This document shows, piece by piece, positions 1 to 64,000 of a stretch of DNA of 64,000 nucleotides. Location of the stretch: the sequence record NC_014260.1. One strand, 5' to 3'. Origin of the DNA: Escherichia phage IME08. How positions within the stretch are numbered: position 1 is the first letter of the stretch; each line of letters starts with the position of its first letter. The notes under the pieces are model-generated. The model ran no database searches. It had not been told where the DNA came from and saw only the letters and a program-made list of their open reading frames with translations. Made by a program: the position numbers and the translations under genes.

Positions 1-14
1 AATATTTCCTTAGA

Positions 15-2225
15 TTAAGCCGCTTCCACGGCTTTCATGAATTTAACGATTTGAGCTACAGAAGCCTCGGTAATGGATGTTCCACGACGATACATGTAGT
101 CCGAAACTAAATGGTAATCAGATTCAAACTGTACAGTCATTTTATCATTGTTGCTTGAAGCATTATTGGTTAACGTATTAAACGTATTGTTACAAATTCT
201 CTTGGTGATATTCAATTTATCATCAGTGATATATCCATGGAAATTCATATAACGGAATATATCATAGAAATTGCTCAGACGAGTATATGTTTCAGACACC
301 GGCTTATCACTGAAATATTTAGTCATAAAACCAAGCTCAGGGAACTTAGCAATGATTTCAAGATAATACCTTGCACGGGTATTACTGCCAATATAATCAT
401 CAATATCTACAGCATCTAATGCTTCGGCATAAGCTTCTAACGTGGTTTCCATCAAGCATTCGCACTGGCCTAACTTTTTAATCTTTTTGGCAATCTGAGG
501 GCGAATGATATGGAATTCGGTAGCACCAATCAAATTAGCCATACGGCACATAGTAGTGGTGTTGATGTCAAAGATACCATAAGCTTCGTCCATTCCCATG
601 ATATCAGAACGGCTGCCAAACAGAACATAACCGGTAATTTCTTCTGCTTCAGCTGCGGTCAAATACATGGTCTCTGTTTGCCAGCGCCCGTCTTTAATGA
701 ACCAACGATAAGCACTTGGCGTTTTAGGACGAGGTTCTGACGAACGAACCGTAACCGGAATCCATGGCTTAACAATTTTATTCAGTTCAGAGACTTTATA
801 AAAATGAATTGTGTCACCTTTAAAAAGTTCTTTAACCTTTTCAAGCTGCTGCATTTGCAACATTGAATTTGGGTCGACAAAAATAAGGTCTGTCCCGTAT
901 TTAGGAATATTGTGCTCTTTAACAATTTTCTTGGCTGAAGCACTGTTGTCCATTGCCAGGGCCCAAAGTCCTCGAACTAATGGCACACGGCCCTTTTCAT
1001 CATCATAAACAACATGGATTTCTTTCTTATTAATGCCTAATAAATTACTAAGTCCTGCTACCGAAGAAGTATTACCACTTGACTTAATTCGTTTCAAACG
1101 CGGGTCTATACAAACTTCATAAACAACGCCTAAATTAAGAAGGTCGTTTTGAAGTGTATAACGCTGGTATAATTTCTCGTATGTTAATTTTTCAGTTGTG
1201 AACTGTTTAGTAATGCCTCTTTTAGAAAGATAATCACGGGCACTATAACCAAGGTTAGAGAGGTCACGATAAACATGGCGCGGATTATCAGATTCAACCC
1301 ATTCCTTCGTATCATTTTTAAAGACTACCGCATCTAGTGCTTCAATACGGGTTGCAATATTTTCCATTGTACGTTTATCAAGAGACAGCACTTCACGAGA
1401 TGGAGCAATATCTAACGAACCCATAGGGAACTTAATATAAACTACATCATGGCGAGTACGCATCCATGTGCCTTTATTATAAGCTGAATCTAATGGATAG
1501 ACGATGCCACCATAAACTGCATAAAGACCTGAACGTTCGAAATCGCCATAACCTGTATCGGTTACCGGGTAGTAGTCTTCGAATTCAGGGAAATAATCAA
1601 CTTCAGCACCGTCAACATCGCCAAGTCCAATGAAAGGCCGCATGATATAACGAACTTCAGTTTCGAACTTACGGAAGTCTTCTTCGTCCACAGGAACTGT
1701 GATTTCGATACCTGTTTTATCACCTGGCTGCATAGGTTCGACGAAAGTAGGTTTAATCTGCGGCCCATCACCGTCCATATACGCTACATATCCACGAACT
1801 TCACCGTTATGCCATGACGTGATATTAAACGTTTCGGTATAACTGAACGGAGATTTTGAACCAAGACCAAAGCCACCGATAAAATCGTTAGAAGCTGTTT
1901 TGGATGATGCGAAATAAGAGTTATACAACCCCGTTTCGTTTTCATCACCACGAATTTGGAAATCACTCATGCCTGGCCCGAAATCACGGCATACGAAACG
2001 TGGGTCTAGTTTACCGGGAACCTGTACTTTCCAACGTTCTTTATTACCATTCAGAATATGGGCGTCAATCATATTAGTAATTAGTTCACGTACTACAGCA
2101 CGTACTTTATTACTATAAAGGTCTGATGACAGAATTTTAAAGACCTTAGGCGATGCCTGGATAGTAAAGCCTGTGGACTTAGCGCCATTACCAATGATTT
2201 GTTCTTTTTCGGTTTCAATAATCAT
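15..2225 (-). CDS. rIIA: rIIA membrane-associated protein with N-terminal GHKL-type ATPase region
   Basis: 736 aa; N-terminal 150 aa near-identical in pattern to T4 RIIA as recalled (RAVVRELITNMIDAH, FVCRDFGPGMS, GGFGLGSKSPFSYT); first gene in T4 coordinate order. Confidence 0.95.
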   Translation of the reverse strand: MIIETEKEQIIGNGAKSTGFTIQASPKVFKILSSDLYSNKVRAVVRELITNMIDAHILNGNKERWKVQVPGKLDPRFVCRDFGPGMSDFQIRGDENETGLYNSYFASSKTASNDFIGGFGLGSKSPFSYTETFNITSWHNGEVRGYVAYMDGDGPQIKPTFVEPMQPGDKTGIEITVPVDEEDFRKFETEVRYIMRPFIGLGDVDGAEVDYFPEFEDYYPVTDTGYGDFERSGLYAVYGGIVYPLDSAYNKGTWMRTRHDVVYIKFPMGSLDIAPSREVLSLDKRTMENIATRIEALDAVVFKNDTKEWVESDNPRHVYRDLSNLGYSARDYLSKRGITKQFTTEKLTYEKLYQRYTLQNDLLNLGVVYEVCIDPRLKRIKSSGNTSSVAGLSNLLGINKKEIHVVYDDEKGRVPLVRGLWALAMDNSASAKKIVKEHNIPKYGTDLIFVDPNSMLQMQQLEKVKELFKGDTIHFYKVSELNKIVKPWIPVTVRSSEPRPKTPSAYRWFIKDGRWQTETMYLTAAEAEEITGYVLFGSRSDIMGMDEAYGIFDINTTTMCRMANLIGATEFHIIRPQIAKKIKKLGQCECLMETTLEAYAEALDAVDIDDYIGSNTRARYYLEIIAKFPELGFMTKYFSDKPVSETYTRLSNFYDIFRYMNFHGYITDDKLNITKRICNNTFNTLTNNASSNNDKMTVQFESDYHLVSDYMYRRGTSITEASVAQIVKFMKAVEAA

Positions 2226-2232
2226 ATTTTTC

Positions 2233-2436
2233 TCAATTCAGGTTACGTTTAAAAATATCTGCCACTTCAAGGAGCTCGTCCTTAGTAGCGATGTCGTTGA
2301 GTATTTTATATCTGATTTCTTTAAAGCGTTCTTTAAAATCCTCAGCTGCATTGATATCAAAAAATCGCTGGATTAGCCGGAATTCTTTATGGACGGCTTT
2401 ATCGAACAAATCAATATTCACTTTAAAGTTTGTCAT
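2233..2436 (-). CDS. small protein immediately upstream of rIIA (rIIA.1 position)
   Basis: 67 aa ORF abutting the rIIA start, same strand; assigned by position only. Confidence 0.5.
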   Translation of the reverse strand: MTNFKVNIDLFDKAVHKEFRLIQRFFDINAAEDFKERFKEIRYKILNDIATKDELLEVADIFKRNLN

Positions 2437-2773
2437 TTTTAACTATCTCATGTTGAACATATTCTCTGGTAGAACCCAGTTCAGCCAGAATTCTTCTCAT
2501 AGAACCCATTGTACTTTTGTGCTCTCTGTGGCGATACATTATCTCTAAAACCTTTTCCTGGACAACAGGAGAGAGCGCCTGGTTATCTTTAATCTTTAAG
2601 GCAATAGATTTTACAGCCTTAAGGTATTCAAGTCCCTTACCGCTTGTAGTCACTACTCCTTCATCTTTACAGTTACGAATAGCCGTTTCCATAAAGGATA
2701 AAGCCAGGTTGTCAGTGTTCACTATACTGTTATCTTGCATAATCATATTCTCACCTCTAGATAATCCTATCAC
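2423..2773 (-). CDS. hypothetical protein
   Basis: 116 aa ORF between gene 39 and rIIA.1; no motif recognised; start may be an internal Met. Confidence 0.45.
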   Translation of the reverse strand: MIGLSRGENMIMQDNSIVNTDNLALSFMETAIRNCKDEGVVTTSGKGLEYLKAVKSIALKIKDNQALSPVVQEKVLEIMYRHREHKSTMGSMRRILAELGSTREYVQHEIVKNDKL

Positions 2774-2795
2774 GGTTTTGTTATGTTGTAAACCC

Positions 2796-2816
2796 CGAAA
2801 AGGGCCTTGCGGCCCT
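2796..2816 (-). terminator. stem-loop GGGCC-ttgc-GGCCC followed by U-run on minus-strand transcript
   Basis: perfect 5-bp GC stem, 4-nt loop, then TTTTC on the minus strand; downstream of gene 39. Confidence 0.5.
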
Positions 2817-3015
2817 TAATTATTCAATTTTGTAGACTTGTCCTCGAACTTGATAAAATTCGCCTTCCCAGGTTTCTACCATAATGGTCACGTACTCTGC
2901 GAACAAAGGTCTCTTCTCAGCCCAGAGATATCCAAATTCACCGGTGGCTAGCGTTATCCAGTACTTTCTCATAAAGTCTCCTAATTGTATGGCACTCATG
3001 TACCATACATATTTA

Positions 3016-4833
3016 TTACGACATCCAGGCCTTACGGAGTTGAGGGTCGTTTCCGAGGAGCATTTCGAACTGTTCTTTCCAATCTTCAGGCAATTGAACC
3101 ACATCAAATTTAGGGTCTTGAATCATTCGACGGTATTCAGCCTTCTCAAGAGAACCTAGTCCTTTGATATAACGAATGGAGTGTTTTGGTAGAGAGTCCT
3201 TAGCTTTGGTATAACTAGGAACATCATAGAACCATTCCTGTTCTTTACCCACCTGAGCAATAATTACTGGAGTTTTACAGAATCGTACTCGGCCTTGTTC
3301 GAACAATTCAGGCCATTGACTAAAGAAGGCTAGCAATGATGGATAAATCGAACCAGTACCATCCACATCGGCATCAGTCATGATAGCGATATTACGATAG
3401 TTAGTTTTCTCTGCAGGTTCGCCAATAACCAGTCCAGTGATTGCACAGATATCAAATAGTTCCTTGTTCTTCATGATATCTGTTGCTGTCATTCCCCAGG
3501 TATTCATAACCTTACCACGTAATGGATAACCACCTTGAAGGTCTTTATTACGAACTTCAATGAAAGGACCCATAGCGGAATCGCCTTCGGTTAAGAACAA
3601 AGTCGTATCAGCATCTTTGCCGTATAAGTTGGCTTTAATATGCTTATGGACCTTGGCTTTAGAAGCTTTCTTAGCGGCTTTAGTTTCAGCTGCCTTTTCA
3701 GCTGCTAATTTACGTGCTAAAGCAGCTTCAACGATAGGCATAATCAACCCTTCGTCTTTAAGAATATACTGTGAGATTTTCTTTGCATCAATTTGAATAT
3801 GATTACGAATTTCACCGAATGGTGACGTCAAACGTTCTTTAGTCTGGGAATCAAAACGCATATTACTCATATCGCGAATGAACATCAGCATAGTTAAGCA
3901 TTCTTTAACTCGTGCCTTACTTACTTCGATGCCTTTATATTTCTTCTTGATGCCTGGCAAGAGATGTTCGCAGATATCATCAAACACACATTCAACATGA
4001 TGACCACCATTCTTAGTATGAATATTGTTCACATAAGTTAGGTGACGGAATCCATCCGGAGATGTAGTAAATGCCATTGAGACATTATCGGTTTCTTGAA
4101 TTACTACATCTTTACCAAATTGATTAGCATACTTTTTAAAGTTACCATCTACTTTTTTACCATTAAAAGTAAATTGGATACTAGGATAAATTACAGCTAG
4201 AGTTTTAAGACGATCTAGAGTAATATCCAGATAAATTTGTGATAGAGAGTTCTCTTCAAAATGATTAAAGTCTGGAGTGAATATAACCGAAGTACCCTTA
4301 CCTTTAGATTTCTTAGTAGACCAACCTTTGTTTTCCATTCCATTGGAACAGTTAACTGTAATTTCATTCTCGCCATCAGAGGTGATGCCTGTGAACAAAA
4401 CAGAGAAGATATTAGTTAAACTACTACCGACACCATTCATGCCGCCTGTCTTACGCTCTGCGTCATCTCCAAAGTTACCGCCAGCCTTTGGAATAGTCCA
4501 TGCAGCTACAGGACCTGGAATCTGTTCACCATTTTGGTCGGTGACCATTGCTTGTGGAATACCACGACCATTATCAGAAACCGAAACCTGGTTATTCTTA
4601 ATTTGAACATCAATTTTATTTGCGAATTTAAAATTGGTACGAATAGCTTCATCGACAGAGTTATCAATGATTTCGTCAATTAATTTAACCAGTCCAGGAA
4701 CATAGTTCACCTGAGTAAAATTACCAAACAGGAATCGACCGTGGGCTTCATTAGCACTGGAGCCAATATACATCCCACTACGTTTTTTGATATGTTCAAT
4801 GTCGGACAGTACTTTAATTTCATTCTTAATCAT
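3016..4833 (-). CDS. 39: DNA topoisomerase II large subunit, continuous ATPase + Toprim ORF (T4 39 and 60 equivalents fused)
   Basis: 605 aa; GyrB-like ATPase motifs (SDNGRGIP, GGMNGVGSS) and C-terminal Toprim motif (IMTDADVDG) in one reading frame. Confidence 0.9.
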   Translation of the reverse strand: MIKNEIKVLSDIEHIKKRSGMYIGSSANEAHGRFLFGNFTQVNYVPGLVKLIDEIIDNSVDEAIRTNFKFANKIDVQIKNNQVSVSDNGRGIPQAMVTDQNGEQIPGPVAAWTIPKAGGNFGDDAERKTGGMNGVGSSLTNIFSVLFTGITSDGENEITVNCSNGMENKGWSTKKSKGKGTSVIFTPDFNHFEENSLSQIYLDITLDRLKTLAVIYPSIQFTFNGKKVDGNFKKYANQFGKDVVIQETDNVSMAFTTSPDGFRHLTYVNNIHTKNGGHHVECVFDDICEHLLPGIKKKYKGIEVSKARVKECLTMLMFIRDMSNMRFDSQTKERLTSPFGEIRNHIQIDAKKISQYILKDEGLIMPIVEAALARKLAAEKAAETKAAKKASKAKVHKHIKANLYGKDADTTLFLTEGDSAMGPFIEVRNKDLQGGYPLRGKVMNTWGMTATDIMKNKELFDICAITGLVIGEPAEKTNYRNIAIMTDADVDGTGSIYPSLLAFFSQWPELFEQGRVRFCKTPVIIAQVGKEQEWFYDVPSYTKAKDSLPKHSIRYIKGLGSLEKAEYRRMIQDPKFDVVQLPEDWKEQFEMLLGNDPQLRKAWMS

Positions 4834-4882
4834 GTTATTTCCTCATGTAGTAGGAGAATATTATCCCATTTCACTTAAAGCA

Positions 4883-4900
4883 TAAAAGGGCCGAAGCCCT
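4883..4900 (-). terminator. GGGC-UUCG-GCCC tetraloop hairpin plus U-run
   Basis: on minus strand reads GGGCttcgGCCCtttt; overlaps stop of the lipoprotein ORF. Confidence 0.5.
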
Positions 4901-5160
4901 TAATCAAATCGAATGGTCGACTTTTTAAAGAACAACCCAGAACAAACGGTTCCTTCAACCCTTTTACCTGTCGGACCCACAGCAATAAAGCCTGTACGTT
5001 GGAAATCATCTTCAGAGCAGCCAAATAGGTTGTATCCCGTGATTTGGATTTGTTCGTAGCCATTTGCATCCAATACACGGGTAGCATTATCAGCATCAGT
5101 ACAACCAACCAACGAAACGGCTAATACAAGAGCTGCAATAGAACGATTAATATATTTCAT
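4900..5160 (-). CDS. putative lipoprotein
   Basis: 86 aa; N-terminal signal peptide with lipobox LVGC. Confidence 0.6.
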   Translation of the reverse strand: MKYINRSIAALVLAVSLVGCTDADNATRVLDANGYEQIQITGYNLFGCSEDDFQRTGFIAVGPTGKRVEGTVCSGLFFKKSTIRFD

Positions 5161-5166
5161 AATTTC

Positions 5167-5343
5167 TCACTTAGTCAGCAGGTCGTAAAAACCGCCATTA
5201 ACATGTTTAGGAGCCGAGACTAACCGAACAGCCAGCCGATGGCAATCAGGACAAACATCATTATCTCTTTCAGAGATTTTCTTGATTTTTTCGTATTCTT
5301 TTGCACAGTCTTCAGATTGGCATTTGTAATCATAAAGTGGCAT
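5167..5343 (-). CDS. small zinc-ribbon protein (FmdB-like CxxC...CPxC)
   Basis: 58 aa ORF below the track cutoff, hand-translated: MPLYDYKCQSEDCAKEYE...CPDCHRL; AAGGA Shine-Dalgarno 5 nt upstream of ATG. Confidence 0.6.
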   Translation of the reverse strand: MPLYDYKCQSEDCAKEYEKIKKISERDNDVCPDCHRLAVRLVSAPKHVNGGFYDLLTK

Positions 5344-5344
5344 A

Positions 5345-5782
5345 TTATTCCTTAAAGTGCGCTTTCAGCATCTGGTAAACAGTCCAGGCTTCAGAATTAT
5401 TAGAGATAGTGATTTTAGTCAAAGGGAAATCACTCGGTTCAGATGGAGCTGCATCTTCAGATTGGTCTTCGTCTTCAGAGAAACCATCTTCAGCCCATTC
5501 GTCTTCACTGTCAACTACAACCATTTCTGTAAAGAATTTACGCTCGCTTGGATATAAAACCATATCAGTGTTATCACCATAGGCCAAGTCCACGTTCATT
5601 ACATAACCGGCCGCTAATCTAGCAGGGCAAAAACCTTCAGAATTGACAATAATATCTGCTATAGAAGAATTATCAAGACTCCTAATATTACTGGAATTCA
5701 GGTTACGGAATTCGGCTTCAGCCGCATCATCTTTAAAATAATACCATTTACCTTTTTCAAATTCAAGTTCTTGATTAAGCAT
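5345..5782 (-). CDS. hypothetical acidic protein
   Basis: start moved to internal ATG at 5782 with GGAAGGAGA SD, abutting the stop of the upstream gene (ATGCTTAA); strongly acidic stretch DSEDEWAEDGFSEDEDQSEDAAPSEPSD. Confidence 0.6.
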   Translation of the reverse strand: MLNQELEFEKGKWYYFKDDAAEAEFRNLNSSNIRSLDNSSIADIIVNSEGFCPARLAAGYVMNVDLAYGDNTDMVLYPSERKFFTEMVVVDSEDEWAEDGFSEDEDQSEDAAPSEPSDFPLTKITISNNSEAWTVYQMLKAHFKE

Positions 5783-5993
5783 TATAAGTCTCCTTCCAGA
5801 AGTCGGTGCCTTCAGCAGTGATTTCACGGAACACTGCATAGATAGGATTTTTATCGCCTTGGTTTTCGTATACATAAACCGACGATAAATGAGAAAACGT
5901 ATCAGAATGTTCCTTTTGAACCACGATTAAATCAGGGTTGAACAGAACATCTTCAAATTCTTCACGAGTCGAGTTCATAGTAACTTTAGCCAT
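5775..5993 (-). CDS. hypothetical protein
   Basis: 72 aa ORF with promoter-like element upstream. Confidence 0.5.
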   Translation of the reverse strand: MAKVTMNSTREEFEDVLFNPDLIVVQKEHSDTFSHLSSVYVYENQGDKNPIYAVFREITAEGTDFWKETYNA

Positions 5994-6015
5994 TTTATTT
6001 TCCTCTCATTTGTTG

Positions 6016-6053
6016 ATAGGGTAATAATATCACTACCCTACCATATTGTATAC
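6016..6053 (-). promoter_or_regulatory. sigma70-type early promoter (variant -35 GTATAC, -10 TATTAT) with conserved CTATCAAC block
   Basis: plus strand shows gttgatagg...ataata...gtatac 20-60 nt above the start of ORF 5775..5993. Confidence 0.45.
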
Positions 6054-6065
6054 TGTTTTTAAACT

Positions 6066-6632
6066 TTATGCAAAATGAATATCAGCATACTCAACGATAT
6101 AGCTCTCAGGGACAACCTTAAAGGTTCCAAGGAACACGATGTTATAGAGCTTAACGCCTTCTTCAACCCACTGGTCGGTGATGTAACCGGACATACTAGT
6201 GGTTTCATAAGTACCGAAAATTTCGTCATAGTATTCAAACGGCTTAGGGGAAACGAAAAAGACACCTTTACCCAATTCCCATTTAAAATCGACACCCACA
6301 TGAGACTGGTCAATAGTTTCAACGTCTTGAGCTACTACGCCACGGATATCATTGCTTTCACATACATACCCATCATGGGATTCAACTTCTTCAACTACAG
6401 GAGCGATGTACCCAGTGAATTCAGTTGATTCCAAGAATTTAGCACGCACATAAGCGAATTGGGTTTCAGTTTGACCATTTTTAGGAATGATGCGCACTTT
6501 TACTTCAGAATTTTCTTCACTGACACCTTCTTTAAGTTGGATGCTAACAACTTCAACTAAATGGCCTGCAGCTTTTGAACGAGACTTTTTGGATACACGA
6601 ACAATACCGCCGATATCGGAAATAGTAATCAT
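6066..6632 (-). CDS. hypothetical protein, paralog A
   Basis: 188 aa; C-terminal 32 aa (GYITDQWVEEGVKLYNIVFLGTFKVVPESYIV) closely matches the C-terminus of the adjacent 183-aa ORF. Confidence 0.6.
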   Translation of the reverse strand: MITISDIGGIVRVSKKSRSKAAGHLVEVVSIQLKEGVSEENSEVKVRIIPKNGQTETQFAYVRAKFLESTEFTGYIAPVVEEVESHDGYVCESNDIRGVVAQDVETIDQSHVGVDFKWELGKGVFFVSPKPFEYYDEIFGTYETTSMSGYITDQWVEEGVKLYNIVFLGTFKVVPESYIVEYADIHFA

Positions 6633-6674
6633 AATTTTTCTCTCTTGGTTAAAGGTTTATTCTCCATGAGAGCC

Positions 6675-6703
6675 ATTATAACATGGCTCTCGATAAAGTA
6701 AAC
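6675..6703 (-). promoter_or_regulatory. sigma70-type early promoter: -35 GTTTAC, 17-nt spacer, -10 TATAAT, embedded in a 9-bp inverted repeat
   Basis: minus strand reads GTTTACtttatcgagagccatgtTATAATggctctc; GAGAGCCAT / ATGGCTCTC are perfect inverted repeats (6668-6691). Confidence 0.6.
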
Positions 6704-7255
6704 TTAATTATAAATTTTAACCACCATAGAACGAGGTACTACACTAAAACTACCACAGTGAACAACGTTAAGAAGTTCAACACCATCTTCAACCCACTGG
6801 TCTGTTACCCAACCACATATAGGATTATCAAAAGGACGACGGATAGACACAGCAGCACACAGCAGGTCAGTAGGGTCTTGTTCGACTTCAACTTCTTGGA
6901 ACAGGATGAACTCTGCTTCATAAACCAAGATTTTCTCTATTTTGTTATTATCTAATCGACGGCCGTGGATGACGTAAGATTTGGCAAACCAGTCACTTTT
7001 GGTAAATTCTTCAACAATAAATTCGCCTTCGCCAAAAACCTCAGTCAGAGTTTTATGGCCGGAAATCAAGGCATTAGTTTTAATTTCAGGTTCAACCAGT
7101 TTGTAGGTTTTGCCGATTTTGATAGTCTGAGTAGTCATAGTAGGTTCCTTAATTTCCAGTGGTTTAACAGGGCATACATAAGTGCTTAAAACATCAAAAT
7201 CAATCAGTTTAGCTGCCGGATTCGGGGTATATTTAGGGTTATAATTAAATTTCAT
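6704..7255 (-). CDS. hypothetical protein, paralog B
   Basis: 183 aa; C-terminus GWVTDQWVEDGVELLNVVHCGSFSVVPRSMVV similar to paralog A. Confidence 0.6.
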   Translation of the reverse strand: MKFNYNPKYTPNPAAKLIDFDVLSTYVCPVKPLEIKEPTMTTQTIKIGKTYKLVEPEIKTNALISGHKTLTEVFGEGEFIVEEFTKSDWFAKSYVIHGRRLDNNKIEKILVYEAEFILFQEVEVEQDPTDLLCAAVSIRRPFDNPICGWVTDQWVEDGVELLNVVHCGSFSVVPRSMVVKIYN

Positions 7256-7761
7256 ATTGTTCTCAATTCAATAAAATCTACGAGTTCGGCATGAGATTTG
7301 CGGAACATTACTTGGCGACCGCCGATGACAACCTCATCTTCTGGTATTTCGTAAACAGCAAGATAGAATCCTTTAGAAGATAATTCAGCACGCTCTTCAC
7401 GAGTGAACCAGCGCATCATATCATACTCGCTGGCAAAAGCAAAATGGTAGAGGTTAACAAACCAACTAGGGATATAGTTATCTACATCTTTATAATCTTC
7501 ATGTTCGAATTTGGTTTTAATTACCGTATTAGAATTTCTAACCAACAACTTGTCTTGACTTGGTAGTGGAATGTTTGCATTATTGGTGTGGTGGTGTCTA
7601 AAATTAGGTCTGTCGAAACCCACTTCTAATAACCAACCTTCACTCCATTCGTCAAATGAGCCTCTATACGGGGTTAATTGGCGACATTGTTGACGAGTGA
7701 TTGCGATAACATCGCTGTTGTCTAAGATACTGAACGATGACTCCACTCGATAAATTTTCAT
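7252..7761 (-). CDS. hypothetical protein
   Basis: 169 aa ORF with its own early promoter upstream. Confidence 0.55.
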   Translation of the reverse strand: MKIYRVESSFSILDNSDVIAITRQQCRQLTPYRGSFDEWSEGWLLEVGFDRPNFRHHHTNNANIPLPSQDKLLVRNSNTVIKTKFEHEDYKDVDNYIPSWFVNLYHFAFASEYDMMRWFTREERAELSSKGFYLAVYEIPEDEVVIGGRQVMFRKSHAELVDFIELRTI

Positions 7762-7775
7762 TTTGTTCTCCTCAT

Positions 7776-7817
7776 GTTGATAGGGTAGATAATATCATGT
7801 CATGAGGAGAAGTAAAC
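7776..7817 (-). promoter_or_regulatory. sigma70-type early promoter (GTTTAC, 17 nt, TATTAT)
   Basis: plus strand gttgatagggtagataatatcat...gtaaac 15-55 nt above ORF start at 7761. Confidence 0.6.
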
Positions 7818-7821
7818 ACTT

Positions 7822-8496
7822 TTATCGATTTTTTATACTTAATGGGTCAGGATTCTCAGGGACATCTTCCAGGCTCAAGGCGTATCGTTGGGCATATTTA
7901 AGCATCAAGATATCCTTAGCACAGTCATGGATGGAGTCATGAGCAACAAAGCCATTCAATGTTCCGTTAGGCAGAGGACACATGCTCAATCCACGAGTCA
8001 GTGAATAGGCTTCAATGGCCGTACGGATATCGCGTTGGTTCCAGAATTTAACCGGTTCTAATTTACTGGTATCAATTTCATTCTCAGGAACACCTTCAGA
8101 ACGATAAGCATCACGAATTAGGTCGACTAAGATAGGAAAGTCAAAGGACATTCCACGGCACCACATCTGAGATTTCCATTGGTCTACTTCGTTTTTACGG
8201 CAGTATTCCAGGAAATTACCAAGGCCTATAGAAGTGGACACATCAATTTCGGATGGAGCCAGGTTTTTACGTGCTTCAGGCCCTTGCTCTTTCCACCACT
8301 GCAACGTGCTTTTAGAAAACAGTCGTTTATCACGTTGAGAAGCGAGGTCAAATTTAATGCGAAGGCCGCGTTGAGTAAGCTCTTCAAACGTTTCTACAAC
8401 CTCTGGATTAGGGTCGTAAGCAATTACGGCGAGGTCGATAACCGCTGCATTTTGGGTAGTGGCAAAGGTTTCAAAGTCAATAATTATATCTTTCAT
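7822..8496 (-). CDS. dexA: exonuclease A, DnaQ-like 3'-5' exonuclease
   Basis: 224 aa; N-terminal IIIDFETF exonuclease motif; position matches T4 dexA between the motB region and dda. Confidence 0.85.
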   Translation of the reverse strand: MKDIIIDFETFATTQNAAVIDLAVIAYDPNPEVVETFEELTQRGLRIKFDLASQRDKRLFSKSTLQWWKEQGPEARKNLAPSEIDVSTSIGLGNFLEYCRKNEVDQWKSQMWCRGMSFDFPILVDLIRDAYRSEGVPENEIDTSKLEPVKFWNQRDIRTAIEAYSLTRGLSMCPLPNGTLNGFVAHDSIHDCAKDILMLKYAQRYALSLEDVPENPDPLSIKNR

Positions 8497-8732
8497 TTAA
8501 CGTACCTCATAAGGTCGCGGATTTGGCCAACGGTGTAGTCTTCAATATAAACCGAAGAGATATTGTCGTCCATCAGTTTTTGTACAGCAATAAAATCACT
8601 TTCAATCTCTTTAAGAGAATGCAAGACCTTATGAGCCTTGCCACGGATAGTGGTATTGTCTTGGTTGACCTTAATAATATATTCAGTTTCAAATTTCAAC
8701 TTATAAAATTGGTCTTTAGTTACTTTAATCAT
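8493..8732 (-). CDS. hypothetical protein
   Basis: start moved to internal ATG at 8732 with GAGGA SD, just after the dda stop at 8740. Confidence 0.5.
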   Translation of the reverse strand: MIKVTKDQFYKLKFETEYIIKVNQDNTTIRGKAHKVLHSLKEIESDFIAVQKLMDDNISSVYIEDYTVGQIRDLMRYVK

Positions 8733-8739
8733 ATTTTCC

Positions 8740-10071
8740 TCAAACGTAATAAGCATCAGTACGAGCACGAGTAATACTAACATAAGCTAGCTGTGAAGCT
8801 AAACTCACATCAGCCATATGCATACACGGCGTATAGATGAAACTGTTCTGGACTGTGAGGCCCTGAGATTTATGAACAGTGCTCACCGGAAGAGCTCGAA
8901 CCTTAGTAAACATTCTCTTAGCTTTCCAAAAATCAGCCCACTTAGGTTTCTTACCTGTTCCACGCATGGCTTTGTATTCAGTAGCAACCTTAGCCAAGAA
9001 ATAATGGAACTTCTCGACTGAAGCCTCATCGATAACCTTTAAATGCTCTACATAGTACTCGTCGTCTTCATCAACGGATTCTACTTGCAGGTCCCAGTAA
9101 TTAATCATTTGTCGAGTGCCTACATCCTTAGCAGACAAGAACAATGAGGTGTGGTTCACATCCAGAATACGAACCATTTGGCCATTATTAAAAATGGTTT
9201 CAGAGAATTTCTTACCGTCGTATTCAAGTTCCTTCATAAAAGGCTCTTGCATTACTAGGATTTCACCTTTGATATAAGGTGCATCGGTTTCATAAAGCTT
9301 TTTACGAATAATGCTATTCAGCTTTTCAACCGATTTATTTGTATAAGCAAACATCCTATTTTCAAATAAGGCATCCGCGTCTTTTACGATGGAAAAATAA
9401 TTCATCATAAAATCTTTTAAAGCAGTTTGGGATTTAAAGCCATGGACACCATGTCCTTCGAATACACAATCTCTAAACCACCCGCCATTACGGATTTCAG
9501 TAGCAACCTCAATGATAGGAGCATTACTACGCATTACTTCGGTCAAATGCAATTGCTTGATTTTTGGATGAGTAAAGAACGGAGACAACTGTGGACTACC
9601 ATCACTTCCTGGTTCCACTGGCTGAAGCTGAGCTCTGTCGCCAATCCCTAATACAGTACACCATGGAGGCACGGAAGATTCGATAATCTTAAACAGCTTA
9701 CCGTCAATCATCGAGCCTTCATCAACAACTAACACATTACATTTGCTCAAGTCAGGAGCTTCGCGTTGTTCAAAGATATCCTGGTCTTCGTATGTAGTAG
9801 GGTTAATCTTTAGAATTCTGTGGATTGTTGATGCTTCTTGACCTGCGAGTTTAGACAACACCTTTTTGGCCGCATGGGTGGGTGCAGTCAAAATAACTCC
9901 GAGTTCACCATTCTTGACTAGATGGTCAAGAATAAATTTGGTAAGGGTTGTTTTACCCGTACCAGCAGGACCGTTCAATGTAATCCATTCACCCTTACGT
10001 CGTTTAATAGCTTCAATGATTTCTTTAAAAGCCGTCCTCTGGCCGATGTTCAAGTCTTCAAATGTAATCAT
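8740..10071 (-). CDS. dda: Dda 5'-3' DNA helicase (SF1)
   Basis: 443 aa; Walker A GPAGTGKTT; alignable along its length with recalled T4 Dda (AAPTHAAKK, VKALPASTFHKAQG, YVGVTRGR-like end). Confidence 0.95.
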   Translation of the reverse strand: MITFEDLNIGQRTAFKEIIEAIKRRKGEWITLNGPAGTGKTTLTKFILDHLVKNGELGVILTAPTHAAKKVLSKLAGQEASTIHRILKINPTTYEDQDIFEQREAPDLSKCNVLVVDEGSMIDGKLFKIIESSVPPWCTVLGIGDRAQLQPVEPGSDGSPQLSPFFTHPKIKQLHLTEVMRSNAPIIEVATEIRNGGWFRDCVFEGHGVHGFKSQTALKDFMMNYFSIVKDADALFENRMFAYTNKSVEKLNSIIRKKLYETDAPYIKGEILVMQEPFMKELEYDGKKFSETIFNNGQMVRILDVNHTSLFLSAKDVGTRQMINYWDLQVESVDEDDEYYVEHLKVIDEASVEKFHYFLAKVATEYKAMRGTGKKPKWADFWKAKRMFTKVRALPVSTVHKSQGLTVQNSFIYTPCMHMADVSLASQLAYVSITRARTDAYYV

Positions 10072-10367
10072 GCCAATTTTACTCGCTTAACATATAAAGT
10101 GTCTAAAACTAATTTAAGTTCTCGAGCCCGTTCTTCAGTAGGATATACGGTTTTTGTTTCCCGCTTATCAAACCACCATTTTCTAGGTGTGTACACTGTT
10201 TCAATGCGTCCTTTACTTAAATATCGTTTTGTAGTGTATGAATACCCAGCGCATTCTAAATCAGCAGCGGCTTTTGTGGAATATAAGGTCACCTTTCCGT
10301 CATATTCCAATGGAATTTCATACCCATCTTTGTCCTTGTGAACCAATACATATGCGTAATACATCAC
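10068..10367 (-). CDS. hypothetical protein (dda.1 position)
   Basis: 99 aa ORF overlapping the dda start by 4 nt. Confidence 0.55.
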   Translation of the reverse strand: MMYYAYVLVHKDKDGYEIPLEYDGKVTLYSTKAAADLECAGYSYTTKRYLSKGRIETVYTPRKWWFDKRETKTVYPTEERARELKLVLDTLYVKRVKLA

Positions 10368-10368
10368 G

Positions 10369-11103
10369 TTAACCTCTAATCAGTGAAAAAATTGAAGCAT
10401 TCAGCGGAAGACCTTTTTTCAACTTCAATTTGTCAATAAAAGAAAGGTGTTCTAAACGCTCCAGACCTTGAATAATTTTATCATACATATCGTAACGCGT
10501 TTCTGCTTCAGATAATTTAAACTTGACGCGCCAATCAGGCCCACCAATTAAAGATTTAAGACCCTTTTCCATCATACCAATCGAAGCGTTAGAACCGTGG
10601 ATACGAGCTTTAACCGCGATAACAGAAGGGGTCTTATCAGTAGCTCCTGATTTAATAAGGTCCTTAAGACGTTTTTCACGCTTTTTAAGACCTCTTTGGG
10701 TATCTTTAATATTTTTAACGATTTTACGAATTTTATAATAATTATCTGGGGTAACTTTAAAACTATTAGGCATTTTAGAACCACCTGAAATACGAACCGC
10801 CAAACGAGTCTGGGCCCGTTTAAGTTCGTCAAGAGATAAATCGGCACGTAAGCTGTTGTACTTAACTTTAACCGGGATTACATTACCCTCAATATAGCCG
10901 ATATCGTTGTTAAAACGTTCAAATGAAATCTTATCATTAACTGAATTCTCATCAAAGCGCTCGCCTGAATAAGCACACACTTTTTGTTCGAGAAGTCTAC
11001 GAACATACTTACTAGATAGGTTGAAGTCCTTACCACGTTTATAAGCAGAAGCTTTGGTGTGTTTGCGGCGGTTGTAAACCTTTAACTCAAATTCAGTAGT
11101 CAT
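10369..11103 (-). CDS. srd: putative anti-sigma factor Srd-like protein
   Basis: 244 aa, basic; size and position between dda and modA match T4 srd; no independent motif. Confidence 0.6.
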   Translation of the reverse strand: MTTEFELKVYNRRKHTKASAYKRGKDFNLSSKYVRRLLEQKVCAYSGERFDENSVNDKISFERFNNDIGYIEGNVIPVKVKYNSLRADLSLDELKRAQTRLAVRISGGSKMPNSFKVTPDNYYKIRKIVKNIKDTQRGLKKREKRLKDLIKSGATDKTPSVIAVKARIHGSNASIGMMEKGLKSLIGGPDWRVKFKLSEAETRYDMYDKIIQGLERLEHLSFIDKLKLKKGLPLNASIFSLIRG

Positions 11104-11130
11104 GATATTTTCTCATCTTACGGACGATTA

Positions 11131-11171
11131 GTTGATAGGTCTATAGTATCATGTTGCTTGGTAAAGTAAAC
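11131..11171 (-). promoter_or_regulatory. sigma70-type early promoter with full conserved block
   Basis: minus strand GTTTAC + 17 nt + TACTAT + AGACCTATCAAC; 28 nt above srd ATG. Confidence 0.7.
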
Positions 11172-11240
11172 ACTTTTTTGCTTTAAATTTTCGACGGTAT
11201 AATGAATCAAGGACTTTGCCTTTCAATTAAATCGGGCGGT

Positions 11241-11855
11241 TCAGTAAGAAAGAACGGAAAGATTCCAAATGGTGTAATTATTCCATTTAGGATTTCTCTC
11301 AATAGAGTCTACGCGCAGCGTAGTTCCCGCAGGGAACATCATCTCATCTTCATCATTGATTAATTGTAAGTTTGCTACACGGGTAGATTCAGGAAATGCG
11401 CCTGGGAACTCTTCAGGGGGCGCGGCACATAACATTTTAAAGATTTCTTCCTGATAATTGTACACAAATGGTGCATCATTAATACAAAAGATATTAAATG
11501 TGCCGTAGAAGTTATAAGATGCGAAATTCCTTGCCACGTTGAAGTCTTTAGAGAAGCTCATTACTCGGTCGAATTCAATTACGGCACCTACACACATCGT
11601 AGATTCAAGATATGCCATAGTCTTCTTAGAAATCCCACGATACAACTTATCAGGCACTACAGAAGTCAGGTTCTTACGAATAATTTTGTTCAGAGTTTCC
11701 TGGATAGTATCTGGTTTATTTTCCATACACTGCCAGAGGGTACTCTGTTCTAAATCAGAATACACCTCATCAATTTCTATCTGAGTATTCTCACGGAAAT
11801 CATCGCATTTAGCGTTGTTGATAAATTCTGCTAATTTATGGCTTGGGTATAACAT
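11241..11855 (-). CDS. modA: ADP-ribosyltransferase (ModA/ModB family)
   Basis: 204 aa; shares LYRGI...FS...ARNFA motifs with the adjacent paralog; position matches T4 modA. Confidence 0.7.
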   Translation of the reverse strand: MLYPSHKLAEFINNAKCDDFRENTQIEIDEVYSDLEQSTLWQCMENKPDTIQETLNKIIRKNLTSVVPDKLYRGISKKTMAYLESTMCVGAVIEFDRVMSFSKDFNVARNFASYNFYGTFNIFCINDAPFVYNYQEEIFKMLCAAPPEEFPGAFPESTRVANLQLINDEDEMMFPAGTTLRVDSIERNPKWNNYTIWNLSVLSY

Positions 11856-11862
11856 ATTATTC

Positions 11863-11910
11863 TCCTCAGTTGATAGAAAGATAGTACCACAAGCTTCCTT
11901 GCCTGTAAAC
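11863..11910 (-). promoter_or_regulatory. sigma70-type early promoter (GTTTAC, 18 nt, TACTAT)
   Basis: gttgatagaaagatagta...gtaaac directly above modA start. Confidence 0.5.
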
Positions 11911-12479
11911 TAAAAATCCAACATTTTTAAATGAATTGTTTTGTACTCGATTTCGTACGGGTCCCTTTTGATGGTTTCGATTTCAACAATCTCGAAACGT
12001 GATAGGCTGGAGACCATGAACTCACATTCAGTTTCAACCATATCATAGAGGTCGATACGGGTTTCATCTATTTCAAGCTCATCCACATTCCCTGCAAGAA
12101 CAAGGTCGATAGCATGATTGTAGTAGTCGAAAATGAACGGTGCATTCCTGAGACTTAAAATGGTTTTGGTTCCATACTCCCATGCCCCTGCGAACTGACG
12201 AGCCTGGGAGTATTGTGTACTAAAAGAAGTAACTCGACCAGGAGACCATTGACACCCTACTGAAAGGAGCTCTAATTGCTCAAGTTCTCTGGTGGTAATC
12301 CCACGATACAACTCTACTGGAACCGCTGAAGTAACATGCTTACGAACCAGTTTGTCGAGGTCGTAATGGAAGTTAGGGTCTTTTTTGGCATCTAGACATT
12401 TTTCTAAAAGATTCTGTTCGTGTTTTGAGAATTTGGAATTGATTCGGTCTTGATAAAGACATTTTTGTTCGATGTTCAT
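11910..12479 (-). CDS. modB: ADP-ribosyltransferase (ModA/ModB family)
   Basis: 189 aa; paralog of preceding ORF (ELYRGIT, SFSTQYSQARQFA). Confidence 0.7.
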   Translation of the reverse strand: MNIEQKCLYQDRINSKFSKHEQNLLEKCLDAKKDPNFHYDLDKLVRKHVTSAVPVELYRGITTRELEQLELLSVGCQWSPGRVTSFSTQYSQARQFAGAWEYGTKTILSLRNAPFIFDYYNHAIDLVLAGNVDELEIDETRIDLYDMVETECEFMVSSLSRFEIVEIETIKRDPYEIEYKTIHLKMLDF

Positions 12480-12504
12480 ATGACCTCCAGTGATTTAGAG
12501 GTCA

Positions 12505-12532
12505 TTATAACATGAAGGGAGGAGGTGTAAAC
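12505..12532 (-). promoter_or_regulatory. sigma70-type early promoter (GTTTAC, 16-17 nt, TATAAT)
   Basis: minus strand GTTTACacctcctcccttcatgtTATAATgacc above modB. Confidence 0.55.
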
Positions 12533-12786
12533 TACTTAAACACCCCAAGTGGGACGCCAAACACTGCAATGTCAGCAGCTTGACCCATTAGGGATTGGGT
12601 ATATGAAGTATAAGAGCTTTTTGATTCATAAGAGCTTTTTGTTTCTGGAGCCTTGGCCGTAATCTTAGGAGCTTTTGCCTGAATATTTTTTTGCTCGATT
12701 TCCTTACGAGCTTGTTTACGGTCGATATCCAACGCCGATGTAGGTATATTAGTTAGCCAATTCATCATTTTACCCAAGGAGCCCAT
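12532..12786 (-). CDS. hypothetical protein with Ser/Tyr-rich segment
   Basis: 84 aa; KSSYESKSSYTSYT low-complexity stretch. Confidence 0.45.
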   Translation of the reverse strand: MGSLGKMMNWLTNIPTSALDIDRKQARKEIEQKNIQAKAPKITAKAPETKSSYESKSSYTSYTQSLMGQAADIAVFGVPLGVFK

Positions 12787-12990
12787 GGAGGAGGGTCTAA
12801 GTAATAAGAAGCTAGGTCGCTAAGAGCATCTTTAGGCAACTTAAACCATGCTTCTGTATAATCATATCAAGCTCATTGACGAGGTCAACAGGCGGCTCCT
12901 GAGTTGTTTCAGGCTCAGGGTCCGGAATGACAAACATATCAAATAAGTCCATTAGTAACCACCGATAGGACCGTACTCGTACATACGAGC

Positions 12991-13443
12991 TCACACCTTA
13001 GCATCAAAAATAGCGTCTTCAGTCATGGTAAAGCGCAATCCAATATCAAAGTGTTTCCAAATCTGACGTTCGACTTCAGTAAGGTCTTCGGTGGTAGAAA
13101 TCAGATATGTGCGACCTTGGAGACGTTCAGTGGCCATTTTATCTCTATCTTTATAGAAAATATCCATGGTTCCTTCGGCATATGGGTCTGCCGGATAACG
13201 ATAACCCTTGATATGTAATGCTTCAGCCAGGCTAAAAGGACAGCCTTCAGCAACATCAACATTTTTATTATGATACGCCTTCATCAGAATATTTTCTGGC
13301 AGCTTAATATCTTTTAATCTTGTTTCTAACTGGGTTATAGAATTCATACCATTATCGACAAGGATAAGACACGCCGTAGCATCATAAGGACGCGTTTGTC
13401 CGGCAGAATCACGAACAAAGAATTCTAGTTCATAAACTTTCAT
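12991..13443 (-). CDS. hypothetical protein (mrh region)
   Basis: 150 aa ORF; positional assignment only. Confidence 0.5.
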
Positions 13444-13593
13444 TATGTTTTCCTCTTCTTAGTTTACCTACTAAAGGGCCATCCGGAATTTTATTTTCTT
13501 GGATGTATTTCTCGTTTTCTTCCATCATTTTACTACCAATTTTAAGAAGCAAATCCAATGCCTCTTTAGCACGTTCTTCAGCCTCTTTAATAG

Positions 13594-13794
13594 TCATGAT
13601 TTATCCCCATAGATATCACGCATAATTCTAAGAGCTTCGCGTTCTAATTTCTTTTCACGTTCTTCACGGATACCTTTAAGAATCCATTCTTCGGAGTCAC
13701 GTTTCATTTCTGCATTGGCTTGGTCTAACCACCCGTCATCAAGATAATCACTAGGACGGTCCAGCCAATCTTTAAGCCATGATAAAGGTTTCAT
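13594..13794 (-). CDS. hypothetical protein
   Basis: 66 aa ORF, stop/start abutting neighbour. Confidence 0.4.
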
Positions 13795-14129
13795 TAATCA
13801 CACGAGCTAGACGACGAGTCACAGCTTCCTGAGTCATAAGACGAATAAGAAGAATCACCAGTCCAAGAACTGACAGCAGCCGCAACCATAATAGGAGTGG
13901 TATCAATATGGCTTGTGCGACGAGCTTCTAAATGTTCTTTTAACTTTTTAGAATTCAAAGGAAGAGCGCCCGGGCCTACATTACCGGCTTTTTCAGGTTG
14001 ACGAATAACTTCTTCCATCATACCATCGCCTACATAAACATATTCCCTTAACTTAACGTATGATGGACTAATAGGAACCGGCCCTTCGCCAGGGGTAATC
14101 TTGAAAAAATTCTTAAGCCAACGAATCAT
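13794..14129 (-). CDS. hypothetical protein with Ser-rich C-terminus
   Basis: 111 aa; C-terminal DSSYSSYDSGSCDSSSSSCD. Confidence 0.45.
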   Translation of the reverse strand: MIRWLKNFFKITPGEGPVPISPSYVKLREYVYVGDGMMEEVIRQPEKAGNVGPGALPLNSKKLKEHLEARRTSHIDTTPIMVAAAVSSWTGDSSYSSYDSGSCDSSSSSCD

Positions 14130-14371
14130 AAGAAACCTCGTTTAAATTCAACCTTATCAATATCATCAGTCTCGTGACGGATTTCGGCATTAAATTCGAT
14201 AGAACCGTCTTCATGCATCATAAATGAATGGACAATAACTTCGGTATACCAAGGAGTATAAAAGTACTTTTTCAATACATGATTAGCGATAATTTCATCC
14301 AAAGTTTTATTTGGTTTAATCCAACGATTTAACATAGTGTTCTCCTCTATAAGATAATACCATCTTAACAC
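14126..14371 (-). CDS. hypothetical protein
   Basis: 81 aa ORF overlapping next start by 4 nt. Confidence 0.45.
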   Translation of the reverse strand: MLRWYYLIEENTMLNRWIKPNKTLDEIIANHVLKKYFYTPWYTEVIVHSFMMHEDGSIEFNAEIRHETDDIDKVEFKRGFL

Positions 14372-14400
14372 AACCTTCCTAAAAAGTAAACCCTTAAAAC

Positions 14401-14426
14401 CAAAAAAAGGAACCCGAAGGTTCCTT
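14401..14426 (-). terminator. GGAACC-UUCG-GGUUCC tetraloop hairpin + U7
   Basis: minus strand GGAACCttcgGGTTCCttttttt immediately after the soc stop. Confidence 0.7.
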
Positions 14427-14430
14427 ATAA

Positions 14431-14664
14431 TTAAACTACTGGGGTCGGCGTGAACATTGCTGCGTTCTTAGTTCGCCAATCGGCTGCATCAGTCACTACA
14501 GTAGTATAGGCTGCAACGGCCGAAGGGAAAGTCTGATAATGAGAGTCTGCAATACGGTGCTCGTTTGAATAAATCTCAAACGGGACCGAAACCTCAGTAC
14601 CTTTAACTTCTTTACCTTCACCAGCTGGATGTGTAAAGGTTTTGATATTAACGAAACCACCCAT
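14431..14664 (-). CDS. soc: small outer capsid protein
   Basis: 77 aa; VNIKTF...HYQTFPS...AAY match recalled T4 Soc. Confidence 0.9.
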   Translation of the reverse strand: MGGFVNIKTFTHPAGEGKEVKGTEVSVPFEIYSNEHRIADSHYQTFPSAVAAYTTVVTDAADWRTKNAAMFTPTPVV

Positions 14665-14695
14665 AATTAACTCCTTTGTTGTTTAATTACAGGTG

Positions 14696-14703
14696 TATTT
14701 ATA
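14696..14703 (-). promoter_or_regulatory. late promoter TATAAATA upstream of soc
   Basis: minus strand TATAAATAcacctgtaattaaacaacaaaggagttaattATG. Confidence 0.7.
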
Positions 14704-14705
14704 AC

Positions 14706-15227
14706 TTAATAACCTCGGTCTTGACGAGCAAAGTTCTCGGCATTTTTCAGATAATACAACTTAAAGATTTCTTCAGCAGTCAGTCCAAGGCCTTGGAACA
14801 TATTCAGAACGAAATGGAGAATATCAATCATTTCAAATTTAATTTCGAGCTGGTCTTCAGGAGAGAGTTCGTCAATACGACGGTTACGGAATTCACCATG
14901 TTGAGCTTTCCAAGGCTTCCACACACTAGATGCGGCTTTCTCGCCATTGCTCATGCCACCAAGAGAAGTCAACAGTTCACGGAATTCGTCATCAATATAA
15001 TCTTTCTGGTTGCGAAGCCAATCGACAACTTGACCTGCAGTAGCCAGTTCATCGGGGTTAGAGTTAAATTCAGATTTTTCAGTAGCCAAACGGACCTGTA
15101 ATGATTTCTGCATATCAAGCATAACCTGCAGAGGGTCTTTATCTTCATGAATCAGAGCATTAAAATAAGCTTCCTCAGCTTTATCAACACCAGAAATCAA
15201 ACCACTACATTCGTTAAAAAATGCCAT
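14706..15227 (-). CDS. 56: dCTP pyrophosphatase (MazG-like dCTPase)
   Basis: 173 aa; position after soc; all-alpha MazG-like sequence with the EExxE signature pattern; size matches T4 gp56. Confidence 0.85.
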   Translation of the reverse strand: MAFFNECSGLISGVDKAEEAYFNALIHEDKDPLQVMLDMQKSLQVRLATEKSEFNSNPDELATAGQVVDWLRNQKDYIDDEFRELLTSLGGMSNGEKAASSVWKPWKAQHGEFRNRRIDELSPEDQLEIKFEMIDILHFVLNMFQGLGLTAEEIFKLYYLKNAENFARQDRGY

Positions 15228-15231
15228 TATA

Positions 15232-15888
15232 TTATTTCCTATTAAAGTTTTCTATCATTCGTCGATAACAAATATCAGGATATCCATTATCAACAGCTAT
15301 TTTATTAAATTTGGTGCGTTTAGGTTTATTATTGTAAACCCATAATTCATAAAGCATATCGTAACTATTCCATATTTCTCCGCGCCTAGGATTTGGCAAA
15401 CCATATCGAGGGGAATCTTTACCACTAAATCTTCCTTTTCTAGCTTTACTCATATTGGCCTTAGCTTCATCAGATATAATTTTATCTTTATGAGCCAGGC
15501 GCATTTTGGCTTTAGTTTCTTCAGGAGTTTTCATCCCTCTAATCCAGGAAGGTTTACCAAACATCGGGTTATTTTTTCCTGAAAATGCTTTAGCGTTATT
15601 TTCTCTTAACGTGGCTATAGTTCTACTAGTTAATTTAACTCCTTTATTATATCTCATTAAATTAACAGCATAATGTAGACCTTTTACTTCGGGATATATT
15701 TTTGTTAAAAGCCTATGAGCTACAAAGTGTTCTCTTGGCAATAAAGCAACTAAATTGTTTTTATCATCAGAACCATTCATACATCTAGGTATAACATGGT
15801 GTTCTTCCGTATAATATGATAAAGACCGCTTAGAACCTCTTAATTTTCCTTTAGATATTAATTCCTGGTATATTTTTTCGTAATTCAT
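15232..15888 (-). CDS. HNH homing endonuclease with NUMOD-like repeats
   Basis: 218 aa; HNH motif EEHHVIPRCMNGSDDKNNLVALLPREHFVAHR; repeated NPMFGK/KDSPRYG modules; AT-rich ORF inserted between gene 56 and gene 61. Confidence 0.8.
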   Translation of the reverse strand: MNYEKIYQELISKGKLRGSKRSLSYYTEEHHVIPRCMNGSDDKNNLVALLPREHFVAHRLLTKIYPEVKGLHYAVNLMRYNKGVKLTSRTIATLRENNAKAFSGKNNPMFGKPSWIRGMKTPEETKAKMRLAHKDKIISDEAKANMSKARKGRFSGKDSPRYGLPNPRRGEIWNSYDMLYELWVYNNKPKRTKFNKIAVDNGYPDICYRRMIENFNRK

Positions 15889-15921
15889 GGGATAATTGTA
15901 TCATTAATTTGTAAAGCAAGT

Positions 15922-15929
15922 TATAAATA
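15922..15929 (+). promoter_or_regulatory. late-promoter-like TATAAATA on the plus strand
   Basis: TATAAATA 10 nt upstream of AGGAGG SD and the ATG at 15951. Confidence 0.45.
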
Positions 15930-15950
15930 TTAATTTAACAGGAGGATAAT

Positions 15951-16151
15951 ATGGGCAGTATTTTTTACCAAATCTGGAAATTGGCCGAAAAGAAAGACAA
16001 GAAAATGATGTTAGGTTTTCTTGCGCTAGACGTATTCCTTTGGAATCTTTTAGTAGTCCCTGTAGCCGCTAGCCAAGGGATAATTTTACCAGCGGTTACA
16101 ATGGAACACGTATTAAGCATAATTGGATTCTTTAGCGGAATTCCTGCCTAA
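15951..16151 (+). CDS. small hydrophobic protein, only plus-strand gene candidate
   Basis: 66 aa; consensus AGGAGG SD with 5-nt spacing; two hydrophobic segments; convergent with primase gene. Confidence 0.45.
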   Translation: MGSIFYQIWKLAEKKDKKMMLGFLALDVFLWNLLVVPVAASQGIILPAVTMEHVLSIIGFFSGIPA

Positions 16152-17176
16152 ATTTTAGAATATTTCGAAAGTCTCATTTTAGCCATTAGACCTTGGGCTA
16201 TATTAGCTTTCATATATGCCAGTACATCATTTATATCAGCTTTATCTTTCATAATCATATCATTTATATCTTTAGAAGGCCATGGAGCCTTGTCCCAGAA
16301 TAGAACCCTTTCGCCAGCATCAACTAATCGTTGCATACGCTTAATTGTGTCAGGATGGCGGGGTTCATTGTCCATTACCCAAGCTCGAGTTTCTTTACAC
16401 GGAACCATAGCCAAGTCCAATGACCCACCAGTAATTGCTATTGCATTAGGTACGAATAATGAATCAATAGGACCTTCCATTACCCACACCAACTGACGTT
16501 CGTCAACTGTATCCATTCCATATATTTTTGTAGCTTGGTCATGAGCTTTTATTGTAATATATTTTTGTGGAGCATCTTTACGTAAGGCTCGACCCTGAAA
16601 ACTTTCAATTTGTTTATTCTTATTGAAAATTGGAATAACCAAACGCGGTTCAGGCATTTCTTTAGAATAGGTCCCTGGATTCACAGAGTTAACTAATGCG
16701 GGCCATTCTTTAGTAAACCACAGCCGATTCCATTTGTTTTCAGGAATGCAACGTAGTGTCACATATTTGATAATAGGATGGTCCTTTGGCATTCTATCTA
16801 ATCGTTCACAGAAATTAAGCTTTTCGATAACAGGCATCTTAGCTTTAATTTTTTCAGATATCTCCACCTTAGGTGCAGCTTGTCTCCCGAACGATTGCTC
16901 TTTATGTTTCTCAAGAATATATTCACGATATAAATCAGGCTCATATTCGTATAGATACTTCTTAATTCCTGCTGAATAATCACAGTTAAAACAGTGCAGC
17001 ATTACAGAGCCGTCATTGGCCGGATAGGCCCAAAAACGCGCTTTGTTCTCATCTTTTAGGGAGTCGCCACATACACGACAACGGCAATTTAATTTAAAAT
17101 CACTACCAGTTACTTGTCTGAATTTAGGTTGGTAATTCAAGGCACGTACAGCAAATTCTCTATCGACATATGACAT
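16148..17176 (-). CDS. 61: DNA primase
   Basis: 342 aa; N-terminal zinc ribbon CRCRVC...CFNC; same length as T4 gp61. Confidence 0.9.
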   Translation of the reverse strand: MSYVDREFAVRALNYQPKFRQVTGSDFKLNCRCRVCGDSLKDENKARFWAYPANDGSVMLHCFNCDYSAGIKKYLYEYEPDLYREYILEKHKEQSFGRQAAPKVEISEKIKAKMPVIEKLNFCERLDRMPKDHPIIKYVTLRCIPENKWNRLWFTKEWPALVNSVNPGTYSKEMPEPRLVIPIFNKNKQIESFQGRALRKDAPQKYITIKAHDQATKIYGMDTVDERQLVWVMEGPIDSLFVPNAIAITGGSLDLAMVPCKETRAWVMDNEPRHPDTIKRMQRLVDAGERVLFWDKAPWPSKDINDMIMKDKADINDVLAYMKANIAQGLMAKMRLSKYSKI

Positions 17177-17214
17177 TATTTTTCCTTGGGCTCTAAATTA
17201 ATAGAGCCATTATA

Positions 17215-17376
17215 TCATTCGTTTTCGGATTTTTCTTTACGCTTTTTAGATGGGATTTGTTCAGGCCCTTTGTTGACGACCGCGCCTGAGGTAGTTCCGG
17301 AGGCAATAGCAGTAGGATTACCGCCTGCATCGCCTGCGACCATATCTTCGTTCATAACTTCTTTAAAAGATTTCAT
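17215..17376 (-). CDS. small Gly/Ala-rich basic-tailed protein
   Basis: 53 aa hand-translated ORF (MKSFKEVMNEDMVAGDAGGNPTAIASG...KKRKEKSENE); AGGAG SD; TATAAATA late-type motif at 17390-17397. Confidence 0.4.
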   Translation of the reverse strand: MKSFKEVMNEDMVAGDAGGNPTAIASGTTSGAVVNKGPEQIPSKKRKEKSENE

Positions 17377-17392
17377 AGGCTCCTGGCCTTAT

Positions 17393-17584
17393 TTATATTA
17401 CGAAAATAGCTTTATCACCATTTGCATCAGTGACTTCATAGGTATCTTCGTGGTAAAGTGGAATAATCCAAGTCGCACCATCACCAGCAATAATATGGAT
17501 AGCTTCTTGGTCTTTTGATACGATTTCATATTCTTCGAATAATTCGAATACAGAAATCTTAGAGCCCGTACACATTGCACTCAT
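17393..17584 (-). CDS. hypothetical acidic small protein
   Basis: 63 aa ORF; preferred over the overlapping alternative frame 17398..17580. Confidence 0.35.
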   Translation of the reverse strand: MSAMCTGSKISVFELFEEYEIVSKDQEAIHIIAGDGATWIIPLYHEDTYEVTDANGDKAIFVI

Positions 17585-17780
17585 ATTGTTCCCTTCTTTT
17601 AATCAGTTGGCGATGAGCCTTTTTAAGTTTGCGAATCTGGCGCTTAGTTGGCCGTGCCACATAAGCTTGAGTAGTTACTCGTCCAAAAACACCATACTTA
17701 GGTGAAGGAGAATCTATAAAGACTTCCCACTGACAAGAGTAATTATACACGGCTTTAGAGAATTGAGTTAAGACAAACAT
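17559..17780 (-). CDS. hypothetical protein with basic PTKRQIR tail
   Basis: 73 aa; RPTKRQIRKLKKAHRQ motif shared with ORF 18568..18807. Confidence 0.45.
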   Translation of the reverse strand: MFVLTQFSKAVYNYSCQWEVFIDSPSPKYGVFGRVTTQAYVARPTKRQIRKLKKAHRQLIKRREQYECNVYGL

Positions 17781-17781
17781 A

Positions 17782-18222
17782 TTAACCTCGATTCATAAAA
17801 GCATTAAAAATCTGGTCATCGATTGAATAAACCGGAGCTTCCAGAATTTTCAACAGACTATTTTTGATGTACTTACTAGGGATATCCATAGTAATGCCGT
17901 CATTCAATTCATTGTCCGGGAGGATATCTTTAAATTCAAACCCATCAAACTCGACCCTATCAGGAATACCTTCAGCGAAAAAATAAACCAATTGGTGCAT
18001 TGCATTGCACGAAAATAATTTAGACTTGACCGCAATAAGTTCTTGCCAATGGTTTAATTCTCTGTTAAGAAGTTTATGAGCCATTGTAATTCTATCATCA
18101 CTATCAACAAGAAAATAACCTAGGTATTGGTGGTCGTCGCTCCAATACATCCTGTATGCTTGCGCATTTGGATTTTTACAACGAAGTTTTTTGATAACTA
18201 AATTTCTGTTAATCTTATTCAC
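17782..18222 (-). CDS. hypothetical protein
   Basis: 146 aa ORF in gene 61.x region. Confidence 0.5.
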   Translation of the reverse strand: MNKINRNLVIKKLRCKNPNAQAYRMYWSDDHQYLGYFLVDSDDRITMAHKLLNRELNHWQELIAVKSKLFSCNAMHQLVYFFAEGIPDRVEFDGFEFKDILPDNELNDGITMDIPSKYIKNSLLKILEAPVYSIDDQIFNAFMNRG

Positions 18223-18508
18223 CTGTCACCTCTTTAACGATATTTTTGTTATCGAAATTGGCATCACAATACAAAACATAGTTATATTGCATAACACCAC
18301 CTGAAGCCAATTGGTCTGACACTTCTTTAACCATATCAGGGCGGTCGCGTTTAGTGATATTCATGATATCGGCATAAATCTGATGTTCGACCGATTCTTG
18401 GTCTGCAGTCATAGACCATTCACAAAGGTCTTTATCCAATCCAGCCGTAACTGGAGCCGTACCACATGATGCTACTGTAAGGATTGCTGCGATTAATAAC
18501 TTTTTCAT
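18215..18508 (-). CDS. sp: spackle periplasmic protein
   Basis: start set at internal ATG (MKKLLIAAILTVASCG signal peptide) with GAGGAG SD; mature region DKDLCEWSMTADQ...GGVMQYNYVLYCD matches recalled T4 Sp; the longer track ORF would include the promoter. Confidence 0.8.
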   Translation of the reverse strand: MKKLLIAAILTVASCGTAPVTAGLDKDLCEWSMTADQESVEHQIYADIMNITKRDRPDMVKEVSDQLASGGVMQYNYVLYCDANFDNKNIVKEVTGE

Positions 18509-18524
18509 TTTTAACTCCTCGTTA

Positions 18525-18566
18525 GTTGATAGGTCTATAGTATCACTACCATAGACCGTTGTAAAC
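18525..18566 (-). promoter_or_regulatory. sigma70-type early promoter with full conserved block
   Basis: gttgataggtctatagtatca...gtaaac above sp. Confidence 0.7.
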
Positions 18567-18567
18567 A

Positions 18568-18807
18568 CTATTTCAGCGAATCTTCCAAATAAATTTTACG
18601 GAATTTACGTTTTGTCTGACGAATCTGACGCTTAGTAGGCTTCACAGGAAAATCGAAGAACTCTACGTATTCTTGTTCATAATCGTTGTGACCGACTGAA
18701 AGAACCAGTTCCCAGTTGCTTACAGTACGTTGGATAAACATATTATGCTTACCGAAAGATTTATTCCAAAAAGAACTAGGAGTTGGTTTCATTAATACAA
18801 TATTCAT
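18568..18807 (-). CDS. hypothetical protein with basic PTKRQIR tail
   Basis: 79 aa; KPTKRQIRQTKRKFRK. Confidence 0.45.
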   Translation of the reverse strand: MNIVLMKPTPSSFWNKSFGKHNMFIQRTVSNWELVLSVGHNDYEQEYVEFFDFPVKPTKRQIRQTKRKFRKIYLEDSLK

Positions 18808-18948
18808 TTATTCCTCGCCTTCATGTTTATGGGCAATTTCTTCGAATTCGCTGTCACAGTCTAAACAGGTTGCGTTATCCCAAGCATCAAATACCGCTTG
18901 GTCTTCAAAAACAGAACAACCACATACTACACATTCAAATTCTTCCAT
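18808..18948 (-). CDS. small zinc-ribbon protein
   Basis: 46 aa hand-translated ORF MEEFECVVCGCSVF...CLDCDSEF; GAGGA SD; stop overlaps next start. Confidence 0.5.
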   Translation of the reverse strand: MEEFECVVCGCSVFEDQAVFDAWDNATCLDCDSEFEEIAHKHEGEE

Positions 18949-19143
18949 TTAGATTTCCTCAATACGGGCATCATGTTCATAAACTTCTACGTCGTCGACA
19001 TACGCCTTAACCAAAATACTATTGACTTCAGCGAATTGGGTGGTCACCCACCCAATATCGTTTTCACGCACTGAAGCTTCTTTGGTAGCGGTATCACCGT
19101 TGGCGAAATGGCCAACAAATTTTACTTTAATTGATTCGGACAT
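18949..19143 (-). CDS. dmd: Dmd-like antitoxin (discriminator of mRNA degradation)
   Basis: 64 aa; W.TTQ.AEVN..LVKA..DD pattern matches my recollection of T4 Dmd; recollection not verified. Confidence 0.55.
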   Translation of the reverse strand: MSESIKVKFVGHFANGDTATKEASVRENDIGWVTTQFAEVNSILVKAYVDDVEVYEHDARIEEI

Positions 19144-19473
19144 TTAGATTTCCTCACAGAAGGCCCATTCAGCATGGTAAACCGTGGCGCCTTTAGTATC
19201 ATTTAAACAAACCACATCTACCGGAGCAATTACACGATAAAGACGGGGTTCTCCTCCCACTGAACGAGCTGCACGTCCAGCATAAATCTTAGCCAAACCG
19301 ATATCTTCAGTAAAGAACACACGATTCAGGTTTTTCTTACGACCGGTTTCAGACAGAACTCCTGTTTCCTCAGGAGGGCAAAGCATATTACCGATATTAG
19401 CAACACTACAACTTCCGTGATAATACACTTTATATTCTGCTTTACAGTCGATGGTTTTCATTTTGTTCTCCAA
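19144..19473 (-). CDS. hypothetical protein
   Basis: 109 aa ORF with its own early promoter. Confidence 0.55.
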   Translation of the reverse strand: MENKMKTIDCKAEYKVYYHGSCSVANIGNMLCPPEETGVLSETGRKKNLNRVFFTEDIGLAKIYAGRAARSVGGEPRLYRVIAPVDVVCLNDTKGATVYHAEWAFCEEI

Positions 19474-19514
19474 GTTGATAGGTCTATAGTATCACGCCTA
19501 CAGGAGATGTAAAC
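19474..19514 (-). promoter_or_regulatory. sigma70-type early promoter with full conserved block
   Basis: gttgataggtctatagtatca + 17 nt + gtaaac. Confidence 0.7.
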
Positions 19515-19521
19515 CCTTAAA

Positions 19522-19546
19522 AACAAAAAAGGAGCCGAAGCTCCTT
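19522..19546 (-). terminator. GGAGC-UUCG-GCUCC tetraloop hairpin + U-run
   Basis: minus strand GGAGCttcgGCTCCttttttgttttt right after the gene 41 stop. Confidence 0.65.
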
Positions 19547-20984
19547 AAAATTTGATAGATGCTGCTAAATCGTCCAAATCACTTCTATTAACACGCGTCT
19601 GTCGATTGACCTCGGCTTGACGATTCATTTCACCTGTAGCCTCACGAACAGTGTTCACTGGGCCTGGGTTGGAATCGTCTTCAACTTCGTACCAACGTTG
19701 ATTTCCTTTCTTAACACCAATCTTAAATTTGTTGTAGTAGCTCTTATCACCATAACGAGATTTAAGCTGCTTAACCATCTGCATACCCATTTGGGCAAAC
19801 TCTTCTGTCTCGACCACACCTAACATGAAGTCTGCAGTATGTGCAATACCAAAGGATTCGGCAATATCAGCCATATCGATTTCGGCTGCAACGTTCGCAC
19901 CACGAGTAGTCTGGGCTGCAGTCCACAACAATAATTTCTTCTCTACTGCCAGTCCACGTAGTTCTTCGGCTACCATCTTAATCAATCCGTAACTGTTTTC
20001 AGAGAAAACTTTCGTACGAGACGATGCACAGATGGCCAAGTAGTCGACGATAACGACCTGTGGGACAAAGTTTTGTTTGAGCTTATATTCGTTTAATAAT
20101 GCACGGAATGTATCGGCATTAGCACCACCAGTAGGGTACTGTTTAATCTTTAAACGTCCTAAGGTAGCAGTCGAACGCCATTTATCCATCTTAGCTTTAT
20201 ATTCAGGCCAAGAGACATGACCATCATCGATATCGTCTAGTGATACATCCAGAAGGTTGGCATCGATACGCTTAGCACATACTTCCTCTGCCATCTCCAT
20301 GGAGATATAAAGAACATCGTAACCGGATTGAAGGTAATCAGCAGCCAATGAACACAGACCAAGAGACTTACCTACGTTTGTTCCTGCCAACAGTACGTTT
20401 TCAGTACCAAACTCAGCACCACCCTTGGTAATCTTATTCAGAATATTAAGACGGAACGGAACCTTACGCGCTTTATCGGAATAACTTTTGAATCGTTCTT
20501 CATAGTCATCCATCCAGTCATGACCTAATTCAGAATCGAAACAAATCGATAATGCATCACGCATGATATCTGGAATAGCACCAATACCTGGAAGTTTTCT
20601 ATTTTGTTGCTCAACCGGAAGGTCGGCATTAGTTTGGATTTCAATGATTTTTGAAGTTGCATTATACATCGCTGCTTTCTGAACGTATTTCTCCGTCTCT
20701 TTAACCAACCATTCTTGGTCTTCGGGTCTGGCATTCAGCGAACTTAAAAGCTCTTTAGCTCCTTGATGTTCGACTTCTGAAAGCGTGCTGTTATCTAATG
20801 CAATGCTCAATGCGTTCTTAGAAGGCACTGCATTATATTCATTGACGTGTTTTTTAATTTCTTTGAAAAGGGTCTTTGCAGGACCCTGGTCAAAATAAGA
20901 ATCATTCATATAAGGCCAGACCTTAGTGAAATAATCACTATTGCCTAGCAGTTGAGCCAAAATAGTTTCTACCACTTCCACCAC
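19545..20984 (-). CDS. 41: replicative DNA helicase (DnaB family)
   Basis: 479 aa; Walker A AGTNVGKS, RecA-like core; T4 gp41 size. Confidence 0.95.
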   Translation of the reverse strand: MVEVVETILAQLLGNSDYFTKVWPYMNDSYFDQGPAKTLFKEIKKHVNEYNAVPSKNALSIALDNSTLSEVEHQGAKELLSSLNARPEDQEWLVKETEKYVQKAAMYNATSKIIEIQTNADLPVEQQNRKLPGIGAIPDIMRDALSICFDSELGHDWMDDYEERFKSYSDKARKVPFRLNILNKITKGGAEFGTENVLLAGTNVGKSLGLCSLAADYLQSGYDVLYISMEMAEEVCAKRIDANLLDVSLDDIDDGHVSWPEYKAKMDKWRSTATLGRLKIKQYPTGGANADTFRALLNEYKLKQNFVPQVVIVDYLAICASSRTKVFSENSYGLIKMVAEELRGLAVEKKLLLWTAAQTTRGANVAAEIDMADIAESFGIAHTADFMLGVVETEEFAQMGMQMVKQLKSRYGDKSYYNKFKIGVKKGNQRWYEVEDDSNPGPVNTVREATGEMNRQAEVNRQTRVNRSDLDDLAASIKF

Positions 20985-21304
20985 CTCTTAGATTTAATTT
21001 TATCCAGTTCTTCTTGTATTTGCATTGTAACACATTTTTCTACATGAAGCGCTAGCTCTTCTTTTCGGTCTTCGGAAGGTGTTCCGAAATCAACCGACAC
21101 TTTTCCATCTTTCTCAATAACAATATTCATCACATAAACGATGTGAGCAGTGCCATCGGGTAAAGTAAGCATAATTTCCTGCTTAACAGAACCCATTGAC
21201 TTACGGATTATATCTAATGATTTCTCATAATAACGAGGGTCACTAGGACCCTCTTCGGTATCTTTAACAAAATTATCTAAATCAGATAAATCAGTCATGG
21301 TCAC
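20969..21304 (-). CDS. 40: gene 40-like head assembly protein
   Basis: 111 aa between uvsX and 41; positional assignment. Confidence 0.55.
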   Translation of the reverse strand: MTMTDLSDLDNFVKDTEEGPSDPRYYEKSLDIIRKSMGSVKQEIMLTLPDGTAHIVYVMNIVIEKDGKVSVDFGTPSEDRKEELALHVEKCVTMQIQEELDKIKSKRWWKW

Positions 21305-22472
21305 TCACAAAATTCATATTTTCTAAATCGTTTTCGATGTCAGCAGCGCTTTGGGTATTTCCACCTAATTTAACAGCAACGTTCTTAGAGACACGAGAGT
21401 TAATAAGGTCGTTCACTGCATCGTCAACTTCTTTAATAGAATTAATTGCACCGAGCTTATACTTATTCTCGATTGCTTCACGGAACGGGGCATGTTTAAA
21501 CAGCGGTCCCCAGAACTCAACACAATCGGTAGCTTTAGCACGCCATGCTTTTTCTTCTTGAACCATTTCGCCTGTGGTTTCGTCAAGGAATGCACGATTA
21601 TACCAACCAGCTTTAGGTTTCACGACAAAGCCGATATCAGTAGCCATTTCAAGCAATCCACTGAATGGGTCGATACCGCCTTCAAAGTTAACGGTGATAG
21701 GGAACGTTGATTTCTCTTTAACCGTACGAGATTTCTCAGCCTTCAGTGTAAAGTCATAACCTGTGAGCTCGGTACCATCTTTAACCTGACGTTTAGAGAT
21801 AAAGAACACGGTAGAAGCAGAGTACAGAATACCAGTACCACCACCCATAATCTCTTTAGGGTACATTCCACCAATTTCCATAGCCGTGTGGTTAATTGCT
21901 ACACAAGGGATGTCCTTGATGGTCAGATAAGGTGTTACGATACGGAACAGAGATTTCAGTGACTTAGCACGAGTCATATCACCTACAACTTTCTCGTTCA
22001 AAGCATCTTCAGTTTCTTTCTTAGAAGCGGTGTTACCAATGGAGTCGATAAAGATGATAACCTTTTCGCCACGAGTAATTTCTTCTAACTGGTTGGTCAT
22101 ATCAACCTTAAGCTGTTCGACTGATTGGATTGGTGTATGAACCACACGTTCCAGGTCAACACCCATCGAACGGAAATAAGATTCTGAAGCACCAAACTCA
22201 GAGTCATAGAACAAACAAATTGCGTCTGGATATTTCTTCATATATGCCGCAACCATGGTAAGTCCAAACAATGTTTTAAAGTGTTTAGATGGAGCAGCAA
22301 AGATTGTCAAACCTGATTGTAAGCCTGCATTCAACGCACCACCTAATGCAATATTCAACATAGGGATACGAGTAGGAACTTCGTCACGACCATTAAACAA
22401 TTTAGATTTGGTCAGGTCGGCAGTCATTTTAGAAGTAGAAGCTTTAATCAAACGGGATTTTAAATCGGACAT
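21291..22472 (-). CDS. uvsX: UvsX RecA-like recombinase
   Basis: 393 aa; first 15 aa MSDLKSRLIKASTSK identical to recalled T4 UvsX, homology throughout. Confidence 0.95.
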   Translation of the reverse strand: MSDLKSRLIKASTSKMTADLTKSKLFNGRDEVPTRIPMLNIALGGALNAGLQSGLTIFAAPSKHFKTLFGLTMVAAYMKKYPDAICLFYDSEFGASESYFRSMGVDLERVVHTPIQSVEQLKVDMTNQLEEITRGEKVIIFIDSIGNTASKKETEDALNEKVVGDMTRAKSLKSLFRIVTPYLTIKDIPCVAINHTAMEIGGMYPKEIMGGGTGILYSASTVFFISKRQVKDGTELTGYDFTLKAEKSRTVKEKSTFPITVNFEGGIDPFSGLLEMATDIGFVVKPKAGWYNRAFLDETTGEMVQEEKAWRAKATDCVEFWGPLFKHAPFREAIENKYKLGAINSIKEVDDAVNDLINSRVSKNVAVKLGGNTQSAADIENDLENMNFVSDHD

Positions 22473-22549
22473 TATATTTTTCCATAGGCACCATTATATT
22501 TTACTCACGTTTTAAGATAGGGTAATTATATCACTTCACATTTACAGCG

Positions 22550-22681
22550 TTATTTTATTCCTCGGTTGATAGCCTTATCGACTATCTTCCGGACTTCTCG
22601 TTTCTCGAGCCAGCATAATAATAACAAGGCTCCGAAAGAGAATAATAACAAAATTATAAAAAGCAATAAAGGACCTAGCAT
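22550..22681 (-). CDS. small single-pass membrane peptide
   Basis: 43 aa hand-translated (MLGPLLLFIILLLFSFGALLLLCWLEKRE...); GAGGA SD 6 nt upstream; ATG overlaps stop of the 297-aa ORF. Confidence 0.45.
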   Translation of the reverse strand: MLGPLLLFIILLLFSFGALLLLCWLEKREVRKIVDKAINRGIK

Positions 22682-23568
22682 ACTACGTCCTCATAACTTG
22701 GCATTTCGTGCTCAGAATGGATATGGGCACCGAAATAAATGAATTCAGCTAGACCAGGATGGAATACTAAACCAGGATTCTCATGATAAATGATATGAGG
22801 TCTTGATTTCAGAATCTGGTAATATTCAACCTTACTCGGTTTGAATTTAATAATCTCTACATCAGGACGATAGTCTTCGCGCTTAAATGAATCATTCGGG
22901 TCGGTGATATAAAGACGAGCACCTTCAGCTGCAGCTTGGTCTACAACTCTTTCGAATTGATAGCATTTATCTGAGATACGGAACGGATGGAAAATACCAT
23001 CAATTTTAATAGGCGCTAGACCTTCAGAGTAACGCTCAATTACTGCAGGATTAATTACCTTTTGGTCTACAAAAATCTTATCAGAGGATGCACCTCGTGA
23101 CACCAGGACGTCTTTCTGGCATTGATTCAGGACTGTAGTATAAATCGAACGTTCAACTGAAGACACGTCGATATCAATGAACTCATCAATATAATAACGA
23201 GGAACTTCAGGGTCCATTGTAATGTTAAAGTTGAATTGTACAGTCTGAGCACCATCATAACCTGTGATATCGGTTACTAATCCTGAGCAGTCATAGTATT
23301 CGATTAACGAATCAACGACGAACTCATTTTCAGACCAAAAATGTTTACGAGTTTCATAAGCATTTTCTTTATACCAAAGCGGCACAAAATTCAGTTCAGG
23401 AAATAATTCAATGCATTCTTTGATATCGCTCGAATTTCTAGGATAAGCCAGATAATCACCTGGGCGAGCACGGTTTAAATGGAGTTGAAAATTACCGTCC
23501 TTAAGGACGGCATATTCACCTGTTTCGTAACTACGCATACTGAAAATAGGAACGATAAACAGACTCAT
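22675..23568 (-). CDS. unknown protein occupying the beta-glucosyltransferase slot; candidate DNA-modifying transferase
   Basis: 297 aa between uvsX and gene 42 where T4 has beta-gt; no resemblance to recalled T4 beta-gt; function inferred from synteny only. Confidence 0.6.
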   Translation of the reverse strand: MSLFIVPIFSMRSYETGEYAVLKDGNFQLHLNRARPGDYLAYPRNSSDIKECIELFPELNFVPLWYKENAYETRKHFWSENEFVVDSLIEYYDCSGLVTDITGYDGAQTVQFNFNITMDPEVPRYYIDEFIDIDVSSVERSIYTTVLNQCQKDVLVSRGASSDKIFVDQKVINPAVIERYSEGLAPIKIDGIFHPFRISDKCYQFERVVDQAAAEGARLYITDPNDSFKREDYRPDVEIIKFKPSKVEYYQILKSRPHIIYHENPGLVFHPGLAEFIYFGAHIHSEHEMPSYEDVVC

Positions 23569-24263
23569 TTCAGGAATCCTCGAACGTAGTCAAAATCGCG
23601 TTCAAATACGTGTGCACTAACCATAGTATGGGAATATGTACCCAGACCAACACCACACTGTTCGGCAATAAAGGCCATCAGTTTACCTTGCAGATAGAAA
23701 TCCAGCTGCATAACGATAGCACAGTTCTGTGAACGCATATGAGTGTGTGCATACAGACGTCCATCACGAATATAATATGTTACCGAATCGGTGCATGGAT
23801 ATTCTAGGGACTCGTCAGAATCAAGGAGTGCTTGGTCTTGTTCTTGGAGAATTTGGAATACTACACGTCGTGAGTTTTCTTTTTCTTTAAGCTCTTTAAG
23901 TAAAGCTGGAAGTTGTGCGACAATGCGAGGGCCATAAAAGGTATTGAAATTCGCAGGCAATACGTCACTTTTCGGCTTATCAATGAACTTAGCAACATTA
24001 GGGTATTCCTTAAATGCTTCGGCGGCATCAGTACCACCGGAAATCATAAACTTCCAGAAAGATTCGGCATAATCATAGTTGATACGATTAATACGAGGGT
24101 CTGTGAATTTATAGGTGCTTGCATCCAGTACTTCTACCGAAGCAGAACCAATTTCATAACAACGGCCGATACGAGAATCAACTGCAAACTGTGGAGCTTC
24201 CAGGATTTCTTCGTTCATTTGCTTAAACGCGTTTTCAAAACTAACAGCGGTAATGTGTTTCAT
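23565..24263 (-). CDS. 42: dCMP hydroxymethylase-like (thymidylate synthase fold)
   Basis: 232 aa; catalytic-Cys region PCTDSVTYYIRDGRLYAHTHMRSQNCAIVMQLDFY parallels T4 gp42 MCTNTVQYLIRDKK..NMRSNDVVFGF. Confidence 0.75.
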   Translation of the reverse strand: MKHITAVSFENAFKQMNEEILEAPQFAVDSRIGRCYEIGSASVEVLDASTYKFTDPRINRINYDYAESFWKFMISGGTDAAEAFKEYPNVAKFIDKPKSDVLPANFNTFYGPRIVAQLPALLKELKEKENSRRVVFQILQEQDQALLDSDESLEYPCTDSVTYYIRDGRLYAHTHMRSQNCAIVMQLDFYLQGKLMAFIAEQCGVGLGTYSHTMVSAHVFERDFDYVRGFLK

Positions 24264-24796
24264 TTATTCACCTTATTTTCAATATATTCATTCAGACGTT
24301 TTAATTCTACCATATCGACGTTAAGCAAGTTATTATGGCCGTCGTGATTTAAGATTTTAAACACGTTTTCAAAACATGTTTCATATTGCCTGATAGTTAG
24401 GTTGAACTCATCTTTGGTTAATTTAATAAGGTCGTCTTCAAAGTCTTTATCCAGTGGATTACGGGTTAAAATAACCTCAATAATATTGAATTCAGATTTA
24501 AACCCTTTCCAATCTTCCAGTTCTACATAAGGGTCCATTTCACCACGAAGGAATCCAGAGTAAACAATATTACTAGGATATCCACGGTCTAAGATGTAGA
24601 CAAAATTAGGGTCTAAAAACTTATACAACGTCTCGACTAAAGCCTTGTCATTATCGGTCCCTAATGAAATGCATTTGCCATTAATCTTTTTAGGGAAATC
24701 AATAAGACGATATTTCTTATCAGATAAAAGTGATTCAATTAAAGTAGACTTCCCGGAATTATCCGGGCCGTCGATAACAATTATTTTTGGTTTCAC
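24260..24796 (-). CDS. P-loop kinase (dNMP/thymidylate-kinase-like or polynucleotide-kinase-like)
   Basis: 178 aa; Walker A IVIDGPDNSGKST at N-terminus. Confidence 0.7.
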   Translation of the reverse strand: MKPKIIVIDGPDNSGKSTLIESLLSDKKYRLIDFPKKINGKCISLGTDNDKALVETLYKFLDPNFVYILDRGYPSNIVYSGFLRGEMDPYVELEDWKGFKSEFNIIEVILTRNPLDKDFEDDLIKLTKDEFNLTIRQYETCFENVFKILNHDGHNNLLNVDMVELKRLNEYIENKVNK

Positions 24797-25191
24797 GGAT
24801 GATATGCCTTATAGGTTTCAAGAGTTCCTTCACGAACCATTTCTTTAAAGTGGTCAGGACGGATTGCTCGGTCATCGATGATAAAAGTATAACTCGGCTT
24901 ATGTGTAAGCAGATTATGATATTTCAATCCAATCTTTTCAAGGTTCTTAACCAATGCAGGAACTACTTCAACCAAGATTCGACCAGGGCCGCATGAAGTC
25001 ATACCACGAGCAGTGAACAATGTAATCTCGTACCCTTCATCATAAAGCTTATTAATCATAGACACCATTTCGGTGTCCGGTTTAAAGTTTTCGTAATCAC
25101 GGTCATGGTTCCAAATCGTGATTGTGTTATCGATGTCAAAACATAAATGAGGCTTATTTTCTACTCGATGTGACATTAAATTTTCTTCCAT
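24793..25191 (-). CDS. HAD-superfamily phosphatase
   Basis: 132 aa; motif I CFDIDNTIT (DxDxT) near N-terminus. Confidence 0.7.
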   Translation of the reverse strand: MEENLMSHRVENKPHLCFDIDNTITIWNHDRDYENFKPDTEMVSMINKLYDEGYEITLFTARGMTSCGPGRILVEVVPALVKNLEKIGLKYHNLLTHKPSYTFIIDDRAIRPDHFKEMVREGTLETYKAYHP

Positions 25192-26849
25192 TGTTTGTGG
25201 AGTTCAGTAGAACCTGTAGGTTTATATTTTACACCAGTTTCTTGGTCAAGCAAAACCCACTTATCAGGACAACGAGTGATAATTTGAGCCGTGATAGGGT
25301 CGCGAACTTCATCAACGAATTCACCTGTGATAAGCTTACGCTTACGAGGATGCCGCTTCAGCAGCACACTCAGTTGATATAAACCATTGTAATAAGCACC
25401 CAGAGCTTTCAGAGGGTTATTTTTAAAGTAACCTGCCAATGCCATCCAGATAACAGCAATCCAGAGCTTGTGCTTAAATGTACACATTGGAATATCATCT
25501 AATGGCATAACCTTTTCAATATCAACGAATACACGAGTTCCGTTACGAGTTAAGCCACCCCATAGAGGGTCGGAGTTAAATTTGTCATAACCATCGATAG
25601 AATAAAGCACCTTAGCTTCGTCATAAATCGCAGGGCCTTTAGAACTATTACCAAAATAACCACGTGGGTCGATGATTTTAATATCACCTTCGTCCGACAA
25701 CATAATATTACTGTAGTGCGGGTCACCATGAATAAGTTGGTACGGTTCTTTATGTTCAGACAGAATTTCTAAGGCGTGACGAAGAAGTTTTTCTGGGTCA
25801 CCTACCTTAAAGTCATTGACATGGGTAATGCCCTGTGGAGCAAAGCCTTCAATCAATCCAGCAATAGAAGCATTACGAATAAGGACCTTGTCCAATACTT
25901 CTTTCTTAACATCAGAATACCATTGCTCATCAGATGGATTATCGATAGTCCCACCGAATGAACGCAATGCACTAATGACCTTATAAACCATGAGGACTTT
26001 AGTTTCTTTAGACATAAACCGGTAGGCATCTGCCATAGTACGACCAAAGATACGTTCCATTTTAATGAATTCACCTGGAGCAAAGTCTACAATGCTCGGA
26101 ACGAATTCAGAATCAATAGAATTGTACCAATTGATTTCTTTAGATTGGATTTCTTTACCTAATTCGTTGGTAGGTACTTTAATAGCCAGATTCTCAGTGA
26201 ACTCTAATTTATTAAATTCACGGTTAATTTCAGAATCTTCATGAGCCTTAGCCAGTTTCAGTTTGTCACCGACATCAACTACAAAGTCCAGCTTACGTTC
26301 AGTCAAATGGACCATTGAATCCAGATTGTCAGCAAGGTCTTCGCCGTAATTAGAACCGTTAAAACCTGTCCAATTGGCTACTTGATACAAACCAACTACA
26401 CCGCCACCGGTACCAATTTCACGCAGGTACGGTTCTTCAAATGTAAAACGACAGTCGGTCCCATAGGTATAACAGTAGTCGTTATCCCACTCAACTTTAT
26501 GGCCCTCAGGAATGATGTCACACCAGTTAAACAGGACATTGTGCCCGATGATATCTTCAGCAATGCAATCGATAGCATGAGCTGAGCCATTGGCAACATC
26601 TACGTTACGAATAGTGAATTTAGGCTTATCGCTGGTAATCATGTTAATGGATTTAATATAACCCTTAACGAGGTCATTAAATTTGCTATGAATTACCAAA
26701 ATGATTTCATCTGATTGGTTACTATACAAATCATACAAATGTTTTAGTACTGTATGTTGTTTGTAGTTAACCAATACCTTCGGGATTTCGTTAGTAATTG
26801 GATACAACCGTGAGCCAAGACCCGCGCCTAAAATAACAACCTTTTTCAT
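25176..26849 (-). CDS. bifunctional nucleotidyltransferase / APH-choline-kinase-like kinase
   Basis: N-terminal ILGAGLGSRL sugar-phosphate nucleotidyltransferase signature; C-terminal LIHGDPHYSNIM...IIDPRGY kinase motifs; start set at MKKVVILGAG with GAGGAA SD. Confidence 0.8.
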   Translation of the reverse strand: MKKVVILGAGLGSRLYPITNEIPKVLVNYKQHTVLKHLYDLYSNQSDEIILVIHSKFNDLVKGYIKSINMITSDKPKFTIRNVDVANGSAHAIDCIAEDIIGHNVLFNWCDIIPEGHKVEWDNDYCYTYGTDCRFTFEEPYLREIGTGGGVVGLYQVANWTGFNGSNYGEDLADNLDSMVHLTERKLDFVVDVGDKLKLAKAHEDSEINREFNKLEFTENLAIKVPTNELGKEIQSKEINWYNSIDSEFVPSIVDFAPGEFIKMERIFGRTMADAYRFMSKETKVLMVYKVISALRSFGGTIDNPSDEQWYSDVKKEVLDKVLIRNASIAGLIEGFAPQGITHVNDFKVGDPEKLLRHALEILSEHKEPYQLIHGDPHYSNIMLSDEGDIKIIDPRGYFGNSSKGPAIYDEAKVLYSIDGYDKFNSDPLWGGLTRNGTRVFVDIEKVMPLDDIPMCTFKHKLWIAVIWMALAGYFKNNPLKALGAYYNGLYQLSVLLKRHPRKRKLITGEFVDEVRDPITAQIITRCPDKWVLLDQETGVKYKPTGSTELHKQWKKI

Positions 26850-26909
26850 TATCTGTTCCTCAAGTGAATGTAGGTACATTATACACTATTTTTAATAAAT
26901 TGATATTGC

Positions 26910-27410
26910 TTAAATCTTATCTTTACCGATTTCAATGCACTGTTCTATTGCTGCTGGCACTTTGGTCTTGAGCTTATTGATTTGTTTCTTATAATCACGG
27001 GCCTTATCGAAGCTCTCGGTTTCGAGCATTTCGTAATAACGAGCCTCGTGGATGGAAATCTGTAGATTGATATGGTTTACGCACATCGCATACAGTTTCT
27101 GCTTTTTGTACAAATCATCTTGGCGCTTCATTTCTGCCTGGTGTTTGGCTAGTACCGCTTCACGCTTAGACTCTTGTTCACGTTGGAATTCAATTTCTCG
27201 TTGAGCATATTTTGCACAGTTATTACCGCATTGATTATTAGCTCGGGTATACACAAGTCCAGAACCTGCACGGAATTTCATTTCGCCATCGAATTGTTTC
27301 TGTTCAGCTGCGATACGAGCTTTACCGACTTCATCAGCCGAAACTGCATCACCATATTGGACCGCGCAACCTGATAGGAGCATACTCATTGCGATAATTA
27401 ACTTTTTCAT
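26910..27410 (-). CDS. putative lipoprotein
   Basis: 166 aa; signal peptide with lipobox LSGC; coiled-coil-like charged body. Confidence 0.6.
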   Translation of the reverse strand: MKKLIIAMSMLLSGCAVQYGDAVSADEVGKARIAAEQKQFDGEMKFRAGSGLVYTRANNQCGNNCAKYAQREIEFQREQESKREAVLAKHQAEMKRQDDLYKKQKLYAMCVNHINLQISIHEARYYEMLETESFDKARDYKKQINKLKTKVPAAIEQCIEIGKDKI

Positions 27411-27419
27411 TGGATTCCC

Positions 27420-27656
27420 TTACTGTTTAACAATGATGATTTGTGCATTTGATTTACGTTCAGCGACGATAGCCCAGATTAAAGCCACTACCCAACCAAT
27501 CATCGTCCAACCTAACAGGAGATTAAGGAAGAAAATTCCTACATTACTACGAGTGCCTCGCAGAAGAGCCAAAATCCATGGTAAAAAGTAACCGATGAAC
27601 ATAATAGCCAGAGAACCAAATCCTAAAACACCAGCACTAACGATTAAAGCTTCCAT
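27420..27656 (-). CDS. imm: immunity to superinfection membrane protein
   Basis: internal start MEALIVSAGVLGFGSLAIMFIGYFLPWILALLRG matches recalled T4 Imm; two TM segments. Confidence 0.8.
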   Translation of the reverse strand: MEALIVSAGVLGFGSLAIMFIGYFLPWILALLRGTRSNVGIFFLNLLLGWTMIGWVVALIWAIVAERKSNAQIIIVKQ

Positions 27657-27674
27657 TATAATTTCCTCTAAGTA

Positions 27675-27717
27675 GTTGATAGGAAGGATACTACCACGTT
27701 CCATGTGGTATGTAAAC
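27675..27717 (-). promoter_or_regulatory. sigma70-type early promoter (GTTTAC, 18 nt, TAGTAT)
   Basis: gttgatagg...gtaaac between gene 43 stop and imm start. Confidence 0.5.
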
Positions 27718-27719
27718 AC

Positions 27720-30491
27720 TTAAAAGTCGAACATGTCAAATAATGTTGCTTTTTTCTCGTAGTCGATTTTAGCAGACTCGGTAAAACCAGTCAGAGGCTT
27801 GATAAAGGTCTTTTGGAACAGTACGTTGTAGTCCATCCAACGGAGGACTTGGTCACGAATCTGAACCGGAAGTTCAATACCTGACGGCCATGCCATACAG
27901 GCTTCACCAAACGGGTTGCCTTCTTTAAGTGGCAGTACGTATACCTTTTCACCATCAACGATACGAGGCATAGTCAAATCACCAGCAGAAGCACGCATGT
28001 AAGCTAAGCAACCTTTGATGTGGTACGGGCATTTAGAACCAGGGAATCCACCTTCATTATATTTCTCGATGTTGTTAGCACTGGATACTGCTGCAATGCT
28101 TACATAGTCCAGTTCGTTAAATTCCTTATTAAACTGTTTGAAATATTCTTGCAAAGATGCCTCGCCTTCCTGAAGCATACGACGGATACATTCTTTCAGA
28201 GCTTTCTGAACCGCTTTAGGTGTACTTGATTTCTGAGTTTCGAGACCCATGATTTTCAAGTGTGGTTCGGCATAACGAGTACCTTCCATGTCCCAAACGT
28301 TCAGTGCATAACGTTTCTTGCCTGTCCAGAATCCACCAAGACCTTTAGAACCAAGAGGAGGACCTGCGATAGCTTCTCGGTCCATGAACATCAAGTGCTG
28401 TTTGTTGTTCATGTACTCACACATCTCACGGAAGCCTGCATCAATAGCCGGTTCCATACGTTCACGTGCAAATTTATCTAAGAAGTCGACCCAGTGGTTA
28501 GTGTCACGGAATTTATCTTCGCCTACTTTATTGATGATTGCATCTGCCTTAACATAAATGGAGTCAGTATCACCATAGAGCACGAACTTCTGATTTTCAG
28601 TCTTACACACGCTATTCAGATATTCGTTAACCTTACGTTCAATCCATTGGAGGGCCATTTGACCAAACAGTGTGATTGCAGTTGCGTTCCTGAGGTCGTA
28701 GTAACGGAACCATACGTTACCAAGTGCACCATAAAGGGAGTTGATAAGCAACTTACGGTTAATCTGAGCAGTCATACCTGCAACTTCGGTACGTTCAGCT
28801 CTGAACAACATTTCTCTTAAAGAAGGTGCTGACAGTGTTTTAATCTTGGCTTTGATTTCGTCAGAGAAGTCAAAACGATAATCGATATCCAGTGGACTAT
28901 CAACTGACAGATTAGGATTTTCTAATGCTTCTTTAATTAACTCGCCATTACGTTGAGCTGCAAGCATATAACCTTTATGTTCTTTACGCTGTAAGAACAC
29001 CTTCGTGATTTCTGTAGGAATCACACCATCACGGTCTTTATAGTACATCATGCCGTTAGGAGAGCAACTGTAGACGTCGCTAGGACGCGGAGCTGTTCCG
29101 GCAATATATTCATGTATCGGTGCGTTAGCGAATGTGCCTGCGATGGTCTCTGGGCTTATATTCACTTGTCGAATGATACTCGGGTACAGAGATGTAAGGT
29201 CGAAACTCATTACATATTTGTAAGCGTTAGGAATCGGTTCCTTAACGAAAGCACCAGGATAAGGTTGGACCACGTGTGAACGAGCCTGTGGAATGACCCT
29301 GCCTTGTTCTTTAAGGCTATTAAAGATAATAGCATCCCAAGTCTTAATTGGACTGAACACCGACTGAATCTGCATCTTAGCATAATAACCCATGTCCAAA
29401 CTCAGAAGAATGAACTGGCGTTTCATATCAATCTGCACTACACGATATACGTCGATAATGTTATAGGAAATATATCGTTGGTGGTTCGTCTCACGCAACT
29501 TGGAGATTGGGCCATCATATTTCAACTTACCTACTTTCAATTCATATTCAGAAACATAATCCAGAGAATAAGAAGGCTGGTTGGTAAAGCTGAATTTTTT
29601 ATACAGGTCGATATAATCCAGAACAGAGATACCGAACAATGTAATAATTTCACGAGCACCGTACATGTTCTCGATAACTTTAACACGAGTCTTACGATGT
29701 GGGCTTAATCGCTTAGCAGTGTTCTCACCAAACAGATTTTTCAGACGGTTATAAACGTATGGTACGTCAAACGACTCAACGTTCCACCCAGTCAAAATCA
29801 CAGGAGTTTTCTGTTGCCAGAAATTCAAATACTCAAGCATCATTTCTTCTTCGGAATTAAACGGAAGATAAACGATTTTGTCAATGATTTCTTGTGGAAC
29901 TTCGTCACCACCTTCGTCTTGGAGTTTCTCAGCGATTTTAATCGACCACTCTTTGACTCTACCGTAAGGTGAAACTAAAAGGTCGAATACATAGAATTTA
30001 TCGTCAATCGAGTCGTAGTGGGTAATAGCATCGATAGGGTGTTTAGCCTGAGCTGGTTCAGGGAATCCATCAGGAGATGTTACCTCGATGTCGAAGTTAG
30101 CAATACGAATCTTAGAAGAATCATATTTGATTTCTTTACGATAGGTATCGGACAAATAGGCTAATTTGTAGTCGTCCATACCCAGGGCTTCGAGACCCAT
30201 ATCGTCCATACGTTTCATCCATTGGGATGCATCACGCATAGAGTCGAATTCTTTCTTAACACAACCCTTACCATAGATATCAATATATTTTACGGCTTGC
30301 TCTGGATTGGCATGCATAAACATTGTAGGCTTGTAAGGAACTTCACGACTACGTTCTTTACCATTTTTATCGATGTAACGTTCGAGAATATTATCACCGA
30401 TTTGTTCGACTGTCAAATAGAATTCTTGCATTTCATTTCCTTTATAGACGAGTGATTGTCTTTTGTTTGTTGATGAATCATTATACTCCAA
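27720..30491 (-). CDS. 43: DNA polymerase (family B) with 3'-5' exonuclease
   Basis: 923 aa; YGDTDS polymerase motif, FDIE exonuclease motif. Confidence 0.95.
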   Translation of the reverse strand: MEYNDSSTNKRQSLVYKGNEMQEFYLTVEQIGDNILERYIDKNGKERSREVPYKPTMFMHANPEQAVKYIDIYGKGCVKKEFDSMRDASQWMKRMDDMGLEALGMDDYKLAYLSDTYRKEIKYDSSKIRIANFDIEVTSPDGFPEPAQAKHPIDAITHYDSIDDKFYVFDLLVSPYGRVKEWSIKIAEKLQDEGGDEVPQEIIDKIVYLPFNSEEEMMLEYLNFWQQKTPVILTGWNVESFDVPYVYNRLKNLFGENTAKRLSPHRKTRVKVIENMYGAREIITLFGISVLDYIDLYKKFSFTNQPSYSLDYVSEYELKVGKLKYDGPISKLRETNHQRYISYNIIDVYRVVQIDMKRQFILLSLDMGYYAKMQIQSVFSPIKTWDAIIFNSLKEQGRVIPQARSHVVQPYPGAFVKEPIPNAYKYVMSFDLTSLYPSIIRQVNISPETIAGTFANAPIHEYIAGTAPRPSDVYSCSPNGMMYYKDRDGVIPTEITKVFLQRKEHKGYMLAAQRNGELIKEALENPNLSVDSPLDIDYRFDFSDEIKAKIKTLSAPSLREMLFRAERTEVAGMTAQINRKLLINSLYGALGNVWFRYYDLRNATAITLFGQMALQWIERKVNEYLNSVCKTENQKFVLYGDTDSIYVKADAIINKVGEDKFRDTNHWVDFLDKFARERMEPAIDAGFREMCEYMNNKQHLMFMDREAIAGPPLGSKGLGGFWTGKKRYALNVWDMEGTRYAEPHLKIMGLETQKSSTPKAVQKALKECIRRMLQEGEASLQEYFKQFNKEFNELDYVSIAAVSSANNIEKYNEGGFPGSKCPYHIKGCLAYMRASAGDLTMPRIVDGEKVYVLPLKEGNPFGEACMAWPSGIELPVQIRDQVLRWMDYNVLFQKTFIKPLTGFTESAKIDYEKKATLFDMFDF

Positions 30492-30512
30492 AAGGGACCG
30501 AAGTCCCTTTGC

Positions 30513-30728
30513 TTAAATTTCTATTGTAAAACGTTTAGTGGTTGGATTGCCATATTCGTCTTTAGTTCTAATCATAGCCTGGAAGACTTGCTGTCCTGGA
30601 TGTAATAACTTATGGAGGTCCTTTTGAAATTCTATTTGGAGCTCTTCGGAAAGGTCAAAAACAGTTTGAGTTGGGGAAAGTCCGTATACCTCTTTAAGAC
30701 GTTCACACGTTTCAATTTCAAGAATCAT
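30513..30728 (-). CDS. hypothetical small protein between regA and 43
   Basis: 71 aa from internal ATG immediately after the regA stop; longer track ORF overlaps regA out of frame. Confidence 0.4.
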   Translation of the reverse strand: MILEIETCERLKEVYGLSPTQTVFDLSEELQIEFQKDLHKLLHPGQQVFQAMIRTKDEYGNPTTKRFTIEI

Positions 30729-30729
30729 A

Positions 30730-31092
30730 TTAATTACCAATGGTGTACTTAGACAGTAGTTCCCAATCATTTTTCTGTTTAAAGGAAATGACACGGAAGT
30801 TATTGGTGATTTCGAACAGTTCAGATTCATCTACAATATCAATCAGTCCCCAATCCTTAAGAAGCTGAGCTATGGAATCACGACGCTGATAATCTTCACC
30901 GTCGATATCGACTTGTCGACCATCCATACGCAACATCTCTTTAAAGTGGACAATATAATATCGACCTTGCTTTTGCAAAATGTGACAGGATTGATATAGT
31001 TTCTTTTCTTTATTATTAGCGATACCCATACGAGTTAGGGTCTCTTTCACTTTTAGGAAGTCTTCAGGTTGTTTCAGAGTAATTTCAATCAT
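30730..31092 (-). CDS. regA: RegA translational repressor
   Basis: 120 aa; MIEITLKQPEDFLKVKETLTRMGIANNK... nearly identical to recalled T4 RegA. Confidence 0.95.
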   Translation of the reverse strand: MIEITLKQPEDFLKVKETLTRMGIANNKEKKLYQSCHILQKQGRYYIVHFKEMLRMDGRQVDIDGEDYQRRDSIAQLLKDWGLIDIVDESELFEITNNFRVISFKQKNDWELLSKYTIGN

Positions 31093-31098
31093 TTTAAT

Positions 31099-31671
31099 TT
31101 ACCATTCCAATGCTTTCTTTTTCAAGTCTTTTTGTTCTTTAACATTTTTGGTTACGGATTTCAGGAACTCGTCCGTAACCAACCCTTTCATCTTCTTAAG
31201 CACCGCCGGAAGATGGCCTTTAATTTTATAAGTCTCGAGATAACGATAAGCGTCATCATTATTAATTGAATGGTATTTCATCAATAAACGAGTAATAAAA
31301 ACTACACTAACTTCATCATCATGGGCCTTAGCCCATTTACCAAATCTCTTACCCTTAGGAACGGCATGTAAAAGATAGTTGAAATGACTTTGGTCATCAA
31401 GTTTCAAACAGTTAACCATTGCAGCCGGCATAATGCAATCCACATGTTGGCTCAAACTATTATCGAGCCAAAATTGATTGTAGTTTTCAGACTGAGCCAA
31501 GTTACGTTGGTTCTTACCATATGTGATATCGTTCATAATGGCAAACAATTCATTTTCAGCCTTTTCTTTAAATGAATCGGCCAAGGCTTGGATAGCAGCA
31601 TCGTTACGTTGTTTCCAAGCAACTTCATGTTCGTTCAGTTCAACGTCATCATCAAAAAGACTTATAGCCAT
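31099..31671 (-). CDS. 62: clamp loader small subunit
   Basis: 190 aa; LNEHEVAW, FNYLLHAVPKGKRFGKWAK, LKEVTKNVKEQK match recalled T4 gp62. Confidence 0.9.
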   Translation of the reverse strand: MAISLFDDDVELNEHEVAWKQRNDAAIQALADSFKEKAENELFAIMNDITYGKNQRNLAQSENYNQFWLDNSLSQHVDCIMPAAMVNCLKLDDQSHFNYLLHAVPKGKRFGKWAKAHDDEVSVVFITRLLMKYHSINNDDAYRYLETYKIKGHLPAVLKKMKGLVTDEFLKSVTKNVKEQKDLKKKALEW

Positions 31672-32621
31672 TGGAGCTCCAGAGCAAGTTGGATGAACAG
31701 ATAAGTCATGTGAATTTCCGGGTTGGCCGCAATACCGTGGTATTGGTTATTTTCACCGACAATTTCATACATTCTAACAATGCTTGGTCCAGGCAATTTA
31801 CCATAGAGTTCGTTAGCCAGTGTCATAATAAAGTTGGAATAGTCATTGACATGGCGTGGAGCTAATGCACGGAGTTCTTTAAAGTTTTTATCTTTAAGCG
31901 CAGCCACTACTTCATCGATAGGCGAATTGGTATTCATTACAATACTCAAAATGCCTGTATCGATTTTACCACTGGATGAGTAACGGTCCAGTTGGTTAAC
32001 TGTTTTACGGAAGTCAGGAAAGTTTTGCTTAACTAAGGCAGCAATAACTTTAAGGTCTTCGACTTCGACATTTTCGTTTTTACAGATTGCTACAGCACGA
32101 TGAATCATTTCTTTCATCATGGATGTTTGGTCTGCCGGAGTGGCTTCACCAAATTTAATAACACGACAACGGGATTGAAGTGGACCGATAATACCATCAA
32201 TATTGTTTGCTGTAATAATTACAGAACAGTTTGAGGAATAGGCTTCTAAGAACGAACGAAGGTGACGTTGAGCTTCAGCAACACCGGCACGGTCGAATTC
32301 GTCGATAACAATTACCTTACGCTTACCTTCGATAGATTTAGAAGATGCAAAACGAGTAAGTTCATTACGAACGAAATCAATACGGCAGTCAGAACCGTTA
32401 ACAAACAGCATGTCTGAATTTGTATCAGCACACAATGCTTTAGCTACGGTAGTTTTGCCCGTGCCTGGTGAAGCAGAGACTAGGATAATGTTAGGGATTA
32501 GGCCCTTATTAACAATGGCTTGGAGAGTTTCTTTATCATGTGCAGGCAGAATACATTCAGATAAAGTACCCGGACGATATTTCTGTTCCCACATGAATTC
32601 ATTATTATTTACTGTAAGCAT
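31662..32621 (-). CDS. 44: clamp loader AAA+ ATPase subunit
   Basis: 319 aa; EQKYRP...ECILP N-terminus and Walker A SPGTGKTT. Confidence 0.95.
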   Translation of the reverse strand: MLTVNNNEFMWEQKYRPGTLSECILPAHDKETLQAIVNKGLIPNIILVSASPGTGKTTVAKALCADTNSDMLFVNGSDCRIDFVRNELTRFASSKSIEGKRKVIVIDEFDRAGVAEAQRHLRSFLEAYSSNCSVIITANNIDGIIGPLQSRCRVIKFGEATPADQTSMMKEMIHRAVAICKNENVEVEDLKVIAALVKQNFPDFRKTVNQLDRYSSSGKIDTGILSIVMNTNSPIDEVVAALKDKNFKELRALAPRHVNDYSNFIMTLANELYGKLPGPSIVRMYEIVGENNQYHGIAANPEIHMTYLFIQLALELQWL

Positions 32622-32659
32622 ATTAATTTCCTCAGGTTTGTTTTTACATTATACTCCAA

Positions 32660-32676
32660 GGGAGGAGATTCCTCCC
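32660..32676 (-). promoter_or_regulatory. intercistronic stem-loop GGGAGGA-n3-UCCUCCC between genes 45 and 44
   Basis: perfect 7-bp inverted repeat with 3-nt loop; contains SD-like GGAGG; no following U-run so not a classic terminator. Confidence 0.4.
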
Positions 32677-32682
32677 TATGCT

Positions 32683-33381
32683 TTAGAACGAGTGGCTTGA
32701 GCCTGCTTCCATAGCTAATACGTAAGAAGCTTGTGAACCTTCAAACTTAGCAGCGAAACGAGCATCTTGACCTTCACCGCGTGCCCATAGCAATACATGA
32801 TAATCAGCCGGCATCATTTTCATATTAGTTTTGTTAATAATGAATTTGAATTCAGGGCCATCATGGTCTGCAACCACTAAGGAATACAACGGTCGAGTCA
32901 ATTCTTTATCGTCAACTTGTTTATAACCGTTGATAACGATTTTACCATTGTCTACAGTGATAGCAAATGTATCAATACTCAGTCCAGAGGACACACGCAT
33001 CAACTGTTGATAATCTTCGGCTTTAAGGTCAAAAATAACTTCAGCCACCGGGAACGGAATAGCTTTGCTTGGGAATGCAATTGTGCTTGGGTCGGCAATA
33101 GGCCACTTAATAGTTGAACGTTGGTCTTTAATAATTAAAGTGGTTTGGTCTTCACTTACTGAAACTTCAGCACTATCGGATACCAATGACAGGATACTTA
33201 AGAAGCCATTCAAATCATAGATTGCGGCTTCGATATCAAAGGTGTCATTTACAGTAGCTTCACCATAACTGGCACCCGTTACTGAACGGGTTAGAATAGT
33301 GTTACCAGGTTTAAGCATGATACCTGGGTTAATACCGGAGAAGTTTTTCAGAATGTTCAGAGTTTCTTTAGAGAATTTCAT
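32683..33381 (-). CDS. 45: sliding clamp
   Basis: 232 aa; alignable with recalled T4 gp45 (ILSLV.D.AE.S.SED, ITV..GKIVINGF). Confidence 0.95.
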   Translation of the reverse strand: MKFSKETLNILKNFSGINPGIMLKPGNTILTRSVTGASYGEATVNDTFDIEAAIYDLNGFLSILSLVSDSAEVSVSEDQTTLIIKDQRSTIKWPIADPSTIAFPSKAIPFPVAEVIFDLKAEDYQQLMRVSSGLSIDTFAITVDNGKIVINGYKQVDDKELTRPLYSLVVADHDGPEFKFIINKTNMKMMPADYHVLLWARGEGQDARFAAKFEGSQASYVLAMEAGSSHSF

Positions 33382-33409
33382 AATGTTTCCTTATCAAGTC
33401 AAAAATTAA

Positions 33410-33865
33410 TTAAGCAATAACGATCATTTGTTTACGAATGGATTCAGGCAGAGATTCAATATACTCTGGGATTTGGGAAGCAACAATAGCACCGGCTTCA
33501 AGCAATTGTTCGTCAAAATCTACGCAATAATCATCTTCGAGACGTTCAGAACCATCACGGTCGATAACCAGTTTAGCACCTGCGGCCAGTGAATCATTAT
33601 AGTGGCGACGCATAATTTCTACCCACTTATCGGATACGTCGTTATCAATGATACCGTAGAGCATGAACTTAGTTTCTTGTGGAAGAGACTGCAGACGACG
33701 TGCAGAGTCGGTATCAATGTTCAGTACCCATGATTTACGGATACGGTTTTGATTATGTGGGTTGGAATCAGTACGGATAGTTTTAACTTGGATATCTTTA
33801 ACAGTAATAGCGTTAGCAAACATAATATTTTCTCTCATTTGGTTGGTAGATGTATTATAAATCAA
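33410..33865 (-). CDS. hypothetical protein (rpbA position)
   Basis: 151 aa ORF after gene 45; positional assignment only. Confidence 0.5.
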   Translation of the reverse strand: MIYNTSTNQMRENIMFANAITVKDIQVKTIRTDSNPHNQNRIRKSWVLNIDTDSARRLQSLPQETKFMLYGIIDNDVSDKWVEIMRRHYNDSLAAGAKLVIDRDGSERLEDDYCVDFDEQLLEAGAIVASQIPEYIESLPESIRKQMIVIA

Positions 33866-33885
33866 TATTTTAAAGCACTTAACGT

Positions 33886-34077
33886 TTAATCAAAGTATTC
33901 ATAAACGAACCAGGCAGGGTTCCTGTTCGACATGATTCTATCATACTCTGACTTAAAAGCATTTCGGAGATAATCTTCAGTAACAAGATGTTCGTCTCCA
34001 GAGAAGTTGTTAACTAAAACATAACGCCTTAGTTCAGGAACGGCCAACAGATGTTGGCCTGTTATAAAATCACTCAT
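33886..34077 (-). CDS. hypothetical protein
   Basis: 63 aa ORF abutting gene 46 start. Confidence 0.4.
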   Translation of the reverse strand: MSDFITGQHLLAVPELRRYVLVNNFSGDEHLVTEDYLRNAFKSEYDRIMSNRNPAWFVYEYFD

Positions 34078-35756
34078 TCCATCACCGTGAATCGTCCAAC
34101 TTTCTTCATTTGAAGATGTTGGCCATAAGCTTGTGGGTCATGGTCTCGGTGAGAGATAATAAACACGTTCGTATCCTCAAGGCTATTCAAGATGGTTGCA
34201 ATGGTCTTAACGCCTTCAGCGTCAGTAGCACTGTCAAATACCTCATCAAGAATTAACGTGCTGATATTAACACCAGATACCTTTGAAGCAATATCACGCC
34301 ATGTAAAAAGTAGTGCGATATCAATACGTGCTTTCTCACCCTGTGAAAATGAAGCATAACTAAAGTCTTCACGTCCACGTGATTTAATCGTCTCATTGAA
34401 CTCTTCATCTAGTGTAAAGACGTAGTCGGCTTCCATAATCTTCAAATAAGAATTTATCTGCTTATTAAAGATAGGAATGTATTTCTTAATAATGGAGCCT
34501 TTAATACCCGTGTCCTTCAACATTTCTGTCAGAATTCCACGATGATATTTTTCCATTACCAAGGACGATTTGGTAGAGACGATTTTATCAAGCTCTGCTT
34601 GAAGCGCGGCAATCTCTTCGGCATTACTTACGAACTCAGCAGCTGCTTGGTCGATTAATACTTTAACTTTTTTAGCTTTCTCTACAGCAGTAATGGCTTG
34701 TTGCTTATGAGTAGCTATCTGAGATTTAATAGCCAGCGCTTTATTACGTTGTTCGGTTACTTGGTCCTTAATGAGCTTGAGTTCTTGGTACTGCTCATTA
34801 ATCTTATCCAAAGATTTTTGAAGTTCAAAGTTCTTATCCTTAATTTTAGTAAGGATATTTCCATGCTCTTCCAATCCTTGCATACATGTAGGACAACTAC
34901 CACCGGTTTCGTATAATTTCACAACCTTAGTAAAGGTTGCCATATCATTCTTGATTGCAAATCCTTTATTGCTCAGGTCACTCATAGAGTTGCTAGGGTC
35001 ATCATCGACGATGACATTGAGTAATTCATCAGTCAGTTTTTCTATATTGCCCTTCGCAGTCCTGGCTTCTTTAACCAGCTCATCGTACATTAACTGTAGA
35101 CGTGCTGCGTTCTCGCCGGATAATTTACGCTGACGTTCTTCGTTGTCATTATAAATTTTAATTTGCTGGGTAATAGAATCCTGTTTAACGTCGATTACCT
35201 GGATTTGGCTATTAGTCTCACGAATCAAAGATTTGTTCAACTTGTCCATATCCGCTAATACAGAAACCTCTAACAGGTCTTCCACAAGCTTTCGGCGCGC
35301 AGGGGTCGACAAACCCATGAAAGGGGTATACCCTGCTGTACCAAGTACGACAATCTGTTTGAAACTGGCATATGACATTCCGATAAGCTGTTCAAATTCT
35401 GCTTGGAAGTCTTTACTGCTGGCAGATTCATCAAGACGTTCACCGCCACAAGTGATTTCAAAAATATTGGGTTTTTGCCCGCGCTTGATATAGTATTCTT
35501 TGCCATCATATTCCATCCACAGTTCGACCAAAAGGTCTTTCTTATTACTTGAGTTAATCAACTGCCCTTTCTTAACATCACGAAAAGGCTTACCAAACAG
35601 AGCAAATGTAACGGCTTCAAGGAACGTAGATTTACCAGCGCCATTTTTACCGGTGACTAAGGTCTTTTGGACCTTGTCAAGTTGGATTGTAATAGGTTGC
35701 TGGCCTACCGACATAATATTTTTATACGTTACTTTCTTTAACTTAAACGTTTTCAT
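34074..35756 (-). CDS. 46: recombination endonuclease subunit (SbcC/Rad50-like)
   Basis: 560 aa; N-terminal Walker A GKNGAGKST, long coiled-coil, C-terminal signature/Walker B LILDEVFD. Confidence 0.95.
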   Translation of the reverse strand: MKTFKLKKVTYKNIMSVGQQPITIQLDKVQKTLVTGKNGAGKSTFLEAVTFALFGKPFRDVKKGQLINSSNKKDLLVELWMEYDGKEYYIKRGQKPNIFEITCGGERLDESASSKDFQAEFEQLIGMSYASFKQIVVLGTAGYTPFMGLSTPARRKLVEDLLEVSVLADMDKLNKSLIRETNSQIQVIDVKQDSITQQIKIYNDNEERQRKLSGENAARLQLMYDELVKEARTAKGNIEKLTDELLNVIVDDDPSNSMSDLSNKGFAIKNDMATFTKVVKLYETGGSCPTCMQGLEEHGNILTKIKDKNFELQKSLDKINEQYQELKLIKDQVTEQRNKALAIKSQIATHKQQAITAVEKAKKVKVLIDQAAAEFVSNAEEIAALQAELDKIVSTKSSLVMEKYHRGILTEMLKDTGIKGSIIKKYIPIFNKQINSYLKIMEADYVFTLDEEFNETIKSRGREDFSYASFSQGEKARIDIALLFTWRDIASKVSGVNISTLILDEVFDSATDAEGVKTIATILNSLEDTNVFIISHRDHDPQAYGQHLQMKKVGRFTVME

Positions 35757-35977
35757 GTATTGTTCTCACGAATTGTTTGTTCAGCATATTCTAGCATTTC
35801 TTCGGAAGAAGCAAACACGTCGTCAAGTTCCATGGCCCATGAAACACCTTCAGAATATTCAGAAGTGATATACATAGTTCCGGTATACCAAGAACCATCC
35901 ACGTCCCATTCTACATTACCGAACCAGCCATCGCCAATATGAAAATCATGTTTATACATTTTCATCATTATAAGCAT
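35753..35977 (-). CDS. hypothetical protein
   Basis: 74 aa ORF, overlapping start/stop with neighbours. Confidence 0.45.
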   Translation of the reverse strand: MLIMMKMYKHDFHIGDGWFGNVEWDVDGSWYTGTMYITSEYSEGVSWAMELDDVFASSEEMLEYAEQTIRENNT

Positions 35978-36215
35978 CCTTGATGCATGATTCAGCCATA
36001 TGAATTAATGTTTCTGGAGTATCATCTACCATTACATTAAAGCTAAATTCCACAGCCCAATCAGTGAAAACATAAACCTTTACGACATCTTCGCTTTCAC
36101 CGTCAGTACAGCCTTCGAACCAGAATTTAATGATTGAAGGATTGCCATCGTCGTCAATAACCATACAATCATGTTTAAAGCATAATCCTGATTTTTTGAA
36201 TTCATCTAAAGTCAT
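35952..36215 (-). CDS. hypothetical protein
   Basis: 87 aa ORF. Confidence 0.45.
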   Translation of the reverse strand: MTLDEFKKSGLCFKHDCMVIDDDGNPSIIKFWFEGCTDGESEDVVKVYVFTDWAVEFSFNVMVDDTPETLIHMAESCIKDAYNDENV

Positions 36216-37234
36216 CGTGTAACCTCATTATAAAGTTGTGCAGCCATAGTCTTAAGGGCTTTAACATCGTCTTCAGTGTGGCCATCAGGAAGGGCGTCGA
36301 TATAATCATACATCATATCCAAGAGGGACTTAACTTCATCTTCCTCTTCAGAATCATCGATATCAACACTGTTATCTACCTTAGACACGATACGTAAAGA
36401 ATGGACGACCTTTTCAAGCTCTGATTCGAACTTAGTAAGGCCATCATCGATTTTATCGACTATAACACGAACTGCAATATTTGTAAAATCTTTGTAATCG
36501 ATAGTCGCGTTAGGATAATGAATCTTACGGTGCCAACAGGTTTCATTGATGACGAAATCCATTGTATGGGTTTCTGTATCGAAAATCCAGAAGCCGCGAG
36601 GGTCGTTTTCATCACCTGCAGTCAGGGTCCATGGCGTACCAATATACTTAACGTTTGCTGCATCAGAAATAGTGTGGAAGTGGCCTGACCAAACTTGCTT
36701 ATACCTCTTAAGGAAATCAGGTTCTAAACCATGAGATTTCATTCCTTTATAGAAATAGAAACCATTTAATTCCCAGTGACCTATACAGAAATCTGCTGTA
36801 GTATTTTTGATATGGTCCATGATATCAGTAGTGTTTTCTTCACACATCCATGGAATCAAATCAATTTCGGTACCATCAAAGTTAACCGTAGTAGGTTTCT
36901 CAATAACCTTGATATGGTCGTATTTACCCAGAACTTCAGAAGCAGCGTTCGGAGTCAAGGTATTTTTGTAGTGTGCATCATGGTTGCCGACGACAGTATA
37001 CATGGTAATGCCGTTGGTTTTAAGCAAATCTGAAATATGTCTAGCAAATTCCATACACTTATGAGTAATTGCTTTACGAACATCAAAAATATCACCATAC
37101 TGAATCCAGACAGTGATACCATTTGCTTTAGAATAATTGATGGCATCTTTGATGCCTGCCAATTGGATGTTTTGCACCCAAGGGTCGTCGTTCTTCACTC
37201 CAAGGTGCCAGTCACCCGTATTAAGAATTTTCAT
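36212..37234 (-). CDS. 47: recombination endonuclease subunit (Mre11/SbcD-like phosphoesterase)
   Basis: start set at MKILNTGDWHLG (phosphoesterase motif I); GNHD motif present. Confidence 0.9.
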   Translation of the reverse strand: MKILNTGDWHLGVKNDDPWVQNIQLAGIKDAINYSKANGITVWIQYGDIFDVRKAITHKCMEFARHISDLLKTNGITMYTVVGNHDAHYKNTLTPNAASEVLGKYDHIKVIEKPTTVNFDGTEIDLIPWMCEENTTDIMDHIKNTTADFCIGHWELNGFYFYKGMKSHGLEPDFLKRYKQVWSGHFHTISDAANVKYIGTPWTLTAGDENDPRGFWIFDTETHTMDFVINETCWHRKIHYPNATIDYKDFTNIAVRVIVDKIDDGLTKFESELEKVVHSLRIVSKVDNSVDIDDSEEEDEVKSLLDMMYDYIDALPDGHTEDDVKALKTMAAQLYNEVTR

Positions 37235-37838
37235 TACGTATTCGTTCCCACATTTTGGAGGCTGCTTTAGAAGCAGAGCCAGGAAGTTTACCTTTGACCC
37301 ACCCATCAGGAATATTAGATGGGTTAATCAGTTTATGTTCTATTCCGTTATTATACCACTTCCTGCCCTTATTATGACTAGATGCTTTATAATTAGGTGA
37401 ACGACCTTCTACATATCCTTCGGGGACTGTAGGTGCAAAGGTTTGTTCTAATGTAACAGGATTATAGGAATGAATATACCCTTTAGCATTATGAGAGCCG
37501 TAAAGAGGGTGTTGCTCTTTAGGTAGCGAAAGCCCAAAGAATCCTTTAGGAGCTGCGACAGCCCTATTAAAGAATAGAGGATTTTGGGCTGCATCGGTTC
37601 TTAACTGGTACATTCTTTCAGCTTCTAAAGCCTCTTCTCTTGTAGGGTGTTCACTTACAATACATGAGTCAAATAATTCTGGATGCTCTAAAAGCTCATT
37701 TTTATAGATTTCTTTATATGCTTTAGAAAGGACACTCCCGTGATATCCTTTTAAATGCTTCTCTAAAGTGGTAGACCCTATATAAAACGGTGGAAGCTTA
37801 GTCCCGGAATATATTGTCAGGTATGTGATGTATTTCAT
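37221..37838 (-). CDS. GIY-YIG homing endonuclease (Seg-like)
   Basis: 205 aa; N-terminal YLTIYSG...FYIGST GIY-YIG motif; C-terminal NUMOD-like GRKWYNNG. Confidence 0.7.
   Translation of the reverse strand: MKYITYLTIYSGTKLPPFYIGSTTLEKHLKGYHGSVLSKAYKEIYKNELLEHPELFDSCIVSEHPTREEALEAERMYQLRTDAAQNPLFFNRAVAAPKGFFGLSLPKEQHPLYGSHNAKGYIHSYNPVTLEQTFAPTVPEGYVEGRSPNYKASSHNKGRKWYNNGIEHKLINPSNIPDGWVKGKLPGSASKAASKMWERIRNENS
37221..37838 (-). mobile_element. seg-like homing endonuclease gene where T4 carries alpha-gt
   Basis: located between gene 47 and gene 55. Confidence 0.55.
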
Positions 37839-37865
37839 AGATTTATTTTATCATCCATTCAGAAA

Positions 37866-37890
37866 GCAAAAAAGGAGCCTAAGCTCCTTT
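37866..37890 (-). terminator. GGAGC-UUAG-GCUCC hairpin + U6
   Basis: minus strand GGAGCttagGCTCCttttttgc. Confidence 0.6.
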
Positions 37891-38110
37891 ACCAACTAAT
37901 ACACCATACAGAGGTTCGTGATTAGACCTGAACTTGATAGGCTTATATGTAATAGTACCTTCATTTTCTGCTTTAATACGAGCGGCTTCAAATTTAAGCA
38001 ACATCTCATTTTTGTCAGATTTAATCTTATCAAAATCCATCGAATTCGTCATTCATACAACCTCTTAAACTTTTTCGTATTCGTCTTTCATTAGCCACCT
38101 GTCCATGTTA

Positions 38111-38311
38111 TCATCGTTGCCACCATTTCTTAAGTTGGTGTGAATCCACCCAAACCTTGGCTACAGGCTCAATCCGAAAAATTTCATCGGAATATTGACC
38201 CATCATTTTGTATTCGGTTTCGGACTGCTTAATACAGATATTACCGTATGAGCGAAGTCTAAAGGCGGCTCCAATAAGAAGCCGTTTAAAGGGTTTATTT
38301 ACTAGAGCCAT
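38111..38311 (-). CDS. hypothetical protein
   Basis: 66 aa ORF. Confidence 0.35.
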   Translation of the reverse strand: MALVNKPFKRLLIGAAFRLRSYGNICIKQSETEYKMMGQYSDEIFRIEPVAKVWVDSHQLKKWWQR

Positions 38312-38606
38312 TGACGATTTCCCAAATTTGTTTGCGGGTAGATTCCCACATCAATTGAACAAGTTCATCAGTAACAGGTTGACGGTAAATACCACGTAAT
38401 TTAATTAAAGCGTACTTATATGCTTCAAAGTTGTTTTCAAGTACAGCGCCTTGGGCATGGAGATTTAAACGACGGATTTCACGAGCATTCTTCTTAAGAA
38501 TCTTAGCCGCTTGAGAATTAGCTTCTTTAATATTGTGCTCTTCTAAACGTTGCTGGGCTTCTTCAATTTGCTCATCAGTCAATTGAGAAATGTCATGGCT
38601 TTGCAT
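38295..38606 (-). CDS. hypothetical protein
   Basis: 103 aa ORF. Confidence 0.4.
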   Translation of the reverse strand: MQSHDISQLTDEQIEEAQQRLEEHNIKEANSQAAKILKKNAREIRRLNLHAQGAVLENNFEAYKYALIKLRGIYRQPVTDELVQLMWESTRKQIWEIVNGSSK

Positions 38607-38607
38607 A

Positions 38608-38838
38608 TTAATCCTTTGGAGTCAATTCAATAGTGAAGTAGAAATTAGCGTTCTCAACATGATAACGATAATCTACGTTATTGTCAGGAGAAGTGAATTC
38701 AATATTCCTGACGTTAAGTGGGTCAATATCAATAGGAAGGCCTTTAACATCCCGTAATATCAATTTAATAAAATAAGGGAGTGCTTCGAAGTCTTCCATT
38801 CCATCTAAAAGTGGAGTGATATTAATCTGATGTTCCAT
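38608..38838 (-). CDS. hypothetical protein
   Basis: internal Met start chosen to limit overlap with gene 55. Confidence 0.4.
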
Positions 38839-39379
38839 ATAAAAAATCCAGTTCACCGACTTTAGGTTCGGCACTCTTATCAGACCCTGGTGCTTTAGTT
38901 AAAGAGGTTTCATACTGAGTCATTTTGTCGTAGATATCTTGGATAAAGGTTTCATCTGCGATACCTACCATGTCGTCATCATTACTGTCATAGACGTTAT
39001 GGACGAAGTAGCTATATTTCTTTGCCATTTCTTTACGTTCTTTTTTGATACGCTGAACGAAGGCATTAAAACAAGCCATAGTGATATATGCATGTGGGTT
39101 GTCGTATTTTGTTTCGTCGAAGTTGTGAAGACCTTTAATCGAAGCTTCGATTCCATCAGCAATCATTTCTTGCTTCCAAGATTGGGTATATCCTGAGAAG
39201 TTGAAACGTTTACTTAGTCCTTCAGCAATGAGCATAATAGCCAAGCCAATAACGTCGTTCTGGCGAACTATTTTATTAGGATCAGTATTTTCTCTGAGCT
39301 CTGTTTTCCATTGGGTAATAGCTTTCAGAAGCTCCTTATTATTTACATAGTTATTTTTAGTCAGTTTAATTTCGGTCAT
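38822..39379 (-). CDS. 55: late-transcription sigma factor
   Basis: 185 aa; same length as T4 gp55; position after gene 47. Confidence 0.85.
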
Positions 39380-39445
39380 TGTTACCTCAGATAACTCAAA
39401 TCATAGGTCTATTATATCATGGTATTTGAAGACCCTTTTAAAGCA

Positions 39446-39709
39446 TCAACGGAGTAAGCAATAAGCCTGAAATACTGTTTCAAGGATTTTTTTGAACTCT
39501 TCAAAGGAAGGAGCTCCTTCAAACCCTTGGCTTTGAATGTAAAGACAGAATTGTTGGTAAAGGACCAAATATTCTGATTGGTTATATTTGGAAATATGGG
39601 ACTTCCATACTTCAGAAGTCTCTCCACAAATAAACTCAACATTCATATAACTATCTATTAAGAAAATCCCTAGTCCTTCGTAGGCGAGGGTAGTGGATAC
39701 AGGGGTCAT
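39446..39709 (-). CDS. hypothetical protein
   Basis: 87 aa ORF; preferred over overlapping 39412..39642 frame. Confidence 0.4.
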   Translation of the reverse strand: MTPVSTTLAYEGLGIFLIDSYMNVEFICGETSEVWKSHISKYNQSEYLVLYQQFCLYIQSQGFEGAPSFEEFKKILETVFQAYCLLR

Positions 39710-39972
39710 TGTAGGAATCGAGCTCCTTCCAGTGCGTCATCAAGATTATCAAACTCATCGACGTAATCAACACCGCCAACTTCATCCTTCGCATAAAGCC
39801 AGTACTGTTTAAATTCGTATTCGATGATAAAGTGGTCACCCTCAATCTGGAGAGTCCCATCACCATTAAATTGAACTGCATAACCTGTAAAGCGGACATC
39901 ATTCAAGAGTTCTTCTTTCATAGCAATCATTTCCAAGTTTTTATCGTAATTAGAGAGTTTTATTTTAATCAT
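39706..39972 (-). CDS. hypothetical protein
   Basis: 88 aa ORF with 4-nt stop/start overlaps on both sides. Confidence 0.45.
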   Translation of the reverse strand: MIKIKLSNYDKNLEMIAMKEELLNDVRFTGYAVQFNGDGTLQIEGDHFIIEYEFKQYWLYAKDEVGGVDYVDEFDNLDDALEGARFLQ

Positions 39973-40213
39973 TCAAATAATCCTCAAATTCATTTAATGT
40001 CATGCCTTCATCCCAAGCTATTTTTGGGTCAGGCATTTTCATATAAGTGGTTTTAGAGCTTATAGGAAATATCCTGAAATCACGATGACTTCCACTTAGC
40101 ATCTTAGCCGCTTTTATAATAGTTTCAATATTATTCATCATGGGTGTACGTTGGAACCCGGCTAAAGCTTTAAGGACTATTATAACCGATACACCCTCAG
40201 GCAAATTATTCAT
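39965..40213 (-). CDS. hypothetical protein
   Basis: 82 aa ORF. Confidence 0.45.
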   Translation of the reverse strand: MNNLPEGVSVIIVLKALAGFQRTPMMNNIETIIKAAKMLSGSHRDFRIFPISSKTTYMKMPDPKIAWDEGMTLNEFEDYLND

Positions 40214-40596
40214 TTAGCTGCCTTAACAATTTTCAGGTCGACGAATTTTTTCTTACGTTGGTTTTTCATACGACGGATAGTTTTATCCGTGATTTCACCA
40301 GGGCACCAAGCTTTGGATTCAACACCAAAGGCAGCGACATCGAATTCATCAAGGATATATTGGACCAGGATTTCACGAATACCATTCTTACCAATTTTCT
40401 GGTCTTTGGAGTGCATGATTGGTAACAGTTCGGCAACCCATTGGTCAAGAACCTGAGGAGTTACAAAACCTGTTTTCATCAGTTCGTTTACTTTATCGAA
40501 AGCGAAAGAGTTCAGTACGTTTTTAATTGCTTGTGACATAATAATTTCCTCAGTTTTAAAGTTATAATCCGTAGGACCATTATACTCTGGTCCCAA
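40210..40596 (-). CDS. hypothetical protein
   Basis: 128 aa ORF. Confidence 0.5.
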   Translation of the reverse strand: MGPEYNGPTDYNFKTEEIIMSQAIKNVLNSFAFDKVNELMKTGFVTPQVLDQWVAELLPIMHSKDQKIGKNGIREILVQYILDEFDVAAFGVESKAWCPGEITDKTIRRMKNQRKKKFVDLKIVKAAK

Positions 40597-40607
40597 GAGT
40601 TTGTAAA

Positions 40608-40808
40608 CTATTTTTGTGCTTTAGCGCCTTTCCAACCTTCGAACATCATTGCTGCGGAAATTAACAAAGCGCCTGAACAAGCTGAATATTTGTGGTTCCA
40701 AAACCAGTTCAGAAAAACTTCGTCATCAATACCTTGGGCTATCATATTTTCAAAGAACTGACGACGGGCTTCAGAAATTTGCTGTGATAATTTAGATTCA
40801 GGATTCAT
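40608..40808 (-). CDS. hypothetical protein
   Basis: 66 aa ORF. Confidence 0.4.
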   Translation of the reverse strand: MNPESKLSQQISEARRQFFENMIAQGIDDEVFLNWFWNHKYSACSGALLISAAMMFEGWKGAKAQK

Positions 40809-40947
40809 TTAAATTTTCCAATTGCCATTTTCATCAATGAATTTAACCCAGTCATTTACTGACCACTTGGTTGTATCGCCTTTTGGAGCAACATTTAAAG
40901 TATACAACCCTTGCTTAAAAAGCATTCGTTTGATATTCATAGTTTCC

Positions 40948-41241
40948 TCAGCTGTAACGATAACATTCGTTTGATTTACGTTTTGCAACTTGATGAGAAG
41001 TATTGTAATCAGGTTCATCATCGTTGTAAACATCTTTTTTCAGCTTTCTCACTTCTTTACGAAGTTGGCGGTTCATTTCATTCTTAACTTCTGAGTCAAC
41101 GCCTCTCATACGTTTCCACTTGTCGGAACGGAAGATATTTTCTTCAACCAAATCCTGACTTACGCCGACCGGTGCTTTACGACGCCCGGAATAATAAAAA
41201 TCTTTTACAGACAATTCTTTACGACGGATAGTTTTACCCAT
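40948..41241 (-). CDS. hypothetical basic protein
   Basis: 97 aa, Lys/Arg-rich. Confidence 0.4.
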   Translation of the reverse strand: MGKTIRRKELSVKDFYYSGRRKAPVGVSQDLVEENIFRSDKWKRMRGVDSEVKNEMNRQLRKEVRKLKKDVYNDDEPDYNTSHQVAKRKSNECYRYS

Positions 41242-41243
41242 AG

Positions 41244-41498
41244 TTACCTCAGCAGTTTGTATCCAATAAGATTTTTAATGTATTGGACATCTTTGACATC
41301 CAAATCTAACTTAATATCTTTCAGGCGTTCAGCCAGAGTAAGAAATGTTACACGTTTCCAATTCTTAACAGGACAGCAATAAGTTTTAGGGCCGTTGGCG
41401 ATTTCAATATTCTTATCAGTGACGGTGAGAAAAATCAGGCGCTCATCATCCAGATTAAGGGTAATGATATTTTTCATTGAATGTAATTTCAGGCTCAT
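41244..41498 (-). CDS. hypothetical protein
   Basis: 84 aa ORF. Confidence 0.4.
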   Translation of the reverse strand: MSLKLHSMKNIITLNLDDERLIFLTVTDKNIEIANGPKTYCCPVKNWKRVTFLTLAERLKDIKLDLDVKDVQYIKNLIGYKLLR

Positions 41499-41677
41499 AA
41501 TTTAATTTCCTTAGCTATCGAACAAAACAAACTACGGTCACATACCATCAATGGAATATTTCTATGGTCTAGTACACGATACCATACGTCTGAATCGCTA
41601 GCAGCAATTACACGAACCGCACGCCCATTTACCAAATAATACTGGTCGGCTTTAATTTCTTTATCTTGGATAGTCAT
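41495..41677 (-). CDS. hypothetical protein
   Basis: 60 aa ORF with early promoter upstream. Confidence 0.4.
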   Translation of the reverse strand: MTIQDKEIKADQYYLVNGRAVRVIAASDSDVWYRVLDHRNIPLMVCDRSLFCSIAKEIKL

Positions 41678-41696
41678 AATGTTCTCCTCATGTGTT

Positions 41697-41735
41697 GATA
41701 GGATAGACTATAACATGTGAGGAGAGGAAGTAAAC
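41697..41735 (-). promoter_or_regulatory. sigma70-type early promoter (GTTTAC, 17 nt, TATAGT)
   Basis: gttgataggatagactata...gtaaac. Confidence 0.5.
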
Positions 41736-41736
41736 A

Positions 41737-42054
41737 CTAATCTTCAATTAAATCTCGGTCATAACCAAGTTCAATCAAAAGTGACTTAAAGGCAGGAATA
41801 TTTTCTATTTTCTTATTATCGACAAATATGACAGGATAGCGTATCGCTAAGCTCTTGAAGCCTGCACGTTTGGCCAATGATACTATAAGAGGCTTGTCAT
41901 ATACTGCGCCTGACGGCGTCTGATTAATCACAGGATAGAAAGTATGTGGGATAGAAAGGGAATTTAGGAGCGATAGAACAGCAATGCACCCTGGACAGCG
42001 CATGACTGTCTCAGGGATACCATAAATCTCAATTTTAGTTAACTTTTGGTCCAC
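41737..42054 (-). CDS. glutaredoxin-like protein (CPGC active site), possibly NrdH
   Basis: 105 aa; CxxC motif RCPGCIAV early in sequence. Confidence 0.5.
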   Translation of the reverse strand: MDQKLTKIEIYGIPETVMRCPGCIAVLSLLNSLSIPHTFYPVINQTPSGAVYDKPLIVSLAKRAGFKSLAIRYPVIFVDNKKIENIPAFKSLLIELGYDRDLIED

Positions 42055-42331
42055 AGGAAATAACTCCTTGGTAGTCCCAGGTTTTTAGAACTTCGTCTTC
42101 ATTAGTTCCGTATGGAACGTAAACCTGTACAAGGAACCCGGTATCATCAAAAGAGAAGTAGACAGTAGGTTTAATACCATGAATCTCTGACAGAGCATAG
42201 ATGTCCTTGAGGTCGTCTTCCTTACCTTTAAAGAATTCCGGGTTCAGGTCACAGTCATGGAAGTACCAATCATCACCGAATTTGTCCCAGGCGGTCCAAT
42301 TGGTAGCTACATACTCTTCAAAACGTTTCAT
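42035..42331 (-). CDS. hypothetical protein
   Basis: 98 aa ORF. Confidence 0.45.
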   Translation of the reverse strand: MKRFEEYVATNWTAWDKFGDDWYFHDCDLNPEFFKGKEDDLKDIYALSEIHGIKPTVYFSFDDTGFLVQVYVPYGTNEDEVLKTWDYQGVISCGPKVN

Positions 42332-42543
42332 TCTTTCACCTTCATCATTTTAGAAATAACACCGTGAACAGCCTGGATTCGTTTTTCGAACTCAGACCCT
42401 TCAAGACCTTTTTCAGTACTCAGGGCACCGATAATAACAAACAGTAATCCAAACGGGATGACCAGGATTAAAAGGCATACGATAAACAGGGCAAATGTAA
42501 TATTGGCCAGGATATCGGAAACAGCATTACGAAATTTGTTCAT
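42328..42543 (-). CDS. small membrane protein
   Basis: ATG at 42543 (MNKFRNAVSD...), hydrophobic core; the track's longer form starts at GTG. Confidence 0.45.
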   Translation of the reverse strand: MNKFRNAVSDILANITFALFIVCLLILVIPFGLLFVIIGALSTEKGLEGSEFEKRIQAVHGVISKMMKVKE

Positions 42544-42668
42544 TAAAGAACCCACATGTTAGTTACAACAAATAACCATTGAGCAGGATACTCAACACCC
42601 ATAATACGCACCGCATCGTTCAGAGATTCGGTTAAAGCATAAAATGTGTAGCCATAAAAATTAATCAT
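42543..42668 (-). CDS. small hypothetical protein
   Basis: 41 aa hand-translated; ATGA overlap with gene 49 stop and TAATG overlap with next gene. Confidence 0.35.
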   Translation of the reverse strand: MINFYGYTFYALTESLNDAVRIMGVEYPAQWLFVVTNMWVL

Positions 42669-43138
42669 TTAAGCGATTTCCTCAGTTGTTTTTTAAACGA
42701 ATCGACCATTTGTTTCTTAGTAGCAGATTCATTATAAGTCATTCCATGTGAAAGCATTTCAGCAATCATTTCTTCCTTACCCAACCTGCTGAACTCTTTG
42801 GTTTTATCGGGAACGAAATTAGGATGAATATTGTTTTCAGTATAATCAGCTTTCAGATAGACCAGCAAATTCTCTAACCATTCGAGGTAGTCAACGTTTT
42901 GACCTTTAAGACCAGAACGGTTGAACTTATGCTTCATTTGTCCTTCTGCAGCATTGCACAGGTTACATAGTAAACCACGAACCTTACCGGCTTTTGGCCC
43001 GTTTAACTCGTGGTCGTGGTCAAGGTGGTTACTTTGAACATCAGGGTTTAATTCACGTTTACAAATCAAACACTTACCACATTGTGCATCATAAAGTTTT
43101 TGTTTTTCTTCTTTGTATAATTTGCCGGTCAACAACAT
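42665..43138 (-). CDS. 49: endonuclease VII (Holliday junction resolvase)
   Basis: 157 aa; MLLTGKLYKEEKQK...HLDHDHELNGPKAGKVRGLLCNLCNAAEG nearly identical to recalled T4 gp49. Confidence 0.95.
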   Translation of the reverse strand: MLLTGKLYKEEKQKLYDAQCGKCLICKRELNPDVQSNHLDHDHELNGPKAGKVRGLLCNLCNAAEGQMKHKFNRSGLKGQNVDYLEWLENLLVYLKADYTENNIHPNFVPDKTKEFSRLGKEEMIAEMLSHGMTYNESATKKQMVDSFKKQLRKSLK

Positions 43139-43443
43139 AATAAACCCTTACCATTATTAGATAAGGGTATTTATTAATATCCTAATAGTTTAGCAGTGCA
43201 ACTTAGCACTAACAACAATCCGAATAAAACAACTCCTACCCAAAATACCGTAATAAGAGCATCCATATCAGACCCCATAGAACGAACGATGCAAACGTTT
43301 GAATTGACGAATCATCTTTTTAGTAGGACGGGTGTATAATCCTACACAGGTGGCCATAAACTGGTCGGTAGGACTTCCTTTGATAAGAAGTTTCCAGACC
43401 TTACCACCATTCAACTTTTCGGTATAGACTAATTTAGTTTTCA

Positions 43444-43659
43444 TCAGAACGCCTCGTCGGAAAAGCGAAGTTGAGCTTCAAGCCAATGAATATAATCGGC
43501 TGCAGCTTTAATCAAATCGGATTCTAAGTCAGGTAAAGAACCCGAATCCGACAATTCGTAAAGCGAATGTTCAATCAGACGGCCTTTATGACGGCCAACT
43601 TCAATTTTGGTACCCATATCCAAACTCCATATCGATGAAATCATTGTTTGAAGGTTCAT
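43444..43659 (-). CDS. hypothetical protein
   Basis: 71 aa ORF. Confidence 0.4.
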   Translation of the reverse strand: MNLQTMISSIWSLDMGTKIEVGRHKGRLIEHSLYELSDSGSLPDLESDLIKAAADYIHWLEAQLRFSDEAF

Positions 43660-43733
43660 TATACTCTATTTCGGAATCGTTGTAAACCGGTTCCTCTGGC
43701 TCGGTAGTTTTCCACCGAGCGACATACCATGGC

Positions 43734-44042
43734 TTAACGGTCACACCACCAACTACTTACTTCAAAATCAGGTTCACCGTGTTCCCAGTACCAAGGGCCG
43801 ACTGGATGCCAATCGCCATGTTCATCTTCTTCAAATTCTTCAGATTCAAGCCCAACATATTGCCATTGGACTTCATAAGCGGTGCCACCTATTACAACGG
43901 TGTTCTCGCCATATGGGTGAGCTACAGCAAAGTCTATACCTTCTGCTTTAGCCAACCAAACCATATATTCGTATAGTTTATATTCCAGGTCATCTTCGGT
44001 GCCATCACCTAGAAAAATGGTTTGTTCGTTTAATTCAATCAT
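43734..44042 (-). CDS. hypothetical acidic protein
   Basis: 102 aa, Trp/Glu-rich. Confidence 0.45.
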   Translation of the reverse strand: MIELNEQTIFLGDGTEDDLEYKLYEYMVWLAKAEGIDFAVAHPYGENTVVIGGTAYEVQWQYVGLESEEFEEDEHGDWHPVGPWYWEHGEPDFEVSSWWCDR

Positions 44043-44215
44043 AATTCCACCATAAATTCAAATAGCTGGTCACGTACACAAGTATCAGTCCAGCCCCATT
44101 CGTTGGCTTCTTCTTTTAACCAATCCGGGAGATTTGCCAATACGGTTTCTTTACTAGGCGCAGGAGTATCAAACTCACTTGCGCAGGTTCCATAAGCTAT
44201 ATCAAATTCAGTCAT
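44039..44215 (-). CDS. hypothetical protein
   Basis: internal ATG at 44215 chosen; ATGA overlap with upstream small ORF. Confidence 0.4.
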   Translation of the reverse strand: MTEFDIAYGTCASEFDTPAPSKETVLANLPDWLKEEANEWGWTDTCVRDQLFEFMVEL

Positions 44216-44379
44216 TTGAAGTTCCAGAATGAAGCACCAACCAGAAATAAAGGCCAACAAATCATAGACGTCAGCCACCAACAAAAGTCACCTGCACCGA
44301 AATCATCTAATTTAGCTAGGGTCTTAGCATAACCAATACCGATGATAAGATACAAAATACCCAACAATAATTCAATCAT
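44212..44379 (-). CDS. small membrane protein
   Basis: 55 aa hand-translated (MIELLLGILYLIIGIGYAKTLAKL...); ATGA overlap with nrdC stop. Confidence 0.4.
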   Translation of the reverse strand: MIELLLGILYLIIGIGYAKTLAKLDDFGAGDFCWWLTSMICWPLFLVGASFWNFK

Positions 44380-44639
44380 TTGAAATACGCTCGCAGTTGG
44401 TCAAAGCCGCCAATAGAAGTTCCGTCTGGAGCAAATACCTGAGGCATAGTCAAACCTACCTGAGATTCACGTCCAAGAGCAGCCAGGAGTTCAGCAATCT
44501 TCTCATCATCAAATACGCCTTTTTCCGGCATCACGTTAATGAATTCGTAAGGTTGTTTCTTAACATCAAGCAGACGTTTGGCGTTATCACAGAAAACACA
44601 ACGGTGGATATTTGAATCGTAACCATAAACTTTAAACAT
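44376..44639 (-). CDS. nrdC: thioredoxin/glutaredoxin NrdC
   Basis: 87 aa; MFKVYGYDSNIHRCVFCDNAKRLL... nearly identical to recalled T4 NrdC; CxxC present. Confidence 0.9.
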   Translation of the reverse strand: MFKVYGYDSNIHRCVFCDNAKRLLDVKKQPYEFINVMPEKGVFDDEKIAELLAALGRESQVGLTMPQVFAPDGTSIGGFDQLRAYFK

Positions 44640-44640
44640 T

Positions 44641-44880
44641 TTAAATTCCTAATATTTGTTTGAATGCTTCAGAACGGTCAAGTTCTGTTCCATATTTTTC
44701 CATGTGCTCATATTTTAAATCATACACATCAGATAGTACATTATTATATGAGCGAGTTAAAGCAGATTTCAATACTGAATAACTGTCCGGGAATTTACCA
44801 TGCTCTTTATAATAAGCTACGGTGAGTTCGCGGACTGCCTTATCGGCAGCCTCTACATATTCTTTACGCTTTGCCATTTT
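44641..44880 (-). CDS. hypothetical protein
   Basis: internal Met start [13 protein letters not shown]... chosen to remove the 128-nt overlap. Confidence 0.45.
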
Positions 44881-45175
44881 CGTCTCGCTCAAATTTGTGT
44901 TTACAATGGCGGCATTTGTAACGAAGATTACTAGTCTGCCAATGGACCAATTGGACCTGTTCTGTACCACACTCAGGACAGTTAGGAACATCCTTAGAAG
45001 CTTGTTCTCGTCGTGCGACCATAGCCATTACAGCATCCCAATTAACGGCATCACCATAATCATCACAACCATGAATTTTACCAACCAATTCAACTTCAAC
45101 ATCCGCGGCTTTAATAAATTTCAATAAACCGGTATTAGATGCTGAAGCAATATCTTCAGCTAAACGTTGTTTCAT
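44864..45175 (-). CDS. zinc-ribbon protein
   Basis: 103 aa; CPECGTEQ...CRHCKHKF. Confidence 0.5.
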
Positions 45176-46182
45176 TTCAGCAGCTCCAGAGCTTGTTCAA
45201 GACGGTCTAAACGATTGGTAGACTCTTCCCAAAGTTTCTTGGCGGCGGTATATTGGCCGGTCAGTTTTTTGTTAATAGCAAGGGCATCTTTATACGCTTT
45301 TTCTAAGGCCACGATTTCCGGTAACTTGGATTTAGTAATTGGTGTAGGGGCCATGATAGGGCTGTTCAAGTCGTTAATCAAATCTTCTAATGTAGCAGGC
45401 TCTTTATCAGTATTCACAATTTCCTCACATTTTTCTTGGTAAATTTCAGCGTCAGTTTTTGGAACGGTACATTTGATTTCACGGACTGTTACTAAAACTT
45501 CATATCCTTTCCAGCCTAAGTGATGTTTAACTTCTTGGGTCTCATATTTCTCTACGGTATCCATCAGAGCTAAAGCTTGTTCGATAGTATTCAAGGTATC
45601 GTAAGCAATATCTTGATACTTTACAACTTCCGCATCATCTTTAGGTTTCCTATTAGGTGACCAAATAACAGAAATAATAGCTTTTCCTTTATAACTATTT
45701 GTTTTAATCATGCAATTGGCCATCGGGTGAATAGTACGACAATCACCGGAAACTATAGTTTTAGAGGCCGCTTTGAGAATTAATGCAGAGTTAGCTTTGA
45801 ATTCGGTAACCCAACGTTGTGGAAATAAACTACTAGGGTCCATACCTTTAATTTTGATATAACTTTTTATGGTATCACCAAACCATTTGTAGCTAACAGC
45901 ATGGCTAGAACCCGGATGTTTCTCTTTGCCAAACTCTGAAAGGATGTCCTTATTGACCAGTCGCGAAAGCAGTCGAGAACCTTTAAATGTTTTAATGATA
46001 TCATGAATGCACAAACGGCCTGCAATCTTTTCGATTTCAGCTTTGAAACAGCGCGATAATGCATCATCAATTTGGTCGACCCATTTATTGATATTAGAAA
46101 CTATTACCACATATGGGGTTAATGGAGGGGTGTTGGCAGTGATATACGTAGTAAAGGCATTGATGTATTCAGTACGAGTCAT
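45172..46182 (-). CDS. hypothetical protein (nrdC.x region)
   Basis: 336 aa ORF with early promoter upstream. Confidence 0.6.
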   Translation of the reverse strand: MTRTEYINAFTTYITANTPPLTPYVVIVSNINKWVDQIDDALSRCFKAEIEKIAGRLCIHDIIKTFKGSRLLSRLVNKDILSEFGKEKHPGSSHAVSYKWFGDTIKSYIKIKGMDPSSLFPQRWVTEFKANSALILKAASKTIVSGDCRTIHPMANCMIKTNSYKGKAIISVIWSPNRKPKDDAEVVKYQDIAYDTLNTIEQALALMDTVEKYETQEVKHHLGWKGYEVLVTVREIKCTVPKTDAEIYQEKCEEIVNTDKEPATLEDLINDLNSPIMAPTPITKSKLPEIVALEKAYKDALAINKKLTGQYTAAKKLWEESTNRLDRLEQALELLK

Positions 46183-46197
46183 GATATTCTCCTCAAG

Positions 46198-46238
46198 TTG
46201 ATAGAAAGATTATACTCCATCCATCCTTGGATGTAAAC
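46198..46238 (-). promoter_or_regulatory. sigma70-type early promoter (GTTTAC, 18 nt, TATAAT)
   Basis: gttgatagaaagattata...gtaaac. Confidence 0.55.
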
Positions 46239-46239
46239 A

Positions 46240-47133
46240 TTATTTTAGAGCTAATACTGCGGCGCGGAGCTTGTCACGCTGGAGTTCCATGTTCTTGATG
46301 CGAATCAATACGTCTTGAATACTCTTTTTCTCATCTTCGATCTGACCATTTAAACGGTGGATTGATTCCTGGAGGTGGTCCTCATGATACTTCTCGATAG
46401 GTTTCATCGTAGGGTTAGTAACCACCATAGAATTCTCAGGCTTGATTTTCCACTGATACTGTTTGGAATTGAATGGACTAGGCACAGCCGTGGTTTTGAA
46501 TTTGTCATAGGCTGCATACTGGCCTACGCTGTCACATGATACTGCAGAGATACGTCGTTCCATTTGTGGGTCCTTTTGTTGGGATTGATAAGGGGCATAA
46601 GACAAAAGATATTCACGAGTTAGTTTAATATTAAAATAAACTGCATCAGCCCGACCAGAACAATCAGCGTATTCATCGGTTGTAACCTTATATGATTCTA
46701 CTGCCTTAATACGAGTCATTGCTTCTCTGAATAAGGTTTCAAATGCTCCACGAAGGGCCTTATTACCTTTTGAGGTAGGACGGAAACGAACTTGAATACC
46801 GTCAGCCAAAATATTAATGACTAGGTTACGAGCCGTAAAATTAATATTCTTGATATTGATATGAACCGTAGAAATACGTCCTGCGGTAGCCAAGAGGTCT
46901 TTGATATTAGCTCGTAATGTTGCACCGAACAGGTGGGCTGGGCAAAGGCAATAATCGTTCAAAGAACTAATATAAGTCCCTTTACGGCCTACGCCGTAAG
47001 TATAATTACCATTACAAATATGGCCAAAGTCGGCCAGACGGTCAATAGCGATACGACGTGTGGTATCAAAATCATATCGGGAATATTCTTTACGTGTTTT
47101 AATGTTCATATTAAAGTCCAAATAATTTTTCAT
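46240..47133 (-). CDS. hypothetical protein
   Basis: 297 aa ORF. Confidence 0.6.
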   Translation of the reverse strand: MKNYLDFNMNIKTRKEYSRYDFDTTRRIAIDRLADFGHICNGNYTYGVGRKGTYISSLNDYCLCPAHLFGATLRANIKDLLATAGRISTVHINIKNINFTARNLVINILADGIQVRFRPTSKGNKALRGAFETLFREAMTRIKAVESYKVTTDEYADCSGRADAVYFNIKLTREYLLSYAPYQSQQKDPQMERRISAVSCDSVGQYAAYDKFKTTAVPSPFNSKQYQWKIKPENSMVVTNPTMKPIEKYHEDHLQESIHRLNGQIEDEKKSIQDVLIRIKNMELQRDKLRAAVLALK

Positions 47134-47317
47134 AGAGTTTAGCGATAGGCCAGGTTATAATAAAAACTATCCCAAACATAGCAAGAACTGGCCAGATAAA
47201 GGTGGCAAACACTGCTTCACCACCCGAGTTAATTTCCATATGATTGCGGCCAATAAGGACGGTAATGAATCCTATCACAAGGTATCCAAAAATAAAACTG
47301 ATAATTAAAGTAGCCAT
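47111..47317 (-). CDS. small two-TM membrane protein
   Basis: 68 aa, two hydrophobic helices. Confidence 0.5.
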   Translation of the reverse strand: MATLIISFIFGYLVIGFITVLIGRNHMEINSGGEAVFATFIWPVLAMFGIVFIITWPIAKLYEKLFGL

Positions 47318-47318
47318 A

Positions 47319-48161
47319 TTAATCCTTAAGAAGATTTAGGATATCGATATATTTTTGACGTTCAGCCTTAGCTTTAGCGTTCAGACCGGAGAGTCGGAAA
47401 ATCTCATCATCTTGTTGTTGAATTGTAACATTCAAGCAAGTAAGCAAATTACTAAAATACTCAATCTGGGCTTGATGCTTCTCATTGCTGCGCACCGGCA
47501 CAGGTTCCGGTTTAGGAGCTTCTGAATGACTCTTAACTTCATTACCTGGCTTAACAAGTTTAATACGCCAGCCTGTACTGGTATTAACATTATCAAAGGT
47601 AAGAATACCGCTACGTTCGAGTTCGGACAAAGCCAGTCGAAGATGGAATTTCCAATTGTCATATTGACAACCACTAAAAGTTGAAGTAAGATACTCGTTT
47701 TCGTTACCTGGTTGGTTGACAATATTAAAGATAATCCAATCGCCTGAACCATTAGTCTTAAATGGCATTTGCTTATCTTTACCTAAAGCCAGACGAGCAC
47801 CCAGTGCTAGTAAACGACGTTGGTTAGTACGAAGGTCTTTAACAACTTCATCAAATGACATCGCCGGGATTAAACGACCATAGAGGTCATAGCCTTTGTT
47901 ATAATTTCTAAGAATAATTCTGGCGTTAGCACGAGTCAACATACCGGCCCTGTGAAGAGATTTCATGACTCGGTCTTCTAACGTAAACAAACCTTTAGTC
48001 TTGTCAAAGATTTTAGTGAATTCATCTACAGAAATACAAACTTCAAACTTTTCCCACATCATGGCCAAAACCTTTTCAACCACTTCTTTATTCAGTGGAA
48101 TACGACCAAATTTAATAACCTTTTTAACTTCAGAACGAATTTGATTAATTGCCTGTGACAT
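47319..48161 (-). CDS. hypothetical protein
   Basis: 280 aa ORF. Confidence 0.6.
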   Translation of the reverse strand: MSQAINQIRSEVKKVIKFGRIPLNKEVVEKVLAMMWEKFEVCISVDEFTKIFDKTKGLFTLEDRVMKSLHRAGMLTRANARIILRNYNKGYDLYGRLIPAMSFDEVVKDLRTNQRRLLALGARLALGKDKQMPFKTNGSGDWIIFNIVNQPGNENEYLTSTFSGCQYDNWKFHLRLALSELERSGILTFDNVNTSTGWRIKLVKPGNEVKSHSEAPKPEPVPVRSNEKHQAQIEYFSNLLTCLNVTIQQQDDEIFRLSGLNAKAKAERQKYIDILNLLKD

Positions 48162-48224
48162 AATAATTTCCTCAGTAAGTAATTAAGAACCTAGAACCAT
48201 TATACCATCCTTGGTATAAAGCGT

Positions 48225-48749
48225 TTATGCGAGAACCGTCTTTAAACGCTCTTCAAATTTCTGAAGCAGAGCTTGGCGTTCAGCTCGTTGTGATTTGTAC
48301 TGCTCGATACGACCTGAAGTGAGGGCGTACTGTTCGTTTACTGATTCCCGCATGAATTCAGGAATCTCTTTACAAGCTTTTATTTCGTCAAACTTATCAA
48401 TAACCGCTTGTTCCTCGGCAATCAGATTATCGAAATAAGCGATATCAGATTTAACGTTTGCCAGGTCAGATTCAGTAGGCATTAAACGTTTGTTACGTTC
48501 AGCTTGATAAGCTTGATTGGTTTCACGACTCCAGTGAAGAGTACGTTTTTTGTTAGTGTTTTTATAGAGCTCTACAATACCAACTGAATCGATGACTGCA
48601 ATCCAGTTCCAACGGCTTTTGTAAATCTCTCCTCCAGATACGGTAATCTCATTACCACAAGCAACGTCGTTAAAGAACTTGCTTTGTTTTTCAGATTTGA
48701 AATTACCGTTGTTGAAATTAATCAGTGAAAAAATATCTTTAGCGTTCAT
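48225..48749 (-). CDS. hypothetical protein
   Basis: 174 aa ORF with early promoter. Confidence 0.55.
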   Translation of the reverse strand: MNAKDIFSLINFNNGNFKSEKQSKFFNDVACGNEITVSGGEIYKSRWNWIAVIDSVGIVELYKNTNKKRTLHWSRETNQAYQAERNKRLMPTESDLANVKSDIAYFDNLIAEEQAVIDKFDEIKACKEIPEFMRESVNEQYALTSGRIEQYKSQRAERQALLQKFEERLKTVLA

Positions 48750-48763
48750 GATAACCTCCAGTA

Positions 48764-48804
48764 GTTGATAGGTCTATAGTATCATTTCTACCGGAGATGT
48801 AAAC
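48764..48804 (-). promoter_or_regulatory. sigma70-type early promoter with full conserved block
   Basis: gttgataggtctatagtatca + 17 nt + gtaaac. Confidence 0.7.
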
Positions 48805-48806
48805 AA

Positions 48807-49148
48807 CTAATAGAAACTTTTTTCACCTGCTTGTCCACTAAACCACGCTGATTGGGTGTTCTCTTTCCGTTGATGTTCAATACGAATGCGATATTCATTC
48901 CTGATGGCGCAGAGTTCACCTCGGAAGTCGCCTGTCAACTTTACCTGCTTGTGGTCTAGATTTATTAAGGCCTGGGTCTTCGCGGCCAGGAGCAGTCTCT
49001 TGTAGTCTCCTTCTTCACAATCAGTTTTATAAACTCTATTAGTATATCCATCGATAAGTTCTTTATCATAGTCCTCGACAGACTGTTTCATGGCTTTGGA
49101 AAAAGTCTGACCTGCGTTATAAAGATTGTAACTAAATTGTTCGAACAT
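48807..49148 (-). CDS. hypothetical protein
   Basis: 113 aa ORF. Confidence 0.5.
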   Translation of the reverse strand: MFEQFSYNLYNAGQTFSKAMKQSVEDYDKELIDGYTNRVYKTDCEEGDYKRLLLAAKTQALINLDHKQVKLTGDFRGELCAIRNEYRIRIEHQRKENTQSAWFSGQAGEKSFY

Positions 49149-49158
49149 AATTTCACCT

Positions 49159-50139
49159 TTATTTCAGAAGTGTAACTTCAGCGATTTCGTTCCAGTCATT
49201 TTTATCGGTGGCAATGAAGTCCGCCAGATAAAGAGCTGTACGTAATGATACGTTACGAAGACGAGATACATTAGCCTTCATCCATGCTAAAGCTTGATAA
49301 GTCTCAGCATCAGTCAGACCTCGATTTTGCATCATATCAGTAGACAGGATAACGTCTTCAACACGAACCATAATCTCTTCGTTCGAGTGAACTCCGAGGT
49401 CTAAGTAAACTGAACGAGATACTAAAGCCTGGAGGTGCGGAGCAAGTTTAGTTCCACGCTCTAATTCACGGTCAATATCTACGTTGGTGATGAACACGAT
49501 GGTGCCTTCGTATTCGAATTCTTTATCGATGTTTTTATCATCGAGGTAAGAACTTGAAGTGCTCCAGCACACCTTACGTTTTTCACCAGTATCCAATGCT
49601 GCTTTTAACAGGTTCAGGATATCCATATCAGAGAATACATCAACATCATCGATAAGAAGAACACTATTAGGGCCGCGGTTATTCCAAAGCTGCTCGTAAA
49701 GACCGATTCCACTAATCTTTCCGTTGATTGATTTATATTCGATAGTTTCATTTTCGTGGGCATTTTGTAATGCTTTATCCAAAGAATACGTTTTACCAAT
49801 ACCTGCGGCACCAGAGATGATAAGGGAACGAATTTTACCATCGATGATTCCGTTGGTCATCATGTTCATTACTTTAAAACGTTTGTTGATGCGATGTTTC
49901 ATTTCTTCGGCGGATTCAGTAACCATTGCAGGAGCTTCAGCACCTTCCATTTCAACGTCACATTTGAACACCCATACACCACGTTCAACACCATCAATCT
50001 GTACGAATACCTTACCATCACCGAGATGAGCTTCGGATTCATGAATTTTATTAGGGAACCAGGTTTTACCTGAACTCATGAACGTACCAGAGATTTCATT
50101 ACCGCGATAGATACCTTTGTTGATTTTGATAGTTAACAT
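49159..50139 (-). CDS. P-loop NTPase (AAA-like)
   Basis: Walker A GAAGIGKT, Walker B LLIDDVD; start moved to ATG 50139 (GGAGA SD) because the track start lies above the promoter. Confidence 0.65.
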   Translation of the reverse strand: MLTIKINKGIYRGNEISGTFMSSGKTWFPNKIHESEAHLGDGKVFVQIDGVERGVWVFKCDVEMEGAEAPAMVTESAEEMKHRINKRFKVMNMMTNGIIDGKIRSLIISGAAGIGKTYSLDKALQNAHENETIEYKSINGKISGIGLYEQLWNNRGPNSVLLIDDVDVFSDMDILNLLKAALDTGEKRKVCWSTSSSYLDDKNIDKEFEYEGTIVFITNVDIDRELERGTKLAPHLQALVSRSVYLDLGVHSNEEIMVRVEDVILSTDMMQNRGLTDAETYQALAWMKANVSRLRNVSLRTALYLADFIATDKNDWNEIAEVTLLK

Positions 50140-50166
50140 TATATTCTCCGTTTCACTCAGTAGATT

Positions 50167-50205
50167 TGATAGGTCCATAATAACATGCTCTACGAGGGTG
50201 TAAAC
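50167..50205 (-). promoter_or_regulatory. sigma70-type early promoter (GTTTAC, 17 nt, TATTAT)
   Basis: tttgataggtccataata...gtaaac. Confidence 0.6.
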
Positions 50206-50221
50206 TCTTTTTTGCACTAAA

Positions 50222-50246
50222 CCCAAAAAAGGCCCGAAGGCCTTTT
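50222..50246 (-). terminator. GGCC-UUCG-GGCC tetraloop hairpin + U6
   Basis: minus strand GGCCttcgGGCCttttttgggttt after stop of ORF 50248..51258. Confidence 0.6.
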
Positions 50247-50247
50247 A

Positions 50248-51258
50248 TCATTTATAATACGAGTTATGGTTTTCTAGGTAAACCTCTTCAACGAACTTGT
50301 CCCAGAACTTCATGTCTACCTTCTCAGGCATACCATTCTTAGCGGCCCAGATAGCATTAGTTTCGACTTCATCAACGATGGCTTCAAGTTCAGCCTGTAC
50401 ATCTTTAAAAGCATGAAGCCCTTGTTTGATTTCAAGGATAAACGGTGCTGTACGTAAAGGATATTGGAGGTCGCCTGTTTGATAGATTTCCTTCAACTGA
50501 TATCCAGCACGATAAGCATGGCTCAGAGCTTTCCAGTCAATACCTTCGTTAGCTTCAGCTTTACGAGCACGTTCGCCATATTCCGAATCGAGCTTATTCA
50601 GAGATTGCTTGAGCTCGATTAATGACAGAGTGGTTTGGTATTTACGTCCGAGAACAGTATAGAACGTTTGAGGACCTGTTTTCTCATGGTTGTAGAATAC
50701 CCATTCACAGAACTCGTTTTCAGGGAGTCGATGTTTGATATCTTCTACCTTAGTGCGACGTTGCTTAGTAGAACCATCTTCTTGATAATCGACCCACTGT
50801 TCGGGAATCTGGTTAACAATAGCCAGTACACCACGCAGAGCAGCCAGTCGAGAACCTTTAACGCCATATTTAGAAGCTTGCTTACGGACATACCCTAAAT
50901 AGGCTTTCATGTTGGTTGTATAGAACCGTGAACGATTATCTTGGATAAATTTCCATACATCAGGTAAATCAGATTTAACCACCAGTTCAGCTGGAGTGTG
51001 GAGCATATCCAGAGCAACGGTTTCGCCATCAGCCGCTAGTTTAAAGAAATATTTCAGGCTGTAAAGCTCATGGTCAACATCATCTTTAGTGTTTTTGGAA
51101 GCAGTGTTATTCGTGTTCAGGTTGGTATGGTTCATAGCCGTACCTAACAGAATATCACGCGGATGTGGAACAAAGATTTCTTTAAAATCGACATCAGATT
51201 CCGGAGTACTTGTTCCATAAAGGTGGCTACCGAAGTAGCCTTTCATAACTGTTCTCAT
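50248..51258 (-). CDS. putative nucleotidyltransferase-fold protein
   Basis: 336 aa; N-terminal GSHLYGTSTPESDVD resembles the pol-beta-superfamily G[GS]x(9-13)DxD motif. Confidence 0.5.
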   Translation of the reverse strand: MRTVMKGYFGSHLYGTSTPESDVDFKEIFVPHPRDILLGTAMNHTNLNTNNTASKNTKDDVDHELYSLKYFFKLAADGETVALDMLHTPAELVVKSDLPDVWKFIQDNRSRFYTTNMKAYLGYVRKQASKYGVKGSRLAALRGVLAIVNQIPEQWVDYQEDGSTKQRRTKVEDIKHRLPENEFCEWVFYNHEKTGPQTFYTVLGRKYQTTLSLIELKQSLNKLDSEYGERARKAEANEGIDWKALSHAYRAGYQLKEIYQTGDLQYPLRTAPFILEIKQGLHAFKDVQAELEAIVDEVETNAIWAAKNGMPEKVDMKFWDKFVEEVYLENHNSYYK

Positions 51259-51707
51259 TCTTTGTTCTCGAAGTGGATTACAGGGCAGACCTTAGATTTA
51301 CGAGCTTTGATATATTGGATGACAACGTTTTCTTTAGTTTCTCGGCCTTCACGCTCAGCTTGAATACGCTGCCATTCCTTTTCTTCTCTACGTGCGTCAT
51401 ACCACGAGTGTAAATTCATCGCACCGAATGCCAAACCAATGGATAGCGCAATAATAAGAGATATTGCAACCAACCCTAAAACAAACCCGAGGCTCAACAG
51501 AACAGGGGTACTTAATACAAAGAAATGCTCTAATACACCAGCACCTGCTACAGTTAATCCAAAAAGCGTACTACCTGCAACAACAGCACAAGCAAAACAA
51601 GCCCAAACCATTTTCCAGAAGTAAGCACATAAAGAGTGCGGTCGAGAATGACGGTCATAAAAACGGTCGTGTAATTTAACGTGCCAAGAGTTTGTATTGA
51701 TAATCAT
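51255..51707 (-). CDS. membrane protein
   Basis: 150 aa; two long hydrophobic helices. Confidence 0.5.
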   Translation of the reverse strand: MIINTNSWHVKLHDRFYDRHSRPHSLCAYFWKMVWACFACAVVAGSTLFGLTVAGAGVLEHFFVLSTPVLLSLGFVLGLVAISLIIALSIGLAFGAMNLHSWYDARREEKEWQRIQAEREGRETKENVVIQYIKARKSKVCPVIHFENKE

Positions 51708-51717
51708 AATATTTTCC

Positions 51718-52278
51718 TTAAGAGTTCATAGTTGGGATAACAGAGTTCAGATAAGAGACTAAAGCTTTGAGCTCGTCCTTAGTAAATACCACTTCATTTT
51801 CACCGTCGTGTCTTTGGGTCAAGGATAGCAAATCACGGCCCTGATGTTGATACACGGATAATTCAGTATCGTAATCCATTTCTTCTTCATCACCTTCAAA
51901 GGTTTCACTAGAACGAATTACCGCATCTTGGCCAGGGACTTTCCATTCAACTTCCGGATGGCATTCTTCCTGGAACAGTTTAAAAATACATTTAAAGAAA
52001 TTAGCAGAATCACTAATGCTTAGACATTCCCCATCCGTTTCCAAATTAAACCCGTTGTCATGGTTATAAATCTGGGCCCACATATCATCGTTAATATTAA
52101 ATACACCTCTAAAACTACCATTAAGATATTGGTGTTTGTCCAAAACCTTTAAATCGTAAAGTGGTTTGATATCTTGGATAGTCAGTACGATTTTATCGTC
52201 TTCTTGTGAAAGCACAATTGCATTATCAACTACTTCAGCGGTCAGGTCACCAAACAACCCAGATGTTTCAATAATCAT
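51718..52278 (-). CDS. hypothetical protein
   Basis: 186 aa ORF. Confidence 0.55.
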   Translation of the reverse strand: MIIETSGLFGDLTAEVVDNAIVLSQEDDKIVLTIQDIKPLYDLKVLDKHQYLNGSFRGVFNINDDMWAQIYNHDNGFNLETDGECLSISDSANFFKCIFKLFQEECHPEVEWKVPGQDAVIRSSETFEGDEEEMDYDTELSVYQHQGRDLLSLTQRHDGENEVVFTKDELKALVSYLNSVIPTMNS

Positions 52279-52288
52279 TTCCCGTTCC

Positions 52289-52471
52289 TCATTTCACATT
52301 TTGTTTAATAAAATTTAACAACTCTTTAAGAGCTTCATCTTCTTCTTTAGAAAGCCTGCTGCATTCACTAGCTGGGTAATTACGACAAAACGCGGTTTCA
52401 AATCTGGTCACTGCTCCAGCATATGACTCGATAAGCTCTTCAAGTTTTAAATGCTTTTCTTCAGTTTTCAT
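52289..52471 (-). CDS. hypothetical protein
   Basis: 60 aa ORF. Confidence 0.35.
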   Translation of the reverse strand: MKTEEKHLKLEELIESYAGAVTRFETAFCRNYPASECSRLSKEEDEALKELLNFIKQNVK

Positions 52472-52474
52472 AAA

Positions 52475-52747
52475 TCACCGGTTGTGTTTTAAAATACTAT
52501 AAAGCTCTTCGACCTGGCTTGCGTTCAGACAAATCATATCATTTTCTTGTTGGAGCGTAATTCCACCTTTTTCTTCCCAATCTTTAACAAAGATGTCATC
52601 GTCAGACTCTTCAACATCGGCCAAAAGGACGATAATACCGTCTTCAGAATTACCACTCGGGTCATATAACATTACAGTTTCCTCGCTAACCATGAAAAGA
52701 ATAAACCAATTAAAATGGGCCCTACAGCCATTGTTAGCCAAGCCCAA
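52475..52747 (-). CDS. hypothetical protein
   Basis: 90 aa ORF. Confidence 0.4.
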   Translation of the reverse strand: MGLANNGCRAHFNWFILFMVSEETVMLYDPSGNSEDGIIVLLADVEESDDDIFVKDWEEKGGITLQQENDMICLNASQVEELYSILKHNR

Positions 52748-52791
52748 GGCTCAAGATAGTAAATCATCTCATGCTCCTATGCCATCAGCCA

Positions 52792-52974
52792 TTATGCTTT
52801 CAATTCTTCTAAATAATCAACCAAAGCCTGTTTTGATTTAGCCAAATCTCGTTTACACCGTTCTATTCCGGAATATGAATAACCTTCACACATCTCAACC
52901 GCAAGGTCGTTAGAATCTCTTTCAATTTCAATAGCCAATTTAAGAATTTTTGCACACTGTTCAGTAGTTAACAT
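52792..52974 (-). CDS. hypothetical protein
   Basis: 60 aa ORF. Confidence 0.35.
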   Translation of the reverse strand: MLTTEQCAKILKLAIEIERDSNDLAVEMCEGYSYSGIERCKRDLAKSKQALVDYLEELKA

Positions 52975-52978
52975 AATA

Positions 52979-53215
52979 TCACCAGTATTTGTTAATGGTA
53001 GAAATTAATTCTTGGGCCTGGGCTGTATTCAATTTACATCCACAACCCTTTAATGTGTCTTTAAGGAGCCACGGTTCCTTGAGCTCATCCTTTTCCAGAC
53101 GAATTCTGTATCCTCGATAATCGGCAAATATACTTCGGTCGTCGAATATCTTAATCTCAAGGATACGACCGTTGATTTCATATTCTAATGAAACCGTAGT
53201 ACTTGTAAGTTTCAT
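52979..53215 (-). CDS. hypothetical protein
   Basis: 78 aa ORF. Confidence 0.4.
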   Translation of the reverse strand: MKLTSTTVSLEYEINGRILEIKIFDDRSIFADYRGYRIRLEKDELKEPWLLKDTLKGCGCKLNTAQAQELISTINKYW

Positions 53216-53228
53216 ACTGTTTTCCTCA

Positions 53229-53459
53229 TTAAATTTTTTCGAATAATGCTAAAGCTTTTTCGATAGCTACAGATTTGGTACCAATAACCATTTTAGGCTG
53301 AGATTGGAACTTAGTAGCTTCGTAAACTTCTAAACCGGTTACTTTACCATTTTGTTCGATAATAGCAAAGGTGGCGTTTTCAAAATCTTCAGCTTTAACT
53401 TTAAGTGCTTTAGAAGCTTTAGCGATATCGATAACTTTCAGGTTGGTGATGGTTTTCAT
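53229..53459 (-). CDS. hypothetical protein
   Basis: 76 aa ORF with early promoter upstream. Confidence 0.45.
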   Translation of the reverse strand: MKTITNLKVIDIAKASKALKVKAEDFENATFAIIEQNGKVTGLEVYEATKFQSQPKMVIGTKSVAIEKALALFEKI

Positions 53460-53475
53460 TTTGTTCTCCTCATTA

Positions 53476-53516
53476 GTTGATAGGTCTATAGTATCATGTT
53501 CCTAGAGGATGTAAAC
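53476..53516 (-). promoter_or_regulatory. sigma70-type early promoter with full conserved block
   Basis: gttgataggtctatagtatca + 17 nt + gtaaac. Confidence 0.7.
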
Positions 53517-53522
53517 ACCTAA

Positions 53523-53553
53523 ACGAAAAAAGGTCCCACCGAAGTGAGACCTT
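53523..53553 (-). terminator. GGUCUCAC-UUCG-GUGGGACC tetraloop hairpin + U6
   Basis: minus strand GGTCTCACttcgGTGGGACCttttttcg after the rI.-1 stop. Confidence 0.6.
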
Positions 53554-53556
53554 TGA

Positions 53557-53940
53557 TTATTCTAACGTCAGCAAATACTTAGTCTGGTAAAAGACGCCAG
53601 TGATATCGTCCAAAGTCGACTGGATGGCCTTGGGAAGGGTGTCATAGATTTTATCAGTTGCTTTAAGAAGCTCATCAAGGAAATCTACAGGGTCCTTAGG
53701 CAAGTCTGAAGCAGACGGTAATGATGCTTTATATTCTTTGCCACTGAATCCAAGATATTGCTCACTAAATTGGTCCAGAGGTCCTTGAACTTCTACATAA
53801 TAGAAGTCATACGCTTTGTGTCTTGCATAGCTTTTGGTTTCTAAATGGGCTGACTTAAAATAGGCTAAAGAAACCAGTAGCCAACCAATATAAGAATCCA
53901 CTTCAGACCCTCGACCGGGTACGAAATCATTGAATTTCAT
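53557..53940 (-). CDS. hypothetical protein (rI.-1 position)
   Basis: 127 aa ORF immediately after rI. Confidence 0.5.
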   Translation of the reverse strand: MKFNDFVPGRGSEVDSYIGWLLVSLAYFKSAHLETKSYARHKAYDFYYVEVQGPLDQFSEQYLGFSGKEYKASLPSASDLPKDPVDFLDELLKATDKIYDTLPKAIQSTLDDITGVFYQTKYLLTLE

Positions 53941-54220
53941 CTTCTACCTTCATTAGTTTTGCATAACGCTCTCCGATGGCACGACCTTCAATTGAGCATG
54001 CTTCTATAGTCCGACAACTTGAATTCTTCCAGGAAGCCGTAACATAGGCCCAATAGTCTTCGGAGGCCTTTACGCTTGGTCTACTCATTTGCGCATAAAC
54101 AGGCATCGCACTACTAGCAAACGCGTCCATCAATTTATCGTTGGTATCATTTGCTAGTGAAACTGAAGGGCCTAAACATCCCGCCATAAGGATACAAGCC
54201 GCTGTACGGAAAATATCCAT
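53927..54220 (-). CDS. rI: lysis-inhibition regulator RI-like periplasmic protein
   Basis: 97 aa; N-terminal signal-anchor; C..EAC...GERYAKLM parallels recalled T4 RI C..FEC...AQSYARIM. Confidence 0.65.
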   Translation of the reverse strand: MDIFRTAACILMAGCLGPSVSLANDTNDKLMDAFASSAMPVYAQMSRPSVKASEDYWAYVTASWKNSSCRTIEACSIEGRAIGERYAKLMKVEDEIQ

Positions 54221-54312
54221 ACAAATGTCCTTTGTTGTTTTATACTATTTGCCTTTCGGCCTTAACCGATAGCGATTACCAAAAGCTAAAGCTCTACGGT
54301 TAGTATTATTAT

Positions 54313-54591
54313 TTATAGCTTTTTAAGCTTACGACAATAAGAATAGAACACGTCGTTAAAATTATATTCAACCCAATTCCTCTGTATAGGCGAGGTAATG
54401 GAAAGCATATAATGCGCTTTAATTAAATCCATCCCATTTTTATTAGGACACTCTTTATTATTAGCATTATACGTCGCTGCTACAACCTCTATCTCTCTTT
54501 TGTAAGCCACATCATCCATGATAGGCGAAAGAACAATATAAGAAATAGCCACAGCGAACGCTAGAATTAAAATCTTTGAATTTAGGTCCAT
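54313..54591 (-). CDS. membrane protein
   Basis: 92 aa; N-terminal TM helix. Confidence 0.5.
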   Translation of the reverse strand: MDLNSKILILAFAVAISYIVLSPIMDDVAYKREIEVVAATYNANNKECPNKNGMDLIKAHYMLSITSPIQRNWVEYNFNDVFYSYCRKLKKL

Positions 54592-54598
54592 AGTACCC

Positions 54599-55171
54599 TC
54601 AACTCGTTATTTCTATCCAGTGCTTCCTGCACAATGACACGTAAGAATCGTTGCCACCTATAGAAACTTGGGCTCCGTCCTTAATTGCGATACCATCTTG
54701 GATACGAGCCGTCATAGTAGCTTTACGGCCGCAATGGCACACACCTTTATACTCAACGAGTTTATCTGCCGTAGCGAGTAATTCAGCAGAGCCAGGAAAC
54801 AGTTTACCCTGAAAATCAGTTCTTAGTCCATAGCACATAACTGGAACATTATAATTGTCTACTATCTTGGCCAGTTGTTTTATCTGTACAGGTTCTAAGA
54901 ATTGCGCTTCATCCACAAACACACAGTGGATATCTTTTTGAGATTCAGCCCAACGATAGAACTCGTATAGGTCCATATCCGGAGTCACTGCATTAGCCTC
55001 TTGGCTAATCCCTATACGAGATGAAATGCTATGGCTTGATTCTCTATTGTCTATCGCAGGCTTTAAAAGGAGTACGCCCATACCGCGTTCTTTGTAGTTA
55101 TGAGCGGCCGTTAGCAATGAAGCAGTCTTCCCAGAATTCATTGCAGCATAGTGAAAATAAAGTTGAGCCAT
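54599..55171 (-). CDS. tk: thymidine kinase
   Basis: 190 aa; Walker A MNSGKT; C-terminal zinc-binding CHCGRKAT...C..H. Confidence 0.9.
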   Translation of the reverse strand: MAQLYFHYAAMNSGKTASLLTAAHNYKERGMGVLLLKPAIDNRESSHSISSRIGISQEANAVTPDMDLYEFYRWAESQKDIHCVFVDEAQFLEPVQIKQLAKIVDNYNVPVMCYGLRTDFQGKLFPGSAELLATADKLVEYKGVCHCGRKATMTARIQDGIAIKDGAQVSIGGNDSYVSLCRKHWIEITS

Positions 55172-55180
55172 ATTACCTTC

Positions 55181-55387
55181 TTAAAGACTATTTACATAAG
55201 CTATTAATTCATTTTCTTTCTCATCAAATCGATTGGCAAATTCTTCCTGATGTTCGGCATCTATTGGACCGTATTCATCATAAAAGGCGTTTGCTTCCGT
55301 ATGCTCATCCAAAAGCTCATGGATAAGCTCAAATAATTTATCTTTCTGTTCTTTACTCAGACTCATAACCATTGCACCTTTAAGCAA
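55181..55387 (-). CDS. hypothetical acidic protein
   Basis: 68 aa ORF. Confidence 0.4.
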   Translation of the reverse strand: MLKGAMVMSLSKEQKDKLFELIHELLDEHTEANAFYDEYGPIDAEHQEEFANRFDEKENELIAYVNSL

Positions 55388-55575
55388 TATTCTTCTACAT
55401 GCTGTTTACGTTTATTTTTATCTATAAAAGTATATTCAACATATTCACCTATATACCATTTATCGGTGTTGTGTTGACTTTTTATAGGGCATTTAGTTAC
55501 TCGAGTTTCGGTCCAGCGTCGAATAATTTCCGCTTTGTTTTTAGGGTCAAACGGATGTGGGTAATGGGCTTTCAT
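55363..55575 (-). CDS. hypothetical protein
   Basis: 70 aa ORF. Confidence 0.4.
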   Translation of the reverse strand: MKAHYPHPFDPKNKAEIIRRWTETRVTKCPIKSQHNTDKWYIGEYVEYTFIDKNKRKQHVEEYCLKVQWL

Positions 55576-56014
55576 AATCTACCACCACTAAATTGATATC
55601 AGGAGTAAACAAATTAATCAATTGATAAACCTTGTCCCAATCACCACCAGCAATACCACAACCAATGCGAGGAATATAAATTCTTGGTTTAAACAAAAGA
55701 CCTTTTGCGGTACGGTTTAATTCTATCATACAGTTTACTAAAGCACCATAATCAAGATTAGGGCCTGGCTCGTATTGCGTATAAAGATTATAGCAAATTT
55801 GCCCATTATTACCTGTGGCTTGAGTAAATGTGCCAAGTTTTTCTACACCGCCTAAATAAGTGGTTTTATCGATAGCGAGAATAGGCGGATAAGCCTTAGC
55901 CAATTGTCCGGCTACACCTGAACCCATTGTATGGAAACAATTGCACCCGTGTGCAACATTATTACCTTGAAGAAACAGGGCGACGATATCGCCCTTAATA
56001 TAATCAATAATCAT
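55547..56014 (-). CDS. macro-domain protein (ADP-ribose binding/hydrolase fold)
   Basis: 155 aa; GNNVAHGCNCFHTMGSGVAGQLAKAYP and IGCGIAGGDW resemble macrodomain signatures. Confidence 0.65.
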   Translation of the reverse strand: MIIDYIKGDIVALFLQGNNVAHGCNCFHTMGSGVAGQLAKAYPPILAIDKTTYLGGVEKLGTFTQATGNNGQICYNLYTQYEPGPNLDYGALVNCMIELNRTAKGLLFKPRIYIPRIGCGIAGGDWDKVYQLINLFTPDINLVVVDYESPLPTSV

Positions 56015-56367
56015 TTAGAATTTAATCCTCGGTTGTACGAGTCAACGAGTCTGTCTACCATAGACGCGCACATTTCTTTGTACTTTTTATCAGATGGAAC
56101 ACATTCAGTAACGTTTAGACGTTGCTCGTACCTTTTAGAAAGAGTTTTCTCTTTCATTCTGCGATGCTCTACGTCGTTCTGTCCATCTTTAAAAGCCGCT
56201 GTGATTTTTGAACTGAATTCGATAACGCATTCAGTATTACTTGGATGACAATAATCTTTTGCTGTGCGGGTAGCATACTCAACAATTGAATTATTGCTAT
56301 CATCAACTTGTGACGCTAATACTCCCGGAGCTATCAACATAAGCGCTATAGTCATCTGCTTAATCAT
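56011..56367 (-). CDS. secreted/periplasmic protein
   Basis: 118 aa; signal peptide MIKQMTIALMLIAPGVLAS. Confidence 0.5.
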   Translation of the reverse strand: MIKQMTIALMLIAPGVLASQVDDSNNSIVEYATRTAKDYCHPSNTECVIEFSSKITAAFKDGQNDVEHRRMKEKTLSKRYEQRLNVTECVPSDKKYKEMCASMVDRLVDSYNRGLNSK

Positions 56368-56907
56368 TTAGTATACCGCCTCAAACATCTTTTTAGATTT
56401 TAGGTAATTGGCCTTTTCTAGAACTTCAGAAGCATACTTACTGCCTGCTTTGACGTTCCAGCCCGCATTATAAGAAGCAATCGCTTTTCTCAGGTCACCT
56501 TTGTGAACATCAATCCAATAAGACAGCTCAATGTAGGCCCAAGAGGCACTGTTCTGTCGTTTTTGGACCATGCGAATTATTTCTTTGTCTGACATCTTCC
56601 AACCTACCTGTTGAACACGACTTCTTAACGTAGGCAAGTAATTTTGGAACATGCCATAAGCATGGTGCTTATCTTTATTTAAACCCTGATTAATTCCGGC
56701 AGATGATTCCTGCCATAGTAATCCGGCCATGATATATCCTAATCCTTTTTGATTAGGGTTTTCTTTGAACTTTCCCGACTTTTGGTATTGTTCACCGAAA
56801 GCATACGCATAATGTAAATTATCGAGTTGTTCATTACTGAAAGTAGGCTCTACGCTATGGGCAGACATACTAACTGTCAATAGTAAAGTGGCTAATACTT
56901 TTTTCAT
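56368..56907 (-). CDS. periplasmic lytic transglycosylase-like protein (SLT domain)
   Basis: 179 aa; signal peptide; GLLWQESS and AYGMFQ resemble SLT catalytic Glu-Ser and GLMQ motifs. Confidence 0.6.
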   Translation of the reverse strand: MKKVLATLLLTVSMSAHSVEPTFSNEQLDNLHYAYAFGEQYQKSGKFKENPNQKGLGYIMAGLLWQESSAGINQGLNKDKHHAYGMFQNYLPTLRSRVQQVGWKMSDKEIIRMVQKRQNSASWAYIELSYWIDVHKGDLRKAIASYNAGWNVKAGSKYASEVLEKANYLKSKKMFEAVY

Positions 56908-56919
56908 GAGACCTCATTA

Positions 56920-57378
56920 TTAAAGATAGATTACTTTCGTGCTGGTTTTACCTTCTAAACGTTTAGAGTTAACAAATGCCATACGACATTTAAGGGAATA
57001 TCCTTTATCAGGATGTTTACGGTCTACGGTCATACCTAGCCATAAGGTTTTATCGGTAATTTCGAGACGCAATGGACGATACACTTTACCAGGGACAATT
57101 TCGGATTCTACATCAGGCAGAGGTTCCTGGATTAAGAATTCATGGATTTCTTTAACATGGTTATGGAGTTGCTTGAATAAAGCAAAAACGTATTTTTCGT
57201 CGATTTCACGTTGGATAGCACGGTCCAACAAATGATTAGAGTACTTAATAAAGAAGGCTGGGACTCCGCTCTTAACGGCGGCTTTTTTGATGGACGCATT
57301 CAGTTCGCGGAATTCGGTTTCGAACTGACGACGTAATTTGTTGCGGCGGATGAATACTTCTGAATTAATTTCTGACAT
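56920..57378 (-). CDS. regB: RegB endoribonuclease
   Basis: 152 aa; EVFIRRNKLRR...HLLDRAIQREIDE...YRPLRLEITD match recalled T4 RegB. Confidence 0.85.
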   Translation of the reverse strand: MSEINSEVFIRRNKLRRQFETEFRELNASIKKAAVKSGVPAFFIKYSNHLLDRAIQREIDEKYVFALFKQLHNHVKEIHEFLIQEPLPDVESEIVPGKVYRPLRLEITDKTLWLGMTVDRKHPDKGYSLKCRMAFVNSKRLEGKTSTKVIYL

Positions 57379-57394
57379 TTTGTAATCTCCTGTA

Positions 57395-57435
57395 GTTGAT
57401 AGGTTTATAGTATCATGTCTACAGGAGATGTAAAC
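57395..57435 (-). promoter_or_regulatory. sigma70-type early promoter with conserved block (1 mismatch)
   Basis: gttgataggtttatagtatca + 17 nt + gtaaac above regB. Confidence 0.7.
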
Positions 57436-57439
57436 AGCT

Positions 57440-57649
57440 TTATTCTTGGAATGGGGTAAGTTTTCCAGCAGCTGAACAAATTTCTACCAGTACAGGGTAA
57501 AACTCTTTCACTTGTTCAAGGCGTTGGGCTGCATACTGTACTTCGCCTTCTTCGAGACAAGCCATTTGGTCGTCAAGCAAGTATTTGTGGTAGCCTGTAC
57601 AGGCTTCACCGATGATACGCTGGAAATCTTGTAAACTTTCAATTTTCAT
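57440..57649 (-). CDS. hypothetical protein
   Basis: internal Met start at 57649 abutting upstream stop. Confidence 0.4.
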   Translation of the reverse strand: MKIESLQDFQRIIGEACTGYHKYLLDDQMACLEEGEVQYAAQRLEQVKEFYPVLVEICSAAGKLTPFQE

Positions 57650-57927
57650 CAGTATTTTTCCTCGGGTTGGAAAACGGAACGACATGCCCACATGCTTGCT
57701 TCTTTCAAGCGTTCGATTGCCGTACGAATCTGGGCTAGGCGTTCATGGGTGAGGTTGAATTCTTCATCACTCATTTTATCAACACCGGAGCATGTAAAGG
57801 CTTCAACATATTCTTCTTCCAAGGCTTTAAAGATTAACCCTAATCGAACTTCGGCATCTTTAATCGCATTCACTTTACCAATTTTATCGTCGGTATGTGG
57901 CTTATAACCCTTAATATCTTCAATCAT
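57649..57927 (-). CDS. hypothetical protein
   Basis: 92 aa ORF. Confidence 0.4.
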   Translation of the reverse strand: MIEDIKGYKPHTDDKIGKVNAIKDAEVRLGLIFKALEEEYVEAFTCSGVDKMSDEEFNLTHERLAQIRTAIERLKEASMWACRSVFQPEEKY

Positions 57928-58142
57928 TTCACTTCCTCATCAGATGCAATATCGTATTCAACTAAATGAATCCCGTCATATCCGCCACGAACAGAGATAT
58001 ATGTGCTAGGATAAACGGTTTCTTTACCATTCCATTGTCCACCATCCCAACATTCCAAAAAGCCTTGTTCGCCCTGTTCGTGGAACCAGTCAACAAACAT
58101 CTTCAGAGCTTCATCAGAGCCTTCAATTGTCAATTTAGACAT
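57924..58142 (-). CDS. hypothetical acidic protein
   Basis: 72 aa ORF. Confidence 0.4.
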   Translation of the reverse strand: MSKLTIEGSDEALKMFVDWFHEQGEQGFLECWDGGQWNGKETVYPSTYISVRGGYDGIHLVEYDIASDEEVK

Positions 58143-58431
58143 ATTTCTTCCAGTCAGAAATCATATGAATCTCTTGGTCATAAGTTAAGAGACTGCGAGT
58201 AATAATACCCTTACAAGGCCCTGAGATGAACTCGAGGGTGAAGTAAGGAACTTGTTTCATTAATCGGATGCTTGGGGCGTGGCATCTAAAACGAGAGCCC
58301 TTAAAGGGCCCTGTCATGAATACATATTCTAATGGGTAAAAATAAGCATATTCAAAATTCATGGTAAGGTCCTCTCTTCGAACCTTACGTGAGAAATAAC
58401 AGAACTCAAAAAGTTCTTCATCAGTCATCAT
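58135..58431 (-). CDS. hypothetical protein
   Basis: 98 aa ORF. Confidence 0.4.
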   Translation of the reverse strand: MMTDEELFEFCYFSRKVRREDLTMNFEYAYFYPLEYVFMTGPFKGSRFRCHAPSIRLMKQVPYFTLEFISGPCKGIITRSLLTYDQEIHMISDWKKYV

Positions 58432-58973
58432 TGCATTCCTATCACAAAAAACAGAGGACGTGTGGTTTGATTGGTTTCTTCACATGATGCACGGCAGCAA
58501 TGTTGCACCACCTTTATGTGGGCATCATAAATCTTATCCATATCGGGTGTTTTAACAGGCTCATCAATTATATACAGAACCCGTGAAAGTGATAATCCGC
58601 GGAATTTGCATGCAGTATTACCAATAAAACTACGAACAGAATCAATGTACAAACGGTACTTAATACTTTCTGTATGGTTATTAAAATATTCCTTTCGAAT
58701 AGCTGATGCGGAGACATTAGCATAAGCGCTATTTTGCGATAGAACAATAACAGTACCGCCATCAGCTAACCATTCCGTAGCAAAAATGGATACTGCTTTA
58801 GTTTTACCGGATTGGCGCCCACCATCAAGTTTTAAGGTGCAGCATTCTTTAAACAGGGTTTGTGAATCAGGTACATAAAACCCACTATTACAAATGTGTT
58901 CTACTCTAGCATCAGAATGGTTTGCAAAAGCATTCATCAGGGATAGATAACTACCGGTTAAAAACGTTTTCAT
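58428..58973 (-). CDS. putative P-loop protein
   Basis: 181 aa; Walker-A-like GGRQSGKT and possible Walker B YIIDEP. Confidence 0.5.
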   Translation of the reverse strand: MKTFLTGSYLSLMNAFANHSDARVEHICNSGFYVPDSQTLFKECCTLKLDGGRQSGKTKAVSIFATEWLADGGTVIVLSQNSAYANVSASAIRKEYFNNHTESIKYRLYIDSVRSFIGNTACKFRGLSLSRVLYIIDEPVKTPDMDKIYDAHIKVVQHCCRASCEETNQTTRPLFFVIGMQ

Positions 58974-59137
58974 AATTGTCTCTTTTTAAGTGGTGGGGCC
59001 ATTCCTTGGCACATAATTCGTCCATGTATCCGTATGTAAACCCTTTACCGCACTTGGGCTCGACCTTATTACAGGTAGGGAAAGGTCCATCACTCAGAGG
59101 ACGCGACGTTCATGAGGAGAGGGCCGGCTTGCCTTTA

Positions 59138-59437
59138 TTAGAAAGAACCAGAACCTTTAATTGTGTTCTGGCGACCTTTATTTTCTAATTCAGAGTGGTC
59201 GATTTCATATGCTTGTGCTACGCCAAAGGCCTTTTTAACTTTAGCTAAAGAACCTTTAGATGTAACAATATTAAAGGTATTGCCTTTGGTAAAATCAACC
59301 AAATCGACTTGTACACCCTGTTTACCGAGGCTTGCTACAATAGCATCAACATATTCTTGGTCTAAATTGCCTTGAACTCCAATTTGAAATGCTTTAGGAG
59401 CTTTGGCTTCTGTAATAAATTCTTGATAAGTTTTCAT
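59138..59437 (-). CDS. capsid internal protein with N-terminal capsid-targeting sequence
   Basis: 99 aa; begins MKTYQEFITEAK, the conserved targeting peptide of T4 internal proteins. Confidence 0.65.
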   Translation of the reverse strand: MKTYQEFITEAKAPKAFQIGVQGNLDQEYVDAIVASLGKQGVQVDLVDFTKGNTFNIVTSKGSLAKVKKAFGVAQAYEIDHSELENKGRQNTIKGSGSF

Positions 59438-59479
59438 ATTATTCCTTAAGTTGATAGAAGTATTCTATCACGGATTTAA

Positions 59480-59896
59480 TTAAGCGTAAATAGCCTTGCC
59501 ATAATGTTTGTACCAGGTAGGACGCTGTGCAATTTTTTCGTCCAAACGGGCCTGAGATATAGCAATAGAAGCTTCGTGGGGAACATAATCGCCACGGAAT
59601 TCCTGAGGAATATCACTAATGTCCTGGACTGTAGTATCCTTGATATTAAAGCCACGTTTTAAACATTCGGCTATAAGCTCGATTTGACGCTTACGTAAAA
59701 ATTCAAGCTTATCATAAAAGAAAGTAACATGGCCTGTACCAAGGATAAAAGTAGAGCTAATTTTAAAATCACGAACACGTTTACCATTAGCAACATGCTT
59801 ACGAACTGCACCGAAAACACGTGGTAATTCGCGATATTCAGCCATTAAGTGTTGGTCGGCCAATTCAGATACTAAGGTAAGGTTAATACGAGTCAT
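59480..59896 (-). CDS. denV: endonuclease V (pyrimidine dimer DNA glycosylase)
   Basis: start at [31 protein letters not shown]...; essentially identical to recalled T4 DenV. Confidence 0.95.
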
Positions 59897-59956
59897 TTTA
59901 GTGTTCTCCATGTTTGTGTGAGAACACTATATCACAGCTATTGTAAAAGTAAACTG

Positions 59957-60259
59957 TTATTTACCTTTAATTGCTTTAGCTGCTTCGGTAGCCGCTTGCT
60001 GAAGGTCATCCATAGACATACCAAACTTAGAAGCAAAGTTATCAATTTTCTTTTCGACAGAATTCAAAGGCTTGGCCTGTTTACCTTCATTAGCGCCCGG
60101 GAGAGCGAGAATACGCTCTTTGTCAATATAAAGGCTTACAAGTTTCTTACGGTCTTTATCTGGCAAATCATGAAATGAATGGGCCTTTTTATTTACAGCG
60201 GCTTCTAATTTACCTGCGGTTACGCGGGCTTCAGTGATAAATTCATTATAAGTTTTCAT
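59957..60259 (-). CDS. capsid internal protein with capsid-targeting sequence
   Basis: 100 aa; begins [12 protein letters not shown]. Confidence 0.65.
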
Positions 60260-60740
60260 ATGCTTTCCAAGTACCTGTTTTAAATGTTGAAATCACGCGC
60301 TTAGCACGATTAGGAGTTTGTTTATACCAACGGGATTGAGCCAGGTTAACTGCCGCATCGTCCCAACGTTTCTGTTGGAGCATACGTAAAGAGTTAGTGA
60401 ACCCAGCTACACCTGCTTCACCCATCTGGAAGACCATGTTAATTAAAGCACAACGACGAACTTCGTCCAGTACATCATAAACAGGTTTCAATTTAGGATT
60501 ACGCAGAATAGCTCTACGAGCATTTTCAACCGATCGGTTAAAGAGTTGTTCAGCTTCAGCCATAGTAATACGACCGTTGCAAACCCGGCCCATAAGCTTA
60601 TCAAGTTCGGCACGAGCAACATCTTTTGAAGGGTTTTTGGTAATCAACTGGCCAATCCCAATAGTCCAATAACCTTCGGTGTCTTTATAAAGATTTAAAT
60701 CAAGACCTTCGTCTTGACGTAACATATCAAAAATATCCAT
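60246..60740 (-). CDS. e: lysozyme (endolysin)
   Basis: 164 aa; [32 protein letters not shown]... near-identical to T4 lysozyme including catalytic E11/D20/T26 context. Confidence 0.95.
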
Positions 60741-60770
60741 AATACCTCCTGAGTATAGGAGGTATTTATA

Positions 60771-61220
60771 TCAAAAGAGCGAATCTAAAACCTTAAACAT
60801 CGACTTACCCATGACATATTCCCATTGTGGACGTTTAATCAAGGCAAACGCATCGAATTCAGGAATCGTGCGACCGTCAGGGAACGTATGGTAAGCCGTA
60901 CATTTGCAATTCTTGAACTGCTCGTGTTCCACAGGCACCGTATATAAGAACAGATGTAGATTCTTATTGCTTGAATATTTGAACTCACCTAGGTCTTTCA
61001 GGAACGCAGGATCGTATGCTGTGAATCCAATCTCTTCTTCGGTTTCACGCATTGCCGCTTGAATAGGCTCTTCGCCTGGTTCGACATGACCTTTAGGAAT
61101 GTCCCATTTATGACGCATATTCTCTGGATTACGAGAGCCTGTTACACGCCCCATGACCAGTTCTTTATCAACAGTCATGAACAAAATACCTGCCGATAAT
61201 TCCTTAGCTTTCTTACTCAT
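60771..61220 (-). CDS. nudE: Nudix hydrolase
   Basis: Nudix box GHVEPGEEPIQAAMRETEEEIGF; start placed at MSKKAKELSAG. Confidence 0.75.
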   Translation of the reverse strand: MSKKAKELSAGILFMTVDKELVMGRVTGSRNPENMRHKWDIPKGHVEPGEEPIQAAMRETEEEIGFTAYDPAFLKDLGEFKYSSNKNLHLFLYTVPVEHEQFKNCKCTAYHTFPDGRTIPEFDAFALIKRPQWEYVMGKSMFKVLDSLF

Positions 61221-61449
61221 TGTCTCGGTCCCATGATTGTTTAAAGATATCTCGTATAATAATTTCAACACACGTTTCTGTTGACGGACTTTCACTATCA
61301 GATATTTGGACCATATAATCAGAAATAGGTCGGAACATATCCAAGTCGCTTTCTAAATCTTCTTTGATTTTTTCTTCTGACGTTCCGGTATCATAGGAAT
61401 ACAGATAAGAATCACATGACTCAGATTTAATATAAATTGCAATACTCAT
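61213..61449 (-). CDS. hypothetical acidic protein
   Basis: 78 aa ORF. Confidence 0.4.
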   Translation of the reverse strand: MSIAIYIKSESCDSYLYSYDTGTSEEKIKEDLESDLDMFRPISDYMVQISDSESPSTETCVEIIIRDIFKQSWDRDNE

Positions 61450-62033
61450 TTACGGCATTCCTCAATAAAAGAGTTTAATGTATTTTTCTTGGAGATATCA
61501 TCATATACCTTTTTAACTTTAGAAATACGAAAAGGTACTTCGATAACCGAGGTCCATAAAAATGACGCAATAAGACCCGAGATAGCCGCAGACATCGCTG
61601 AAGCGAATACACAAATAGGCAGGTCATTATCTGTTGTCAGGAAAAACCAAAGGAGTGGAAAAAATAATATTCCCATCCAAACATAGAACCTAGAACTCAC
61701 TAATTTGTCATATTCGTCACTCCATGCGCGAAAGCCGTATTTTTTACTATAACAAATCAACGGGTCCGGAGTCTGCTCTTTATGTGGTTCAGGTTGCCAA
61801 CCGTTTACGATATAACCCATTTTATATTCCTCAATTAAAAGCTGTTTCATTTCAGCAGTACAACCTGACCAATCTATTGTACTGGCTGAAATTCCTTCAT
61901 CACCGTCATCGAGATTTCGCCAGGACTTTTTAATAATCATATTCTCACCGCTTGGGATAATAATTCCGGCATTTTCCGACCGACGGATGAAGTTTACATC
62001 AATGCCCATACACCCGGGTTCATAAAGGGCCAT
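61446..62033 (-). CDS. membrane protein
   Basis: 195 aa; C-terminal hydrophobic helices. Confidence 0.5.
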   Translation of the reverse strand: MALYEPGCMGIDVNFIRRSENAGIIIPSGENMIIKKSWRNLDDGDEGISASTIDWSGCTAEMKQLLIEEYKMGYIVNGWQPEPHKEQTPDPLICYSKKYGFRAWSDEYDKLVSSRFYVWMGILFFPLLWFFLTTDNDLPICVFASAMSAAISGLIASFLWTSVIEVPFRISKVKKVYDDISKKNTLNSFIEECRK

Positions 62034-62719
62034 TACCAGCCCTCCATAGGGAATTCCAGATAAACTTGAGCATTAACACGGATTTCATTAGTAATCTTTT
62101 TAACACGGTCGGTATTACGAGAGACACGACCAAACCAGCGCCAACCGTTACTTACTGCACGAGAACCTGTATGCCATGTCTGCCAATCAAATTGGAGCAA
62201 CGTGCGGTCAGGAGCATCCCACTTGGTTAATTCATTGGACTCAATTTTTTCCAGAACTTCTTTATGCCACTGGCGATAGATAAGTTCGCCTTCAGGAATC
62301 TGGCTAAATTGCGCAGTTCCGGTTGCAAAATGGGTAGGACACACATCAGCGTTAACAAGACCAAGAATATGTTCAGAATGGTAACGAGGATTATCATAAT
62401 CAGGCTGCCCTGCGGTAATAAAGTGTTGGCCAACCGGAATATCCGGACGTGGTACATCATCATGGTGATAACCTGGGATAGCAGGGTACCAGCCAGGCAT
62501 CAGCATATGAACACGAGAATCAAATACAACCCGGTCAGTGTTCCAATCATCCGGTAGGTTCATGATGAAGCTGCGAGTAATAGGGCCACCATTATCAAAA
62601 GCGAAGGCCAACGAGCTGTTGAAGAACATAGGTTCGTTTTTGATTTTATCATTAGAAATTTTACCAGCGAAACCACCTACTGCACGAGCTTTAGAATTAA
62701 AAGTTTTTGGACCGTTCAT
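62033..62719 (-). CDS. hypothetical protein
   Basis: 228 aa ORF, His/Trp-rich. Confidence 0.55.
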   Translation of the reverse strand: MNGPKTFNSKARAVGGFAGKISNDKIKNEPMFFNSSLAFAFDNGGPITRSFIMNLPDDWNTDRVVFDSRVHMLMPGWYPAIPGYHHDDVPRPDIPVGQHFITAGQPDYDNPRYHSEHILGLVNADVCPTHFATGTAQFSQIPEGELIYRQWHKEVLEKIESNELTKWDAPDRTLLQFDWQTWHTGSRAVSNGWRWFGRVSRNTDRVKKITNEIRVNAQVYLEFPMEGW

Positions 62720-62733
62720 AATATTTTCCTCAC

Positions 62734-62946
62734 TTACTTTTTGTTGAAAAAGTACATTTTACCTTTAGGGGATAAGGATACACGAAGTGCGTTACCGATA
62801 CCAACTGAACATTTAACCAGGTCAGCAGATTTCAATTCACCGAATGCTTGACGAAGGTCACCGTCACGAGTGTTAACCATCAGGCATTTAGCACCAGCTG
62901 CACGAACTTCGTTTAACATGTTGATTGCTTGGTTAGAAAGTTTCAT
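62734..62946 (-). CDS. hypothetical protein
   Basis: start at ATG 62946 with GGAGA SD, below the promoter; the track's longer form would contain the promoter. Confidence 0.45.
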   Translation of the reverse strand: MKLSNQAINMLNEVRAAGAKCLMVNTRDGDLRQAFGELKSADLVKCSVGIGNALRVSLSPKGKMYFFNKK

Positions 62947-62971
62947 TTTATTCTCCATTTCACTCTGTTGT

Positions 62972-63012
62972 TTTGATAGGTCTATAGTATCATGCCTATA
63001 GACCTTGTAAAC
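62972..63012 (-). promoter_or_regulatory. sigma70-type early promoter with conserved block
   Basis: tttgataggtctatagtatca + 17 nt + gtaaac. Confidence 0.65.
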
Positions 63013-63024
63013 AATTTTATGCAA

Positions 63025-63984
63025 TTATTTTTCGAAAGGACGAATTAAATGATGGTTATCTTGGAATCGTTTGATGTAGTCGTTTTCACCTAAAGTCTTG
63101 TACATATTAACCACAGCTTGGTAGTTTTCCCAGGCGTACTCACGGAACCAACCTGAAGTGATTGAGGTACACACTTTCTCAAGAGCCATATAGAAACTTA
63201 ATGATGGTGAAATATTGAAGTCATTAGGAACCTGTGAACGTTCTAGTGCCAGGACACAAGTTTCTTCATATACACCAGCCAGTTTAATAGCTTCAGGCAA
63301 AGCCTCGAACTTCTCACGAGAGGTCATGACTTCAGAACCTTCCTTCATATAAAAGGTATATGCCGGGCGCCCTGCCAATGCCACGGCTTCATGGATAGAG
63401 TCGTGGTCTAGCGTATAAATGGTATCGTTAAAGAACGATGATTTGTTTACATCCAATTTAGGGTGGGAATAGCTCAACGTTTCTTTTTGACGCTGCAGCA
63501 TAATTTCCTGGAGTTCTTCATTCAGGGTGATACCTTTATTACGAAGGTATTTGATGTGGGACATAGTTTTCAAGAAGAAAGGATTATTCTTCAGGAAACG
63601 ATGAGAGGTTTTGATAGCCAGACAGATATCAGGCGTAGCCCAATAGAAACCTGTAAGACGGTCCTTTTTAATACGATTTTCAGCATATTTCAGGAGACGA
63701 TAACTTGAGGTGAAATCTTCGTCTTGGAGCTCACCAGTGATTTCACGTACGTTAGTCAGAGCACGGACGATATAAGCTTCGAAATAGGTTTCTTTACCAT
63801 TATGCATACATTTGAAAGCCTGAACATCAGGATTGTCAACGTGTACATGGGCGCCGAACATCCGAGCTTTAAAGTGGTTCCATGAGCCTTGGTCGGCAAT
63901 GAAATCCCAATCAGAATTTTCGATATACTTATTTTCAATCAGACCAGCGTGGTGCAGTGCGCGAGAACCAATAACTAGCATCAT
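63025..63984 (-). CDS. hypothetical protein
   Basis: 319 aa ORF reaching the window end region. Confidence 0.55.
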   Translation of the reverse strand: MMLVIGSRALHHAGLIENKYIENSDWDFIADQGSWNHFKARMFGAHVHVDNPDVQAFKCMHNGKETYFEAYIVRALTNVREITGELQDEDFTSSYRLLKYAENRIKKDRLTGFYWATPDICLAIKTSHRFLKNNPFFLKTMSHIKYLRNKGITLNEELQEIMLQRQKETLSYSHPKLDVNKSSFFNDTIYTLDHDSIHEAVALAGRPAYTFYMKEGSEVMTSREKFEALPEAIKLAGVYEETCVLALERSQVPNDFNISPSLSFYMALEKVCTSITSGWFREYAWENYQAVVNMYKTLGENDYIKRFQDNHHLIRPFEK

Positions 63985-64000
63985 AATATTTTCCTCAGTA

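Follow-up and report, generated by a model that had tools for sequence, protein, structure and literature searches.

A thymidylate-kinase-like protein and a HAD phosphatase encoded by adjacent genes of a Dhakavirus-like phage are predicted to serve two branches of cytosine arabinosylation

Introduction

Between the gp43 DNA polymerase and uvsX genes of Escherichia phage IME08 (NC_014260.1), a P-loop kinase gene lies next to a gene for a HAD-superfamily phosphatase. The locus raises the question of whether the two proteins are the halves of a split polynucleotide kinase/phosphatase (Pnkp) or enzymes of the pathway encoded around them. We analysed a stretch of 64,000 nt of this genome (the window), in which the region is 93–97% identical to Dhakavirus genomes; the window comes from a Dhakavirus-like T-even phage. 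An earlier note had described a Walker-A kinase and a DxDxT HAD phosphatase as separate genes with a 4-nt overlap, located in the replication/modification region and arranged in the order opposite to that of T4 Pnk. All of this was confirmed, with the phosphatase ORF at 24793–25191 preceding the kinase ORF at 24260–24796 on the minus strand, between gp43 and uvsX. What remained was the choice between the two roles that the note had offered, nucleic-acid end healing and feeding the adjacent pathway.

Results and discussion

A five-gene operon for base modification

The operon encodes, in order, a sugar kinase/nucleotidyltransferase (25176–26879), the HAD phosphatase, the P-loop kinase, a thymidylate-synthase (TS) homolog (23565–24263) and a glycosyltransferase (22675–23568), all on the minus strand. 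Start/stop overlaps (ATGA, GTGA and TAATG) join all five genes; at the HAD-kinase junction, GTGA places the TGA stop of the former over the GTG start of the latter. As part of the overall explanation developed below, the HAD and kinase genes are probably cistrons 2 and 3 of a translationally coupled early operon. A scan for promoters and terminators between 22300 and 27800 gave nothing better than shuffled sequence. All five genes have orthologs in RB69 and HY126, and syntenic clusters have been described in lineages that include the Dhakaviruses (PMC13326640). The operon is the arabinosyl-5-hydroxycytosine cluster, whose identity is already known from published work on RB69, DLP3 and HY126. 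Among the clusters examined, the Dhakavirus version was the smallest, with five genes. No phage arabinose-5-phosphate isomerase, U32-like gene or gp3-type second arabinosyltransferase was found in the window or in the complete related genome LQ5.

The first gene product resembles AfhE of HY126, the function of which is given in PMC13326640. Pfam matched NTP_transferase (3e-8, residues 13–110) and APH (1.3e-5, residues 356–427), and the protein scored 3.9e-269 against phrog_4098. It is 41–45% identical to RB69 gp52 and gp53 and 43% identical to the HY126 homolog. Judged from sequence, it is the ortholog of RB69 gp52:53, with a predicted N-terminal sugar-1-phosphate nucleotidyltransferase and a predicted C-terminal APH-type sugar kinase. 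The N-termini of the orthologs point to Met11 (26849) as the probable start of the 567-aa ORF, and the annotation of phage JS10 has this 557-aa form.

The TS homolog matched PDB 9iqu/9iqc (E 2e-124) and is 78–79% identical to RB69 gp48, its ortholog, and to the HY126 TS homolog. Its segment HMRSQNCAIVMQLD carries the D169N signature, as described in PMC13326640, together with Asp at the N177 position. Synthesis of 5-hydroxy-dCMP (5hodCMP) has been published for the RB69 and DLP3 enzymes, and the same activity is predicted here. The last gene encodes a putative first DNA arabinosyltransferase of 297 aa, an ortholog of RB69 gp46:47. This protein is 65–69% identical to gp46 and gp47 and 67% identical to the HY126 homolog; it matched phrog_3891 at 1.3e-158, was 25% identical to gp215 of Rhizobium phage RL38J1 (E 2e-10), and had no Pfam or PDB sequence match.

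The HAD phosphatase belongs to the sugar branch

The HAD ORF comprises 132 aa and retains all four catalytic motifs, namely D19-x-D21-x-T23 (within LCFDIDNTIT), T60, K98 and D106-D107, which were kept across six genera. The protein matched PDB 9iqw at E 5.4e-55 and 1xpj at E 3.5e-12, as well as TIGR01689 (1.1e-14) and phrog_1238 (3.5e-42), and had no match in a Pfam search. Over the aligned stretch, 9iqw has the same sequence as the HY126 protein XAN60478.1, to which the window HAD is 64% identical (E 2.7e-64); identity to RB69 gp51 is 63%. According to PMC13326640, which summarises He et al. 2026 (Nat Chem Biol), HY126 AfhF is a phosphatase that requires Mg and produces Araf1P from Araf1,5P; it is also given there as an analog of RB69 gp51. 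By its sequence the window HAD is an ortholog of AfhF, RB69 gp51 and DLP3 gp81, and hence a predicted D-arabinofuranose-1,5-bisphosphate 5-phosphatase. The resemblance extends over about 125 residues with 63–64% identity and the four HAD motifs, and includes a length of about 128 aa, the lack of a cap domain and a gene directly 3' of that for the AfhE-like protein. Two differences were noted. Motif I reads DxDxT in the window and DxDxC in RB69 and HY126, and the annotated window ORF is longer by five residues at its N-terminus, a stretch that is probably untranslated. On the evidence of ortholog N-termini, the start is probably Met6 (ATG at 25176), so that start and upstream stop would overlap as TAATG.

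The HAD gene directly followed the AfhE-like gene in all annotated genomes examined (the window, JS10, RB69, HY126, CBH8, Pm5461, Kimel and Thanatos-2), and the same placement fits the tblastn positions in 27 of 27 full-cluster IMG/VR loci. Moreover, cyanophage homologs of the HAD adjoin a carbohydrate kinase and a nucleotidyltransferase. We found HAD homologs in 377 phage records and kinase homologs in 342. Among the host genera listed for both, the two counts were equal: Escherichia 175, Acinetobacter 57, Klebsiella 25, Shigella 15, Serratia 9, Enterobacter 9, Proteus 7 and Yersinia 6. Both are genuine genes under strong purifying selection, with pN/pS against phage JS10 of 0.027 for the HAD and 0.052 for the kinase.

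The kinase is thymidylate-kinase-like, not Pnk-like

The kinase (178 aa, GTG start, MKPKIIVIDGPDNSGKST) has the P-loop GPDNSGKST, of which G10-P11-D12-x-x-G15-K16 was invariant in 11 orthologs. It is an ortholog of RB69 gp45 (37% identity, E 5e-30), annotated only as "nucleotide kinase"; Lee et al. likewise gave only this label, from structure matches. With RB69 gp45, DLP3 gp78 and Thanatos TH2_067 it shares 37–43% identity, the same invariant motifs and an invariably co-directional place in the cluster, and it differs from the RB69 gp45 group in gene position, which is after the HAD here and after the first glycosyltransferase in RB69. A word-indexed protein search returned nine kinase clusters, a set too shallow to speak to function, and the structure was predicted from a nine-row alignment. 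Foldseek matches were marginal (E about 1e-4 to 1e-3), being a mix of PPK2, YorR, dCK and Tmk. In the Asp of its P-loop and in its FP-basic, DR and S..Y motifs, the protein agrees with NMP-binding thymidylate kinases (Tmk), and it probably belongs to the Tmk/dNK clade. Its predicted fold and its motifs appear thymidylate-kinase-like and bear no resemblance to Pnk.

Nevertheless, it is not a canonical Tmk. It scored below the cut-offs of PF02223 (15.1 bits vs 27) and TIGR00041 (19 bits vs 83.25), and all P-loop matches in Pfam were sub-threshold. Compared with the type I enzymes of vaccinia (A48R), human and yeast, it is about 30 residues shorter. The third position of the Tmk DRY motif is Gly or Cys in this family, and the glutamine of the AYQ motif, which we take to be the base-contacting residue, is absent; its position is occupied by Ser80 in the window and is variable in other members. 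Features of the family without a counterpart in Tmk are an invariant SN and a TRN...F.DDLI block. No homology to T4 gp1 (1dek) was detected. In the literature that could be read, we found no biochemical assay of a gp45-type kinase. Neither the HAD nor the kinase gene is mentioned in Thomas et al. 2018 or in a transposon-mutagenesis preprint.

All five genes were co-directional in 27 of the 29 IMG/VR loci that had a kinase homolog and full flanks. The kinase gene directly follows the HAD gene only in the Dhakavirus lineage, including the window, in Klebsiella-type phages and in the Proteus lineage (Pm5461). It follows the first glycosyltransferase gene in RB69, HY126, CBH8, Kimel, Thanatos-2 and RL38J1, and in the first five of these phages it is two to five genes away from the HAD. 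Adjacency of the two genes is absent from most related phages. In RL38J1, the order TS homolog, glycosyltransferase and kinase recurs; this phage attaches hexoses, not arabinose, and uses host UDP-hexose and a mutase. One distant relative of the kinase is fused to a TS homolog, and in others the fusion partner is an MBD4-like or UDG-like DNA-glycosylase domain. IMG/VR searches with the kinase-glycosylase and kinase-TS fusion proteins returned no loci.

Proposed pathway

The HAD and the kinase are predicted to serve different branches of one pathway. The operon probably enables the phage to use arabinosylated 5-hydroxycytosine in place of cytosine, the HAD acting in the sugar branch and the kinase in the nucleotide branch. 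Orthology, motifs, fold, synteny and co-occurrence are our computed support, and the activities of AfhE and AfhF (HY126) and of the 5hodCMP synthase (RB69, DLP3) come from the literature. In the sugar branch, the kinase domain at the C-terminus of the AfhE-like protein would add a phosphate to C1 of D-arabinose-5-phosphate. We infer that the host supplies this compound, probably through KdsD/GutQ, because the lineage lacks a phage isomerase. The HAD would then remove the 5-phosphate to give arabinofuranose-1-phosphate, from which the N-terminal nucleotidyltransferase domain of the AfhE-like protein would make UDP-arabinofuranose. In the nucleotide branch, the TS homolog would hydroxylate dCMP to 5hodCMP, and the Tmk-like kinase, alone or with the gp1 dNMP kinase, would phosphorylate it towards the triphosphate. 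After incorporation by gp43, the glycosyltransferase would put arabinose on the 5-hydroxycytosine, presumably a single arabinose in the window phage. The kinase is most likely a modified-dCMP (5hodCMP) kinase, as predicted from its sequence and context. Its job would probably be of the same kind as that of T4 gp1, that is, phosphorylating a modified dCMP made by a TS homolog. We found no DNA-composition data for any Dhakavirus, and the modification is a prediction here.

The sugar branch has a counterpart in the ADP-heptose pathway, which pairs the kinase/adenylyltransferase HldE with GmhB, a HAD 1,7-bisphosphate 7-phosphatase. In both, the sugar is phosphorylated at C1, the distal phosphate is taken off by a HAD enzyme, and a kinase-fused nucleotidyltransferase makes the NDP-sugar. 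The phage pathway differs in its sugar (arabinofuranose), in an APH-type rather than ribokinase-type kinase domain, and in a product that ends on DNA and not on LPS. Lee et al. reported that phage HADs match GmhB in Foldseek.

Alternative roles

The split-Pnkp reading, with the kinase acting on 5'-OH and the HAD on 3'-phosphate ends of broken nucleic acids as in T4 Pnk, draws on the fact that T4 Pnk is composed of the same two superfamilies, on a weak match of the HAD to the PHROG "polynucleotide kinase" (phrog_415, 3.1e-6) and on the same label in some GenBank records. That match, at 3e-6, stands against 3.5e-42 for phrog_1238, and the HAD matched PNKP at E 0.6–0.7, a superfamily-level likeness only, against 5e-55 for AfhF (9iqw) and 3.5e-12 for 1xpj. 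The kinase domain, of the Tmk clade, is not of the Pnk type (adenylate-kinase-like 5'-OH polynucleotide kinase), and the HAD belongs to a sugar-phosphatase subfamily. Furthermore, the two proteins are separate polypeptides in reverse order, neither fused nor conserved neighbours, and their genes sit in a base-modification operon. On homology, context and variable adjacency we reject this reading, which is hardly credible. The other suggestion of the earlier note, that the pair feeds the adjacent pathway, is borne out by the orthology of the HAD to AfhF and by the place of both genes in the arabinosyl-5-hydroxycytosine cluster.

For the kinase, three further roles were weighed against 5hodCMP phosphorylation. 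It could be a general pyrimidine dNMP kinase (for dTMP or dCMP) that boosts precursors and has no more than a loose connection with the modification, as its Tmk-like fold and motifs would allow. Morganella phage MP1 has the kinase gene between polymerase and uvsX, and the other four genes are absent within 10 kb, so that what the kinase does could be independent of the modification. Moreover, in RB69 the dNMP kinase of the gp1 type already turns 5hodCMP into 5hodCDP, and gp1 is kept in Dhakaviruses, which makes a second 5hodCMP kinase look redundant. Apart from MP1, however, the kinase occurs almost only inside 5-hydroxycytosine clusters; it stands beside a TS homolog and a glycosyltransferase in an unrelated phage family (RL38J1), is kept in the minimal Dhakavirus cluster, from which isomerase and U32-like gene have disappeared, and has Ser80 in place of the AYQ glutamine. 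We consider this role unlikely. A second kinase alongside gp1 would be explained if the first sugar were added before replication and the kinase phosphorylated arabinosyl-5-hydroxy-dCMP, a bulky substrate that gp1 cannot handle; the polymerase would then incorporate an already glycosylated dCTP analogue. Across Straboviridae and Pootjesviridae, the TS homolog, the first glycosyltransferase and the kinase are passed on together as a set of three, irrespective of which sugar is used. Lee et al. found single glycosyltransferases inactive on 5hoC-DNA and stated that their experiments could not tell first arabinosylation of the mononucleotide from first arabinosylation after replication. However, glycosylation in T-even phages is by precedent post-replicative, the later arabinoses are added on DNA (Lee et al.), and He et al. 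may already show DNA-level transfer, so that we regard this route as improbable. In a weaker variant, suggested by the fusions of distant relatives to MBD4-like and UDG-like domains, the family would have diversified into DNA-level modified-base kinases. The same fusions hint that some members act on DNA, and the window kinase adjoins the HAD; it might phosphorylate a sugar or sugar phosphate, or resemble the 5-hydroxymethyluracil DNA kinases in acting on DNA. Against this, the published sugar branch is complete without a further kinase (PMC13326640), RL38J1 has the kinase despite relying on host UDP-hexose and a mutase, DNA-binding and glycosylase-like domains are absent from the window protein, and its motifs match those of an NMP-binding Tmk, making such a role very improbable.

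Implications for annotation

In public records these genes carry the names "phosphoheptose isomerase", "capsule biosynthesis protein", "polynucleotide kinase" or "thymidylate kinase". The corrected annotation takes them as markers of a phage in which cytosine is predicted to occur as 5-hydroxycytosine arabinosylated at the 5-hydroxyl. Arabinosylated 5-hydroxycytosine determines how sensitive a phage is to restriction, CRISPR and type IV systems, and it is relevant to the choice of Dhakavirus-type phages for therapy. The reason for which all these phages retain a second kinase, Tmk-like, besides gp1 is of more general interest. We must also note that the Dhakavirus cluster, as the smallest, therefore points to the indispensable parts of the pathway, and the kinase gene is among those it retains.

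Cluster between uvsX and the DNA polymerase gene

The window, which shares 93–97% nucleotide identity with phages JS10, Bp7, AnYang and others, belongs by sequence to a Dhakavirus-like T-even phage. The two adjacent genes picked out by the earlier note correspond exactly to two minus-strand ORFs, a HAD protein at 24793–25191 (132 aa; motif I LCFDIDNTIT, DxDxT) and a P-loop kinase at 24260–24796 (178 aa; GTG start; Walker A IVIDGPDNSGKST). The HAD stop overlaps the kinase start in GTGA. Both are real genes, because pN/pS against JS10 was low (0.052 for the kinase, 0.027 for the HAD) and tblastn matched 342 phage records with the kinase and 377 with the HAD. HAD motifs I–IV (D19/D21, T60, K98, D106-D107) were kept across six genera, and the kinase P-loop G-P-D-x-x-G-K did not vary among eleven orthologs. 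The GenBank/RefSeq names are inconsistent and misleading for the HAD (‘phosphoheptose isomerase’, ‘capsule biosynthesis protein’, ‘polynucleotide kinase’) as well as for the kinase (‘thymidylate kinase’, ‘AAA domain-containing protein’).

The pair is flanked by the genes for DNA polymerase gp43 (27720–30491) and uvsX (21291–22472), and occupies the site held in T4 by gene 42 and beta-gt. It is part of a run of five same-direction genes joined by start/stop overlaps (TAATG, GTGA, ATGA and ATGA). The other members encode a bifunctional (AfhE-like) nucleotidyltransferase/APH-type kinase fusion (25176–26849/26879; Pfam NTP_transferase and APH), a thymidylate synthase (TS) homolog (23565–24263), and a 297-aa glycosyltransferase without a Pfam match (22675–23568). 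Based on ortholog N-termini, the true start of the HAD is probably Met6 (ATG at 25176, which forms the TAATG overlap with the upstream stop), and that of the upstream 567-aa ORF probably Met11 (position 26849).

The gap between the polymerase gene and the cluster holds two minus-strand ORFs. The 166-aa product of the first (26910–27410; MKKLIIAMSMLLSGC) has a lipoprotein-type signal and falls in phrog_1754, of unknown function; the second (27420–27719) encodes a 99-aa membrane protein, labelled immunity to superinfection at the same position in JS10. Just upstream of uvsX, a strongly hydrophobic 43-aa ORF (22550–22681, minus strand; MLGPLLLFIILLLFSFGALLLLCW...) starts 7 nt ahead of the glycosyltransferase stop; it is missing from the JS10 annotation and may encode a small membrane protein or be spurious.

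Orthology to the arabinosyl-5-hydroxycytosine pathway

As reported by Lee et al. (NAR 2026, PMC13326640), the DNA of RB69 and of Acinetobacter phage DLP3 contains, in place of cytosine, 5-hydroxycytosine carrying one to three arabinoses. The RB69 pathway genes lie in the region gp45–gp55, the TS homolog produces 5-hydroxy-dCMP, and Asn at the ThyA D169 position is its diagnostic signature; Dhakaviruses are named among the lineages with a syntenic cluster (PMC13326640). All five window genes have RB69 orthologs. Identities to RB69 and HY126 were 78% (gp48) and 79% for the TS homolog, 65–69% (gp46:47) and 67% for the glycosyltransferase, 63% (gp51) and 64% for the HAD, 41–45% (gp52:53) and 43% for the bifunctional protein, and 37% (gp45) and 36% for the kinase. 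The window TS homolog carries the diagnostic Asn (RSQN), and Asp at the N177 position.

The earlier note raised the possibility of a split pair resembling T4 polynucleotide kinase/phosphatase (Pnkp), a reading we reject because the kinase clade and the HAD subfamily are both wrong and the adjacency is not conserved. Its other suggestion, enzymes feeding the adjacent pathway, was right. The two enzymes serve different branches of one DNA-hypermodification pathway, the HAD in sugar-donor and the kinase in modified-nucleotide synthesis.

The HAD phosphatase

Against the PDB, the HAD matched 9iqw (E 5.4e-55) and 1xpj (3.5e-12), with mammalian PNKP only at E ~0.6. Over the aligned stretch, 9iqw has the same sequence as the HY126 HAD protein XAN60478.1, and 9iqu is identical to the HY126 TS homolog, from which we infer that these are the structures of He et al. 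The nearest NCBIfam model was the EcbF/BcbF capsule-biosynthesis phosphatase subfamily, with a score under the cutoff. The HAD gene directly followed the AfhE-like gene in every annotated genome inspected, and distant cyanophage homologs adjoin a carbohydrate kinase and a nucleotidyltransferase. The AfhE-like/HAD sugar branch parallels the logic of HldE and GmhB in ADP-heptose synthesis. In HY126, AfhF is described as a Mg-dependent HAD phosphatase converting arabinofuranose-1,5-bisphosphate to the 1-phosphate (He et al. 2026, as presented in PMC13326640), and gp52:53 and gp51 are presented there as the RB69 analogs of the sugar-branch enzymes. Given the PDB matches, the HY126 identity, the gene neighbourhoods and the heptose parallel, we assigned the HAD as the AfhF ortholog; from this orthology it is predicted to be an arabinofuranose-1,5-bisphosphate 5-phosphatase.

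The complete related genome LQ5 (93.7% identity to the window across 59.6 kb) has the five genes and gp1, the dNMP kinase gene. LQ5 has no arabinose-5-phosphate isomerase, U32-peptidase-like gp50, gp49, gp3-type second arabinosyltransferase or extra Acinetobacter-type transferases, and no isomerase, U32-like gene or gp3-type transferase turned up in the window either. The isomerase, the U32-peptidase-like gene and the second arabinosyltransferase occur in Mosigvirus, Winklervirus and/or Acinetobacter phages, but not in the Dhakavirus lineage; the isomerase is also absent from Klebsiella-type phages and Proteus phage Pm5461. With these absences, the Dhakavirus cluster represents the minimal, five-gene version. 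Arabinose-5-phosphate would then come from host KdsD/GutQ, and a single arabinose would be attached.

Family and role of the kinase

The cluster is already published, Dhakavirus occurrence included. By sequence, the conserved second kinase groups weakly but consistently with thymidylate kinases (Tmk) and B. subtilis YorR. It matched phrog_761 ‘thymidylate kinase’ (2.4e-39), and its family profile matched YorR (5.8e-7), S. aureus Tmk (8.8e-6) and vaccinia Tmk (6.9e-5) in the PDB; the curated Tmk thresholds were not reached. When compared with the vaccinia sequence, family invariants align with Tmk NMP-site elements: GPD12xxGK[ST]T shares the acidic residue of the P-loop, F34-P35-K36 falls on FP(E/Q)R of the type I enzymes, D70-R71 on DRY, and S75...Y79 on S..AY. 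The Gln of AYQ, which touches the base in Tmk structures, is not conserved, so the substrate is likely a pyrimidine other than that of Tmk.

With 45 clusters at E<=1e-10 in a library of 1.84 billion proteins, the family is small. Two distant relatives (P0068 and P0076) are fusions, one to a TS homolog and one to a UDG-like domain. In the alignment of distant relatives (A4), about eight 50%-identity clusters (P0041, P0042, P0043, P0048, P0054, P0058, P0059, P0060) combine a Tmk-like kinase with a HhH-GPD glycosylase domain that is MBD4-like (E 7.6e-19 for the profile compared with MBD4, 4ew4). Modified pyrimidines, possibly those within DNA, may be the substrates of such fusion proteins.

Across phage records, kinase and HAD had equal counts in each host genus listed for both. 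Of the 29 IMG/VR loci in which a kinase homolog had complete flanking sequence, 27 had all five cluster genes, co-directional. The kinase position varies: it is next after the HAD in the window, Klebsiella-type phages and Pm5461, and next after the first glycosyltransferase in RB69, HY126, Serratia CBH8, Acinetobacter Kimel, Shewanella Thanatos-2 and Rhizobium phage RL38J1. The latter, from another family (Pootjesviridae), puts galactose and glucose on 5-hydroxycytosine, and has the RB69-type order TS homolog, glycosyltransferase, kinase despite the different sugars. Its glycosyltransferase shares 25% identity with that of the window (E 2e-10), and its kinase is a remote homolog (hhalign probability 80%, E 1.4e-5). 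As far as the sugar branch is set out in PMC13326640, it requires no extra kinase. Together with the small family and the TS fusion, these observations point to the nucleotide branch, where the kinase most likely converts 5-hydroxy-dCMP into its diphosphate.

Against that reaction, the RB69 gp1-type dNMP kinase already performs it, and Dhakaviruses retain gp1. A role bound to modification is also challenged by Morganella phage MP1 (NC_031020; locus L050, 8004–8534; also L032), in which a cluster-type kinase stands alone between DNA polymerase and uvsX, and none of the other four cluster genes (TS homolog, glycosyltransferase, HAD, AfhE-like) lies within 10 kb; either the gene is the remnant of a cluster since lost, or its presence indicates a modification-independent function of the kinase. 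We found no assay of a cluster kinase in the accessible literature. That the kinase serves pre-replicative glycosylation at the mononucleotide level seems very improbable, and 5-hydroxy-dCMP phosphorylation remains our preferred reading.

Elsewhere in the window, an AAA-type ATPase gene (49159–50226, minus strand; sub-threshold Pfam matches) adjoins one for an RlaP-like nucleotidyltransferase of the RNA-repair-pathway pol-beta family (50248–51258, minus strand), a possible RNA-repair or counter-defence pair.

Follow-up and report, generated by a model that had tools for sequence, protein, structure and literature searches.

The fusion gene and its two domains

The window, that is, the whole stretch of 64,000 nucleotides analysed here, comes from a Dhakavirus, a T-even phage of the JS98/AnYang type. 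A single ORF on its minus strand (25176-26849) encodes a protein of 557 amino acids with two domains. The N-terminal one (amino acids 1 to about 205; 26235..26849, minus strand) is a sugar-1-phosphate nucleotidyltransferase of the GT-A/RmlA-like fold; the second (amino acids ~206-495; 25365..26234, minus strand) is a kinase of the APH/choline-kinase (protein-kinase-like) fold. A C-terminal tail of about 60 residues (amino acids 496-557, with the stop codon; 25176..25364, minus strand) completes the chain. The AlphaFold model has pLDDT 95, with a two-domain pTM of 0.91.

The nucleotidyltransferase domain has an intact GxGxRL...PK signature and acidic metal-binding residues, and the kinase domain retains the catalytic loop HGDxxxxN, the Asp that binds Mg (IDPRG) and the Lys-Glu pair. 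In an alignment of 104 homologues, none of the catalytic residues varies; basic residues of the kinase domain that lie apart from the usual APH motifs (R210, K321, R325, R396, K413) are invariant as well. The preliminary description of this DNA had proposed, from motifs, a single protein that joins a nucleotidyltransferase to an APH/choline-kinase-like kinase; this is borne out, and the motifs are not spurious. The tail is kept in the versions from T4-like phages and is missing from most distant homologues (alignment A1, columns 1080-1158). It is 48% identical to the tail of the homologue from Escherichia phage HY126, and is modeled at pLDDT 86-93 with short strands.

MurU, LicC and LicA rank among the top structural matches of the two domains. 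A search of PDB sequences with the fusion protein had LicC as its top match (E 0.001) and produced no close solved structure. With models of specific families, scores stay far below the cut-offs. The NCBIfam model of MurU scores 24 bits against a cut-off of 370. The GlmU model TIGR01173, corresponding to the annotation of some phage records, reaches 21.8 bits where 366.85 would be required, and aligns to the first ~100 residues only; moreover, GlmU is expected to have a left-handed β-helix acetyltransferase domain at the C-terminus, where the fusion has a kinase fold. A TATAAT box is found upstream of the start codon; a promoter and terminator scan of positions 22400-27800 showed no enrichment, with 19 promoter-like sites against 17.5 expected from shuffled sequence.

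Neighboring genes in the DNA-modification island

The fusion gene lies between gp43 and uvsX, within a variable DNA-modification island that is already known and that in T4 holds gene 42 and beta-gt. Its presence had been seen at first as an oddity in a phage replication module, a view that does not hold for a gene placed in this island next to a putative 5-hydroxy-dCMP (5hodCMP) synthase and a putative DNA arabinosyltransferase.

Directly downstream on the same strand is a HAD-family phosphatase (24793..25191, minus strand), an orthologue of the inferred AfhF (RB69 gp51). It probably begins with the ATG at 25176, in a TAATG overlap with the stop codon of the fusion, with an alternative ATG at 25191. 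The protein shares 64% identity with HY126 XAN60478 and with Bas46_0145, matches the near-identical PDB entry 9iqw ("Capsule biosynthesis protein", 134 aa) with E 7e-55, scores 54 bits with the TIGR01689 capsule phosphatase model, and contains a DIDNT motif (DxDxT) in its translation. Its predicted reaction leads from arabinofuranose-1,5-bisphosphate to arabinofuranose-1-phosphate. Next comes a P-loop thymidylate-kinase-like protein (24260..24796, minus strand; PHROG 761, 2.4e-39) that corresponds to RB69 gp45, a protein labeled "nucleotide kinase" in Table 1 of PMC13326640. Its identity to Bas46_0140 and HY126 XAN60473 is 37%, and it has no near-identical PDB entry in the sequence search.

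The thymidylate-synthase homologue (23565..24263, minus strand) is the predicted 5hodCMP synthase, which would provide the hydroxyl acceptor on cytosine. It shares 78-79% identity with Bas46_0142 and the HY126 homologue, and matches near-identical PDB entries 9iqu, 9iqc and 9ir2 with E 2e-124. In the ungapped HMMER alignment to MilA, its RSQN is opposite RAND of MilA, which puts Asn at the position equivalent to Asp169 of ThyA; D169N is the diagnostic substitution according to PMC13326640. The assignment of this position uses the HMMER alignment; BLAST against an E. coli ThyA sequence inserts a gap at the D169 position, and that alignment is ambiguous. The last gene of the group (22675..23568, minus strand; PHROG 3891, 1.3e-158) is the predicted DNA arabinosyltransferase 1, an orthologue of RB69 gp46:47 with full-length identity of 67% to Bas46_0141 and HY126 XAN60474. 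Sequence searches gave no Pfam or PDB match for it; the role of DNA arabinosyltransferase has been proposed for the RB69 and DLP3 orthologues (PMC13326640), and the protein in the window would be predicted to consume the UDP-arabinofuranose made by the fusion.

The Dhakavirus cluster has the predicted 5hodCMP synthase and the predicted first arabinosyltransferase of the Mosigvirus/RB69-type arabinosyl-5-hydroxycytosine system, but three other components of that system did not turn up in tblastn searches. The arabinose-5-phosphate isomerase (SIS domain, RB69 gp55 type) and the second arabinosyltransferase (RB69 gp3 type) had no match at E ≤ 1 either in the window or in the whole genome of AnYang, a complete Dhakavirus genome of 169 kb that matches the window at 90-97%. 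The peptidase-U32-like protein (RB69 gp50 type) likewise had no match at E ≤ 1 in the AnYang genome, and only two chance-level fragments (E 0.65 and 0.80) in the window. In the clusters of relatives, the SIS isomerase is fused or adjacent. The isomerase is found in 276 phage-database records, against 367 for the fusion; it is a feature of the Mosigvirus-type system and not of the fusion enzyme family. The Dhakavirus cluster is a minimal, isomerase-less version of the system, which predicts dependence on host D-arabinose 5-phosphate (A5P) and mono-arabinosylation. With the isomerase that goes with the fusion in most other lineages absent, what the sugar is and where it comes from are a little less secure for this phage. 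The accessible literature yielded no chemical analysis of DNA from a Dhakavirus.

Orthology and the proposed route to UDP-arabinose

The fusion protein matches positions 1-559 of the 559-position profile of PHROG 4098 (3.9e-269), and is colinear over its full length with HY126 XAN60479.1 (43% identity over 557/562 aa, E 1e-145). XAN60479.1, in turn, is 96% identical to Bas46_0146; this identity, together with architecture and genomic position, suggests that it is AfhE of phage HY126. By sequence comparison, the protein in the window is a full-length syntenic orthologue of RB69 ORF53_52c and of this presumed AfhE. AfhE (HY126), RB69 ORF53_52c (gp52:53), DLP3 gp82 and Bas46_0146 all have the same two-domain architecture and catalytic residues, differ from the fusion in length by no more than ~5 aa, and occupy the matching genomic slot with the same neighbors (HAD phosphatase, 5hodCMP synthase, arabinosyltransferase, and thymidylate-kinase-like protein, the last in a different position in the Dhakavirus cluster). 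The protein may thus be placed in the family of AfhE-type bifunctional arabinose-5-phosphate kinases / UDP-arabinose pyrophosphorylases (RB69 ORF53_52c, PHROG 4098), with the activities predicted. The version from Dhakavirus, Klebsiella and Proteus phages forms a clade that is 43-49% identical to every other clade. The family was flagged in 2018, and its biochemical characterization is reported as dating from 2026; the family, the pathway and their distribution, including Dhakaviruses, are already published and are not new.

In that biochemical work (He et al., Nat Chem Biol 2026, as reported in PMC13326640), AfhE of HY126 is described as phosphorylating D-arabinose 5-phosphate to arabinofuranose 1,5-bisphosphate. 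AfhF, a separate HAD phosphatase, then removes one phosphate, after which the N-terminal domain of AfhE makes UDP-arabinose. PMC13326640, in its figure of cytosine arabinosylation clusters, places Dhakaviruses among the phages predicted to make 5hodC.

The fusion most likely makes UDP-arabinose for decorating cytosines of phage DNA. We consider it highly probable that it is the Dhakavirus AfhE-type bifunctional enzyme, which supplies the activated sugar for arabinosylation of 5-hydroxycytosine. For the first three steps of the scheme that follows, the chemistry is that of the orthologues in the literature, whereas the present analysis itself establishes the ORF, its two folds, the conservation of the catalytic residues, orthology and synteny. 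The C-terminal APH-like kinase is predicted to phosphorylate A5P, in an ATP-dependent manner, at the anomeric carbon (C1), giving arabinofuranose 1,5-bisphosphate; as an isomerase gene is missing from the phage, A5P would presumably be drawn from Kdo synthesis in the host (KdsD/GutQ). The product of the overlapping downstream gene, the HAD phosphatase, would then take off the 5-phosphate, and the N-terminal domain is predicted to join the resulting D-arabinofuranose 1-phosphate with UTP, probably the nucleotide used by this protein, to form UDP-arabinofuranose and PPi. The adjacent thymidylate-synthase homologue would make 5hodCMP, to be incorporated at replication as 5-hydroxycytosine, and the lone adjacent glycosyltransferase would put arabinose on its 5-OH, probably as a single residue. 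DNA modified in this way would resist host nucleases. The identity of only 43% to the characterized Mosigvirus enzyme counts against the assignment.

The bacterial ADP-heptose pathway of HldE and GmhB has the same logic. There, too, an isomerase that produces a sugar phosphate is followed by a bifunctional enzyme that adds the anomeric phosphate, by a separate HAD phosphatase that takes off the distal one, and by the second domain of the same bifunctional enzyme, which makes the NDP-sugar. HldE consists of a ribokinase-like kinase and a cytidylyltransferase-like adenylyltransferase, and its domains are not homologous to those of the fusion; the sugars (heptose versus pentose) and the nucleotides (ADP versus UDP) also differ. 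HldE itself was rejected as an identity for the fusion: the ribokinase-like (PfkB) and cytidylyltransferase-like Pfam families are absent at E ≤ 0.1, and the folds are APH-like and RmlA-like. AmgK with MurU, and LicA with LicC, bring together the same two folds, with a small RmlA-like nucleotidyltransferase acting after an APH-like kinase, but they are separate proteins that act on free sugars or amino-alcohols with no intervening phosphatase.

Another homologue, TH1_060 of Shewanella phage Thanatos, has the architecture of the fusion and 44% identity to it (BLASTP), and is genetically essential for phage propagation. Thanatos has one arabinosyltransferase, and its DNA is reported to be mono-arabinosylated, the state predicted for the Dhakavirus studied here. 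The host and phage lineage are different, however, and the authors were unable to attribute an in vitro activity to TH1_060; the purified protein had no detectable activity in a xylose-1-phosphate assay, which counts against the assignment proposed here for the fusion.

Arabinosyl-5-hydroxycytosine is a hypermodification reported to give T4-like phages protection against restriction enzymes and other defenses that target DNA. The enzyme is of relevance for phage therapy, as many Dhakaviruses have been isolated as therapy candidates, and for enzymatic synthesis of UDP-arabinofuranose.

Alternative substrates and routes

The order of the first two steps may be reversed, although we regard this as unlikely. 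The HAD phosphatase would then convert A5P to free D-arabinose, the anomeric kinase would make arabinose-1-phosphate, and the N-terminal domain would produce UDP-arabinose. LicA, APH and FN3K, to which the kinase domain is structurally related, use hydroxyl substrates that are not phosphorylated, and AmgK and MurU, a pair with the same folds, serve the salvage of free sugar; both facts favor this order. So does Table 1 of PMC13326640, where proteins of RB69 and DLP3 carry the labels "dephosphorylates Araf5p to Ara" and "phosphorylates Ara to Araf1p". On the other hand, the closest structural match of the phosphatase reported in the same paper is heptose-1,7-bisphosphate 7-phosphatase, and this likeness fits a bisphosphate substrate. 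In the preliminary description, a fusion of this kind was expected to make NDP-X directly from free X. The NDP-sugar product stands, but free-sugar salvage is only partly right, because the substrate reported for the orthologue in PMC13326640 is a phosphosugar and a separate phosphatase acts between the two activities. Arabinose was among the candidate substrates named in that description.

A different substrate in the Dhakavirus/Klebsiella/Proteus clade, for example ribose-5-phosphate or another host pentose or sugar phosphate, with a DNA sugar other than arabinose, appears quite unlikely. Neither a phage-encoded A5P isomerase nor a U32-like protein occurs in this clade; the fusion has diverged from the Mosigvirus enzyme (43%) more than have its neighbors (64-78%); and the catalytic loop reads HGDPHYSN, two residues away from HGDPNFSN of homologues with 38-70% identity. 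However, E. coli itself produces A5P for Kdo synthesis, so that a phage isomerase would be dispensable. The clade-specific substitutions are few (22 positions) and mostly conservative, with several of them matching distant homologues, and positions 378/379 vary among distant homologues as well; a specificity switch derived from these substitutions is unsupported. The arabinosyltransferase and the 5hodCMP synthase, moreover, are close orthologues of their Mosigvirus counterparts, and the grouping of Dhakaviruses with predicted 5hodC makers in PMC13326640 points the same way. There is a small chance that the clade, whose phages carry just one glycosyltransferase, uses a pentose phosphate different from A5P, leading to a cytosine glycan that is not yet described. 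A milder reading would have the clade rely wholly on the host pool of Kdo precursors (KdsD/GutQ); if true, modification of the phage DNA would be tied to the LPS metabolism of the host.

A LicA/LicC-like route, with phosphorylation of choline or ethanolamine and subsequent conversion to a CDP-alcohol, is very improbable. Sequence identity is only 11-15%, and RmlA, GalU and MurU score equally well or better. The context is that of a DNA glycosylation cluster, which includes a glycosyltransferase and a HAD sugar-phosphate phosphatase and to which relatives add a SIS isomerase, and the orthologue is reported in PMC13326640 to make UDP-arabinose in biochemical experiments.

That the fusion is an artefact, two genes joined by a sequencing frameshift, was a concern at the outset and is already refuted: the reference record of RB69 shows two ORFs, 052c and 053c, but this split is itself the error, since re-sequencing gave one ORF of 561 aa, expressed as a single band of ~64 kDa; the full-length protein is in one piece in 366 of the 367 phage records, an identical 557-aa protein is found in GenBank (KIT01_044, within a cluster of 59 sequences), and the two domains are modeled together with the high pTM given above. 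Existing annotations as "hypothetical protein", "GlmU", "phosphoheptose isomerase" or "thymidylate synthase" can now be corrected.

Architecture of the fusion protein

The 557-aa protein encoded at 25176-26849 (-) combines an N-terminal nucleotidyltransferase with a C-terminal kinase of the APH/choline-kinase type. Both assignments pass curated Pfam thresholds (NTP_transferase, 34 bits versus cut-off of 21.2; APH, 25.5 bits versus 23.2). In an alignment of 104 sequences, with identities down to about 30%, the nucleotidyltransferase signature (G10, R14, L15, P23, K24, D111, D192, G194, D195 and K198) and the kinase signature (K224, E238, G375, D376, N381 and D394-P-R-G) are invariant, and H374 of the latter is kept in at least 90% of sequences. 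The two-domain reading of the preliminary description, which was based on motifs, is thus real. A frameshift artefact is rejected, as 366 of the 367 phage records with a tblastn match to the fusion contain it essentially at full length, and the identical 557-aa protein is found in GenBank as KIT01_044. For the split version in RB69 (ORF052c/053c), re-sequencing and expression showed that one gene of 561 aa had been divided by a sequencing error (PMC6024577). The C-terminal tail of about 60 aa (aa 496-557, window 25176-25364, -) is confidently modelled, with short β-strands; it occurs in the versions from T4-like phages and is absent from most distant homologs, including four-domain fusion proteins.

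The gene is a single unbroken minus-strand frame, which mechanically extends over 25176..26879 (567 aa). The true start is the ATG at 26849, because it is preceded at 8 nt by a Shine-Dalgarno sequence (GAGGAA), the earlier ATG sits within a TATAATG box, and all homologs, as well as the PHROG profile, start at MKK. The TATAAT box, of which the spurious ATG is part, is located 24-29 nt upstream of the start codon (window 26855-26885, -); a consensus promoter scan called no promoter at 26855-26885, and matches in the region were no commoner than in shuffled sequence.

Gene neighborhood and orthology

The window belongs to a T4-like phage with 90-97% nucleotide identity along its length to Dhakavirus Escherichia phage AnYang, and Dhakaviruses JS98, JS10 and Bp7 are likewise close. 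Every gene around the fusion is on the minus strand; along the coding strand, the order is gp43 DNA polymerase, imm, a small 166-aa lipoprotein-like ORF (PHROG 1754, 26910-27410), the fusion, a HAD phosphatase (24793-25191), a P-loop thymidylate-kinase-like protein (24260-24796), a thymidylate-synthase homolog (23565-24263), a 297-aa predicted glycosyltransferase (PHROG 3891) and uvsX. The preliminary description considered such a fusion unusual in a phage replication module, but the gp43-uvsX interval is a known variable DNA-modification island (PMC6024577), so the location is not anomalous. The 166-aa ORF has an N-terminal lipoprotein-like signal, MKKLIIAMSMLLSGC.

The enzyme family to which the fusion belongs has been described before, and its biochemical characterization has been reported. 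For DNA modification in RB69, ORF53_52c and an arabinose-5-phosphate isomerase were proposed as the joint source of UDP-arabinose, and a full-length homolog from IME08, a close relative of JS98, was listed in the same study (Thomas et al. 2018, PMC6024577). More recently, the modification in RB69 and DLP3 was identified as mono- to tri-arabinosylated 5-hydroxycytosine, with 5-hydroxy-dCMP made by the thymidylate-synthase homolog and UDP-arabinofuranose (UDP-Araf) used as donor by DLP3 glycosyltransferases in vitro; RB69 gp52:53 and DLP3 gp82 were described as an N-terminal nucleotidyltransferase joined to a C-terminal kinase, and Dhakaviruses were named among the lineages with a syntenic cluster (Lee et al. 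2026, PMC13326640).

In phage HY126 (PP658200.1 in the phage collection), the only nucleotidyltransferase-kinase protein of the cluster is XAN60479.1, which by architecture and position would be the enzyme AfhE of He et al. 2026. The fusion aligns with it colinearly from end to end (43% identity, E 1e-145), and divergence is even (N-terminal domain 45%, kinase 42%, C-terminal tail 48% identity); XAN60479.1 is in turn 96% identical to Bas46_0146, annotated as a UDP-arabinose biosynthesis enzyme. The HAD phosphatase is 64% identical to its Mosigvirus counterpart, matches PDB 9iqw (E 7e-55) and family TIGR01689 of capsule-biosynthesis phosphatases, and retains the DxDxT motif; its likely start overlaps the stop codon of the fusion (TAATG), as in the HY126 annotation. 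The label "phosphoheptose isomerase", given to this protein in PHROG 1238 and many RefSeq phage records, looks like a propagated misannotation.

The thymidylate-synthase homolog, whose counterparts in relatives carry the names thymidylate synthase or dCMP hydroxymethylase, is 78-79% identical to the Mosigvirus 5-hydroxy-dCMP synthase and matches PDB 9iqu/9iqc/9ir2 (E 2e-124). It has Asn at the position equivalent to Asp169 of ThyA, a published diagnostic for 5-hydroxy-dCMP synthases (PMC13326640), at which point a BLAST alignment with a ThyA sequence is ambiguous. Given the identity of about 79% and the Asn-for-Asp169 signature, IME08 should make 5-hydroxycytosine, not 5-hydroxymethylcytosine. 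The glycosyltransferase is 67% identical to its Mosigvirus counterpart, and the thymidylate-kinase-like protein only 37%; the gene of the latter lies here between the thymidylate-synthase homolog and the phosphatase, whereas in Mosigviruses it is beside uvsX.

Predicted route to UDP-arabinofuranose

We consider it probable that the fusion serves the following four-step pathway. The kinase domain would convert D-arabinose 5-phosphate (A5P) and ATP to arabinofuranose-1,5-bisphosphate, from which the HAD phosphatase would produce arabinofuranose-1-phosphate; the N-terminal domain would then use UTP to form UDP-Araf, and the adjacent glycosyltransferase would place arabinose on the 5-OH of 5-hydroxycytosine. 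The first three steps are assigned to the IME08 proteins by orthology, following the reported biochemistry of AfhE and AfhF; the HAD protein AfhF is a Mg-dependent phosphatase acting on a pathway intermediate (He et al., as relayed in PMC13326640).

The opposite order, with the phosphatase acting first and an anomeric kinase then acting on free arabinose, still labels Table 1 of the NAR paper (PMC13326640), but it appears unlikely, as the reported AfhE substrate is a phosphosugar and a step by a separate enzyme divides the two activities of the fusion. The same facts bear on the salvage route of the preliminary description, which was partly right in its overall interpretation, but not in making an NDP-derivative directly from free sugar or amino-alcohol. 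The ADP-heptose pathway employs an isomerase, the bifunctional HldE and the GmhB phosphatase; its logic is the same as that of the proposed UDP-Araf pathway, though the folds are unrelated, while the fold pair of the fusion is that of AmgK/MurU and LicA/LicC.

Two distant metagenomic homologs, P0075 and P0085 (922-946 aa), unite four domains (HAD, isomerase-type SIS, nucleotidyltransferase and kinase) in a single polypeptide, which by domain content would amount to a whole sugar-activation pathway, and in a 315-kb contig a SIS gene is directly upstream of another distant homolog. These gene fusions and the SIS neighborhood provide independent support. Both four-domain proteins have a high content of Asn, Lys and Ile; P0085 occupies 14-2854 of metagenomic locus L008, where a sulfotransferase gene is next.

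The Dhakavirus cluster and a mosaic patch

Searches with Mosigvirus queries (tblastn, E <= 1) detected no arabinose-5-phosphate isomerase in the window or in the complete 169-kb AnYang genome, and the 166-aa PHROG 1754 ORF fills the slot that holds the isomerase gene in Mosigviruses. Across the database, the fusion is found in 367 records versus 276 for the isomerase, and fusion-carrying Klebsiella phages are almost missing from the isomerase matches. The simplest reading is that the host Kdo pathway supplies the A5P, a compound that KdsD and GutQ produce in E. coli. Homologs of the peptidase-U32-like protein (RB69 gp50 type; tblastn with Mosigvirus proteins) and of the second arabinosyltransferase (RB69 gp3 type; tblastn, E <= 1) were likewise not detected in the window or in the complete AnYang genome. 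With these three genes missing, the Dhakavirus cluster is, as judged by gene content, a minimal five-gene version. As there is one arabinosyltransferase, a single arabinose is probably added; a single-arabinose modification was reported for Thanatos (PMC13326640).

A sugar other than arabinose in the Dhakavirus/Klebsiella/Proteus clade is possible but improbable: only 22 substitutions are specific to this clade, most of them conservative, and those in the catalytic loop (N378H and F379Y) are at positions that vary in distant homologs too. The remaining value of the locus is in annotation correction and in the isomerase-less minimal cluster.

Elsewhere in the window, 14703-15923 has no megablast match to AnYang, with both flanks matching at 94-97%. 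Within it are a gp56-like dCTPase/dUTPase (14706-15227), for which the AnYang protein shows 76% amino acid identity, and an ORF of 218 aa (15232-15888) that carries the homing-endonuclease motif NUMOD3. In AnYang, SegF lies on the opposite side of gene 56, so the segment is apparently a mosaic patch associated with a homing endonuclease.

Follow-up and report, generated by a model that had tools for sequence, protein, structure and literature searches.

An RNA hairpin with an 8-bp stem was located between gene 45 and gene 44 of a JS98-like T4-type phage of the genus Dhakavirus, and a dominant GC hairpin of different stem sequence was found at the same boundary in 14 of 14 other T4-type lineages sampled. 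The core of the stem is invariant within Dhakavirus, and its flanks are related to the stem-loop/-10 module of the gene 43 promoter, P43. We consider it about an even call that this hairpin acts as an RNA element marking where the gene 45 message gives way to that of 44-62-regA. The window referred to below is the whole 64,000-nt (64-kb) stretch of DNA that was analysed.

Structure and genomic setting of the hairpin

A 551-nt query taken around the hairpin matched 48 JS98-like genomes at 92-97% identity. Gene order on the minus strand was as in T4 (46, 45.2, rpbA, 45, 44, 62, regA, a small ORF and 43), and the regA ORF of the window matched Pfam Translat_reg (E = 5e-59). The original prediction, made from this DNA alone, described a 7-bp stem with a 3-nt loop and no U-run between genes 45 and 44. 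Homologues of both genes do flank the site (Table 1), and the plus strand at 32660-32676 reads GGGAGGA-GAT-TCCTCCC, giving GGGAGGA-AUC-UCCUCCC in the mRNA (minus strand). An additional pair, A32677 with U32659, extends the stem beyond the 7 bp described. The stability of the hairpin was estimated at approximately -12.5 kcal/mol, and the 8-bp form was the centroid structure of the local fold. It begins 5 nt past the gene 45 UAA stop and finishes 37 nt ahead of the gene 44 AUG, in the context UAA (45 stop)-AGCAU-AGGGAGGA-AUC-UCCUCCCU-UGGAGUAUAAUGUAAAAACAAACCUGAGGAAAUUAAU-AUG (44). The gene 44 ribosome-binding region is similar to the RegA operator of T4 gene 44, AAAUUAUGAUU (PMC3014915). An ORF at 56368-56907, considered as a candidate for regB, was rejected as vs.1-like with a weak SLT-domain match.

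Table 1. Coordinates of the features discussed; positions are those of the window unless another genome or contig is named.
Feature	Coordinates	Strand	Remarks
Gene 45 homologue, sliding clamp	32683..33381	-	Upstream cistron
Gene 45 stop UAA (32685-32683) and AGCAU	32678..32685	-	Left flank of the hairpin
RNA hairpin	32659..32677	-	5' arm AGGGAGGA 32677-32670; loop AUC 32669-32667; 3' arm UCCUCCCU 32666-32659
13-mer UUGGAGUAUAAUG adjoining the stem	32647..32659	-	Unpaired GGAG 32657-32654; perfect TATAAT 32653-32648
Gene 44 ribosome-binding region GAGGAAAUUAAUAUG	32619..32633	-	Outside the hairpin; conserved across genera
Gene 44 homologue, clamp-loader large subunit	31662..32621	-	Downstream cistron
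Paralogous module upstream of gene 43	30479..30510	-	Hairpin AAAGGGAC-UUCG-GUCCCUUU 30510-30491, then UUGGAGUAUAAUG 30491-30479
regB homologue, GGAG-specific endoribonuclease	56923..57378	-	98% identical to annotated JS98 RegB
Homing-endonuclease ORF or fragments at the 45-44 junction	L001 (MX01) 1768-2334; L007 ~2199-2700; L030 (Moonvirus NM4.3) 1287-1867		

Palindromes of this pattern with no more than two mismatches were expected 0.03 times per window and seen once, the exact palindrome being present in a single copy in the 64 kb. Strong hairpins are common in the intergenic regions of the window. Perfect 7-bp hairpins with at least 5 G/C were seen 8 times against 0.9 expected per window, and GC-rich perfect hairpins are therefore an enriched class. 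The 45-44 spacer of the window gained only modestly in folding over its dinucleotide shuffles (z = -1.4, p ~0.1), so that support for the element rests on comparison with relatives. A search of 30300-33500 with Rfam covariance models returned no match at E <= 1. A metagenome pattern scan for further copies of the palindrome type gave 8 matches, all in unrelated GC-rich contexts, and the equivalent scan of viral contigs added no genomes.

The hairpin shares with Rho-independent terminators a GC-rich stem right after a stop codon but lacks the U tract. The predicted absence of a U-run held: the tail 3' of the stem is UGGAGUAUAAUG, the terminator scan of the window did not flag the hairpin, and its d'Aubenton-Carafa-type score was -33, where terminators exceed 0. 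The loop, AUC closed by an A-U pair, also falls outside the C(UUCG)G tetraloop class to which other hairpins of the window belong. Four such hairpins follow genes at 14407-14426, 19529-19546, 50227-50246 and 53529-53554 (-) with A-run/U-run flanks, and are by sequence terminator-like and typical of T4-type phages.

Conservation within Dhakavirus and across T4-type lineages

The original prediction held that a stem not conserved in relatives would count against any function. This refuting condition was not borne out: the 7-bp core was invariant in 12/12 Dhakavirus genomes, in which the loop took eight forms (AUC, AUU, AAU, GAU, UAU, GAA, AUAU and UA). Among the 11 distinct sequences the outer pair was A-U in nine, G-U in one and U-A in ESCO10, the most divergent; all 88/88 pair cells were paired. 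The one double change, from A-U to U-A, makes covariation within the genus minimal (one pair, 39/500 shuffles). Six Dhakavirus genomes were additionally aligned over 862 nt and variable columns counted. Variation reached 19.5% of columns at the 3' end of gene 45 and 8% at the 5' end of gene 44, compared with 0/14 in the stem, 1/58 in the spacer outside the loop and 3/3 in the loop. The entire spacer is therefore constrained more than the neighbouring codons, whereas the loop is unconstrained or hypermutable. Variants of the loop (32667-32669) include changes of length and the reverse-complement pairs ATC/GAT and ATT/AAT. Such variability could result from palindrome-mediated template switching or from a mere lack of constraint. 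Flipping of the loop through inversion of the palindrome was considered and set aside, as TAT, GAA, ATAT and TA also occur and the process is inseparable from an unconstrained or hypermutable loop.

Two natural alleles, those of MX01 and the IMG/VR contig L007, carry neither the spacer nor the hairpin and are viable; a phage can therefore do without the element or replace it, which counts against the boundary role proposed below. A 189-aa ORF takes the place of the spacer between 45 and 44 in both. The MX01 ORF matched PHROG 314 'homing endonuclease' (E = 8.5e-16), and a Pfam search with it gave no family. In the insert alleles the N-terminus of gp44 is altered, reading MSKVVNGLTINENDF... versus MLTVNNNEF.... 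Annotated degenerate GIY-YIG/Seg fragments lie at the 45-44 junction of Moonvirus NM4.3, and these three cases together mark the 45|44 boundary as a recurrent homing site. MX01 and L007 have another strong hairpin (-14 kcal/mol) 44-72 nt past the 45 stop, inside the endonuclease ORF (L001 1812-1840; L007 2243-2271), which is retained despite the stem changes U-G to U-A and C-G to U-G. This insert hairpin may regulate the endonuclease or stand in for the lost boundary hairpin.

For comparison across lineages, the 45-to-44 spacers (48-75 nt) of T4, two more Tequatrovirus, Gaprivervirus, Winklervirus, Karamvirus, Roskildevirus, Mosigvirus, Lazarusvirus, Jiangsuvirus, Tulanevirus, Krischvirus (RB49), Pseudotevenvirus and two uncultured lineages were used. 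One dominant GC hairpin was present in every one, with a stem sequence different from that of the window; most are C(UUCG)G tetraloops on unrelated stems, such as AGGGC-UUCG-GCCUU in T4 and GGAUGGUC-UUCG-GACCAUCC in Karamvirus. All spacers folded better than their own dinucleotide shuffles (p 0.007-0.107; 14 spacers from 13 genera), with a Fisher combined p of 5e-9 when one spacer per genus was taken. Terminator-grade U tails were found in only 2/15, Winklervirus and Tulanevirus, and the hairpin itself is therefore the conserved property. The distances from stop to hairpin (2-32 nt) and from hairpin to gene 44 start (approximately 12-37 nt) are not conserved across genera; a generic end or barrier element fits this variation and a precise translational device does not. 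The conserved feature is a stable hairpin somewhere in the spacer, and neither a canonical terminator nor a fixed ribosome geometry.

The T4 45/44 hairpin (31867-31916), UAAUAG-AGGGC-UUCG-GCCUU-UAUAAUUU, has in common with that of the window its junction, its strand and the order of stop codon, GC hairpin, TATAAT-like element, A-rich tract and UGAGGAAAUU ribosome-binding site. The window stem is unrelated to it and longer (8 versus 4-7 bp), its hypervariable 3-nt loop replaces UUCG, and its tail is less U-rich. The T4 hairpin is a member of the class of stable intercistronic hairpins that Tuerk et al. reportedly described in 1988. In Mosigvirus (RB69 and phi25-307), UGGAGGA-GAAA-UCCUCCA occupies the same junction with nearly the same stem core, GGAGGA/UCCUCC. 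ESCO10, with AUGGGAGGAGAAUCCUCCCAUGG, comes close to the AUGGAGGAGAAAUCCUCCAG of RB69, its apex GGAGGA-GAA-UCCUCC being nearly identical to that of Mosigvirus, and this likeness suggests from sequence that hairpin apices may have been exchanged between phages. In other respects Mosigvirus differs from the window: the flanks are unrelated, the RB69 loop has 4 nt, a MotA-box/-10 pair stands upstream of the hairpin and no GGAGUAUAAU follows it.

This MotA-box/-10 pair lies directly upstream of the hairpin in both Mosigvirus spacers (RB69, L052 2132-2206 (-); phi25-307, L024 1288-1362) and in RB69 consists of AAAGCTTTA, 12 nt and TACGAT. A transcript from such a pair would start at or near the stem, making the hairpin a possible 5'-terminal stabilising structure and the pair a possible unlisted P44. 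Elements resembling a -10 were also seen just upstream of the hairpins of Tulanevirus (TGATATAAT), Winklervirus and RB49 (TATAAT).

Relationship to the gene 43 promoter module

The 13-mer UUGGAGUAUAAUG is present exactly twice in the 64 kb, its second copy adjoining the C(UUCG)G hairpin that precedes gene 43. This gene 43 module is the homologue of the P43 region of T4 and RB69. P43 is a mapped middle promoter of T4 with its start at 29933; P45 and P45.2 are likewise tabulated, and no promoter is listed for gene 44 (PMC2988021). In the current T4 record position 29933 is 5 nt downstream of the TATAAT of this module. The modules before gene 43 read TAAGCAA-GGGGC-TTCG-GCCCC-TTAT-TTGGAGTATAAT in T4 and TAAAGCAAT-GGGAC-TTCG-GTCCC-ATT-TGGAGTATAAT in RB69. 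The P43 modules of T4, RB69 and the window share with the 45-44 element the hairpin flanks TAA(A)GCA-nn-GGGA ... TCCC-(n)-TTGGAGTATAAT, which in the 45-44 spacer of the window take the form TAAAGCA..GGGA / TCCC..TTGGAGTATAATG. The left flank there, UAAAGCAU-A-GGGA, resembles the UAA(A)GCAA-GGG(A/G) of the P43 modules; the two window copies agree in this part (UAAAGCAUA-GGGA versus UUAAGCAAA-GGGA), and both run on into AACAAAC.

Local alignments were assessed against shuffled sequences. The 45-44 spacer of the window gave p = 0.001 with the window P43 module and p = 0.0025 with that of T4, and the Gaprivervirus 45-44 spacer gave p < 0.0005 with the T4 P43 module. The window and Gaprivervirus spacers are themselves orthologous over 44 nt. 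The 45|44 spacer of these two genera therefore contains a copied P43 stem-loop/-10 cassette. Its apex has changed: GGAAUCUCC stands in the window where P43 has CUUCGG, and the (A/G)CTT core resembling a MotA box is lost as a result. The hypervariable loop now occupies the site at which a MotA box would be required, 12±1 bp upstream of the -10. Gaprivervirus keeps a hairpin, GGGGCTTCGGCCCC, while its -10 has decayed to TACAAA; unlike the hairpin, the promoter half has therefore not been maintained in both sister genera. From its sequence, the Dhakavirus 45|44 element looks like a P43 cassette copy with an exchanged apex, its MotA box gone.

In the gene 43 module of the window, the hairpin apex includes ACTT, a core resembling a MotA box, at 13 nt from the downstream TATAAT, and promoter recognition in DNA and hairpin formation in RNA therefore share bases. 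The hairpin of that module is of the same kind and stands at the end of the following unit, between regA and gene 43.

Proposed function and alternative readings

Intercistronic hairpins shield upstream mRNA from 3' exonucleases. As proposed here, the hairpin would form on the mRNA just past the gene 45 stop codon and block 3'-to-5' exonucleases, and it might also be a weak, non-canonical attenuator of RNA polymerase; given the missing U-run, any termination at the site would have to be non-canonical. Transcripts ending or cut downstream of the hairpin would leave a stable gene 45 mRNA, and expression of the clamp would thus be uncoupled from, and higher than, that of the catalytic clamp loader, and would be kept apart from regA as well. 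The element would have originated as the stem-loop of a P43-related stem-loop/-10 cassette, a changed apex having removed the MotA box. We infer this role in mRNA stability and attenuation from where the hairpin lies, from its counterpart before gene 43 and from the in vivo attenuation of transcription by PeSL stem-loops in the T4-type phages RB49 and phi1 (PMC2839356). The invariant stem and the hairpins of other lineages likewise favour the RNA stability or processing element that was one of two functions originally offered. The other, coupling of 45 and 44 translation, found no support, as distances vary between genera and the Shine-Dalgarno (SD) sequence of gene 44 lies outside the hairpin.

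The PeSL and PmSL promoter-stem-loop cassettes of T4-type phages (Arbiol 2010, PMC2839356; Comeau 2014, PMC4122927) are the nearest described composites. Their stem-loops are thought to attenuate upstream transcription. The window element resembles them in its succession of stop codon, stem-loop, -10, SD and start codon, with the stem-loop between the upstream stop codon and the downstream SD/ATG, and in having more than one related copy in the genome. PeSL cassettes carry sigma-70-type -35 and -10 hexamers about 17 bp apart and occur in many conserved copies, mostly in hyperplastic regions beside variable ORFs. The window element differs from these composites in having neither a -35 nor a MotA box and in lying within the conserved core of replication genes, outside the hyperplastic regions; only two related copies were found here, both in the core replication cluster. 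Related stem-loops within sequences resembling T4-type early promoters were observed elsewhere in the window, at 62978-63005, 18532-18557 and 6014-6043 (-); they look by sequence like genuine PeSL cassettes and unlike the 45-44 element. In one example, UUUACA-aGGUCUAUAGgcaugaUACUAUAGACC, TTTACA is separated by approximately 17 nt from TACTAT and the stem spans both spacer and -10.

The kinship with P43 raises the alternative that the site is a working promoter, middle-type or -10-only, from which the 44-62-regA transcript would start approximately 5-7 nt past the TATAAT, the hairpin mainly insulating it from transcription arriving from upstream. The significant P43 alignments speak for this reading, as do the 13-mer TTGGAGTATAATG, identical to that of the P43-type module of the window and matching that of T4 at 12/12 positions, the mapped P43 start at the corresponding distance from its TATAAT, the retention of GGAGTATAAT in the divergent ESCO10, the -10-like or MotA-like elements of the RB69 and Tulanevirus spacers, and promoter predictions by the annotators of RB49 and Lutter. 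With the consensus (a/t)(a/t)(a/t)TGCTTtA placed 12+/-1 bp upstream of a TAnnnT -10, however, no MotA box was found, the position being held by GAGGAAUCU, which overlaps the hypervariable loop. The -35 position (GGGAGG/GGAGGA) matched at only 1-2/6, no TGn was present, and the promoter scan flagged nothing at the site. The TACAAA of the sister genus and the T4 middle-promoter table, which has P43 and P45 and no P44 (PMC2988021), count further against a promoter, and we regard it as unlikely. A plus-strand MotA box, TATGCTTTA, beside the hairpin was rejected, having no TAnnnT 12+/-1 bp downstream and being the reverse complement of the stop-codon flank. Processing by RegB is rated somewhat lower again. 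The hairpin would keep the GGAG at 32657-32654 single-stranded for RegB/S1, and a cut there would separate the messages into a hairpin-capped gene 45 RNA and a 5'-OH 44-62-regA RNA, an outcome that would be compatible with the boundary element. RegB cuts intergenic GGAG before A-rich sequence, with consensus GG*AGRAYARAA, and secondary structure protects GGAG (PMC3014915). The window encodes regB, and at the boundary the stem encloses one GGAG, whereas a second lies exposed and is followed by UAUAAUGUAAAAACAAAC; the post-stem GGAG is common to Gaprivervirus and to the P43 modules of T4 and RB69, and processing is reported to stimulate gp43 synthesis (PMC3014915). Beyond the GGAG, however, the site matches GGAGRAYARAA at only 4/7, RegB spares most middle transcripts (PMC3014915), and the GGAG may owe its conservation only to its place in the P43-like -10 flank. 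GGAG is missing from the 45-44 spacer in T4 and the majority of other genera, and RegB cleavage therefore cannot be the conserved function.

It is decidedly improbable that the palindrome acts chiefly as DNA, as a hot spot for recombination or homing (by cassette exchange or as an endonuclease target) with the RNA fold secondary. The homing-endonuclease ORFs or remnants that occupy precisely this site in MX01, L007 and Moonvirus NM4.3 point in that direction, together with the hypervariability of the loop and the reverse-complement pairs among its variants, the combination of P43-like flanks with a Mosigvirus-like apex, and recombination of RB49 PeSL mapped within the stem-loop loop (PMC2839356). 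Hairpins of differing sequence across all genera and strong purifying selection over the whole spacer nevertheless indicate an expressed function, and inversion leaves the loop variants TAT, GAA, ATAT and TA unexplained. Still less credit is given to a translational device in which the SD/anti-SD-like arms tune the coupling of 45 termination to 44 initiation or sequester a ribosome-binding site. The arms are GGAGG/CCUCC-like, and because the stem begins 5 nt past the stop, a ribosome cannot terminate there without opening the 5' arm. Against this, the SD in the stem has no start codon 5-10 nt downstream, and the gene 44 SD and RegA-operator-like site lies 27 nt downstream, unpaired and outside the hairpin; in a constrained fold that kept the 5' arm from pairing, the 3' arm still did not pair with the gene 44 SD. 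Stop and start distances vary widely across genera, most stems are not SD-like, and an AUG-UAA mini-ORF past the second GGAG is missing in ESCO10, Gaprivervirus and the T4 P43 module. Two candidates of this kind were accordingly discarded: pairing of the 3' arm and loop with the gene 44 SD (GAGGAAAU), which did not appear in the constrained fold and is not conserved in other genera, and the start-stop mini-ORF GGAG-UAUA-AUG-UAA, whose AUG those same three copies lack. Since the SD-like GGAGG serves no start codon and most genera have unrelated stems, it is probably incidental, a by-product of the G-rich arm. A translation-sensing switch is given hardly any credence. Ribosomes at the 45 stop would melt the 5' arm, and the freed CUCC would hide the adjacent GGAG; with gene 45 untranslated, the hairpin would re-form, leaving the GGAG open to RegB or the TATAAT DNA open to polymerase, and translation of the clamp would then decide what becomes of the 44-62-regA message. 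The constrained fold does yield the CUCC/GGAG pairing and regB is present, but the feature is absent from most genera.

The boundary element remains our preferred reading, and the hairpin would best be annotated as a stem-loop/transcript-boundary element, neither a terminator nor a ribosome-binding site. As a class it is already known, stable intercistronic hairpins of T4-type phages having been recognised since the 1980s, and the window adds one more sequence variant. Modestly new are the universal presence of a hairpin at the 45|44 boundary and the descent of the Dhakavirus version from a P43 cassette, which offers a concrete case of the reuse and remodelling of a regulatory cassette. A boundary hairpin has been kept in every sampled lineage of the Straboviridae despite complete turnover of its sequence, an argument that these phages share a need to separate clamp expression from clamp-loader expression in their RNA.
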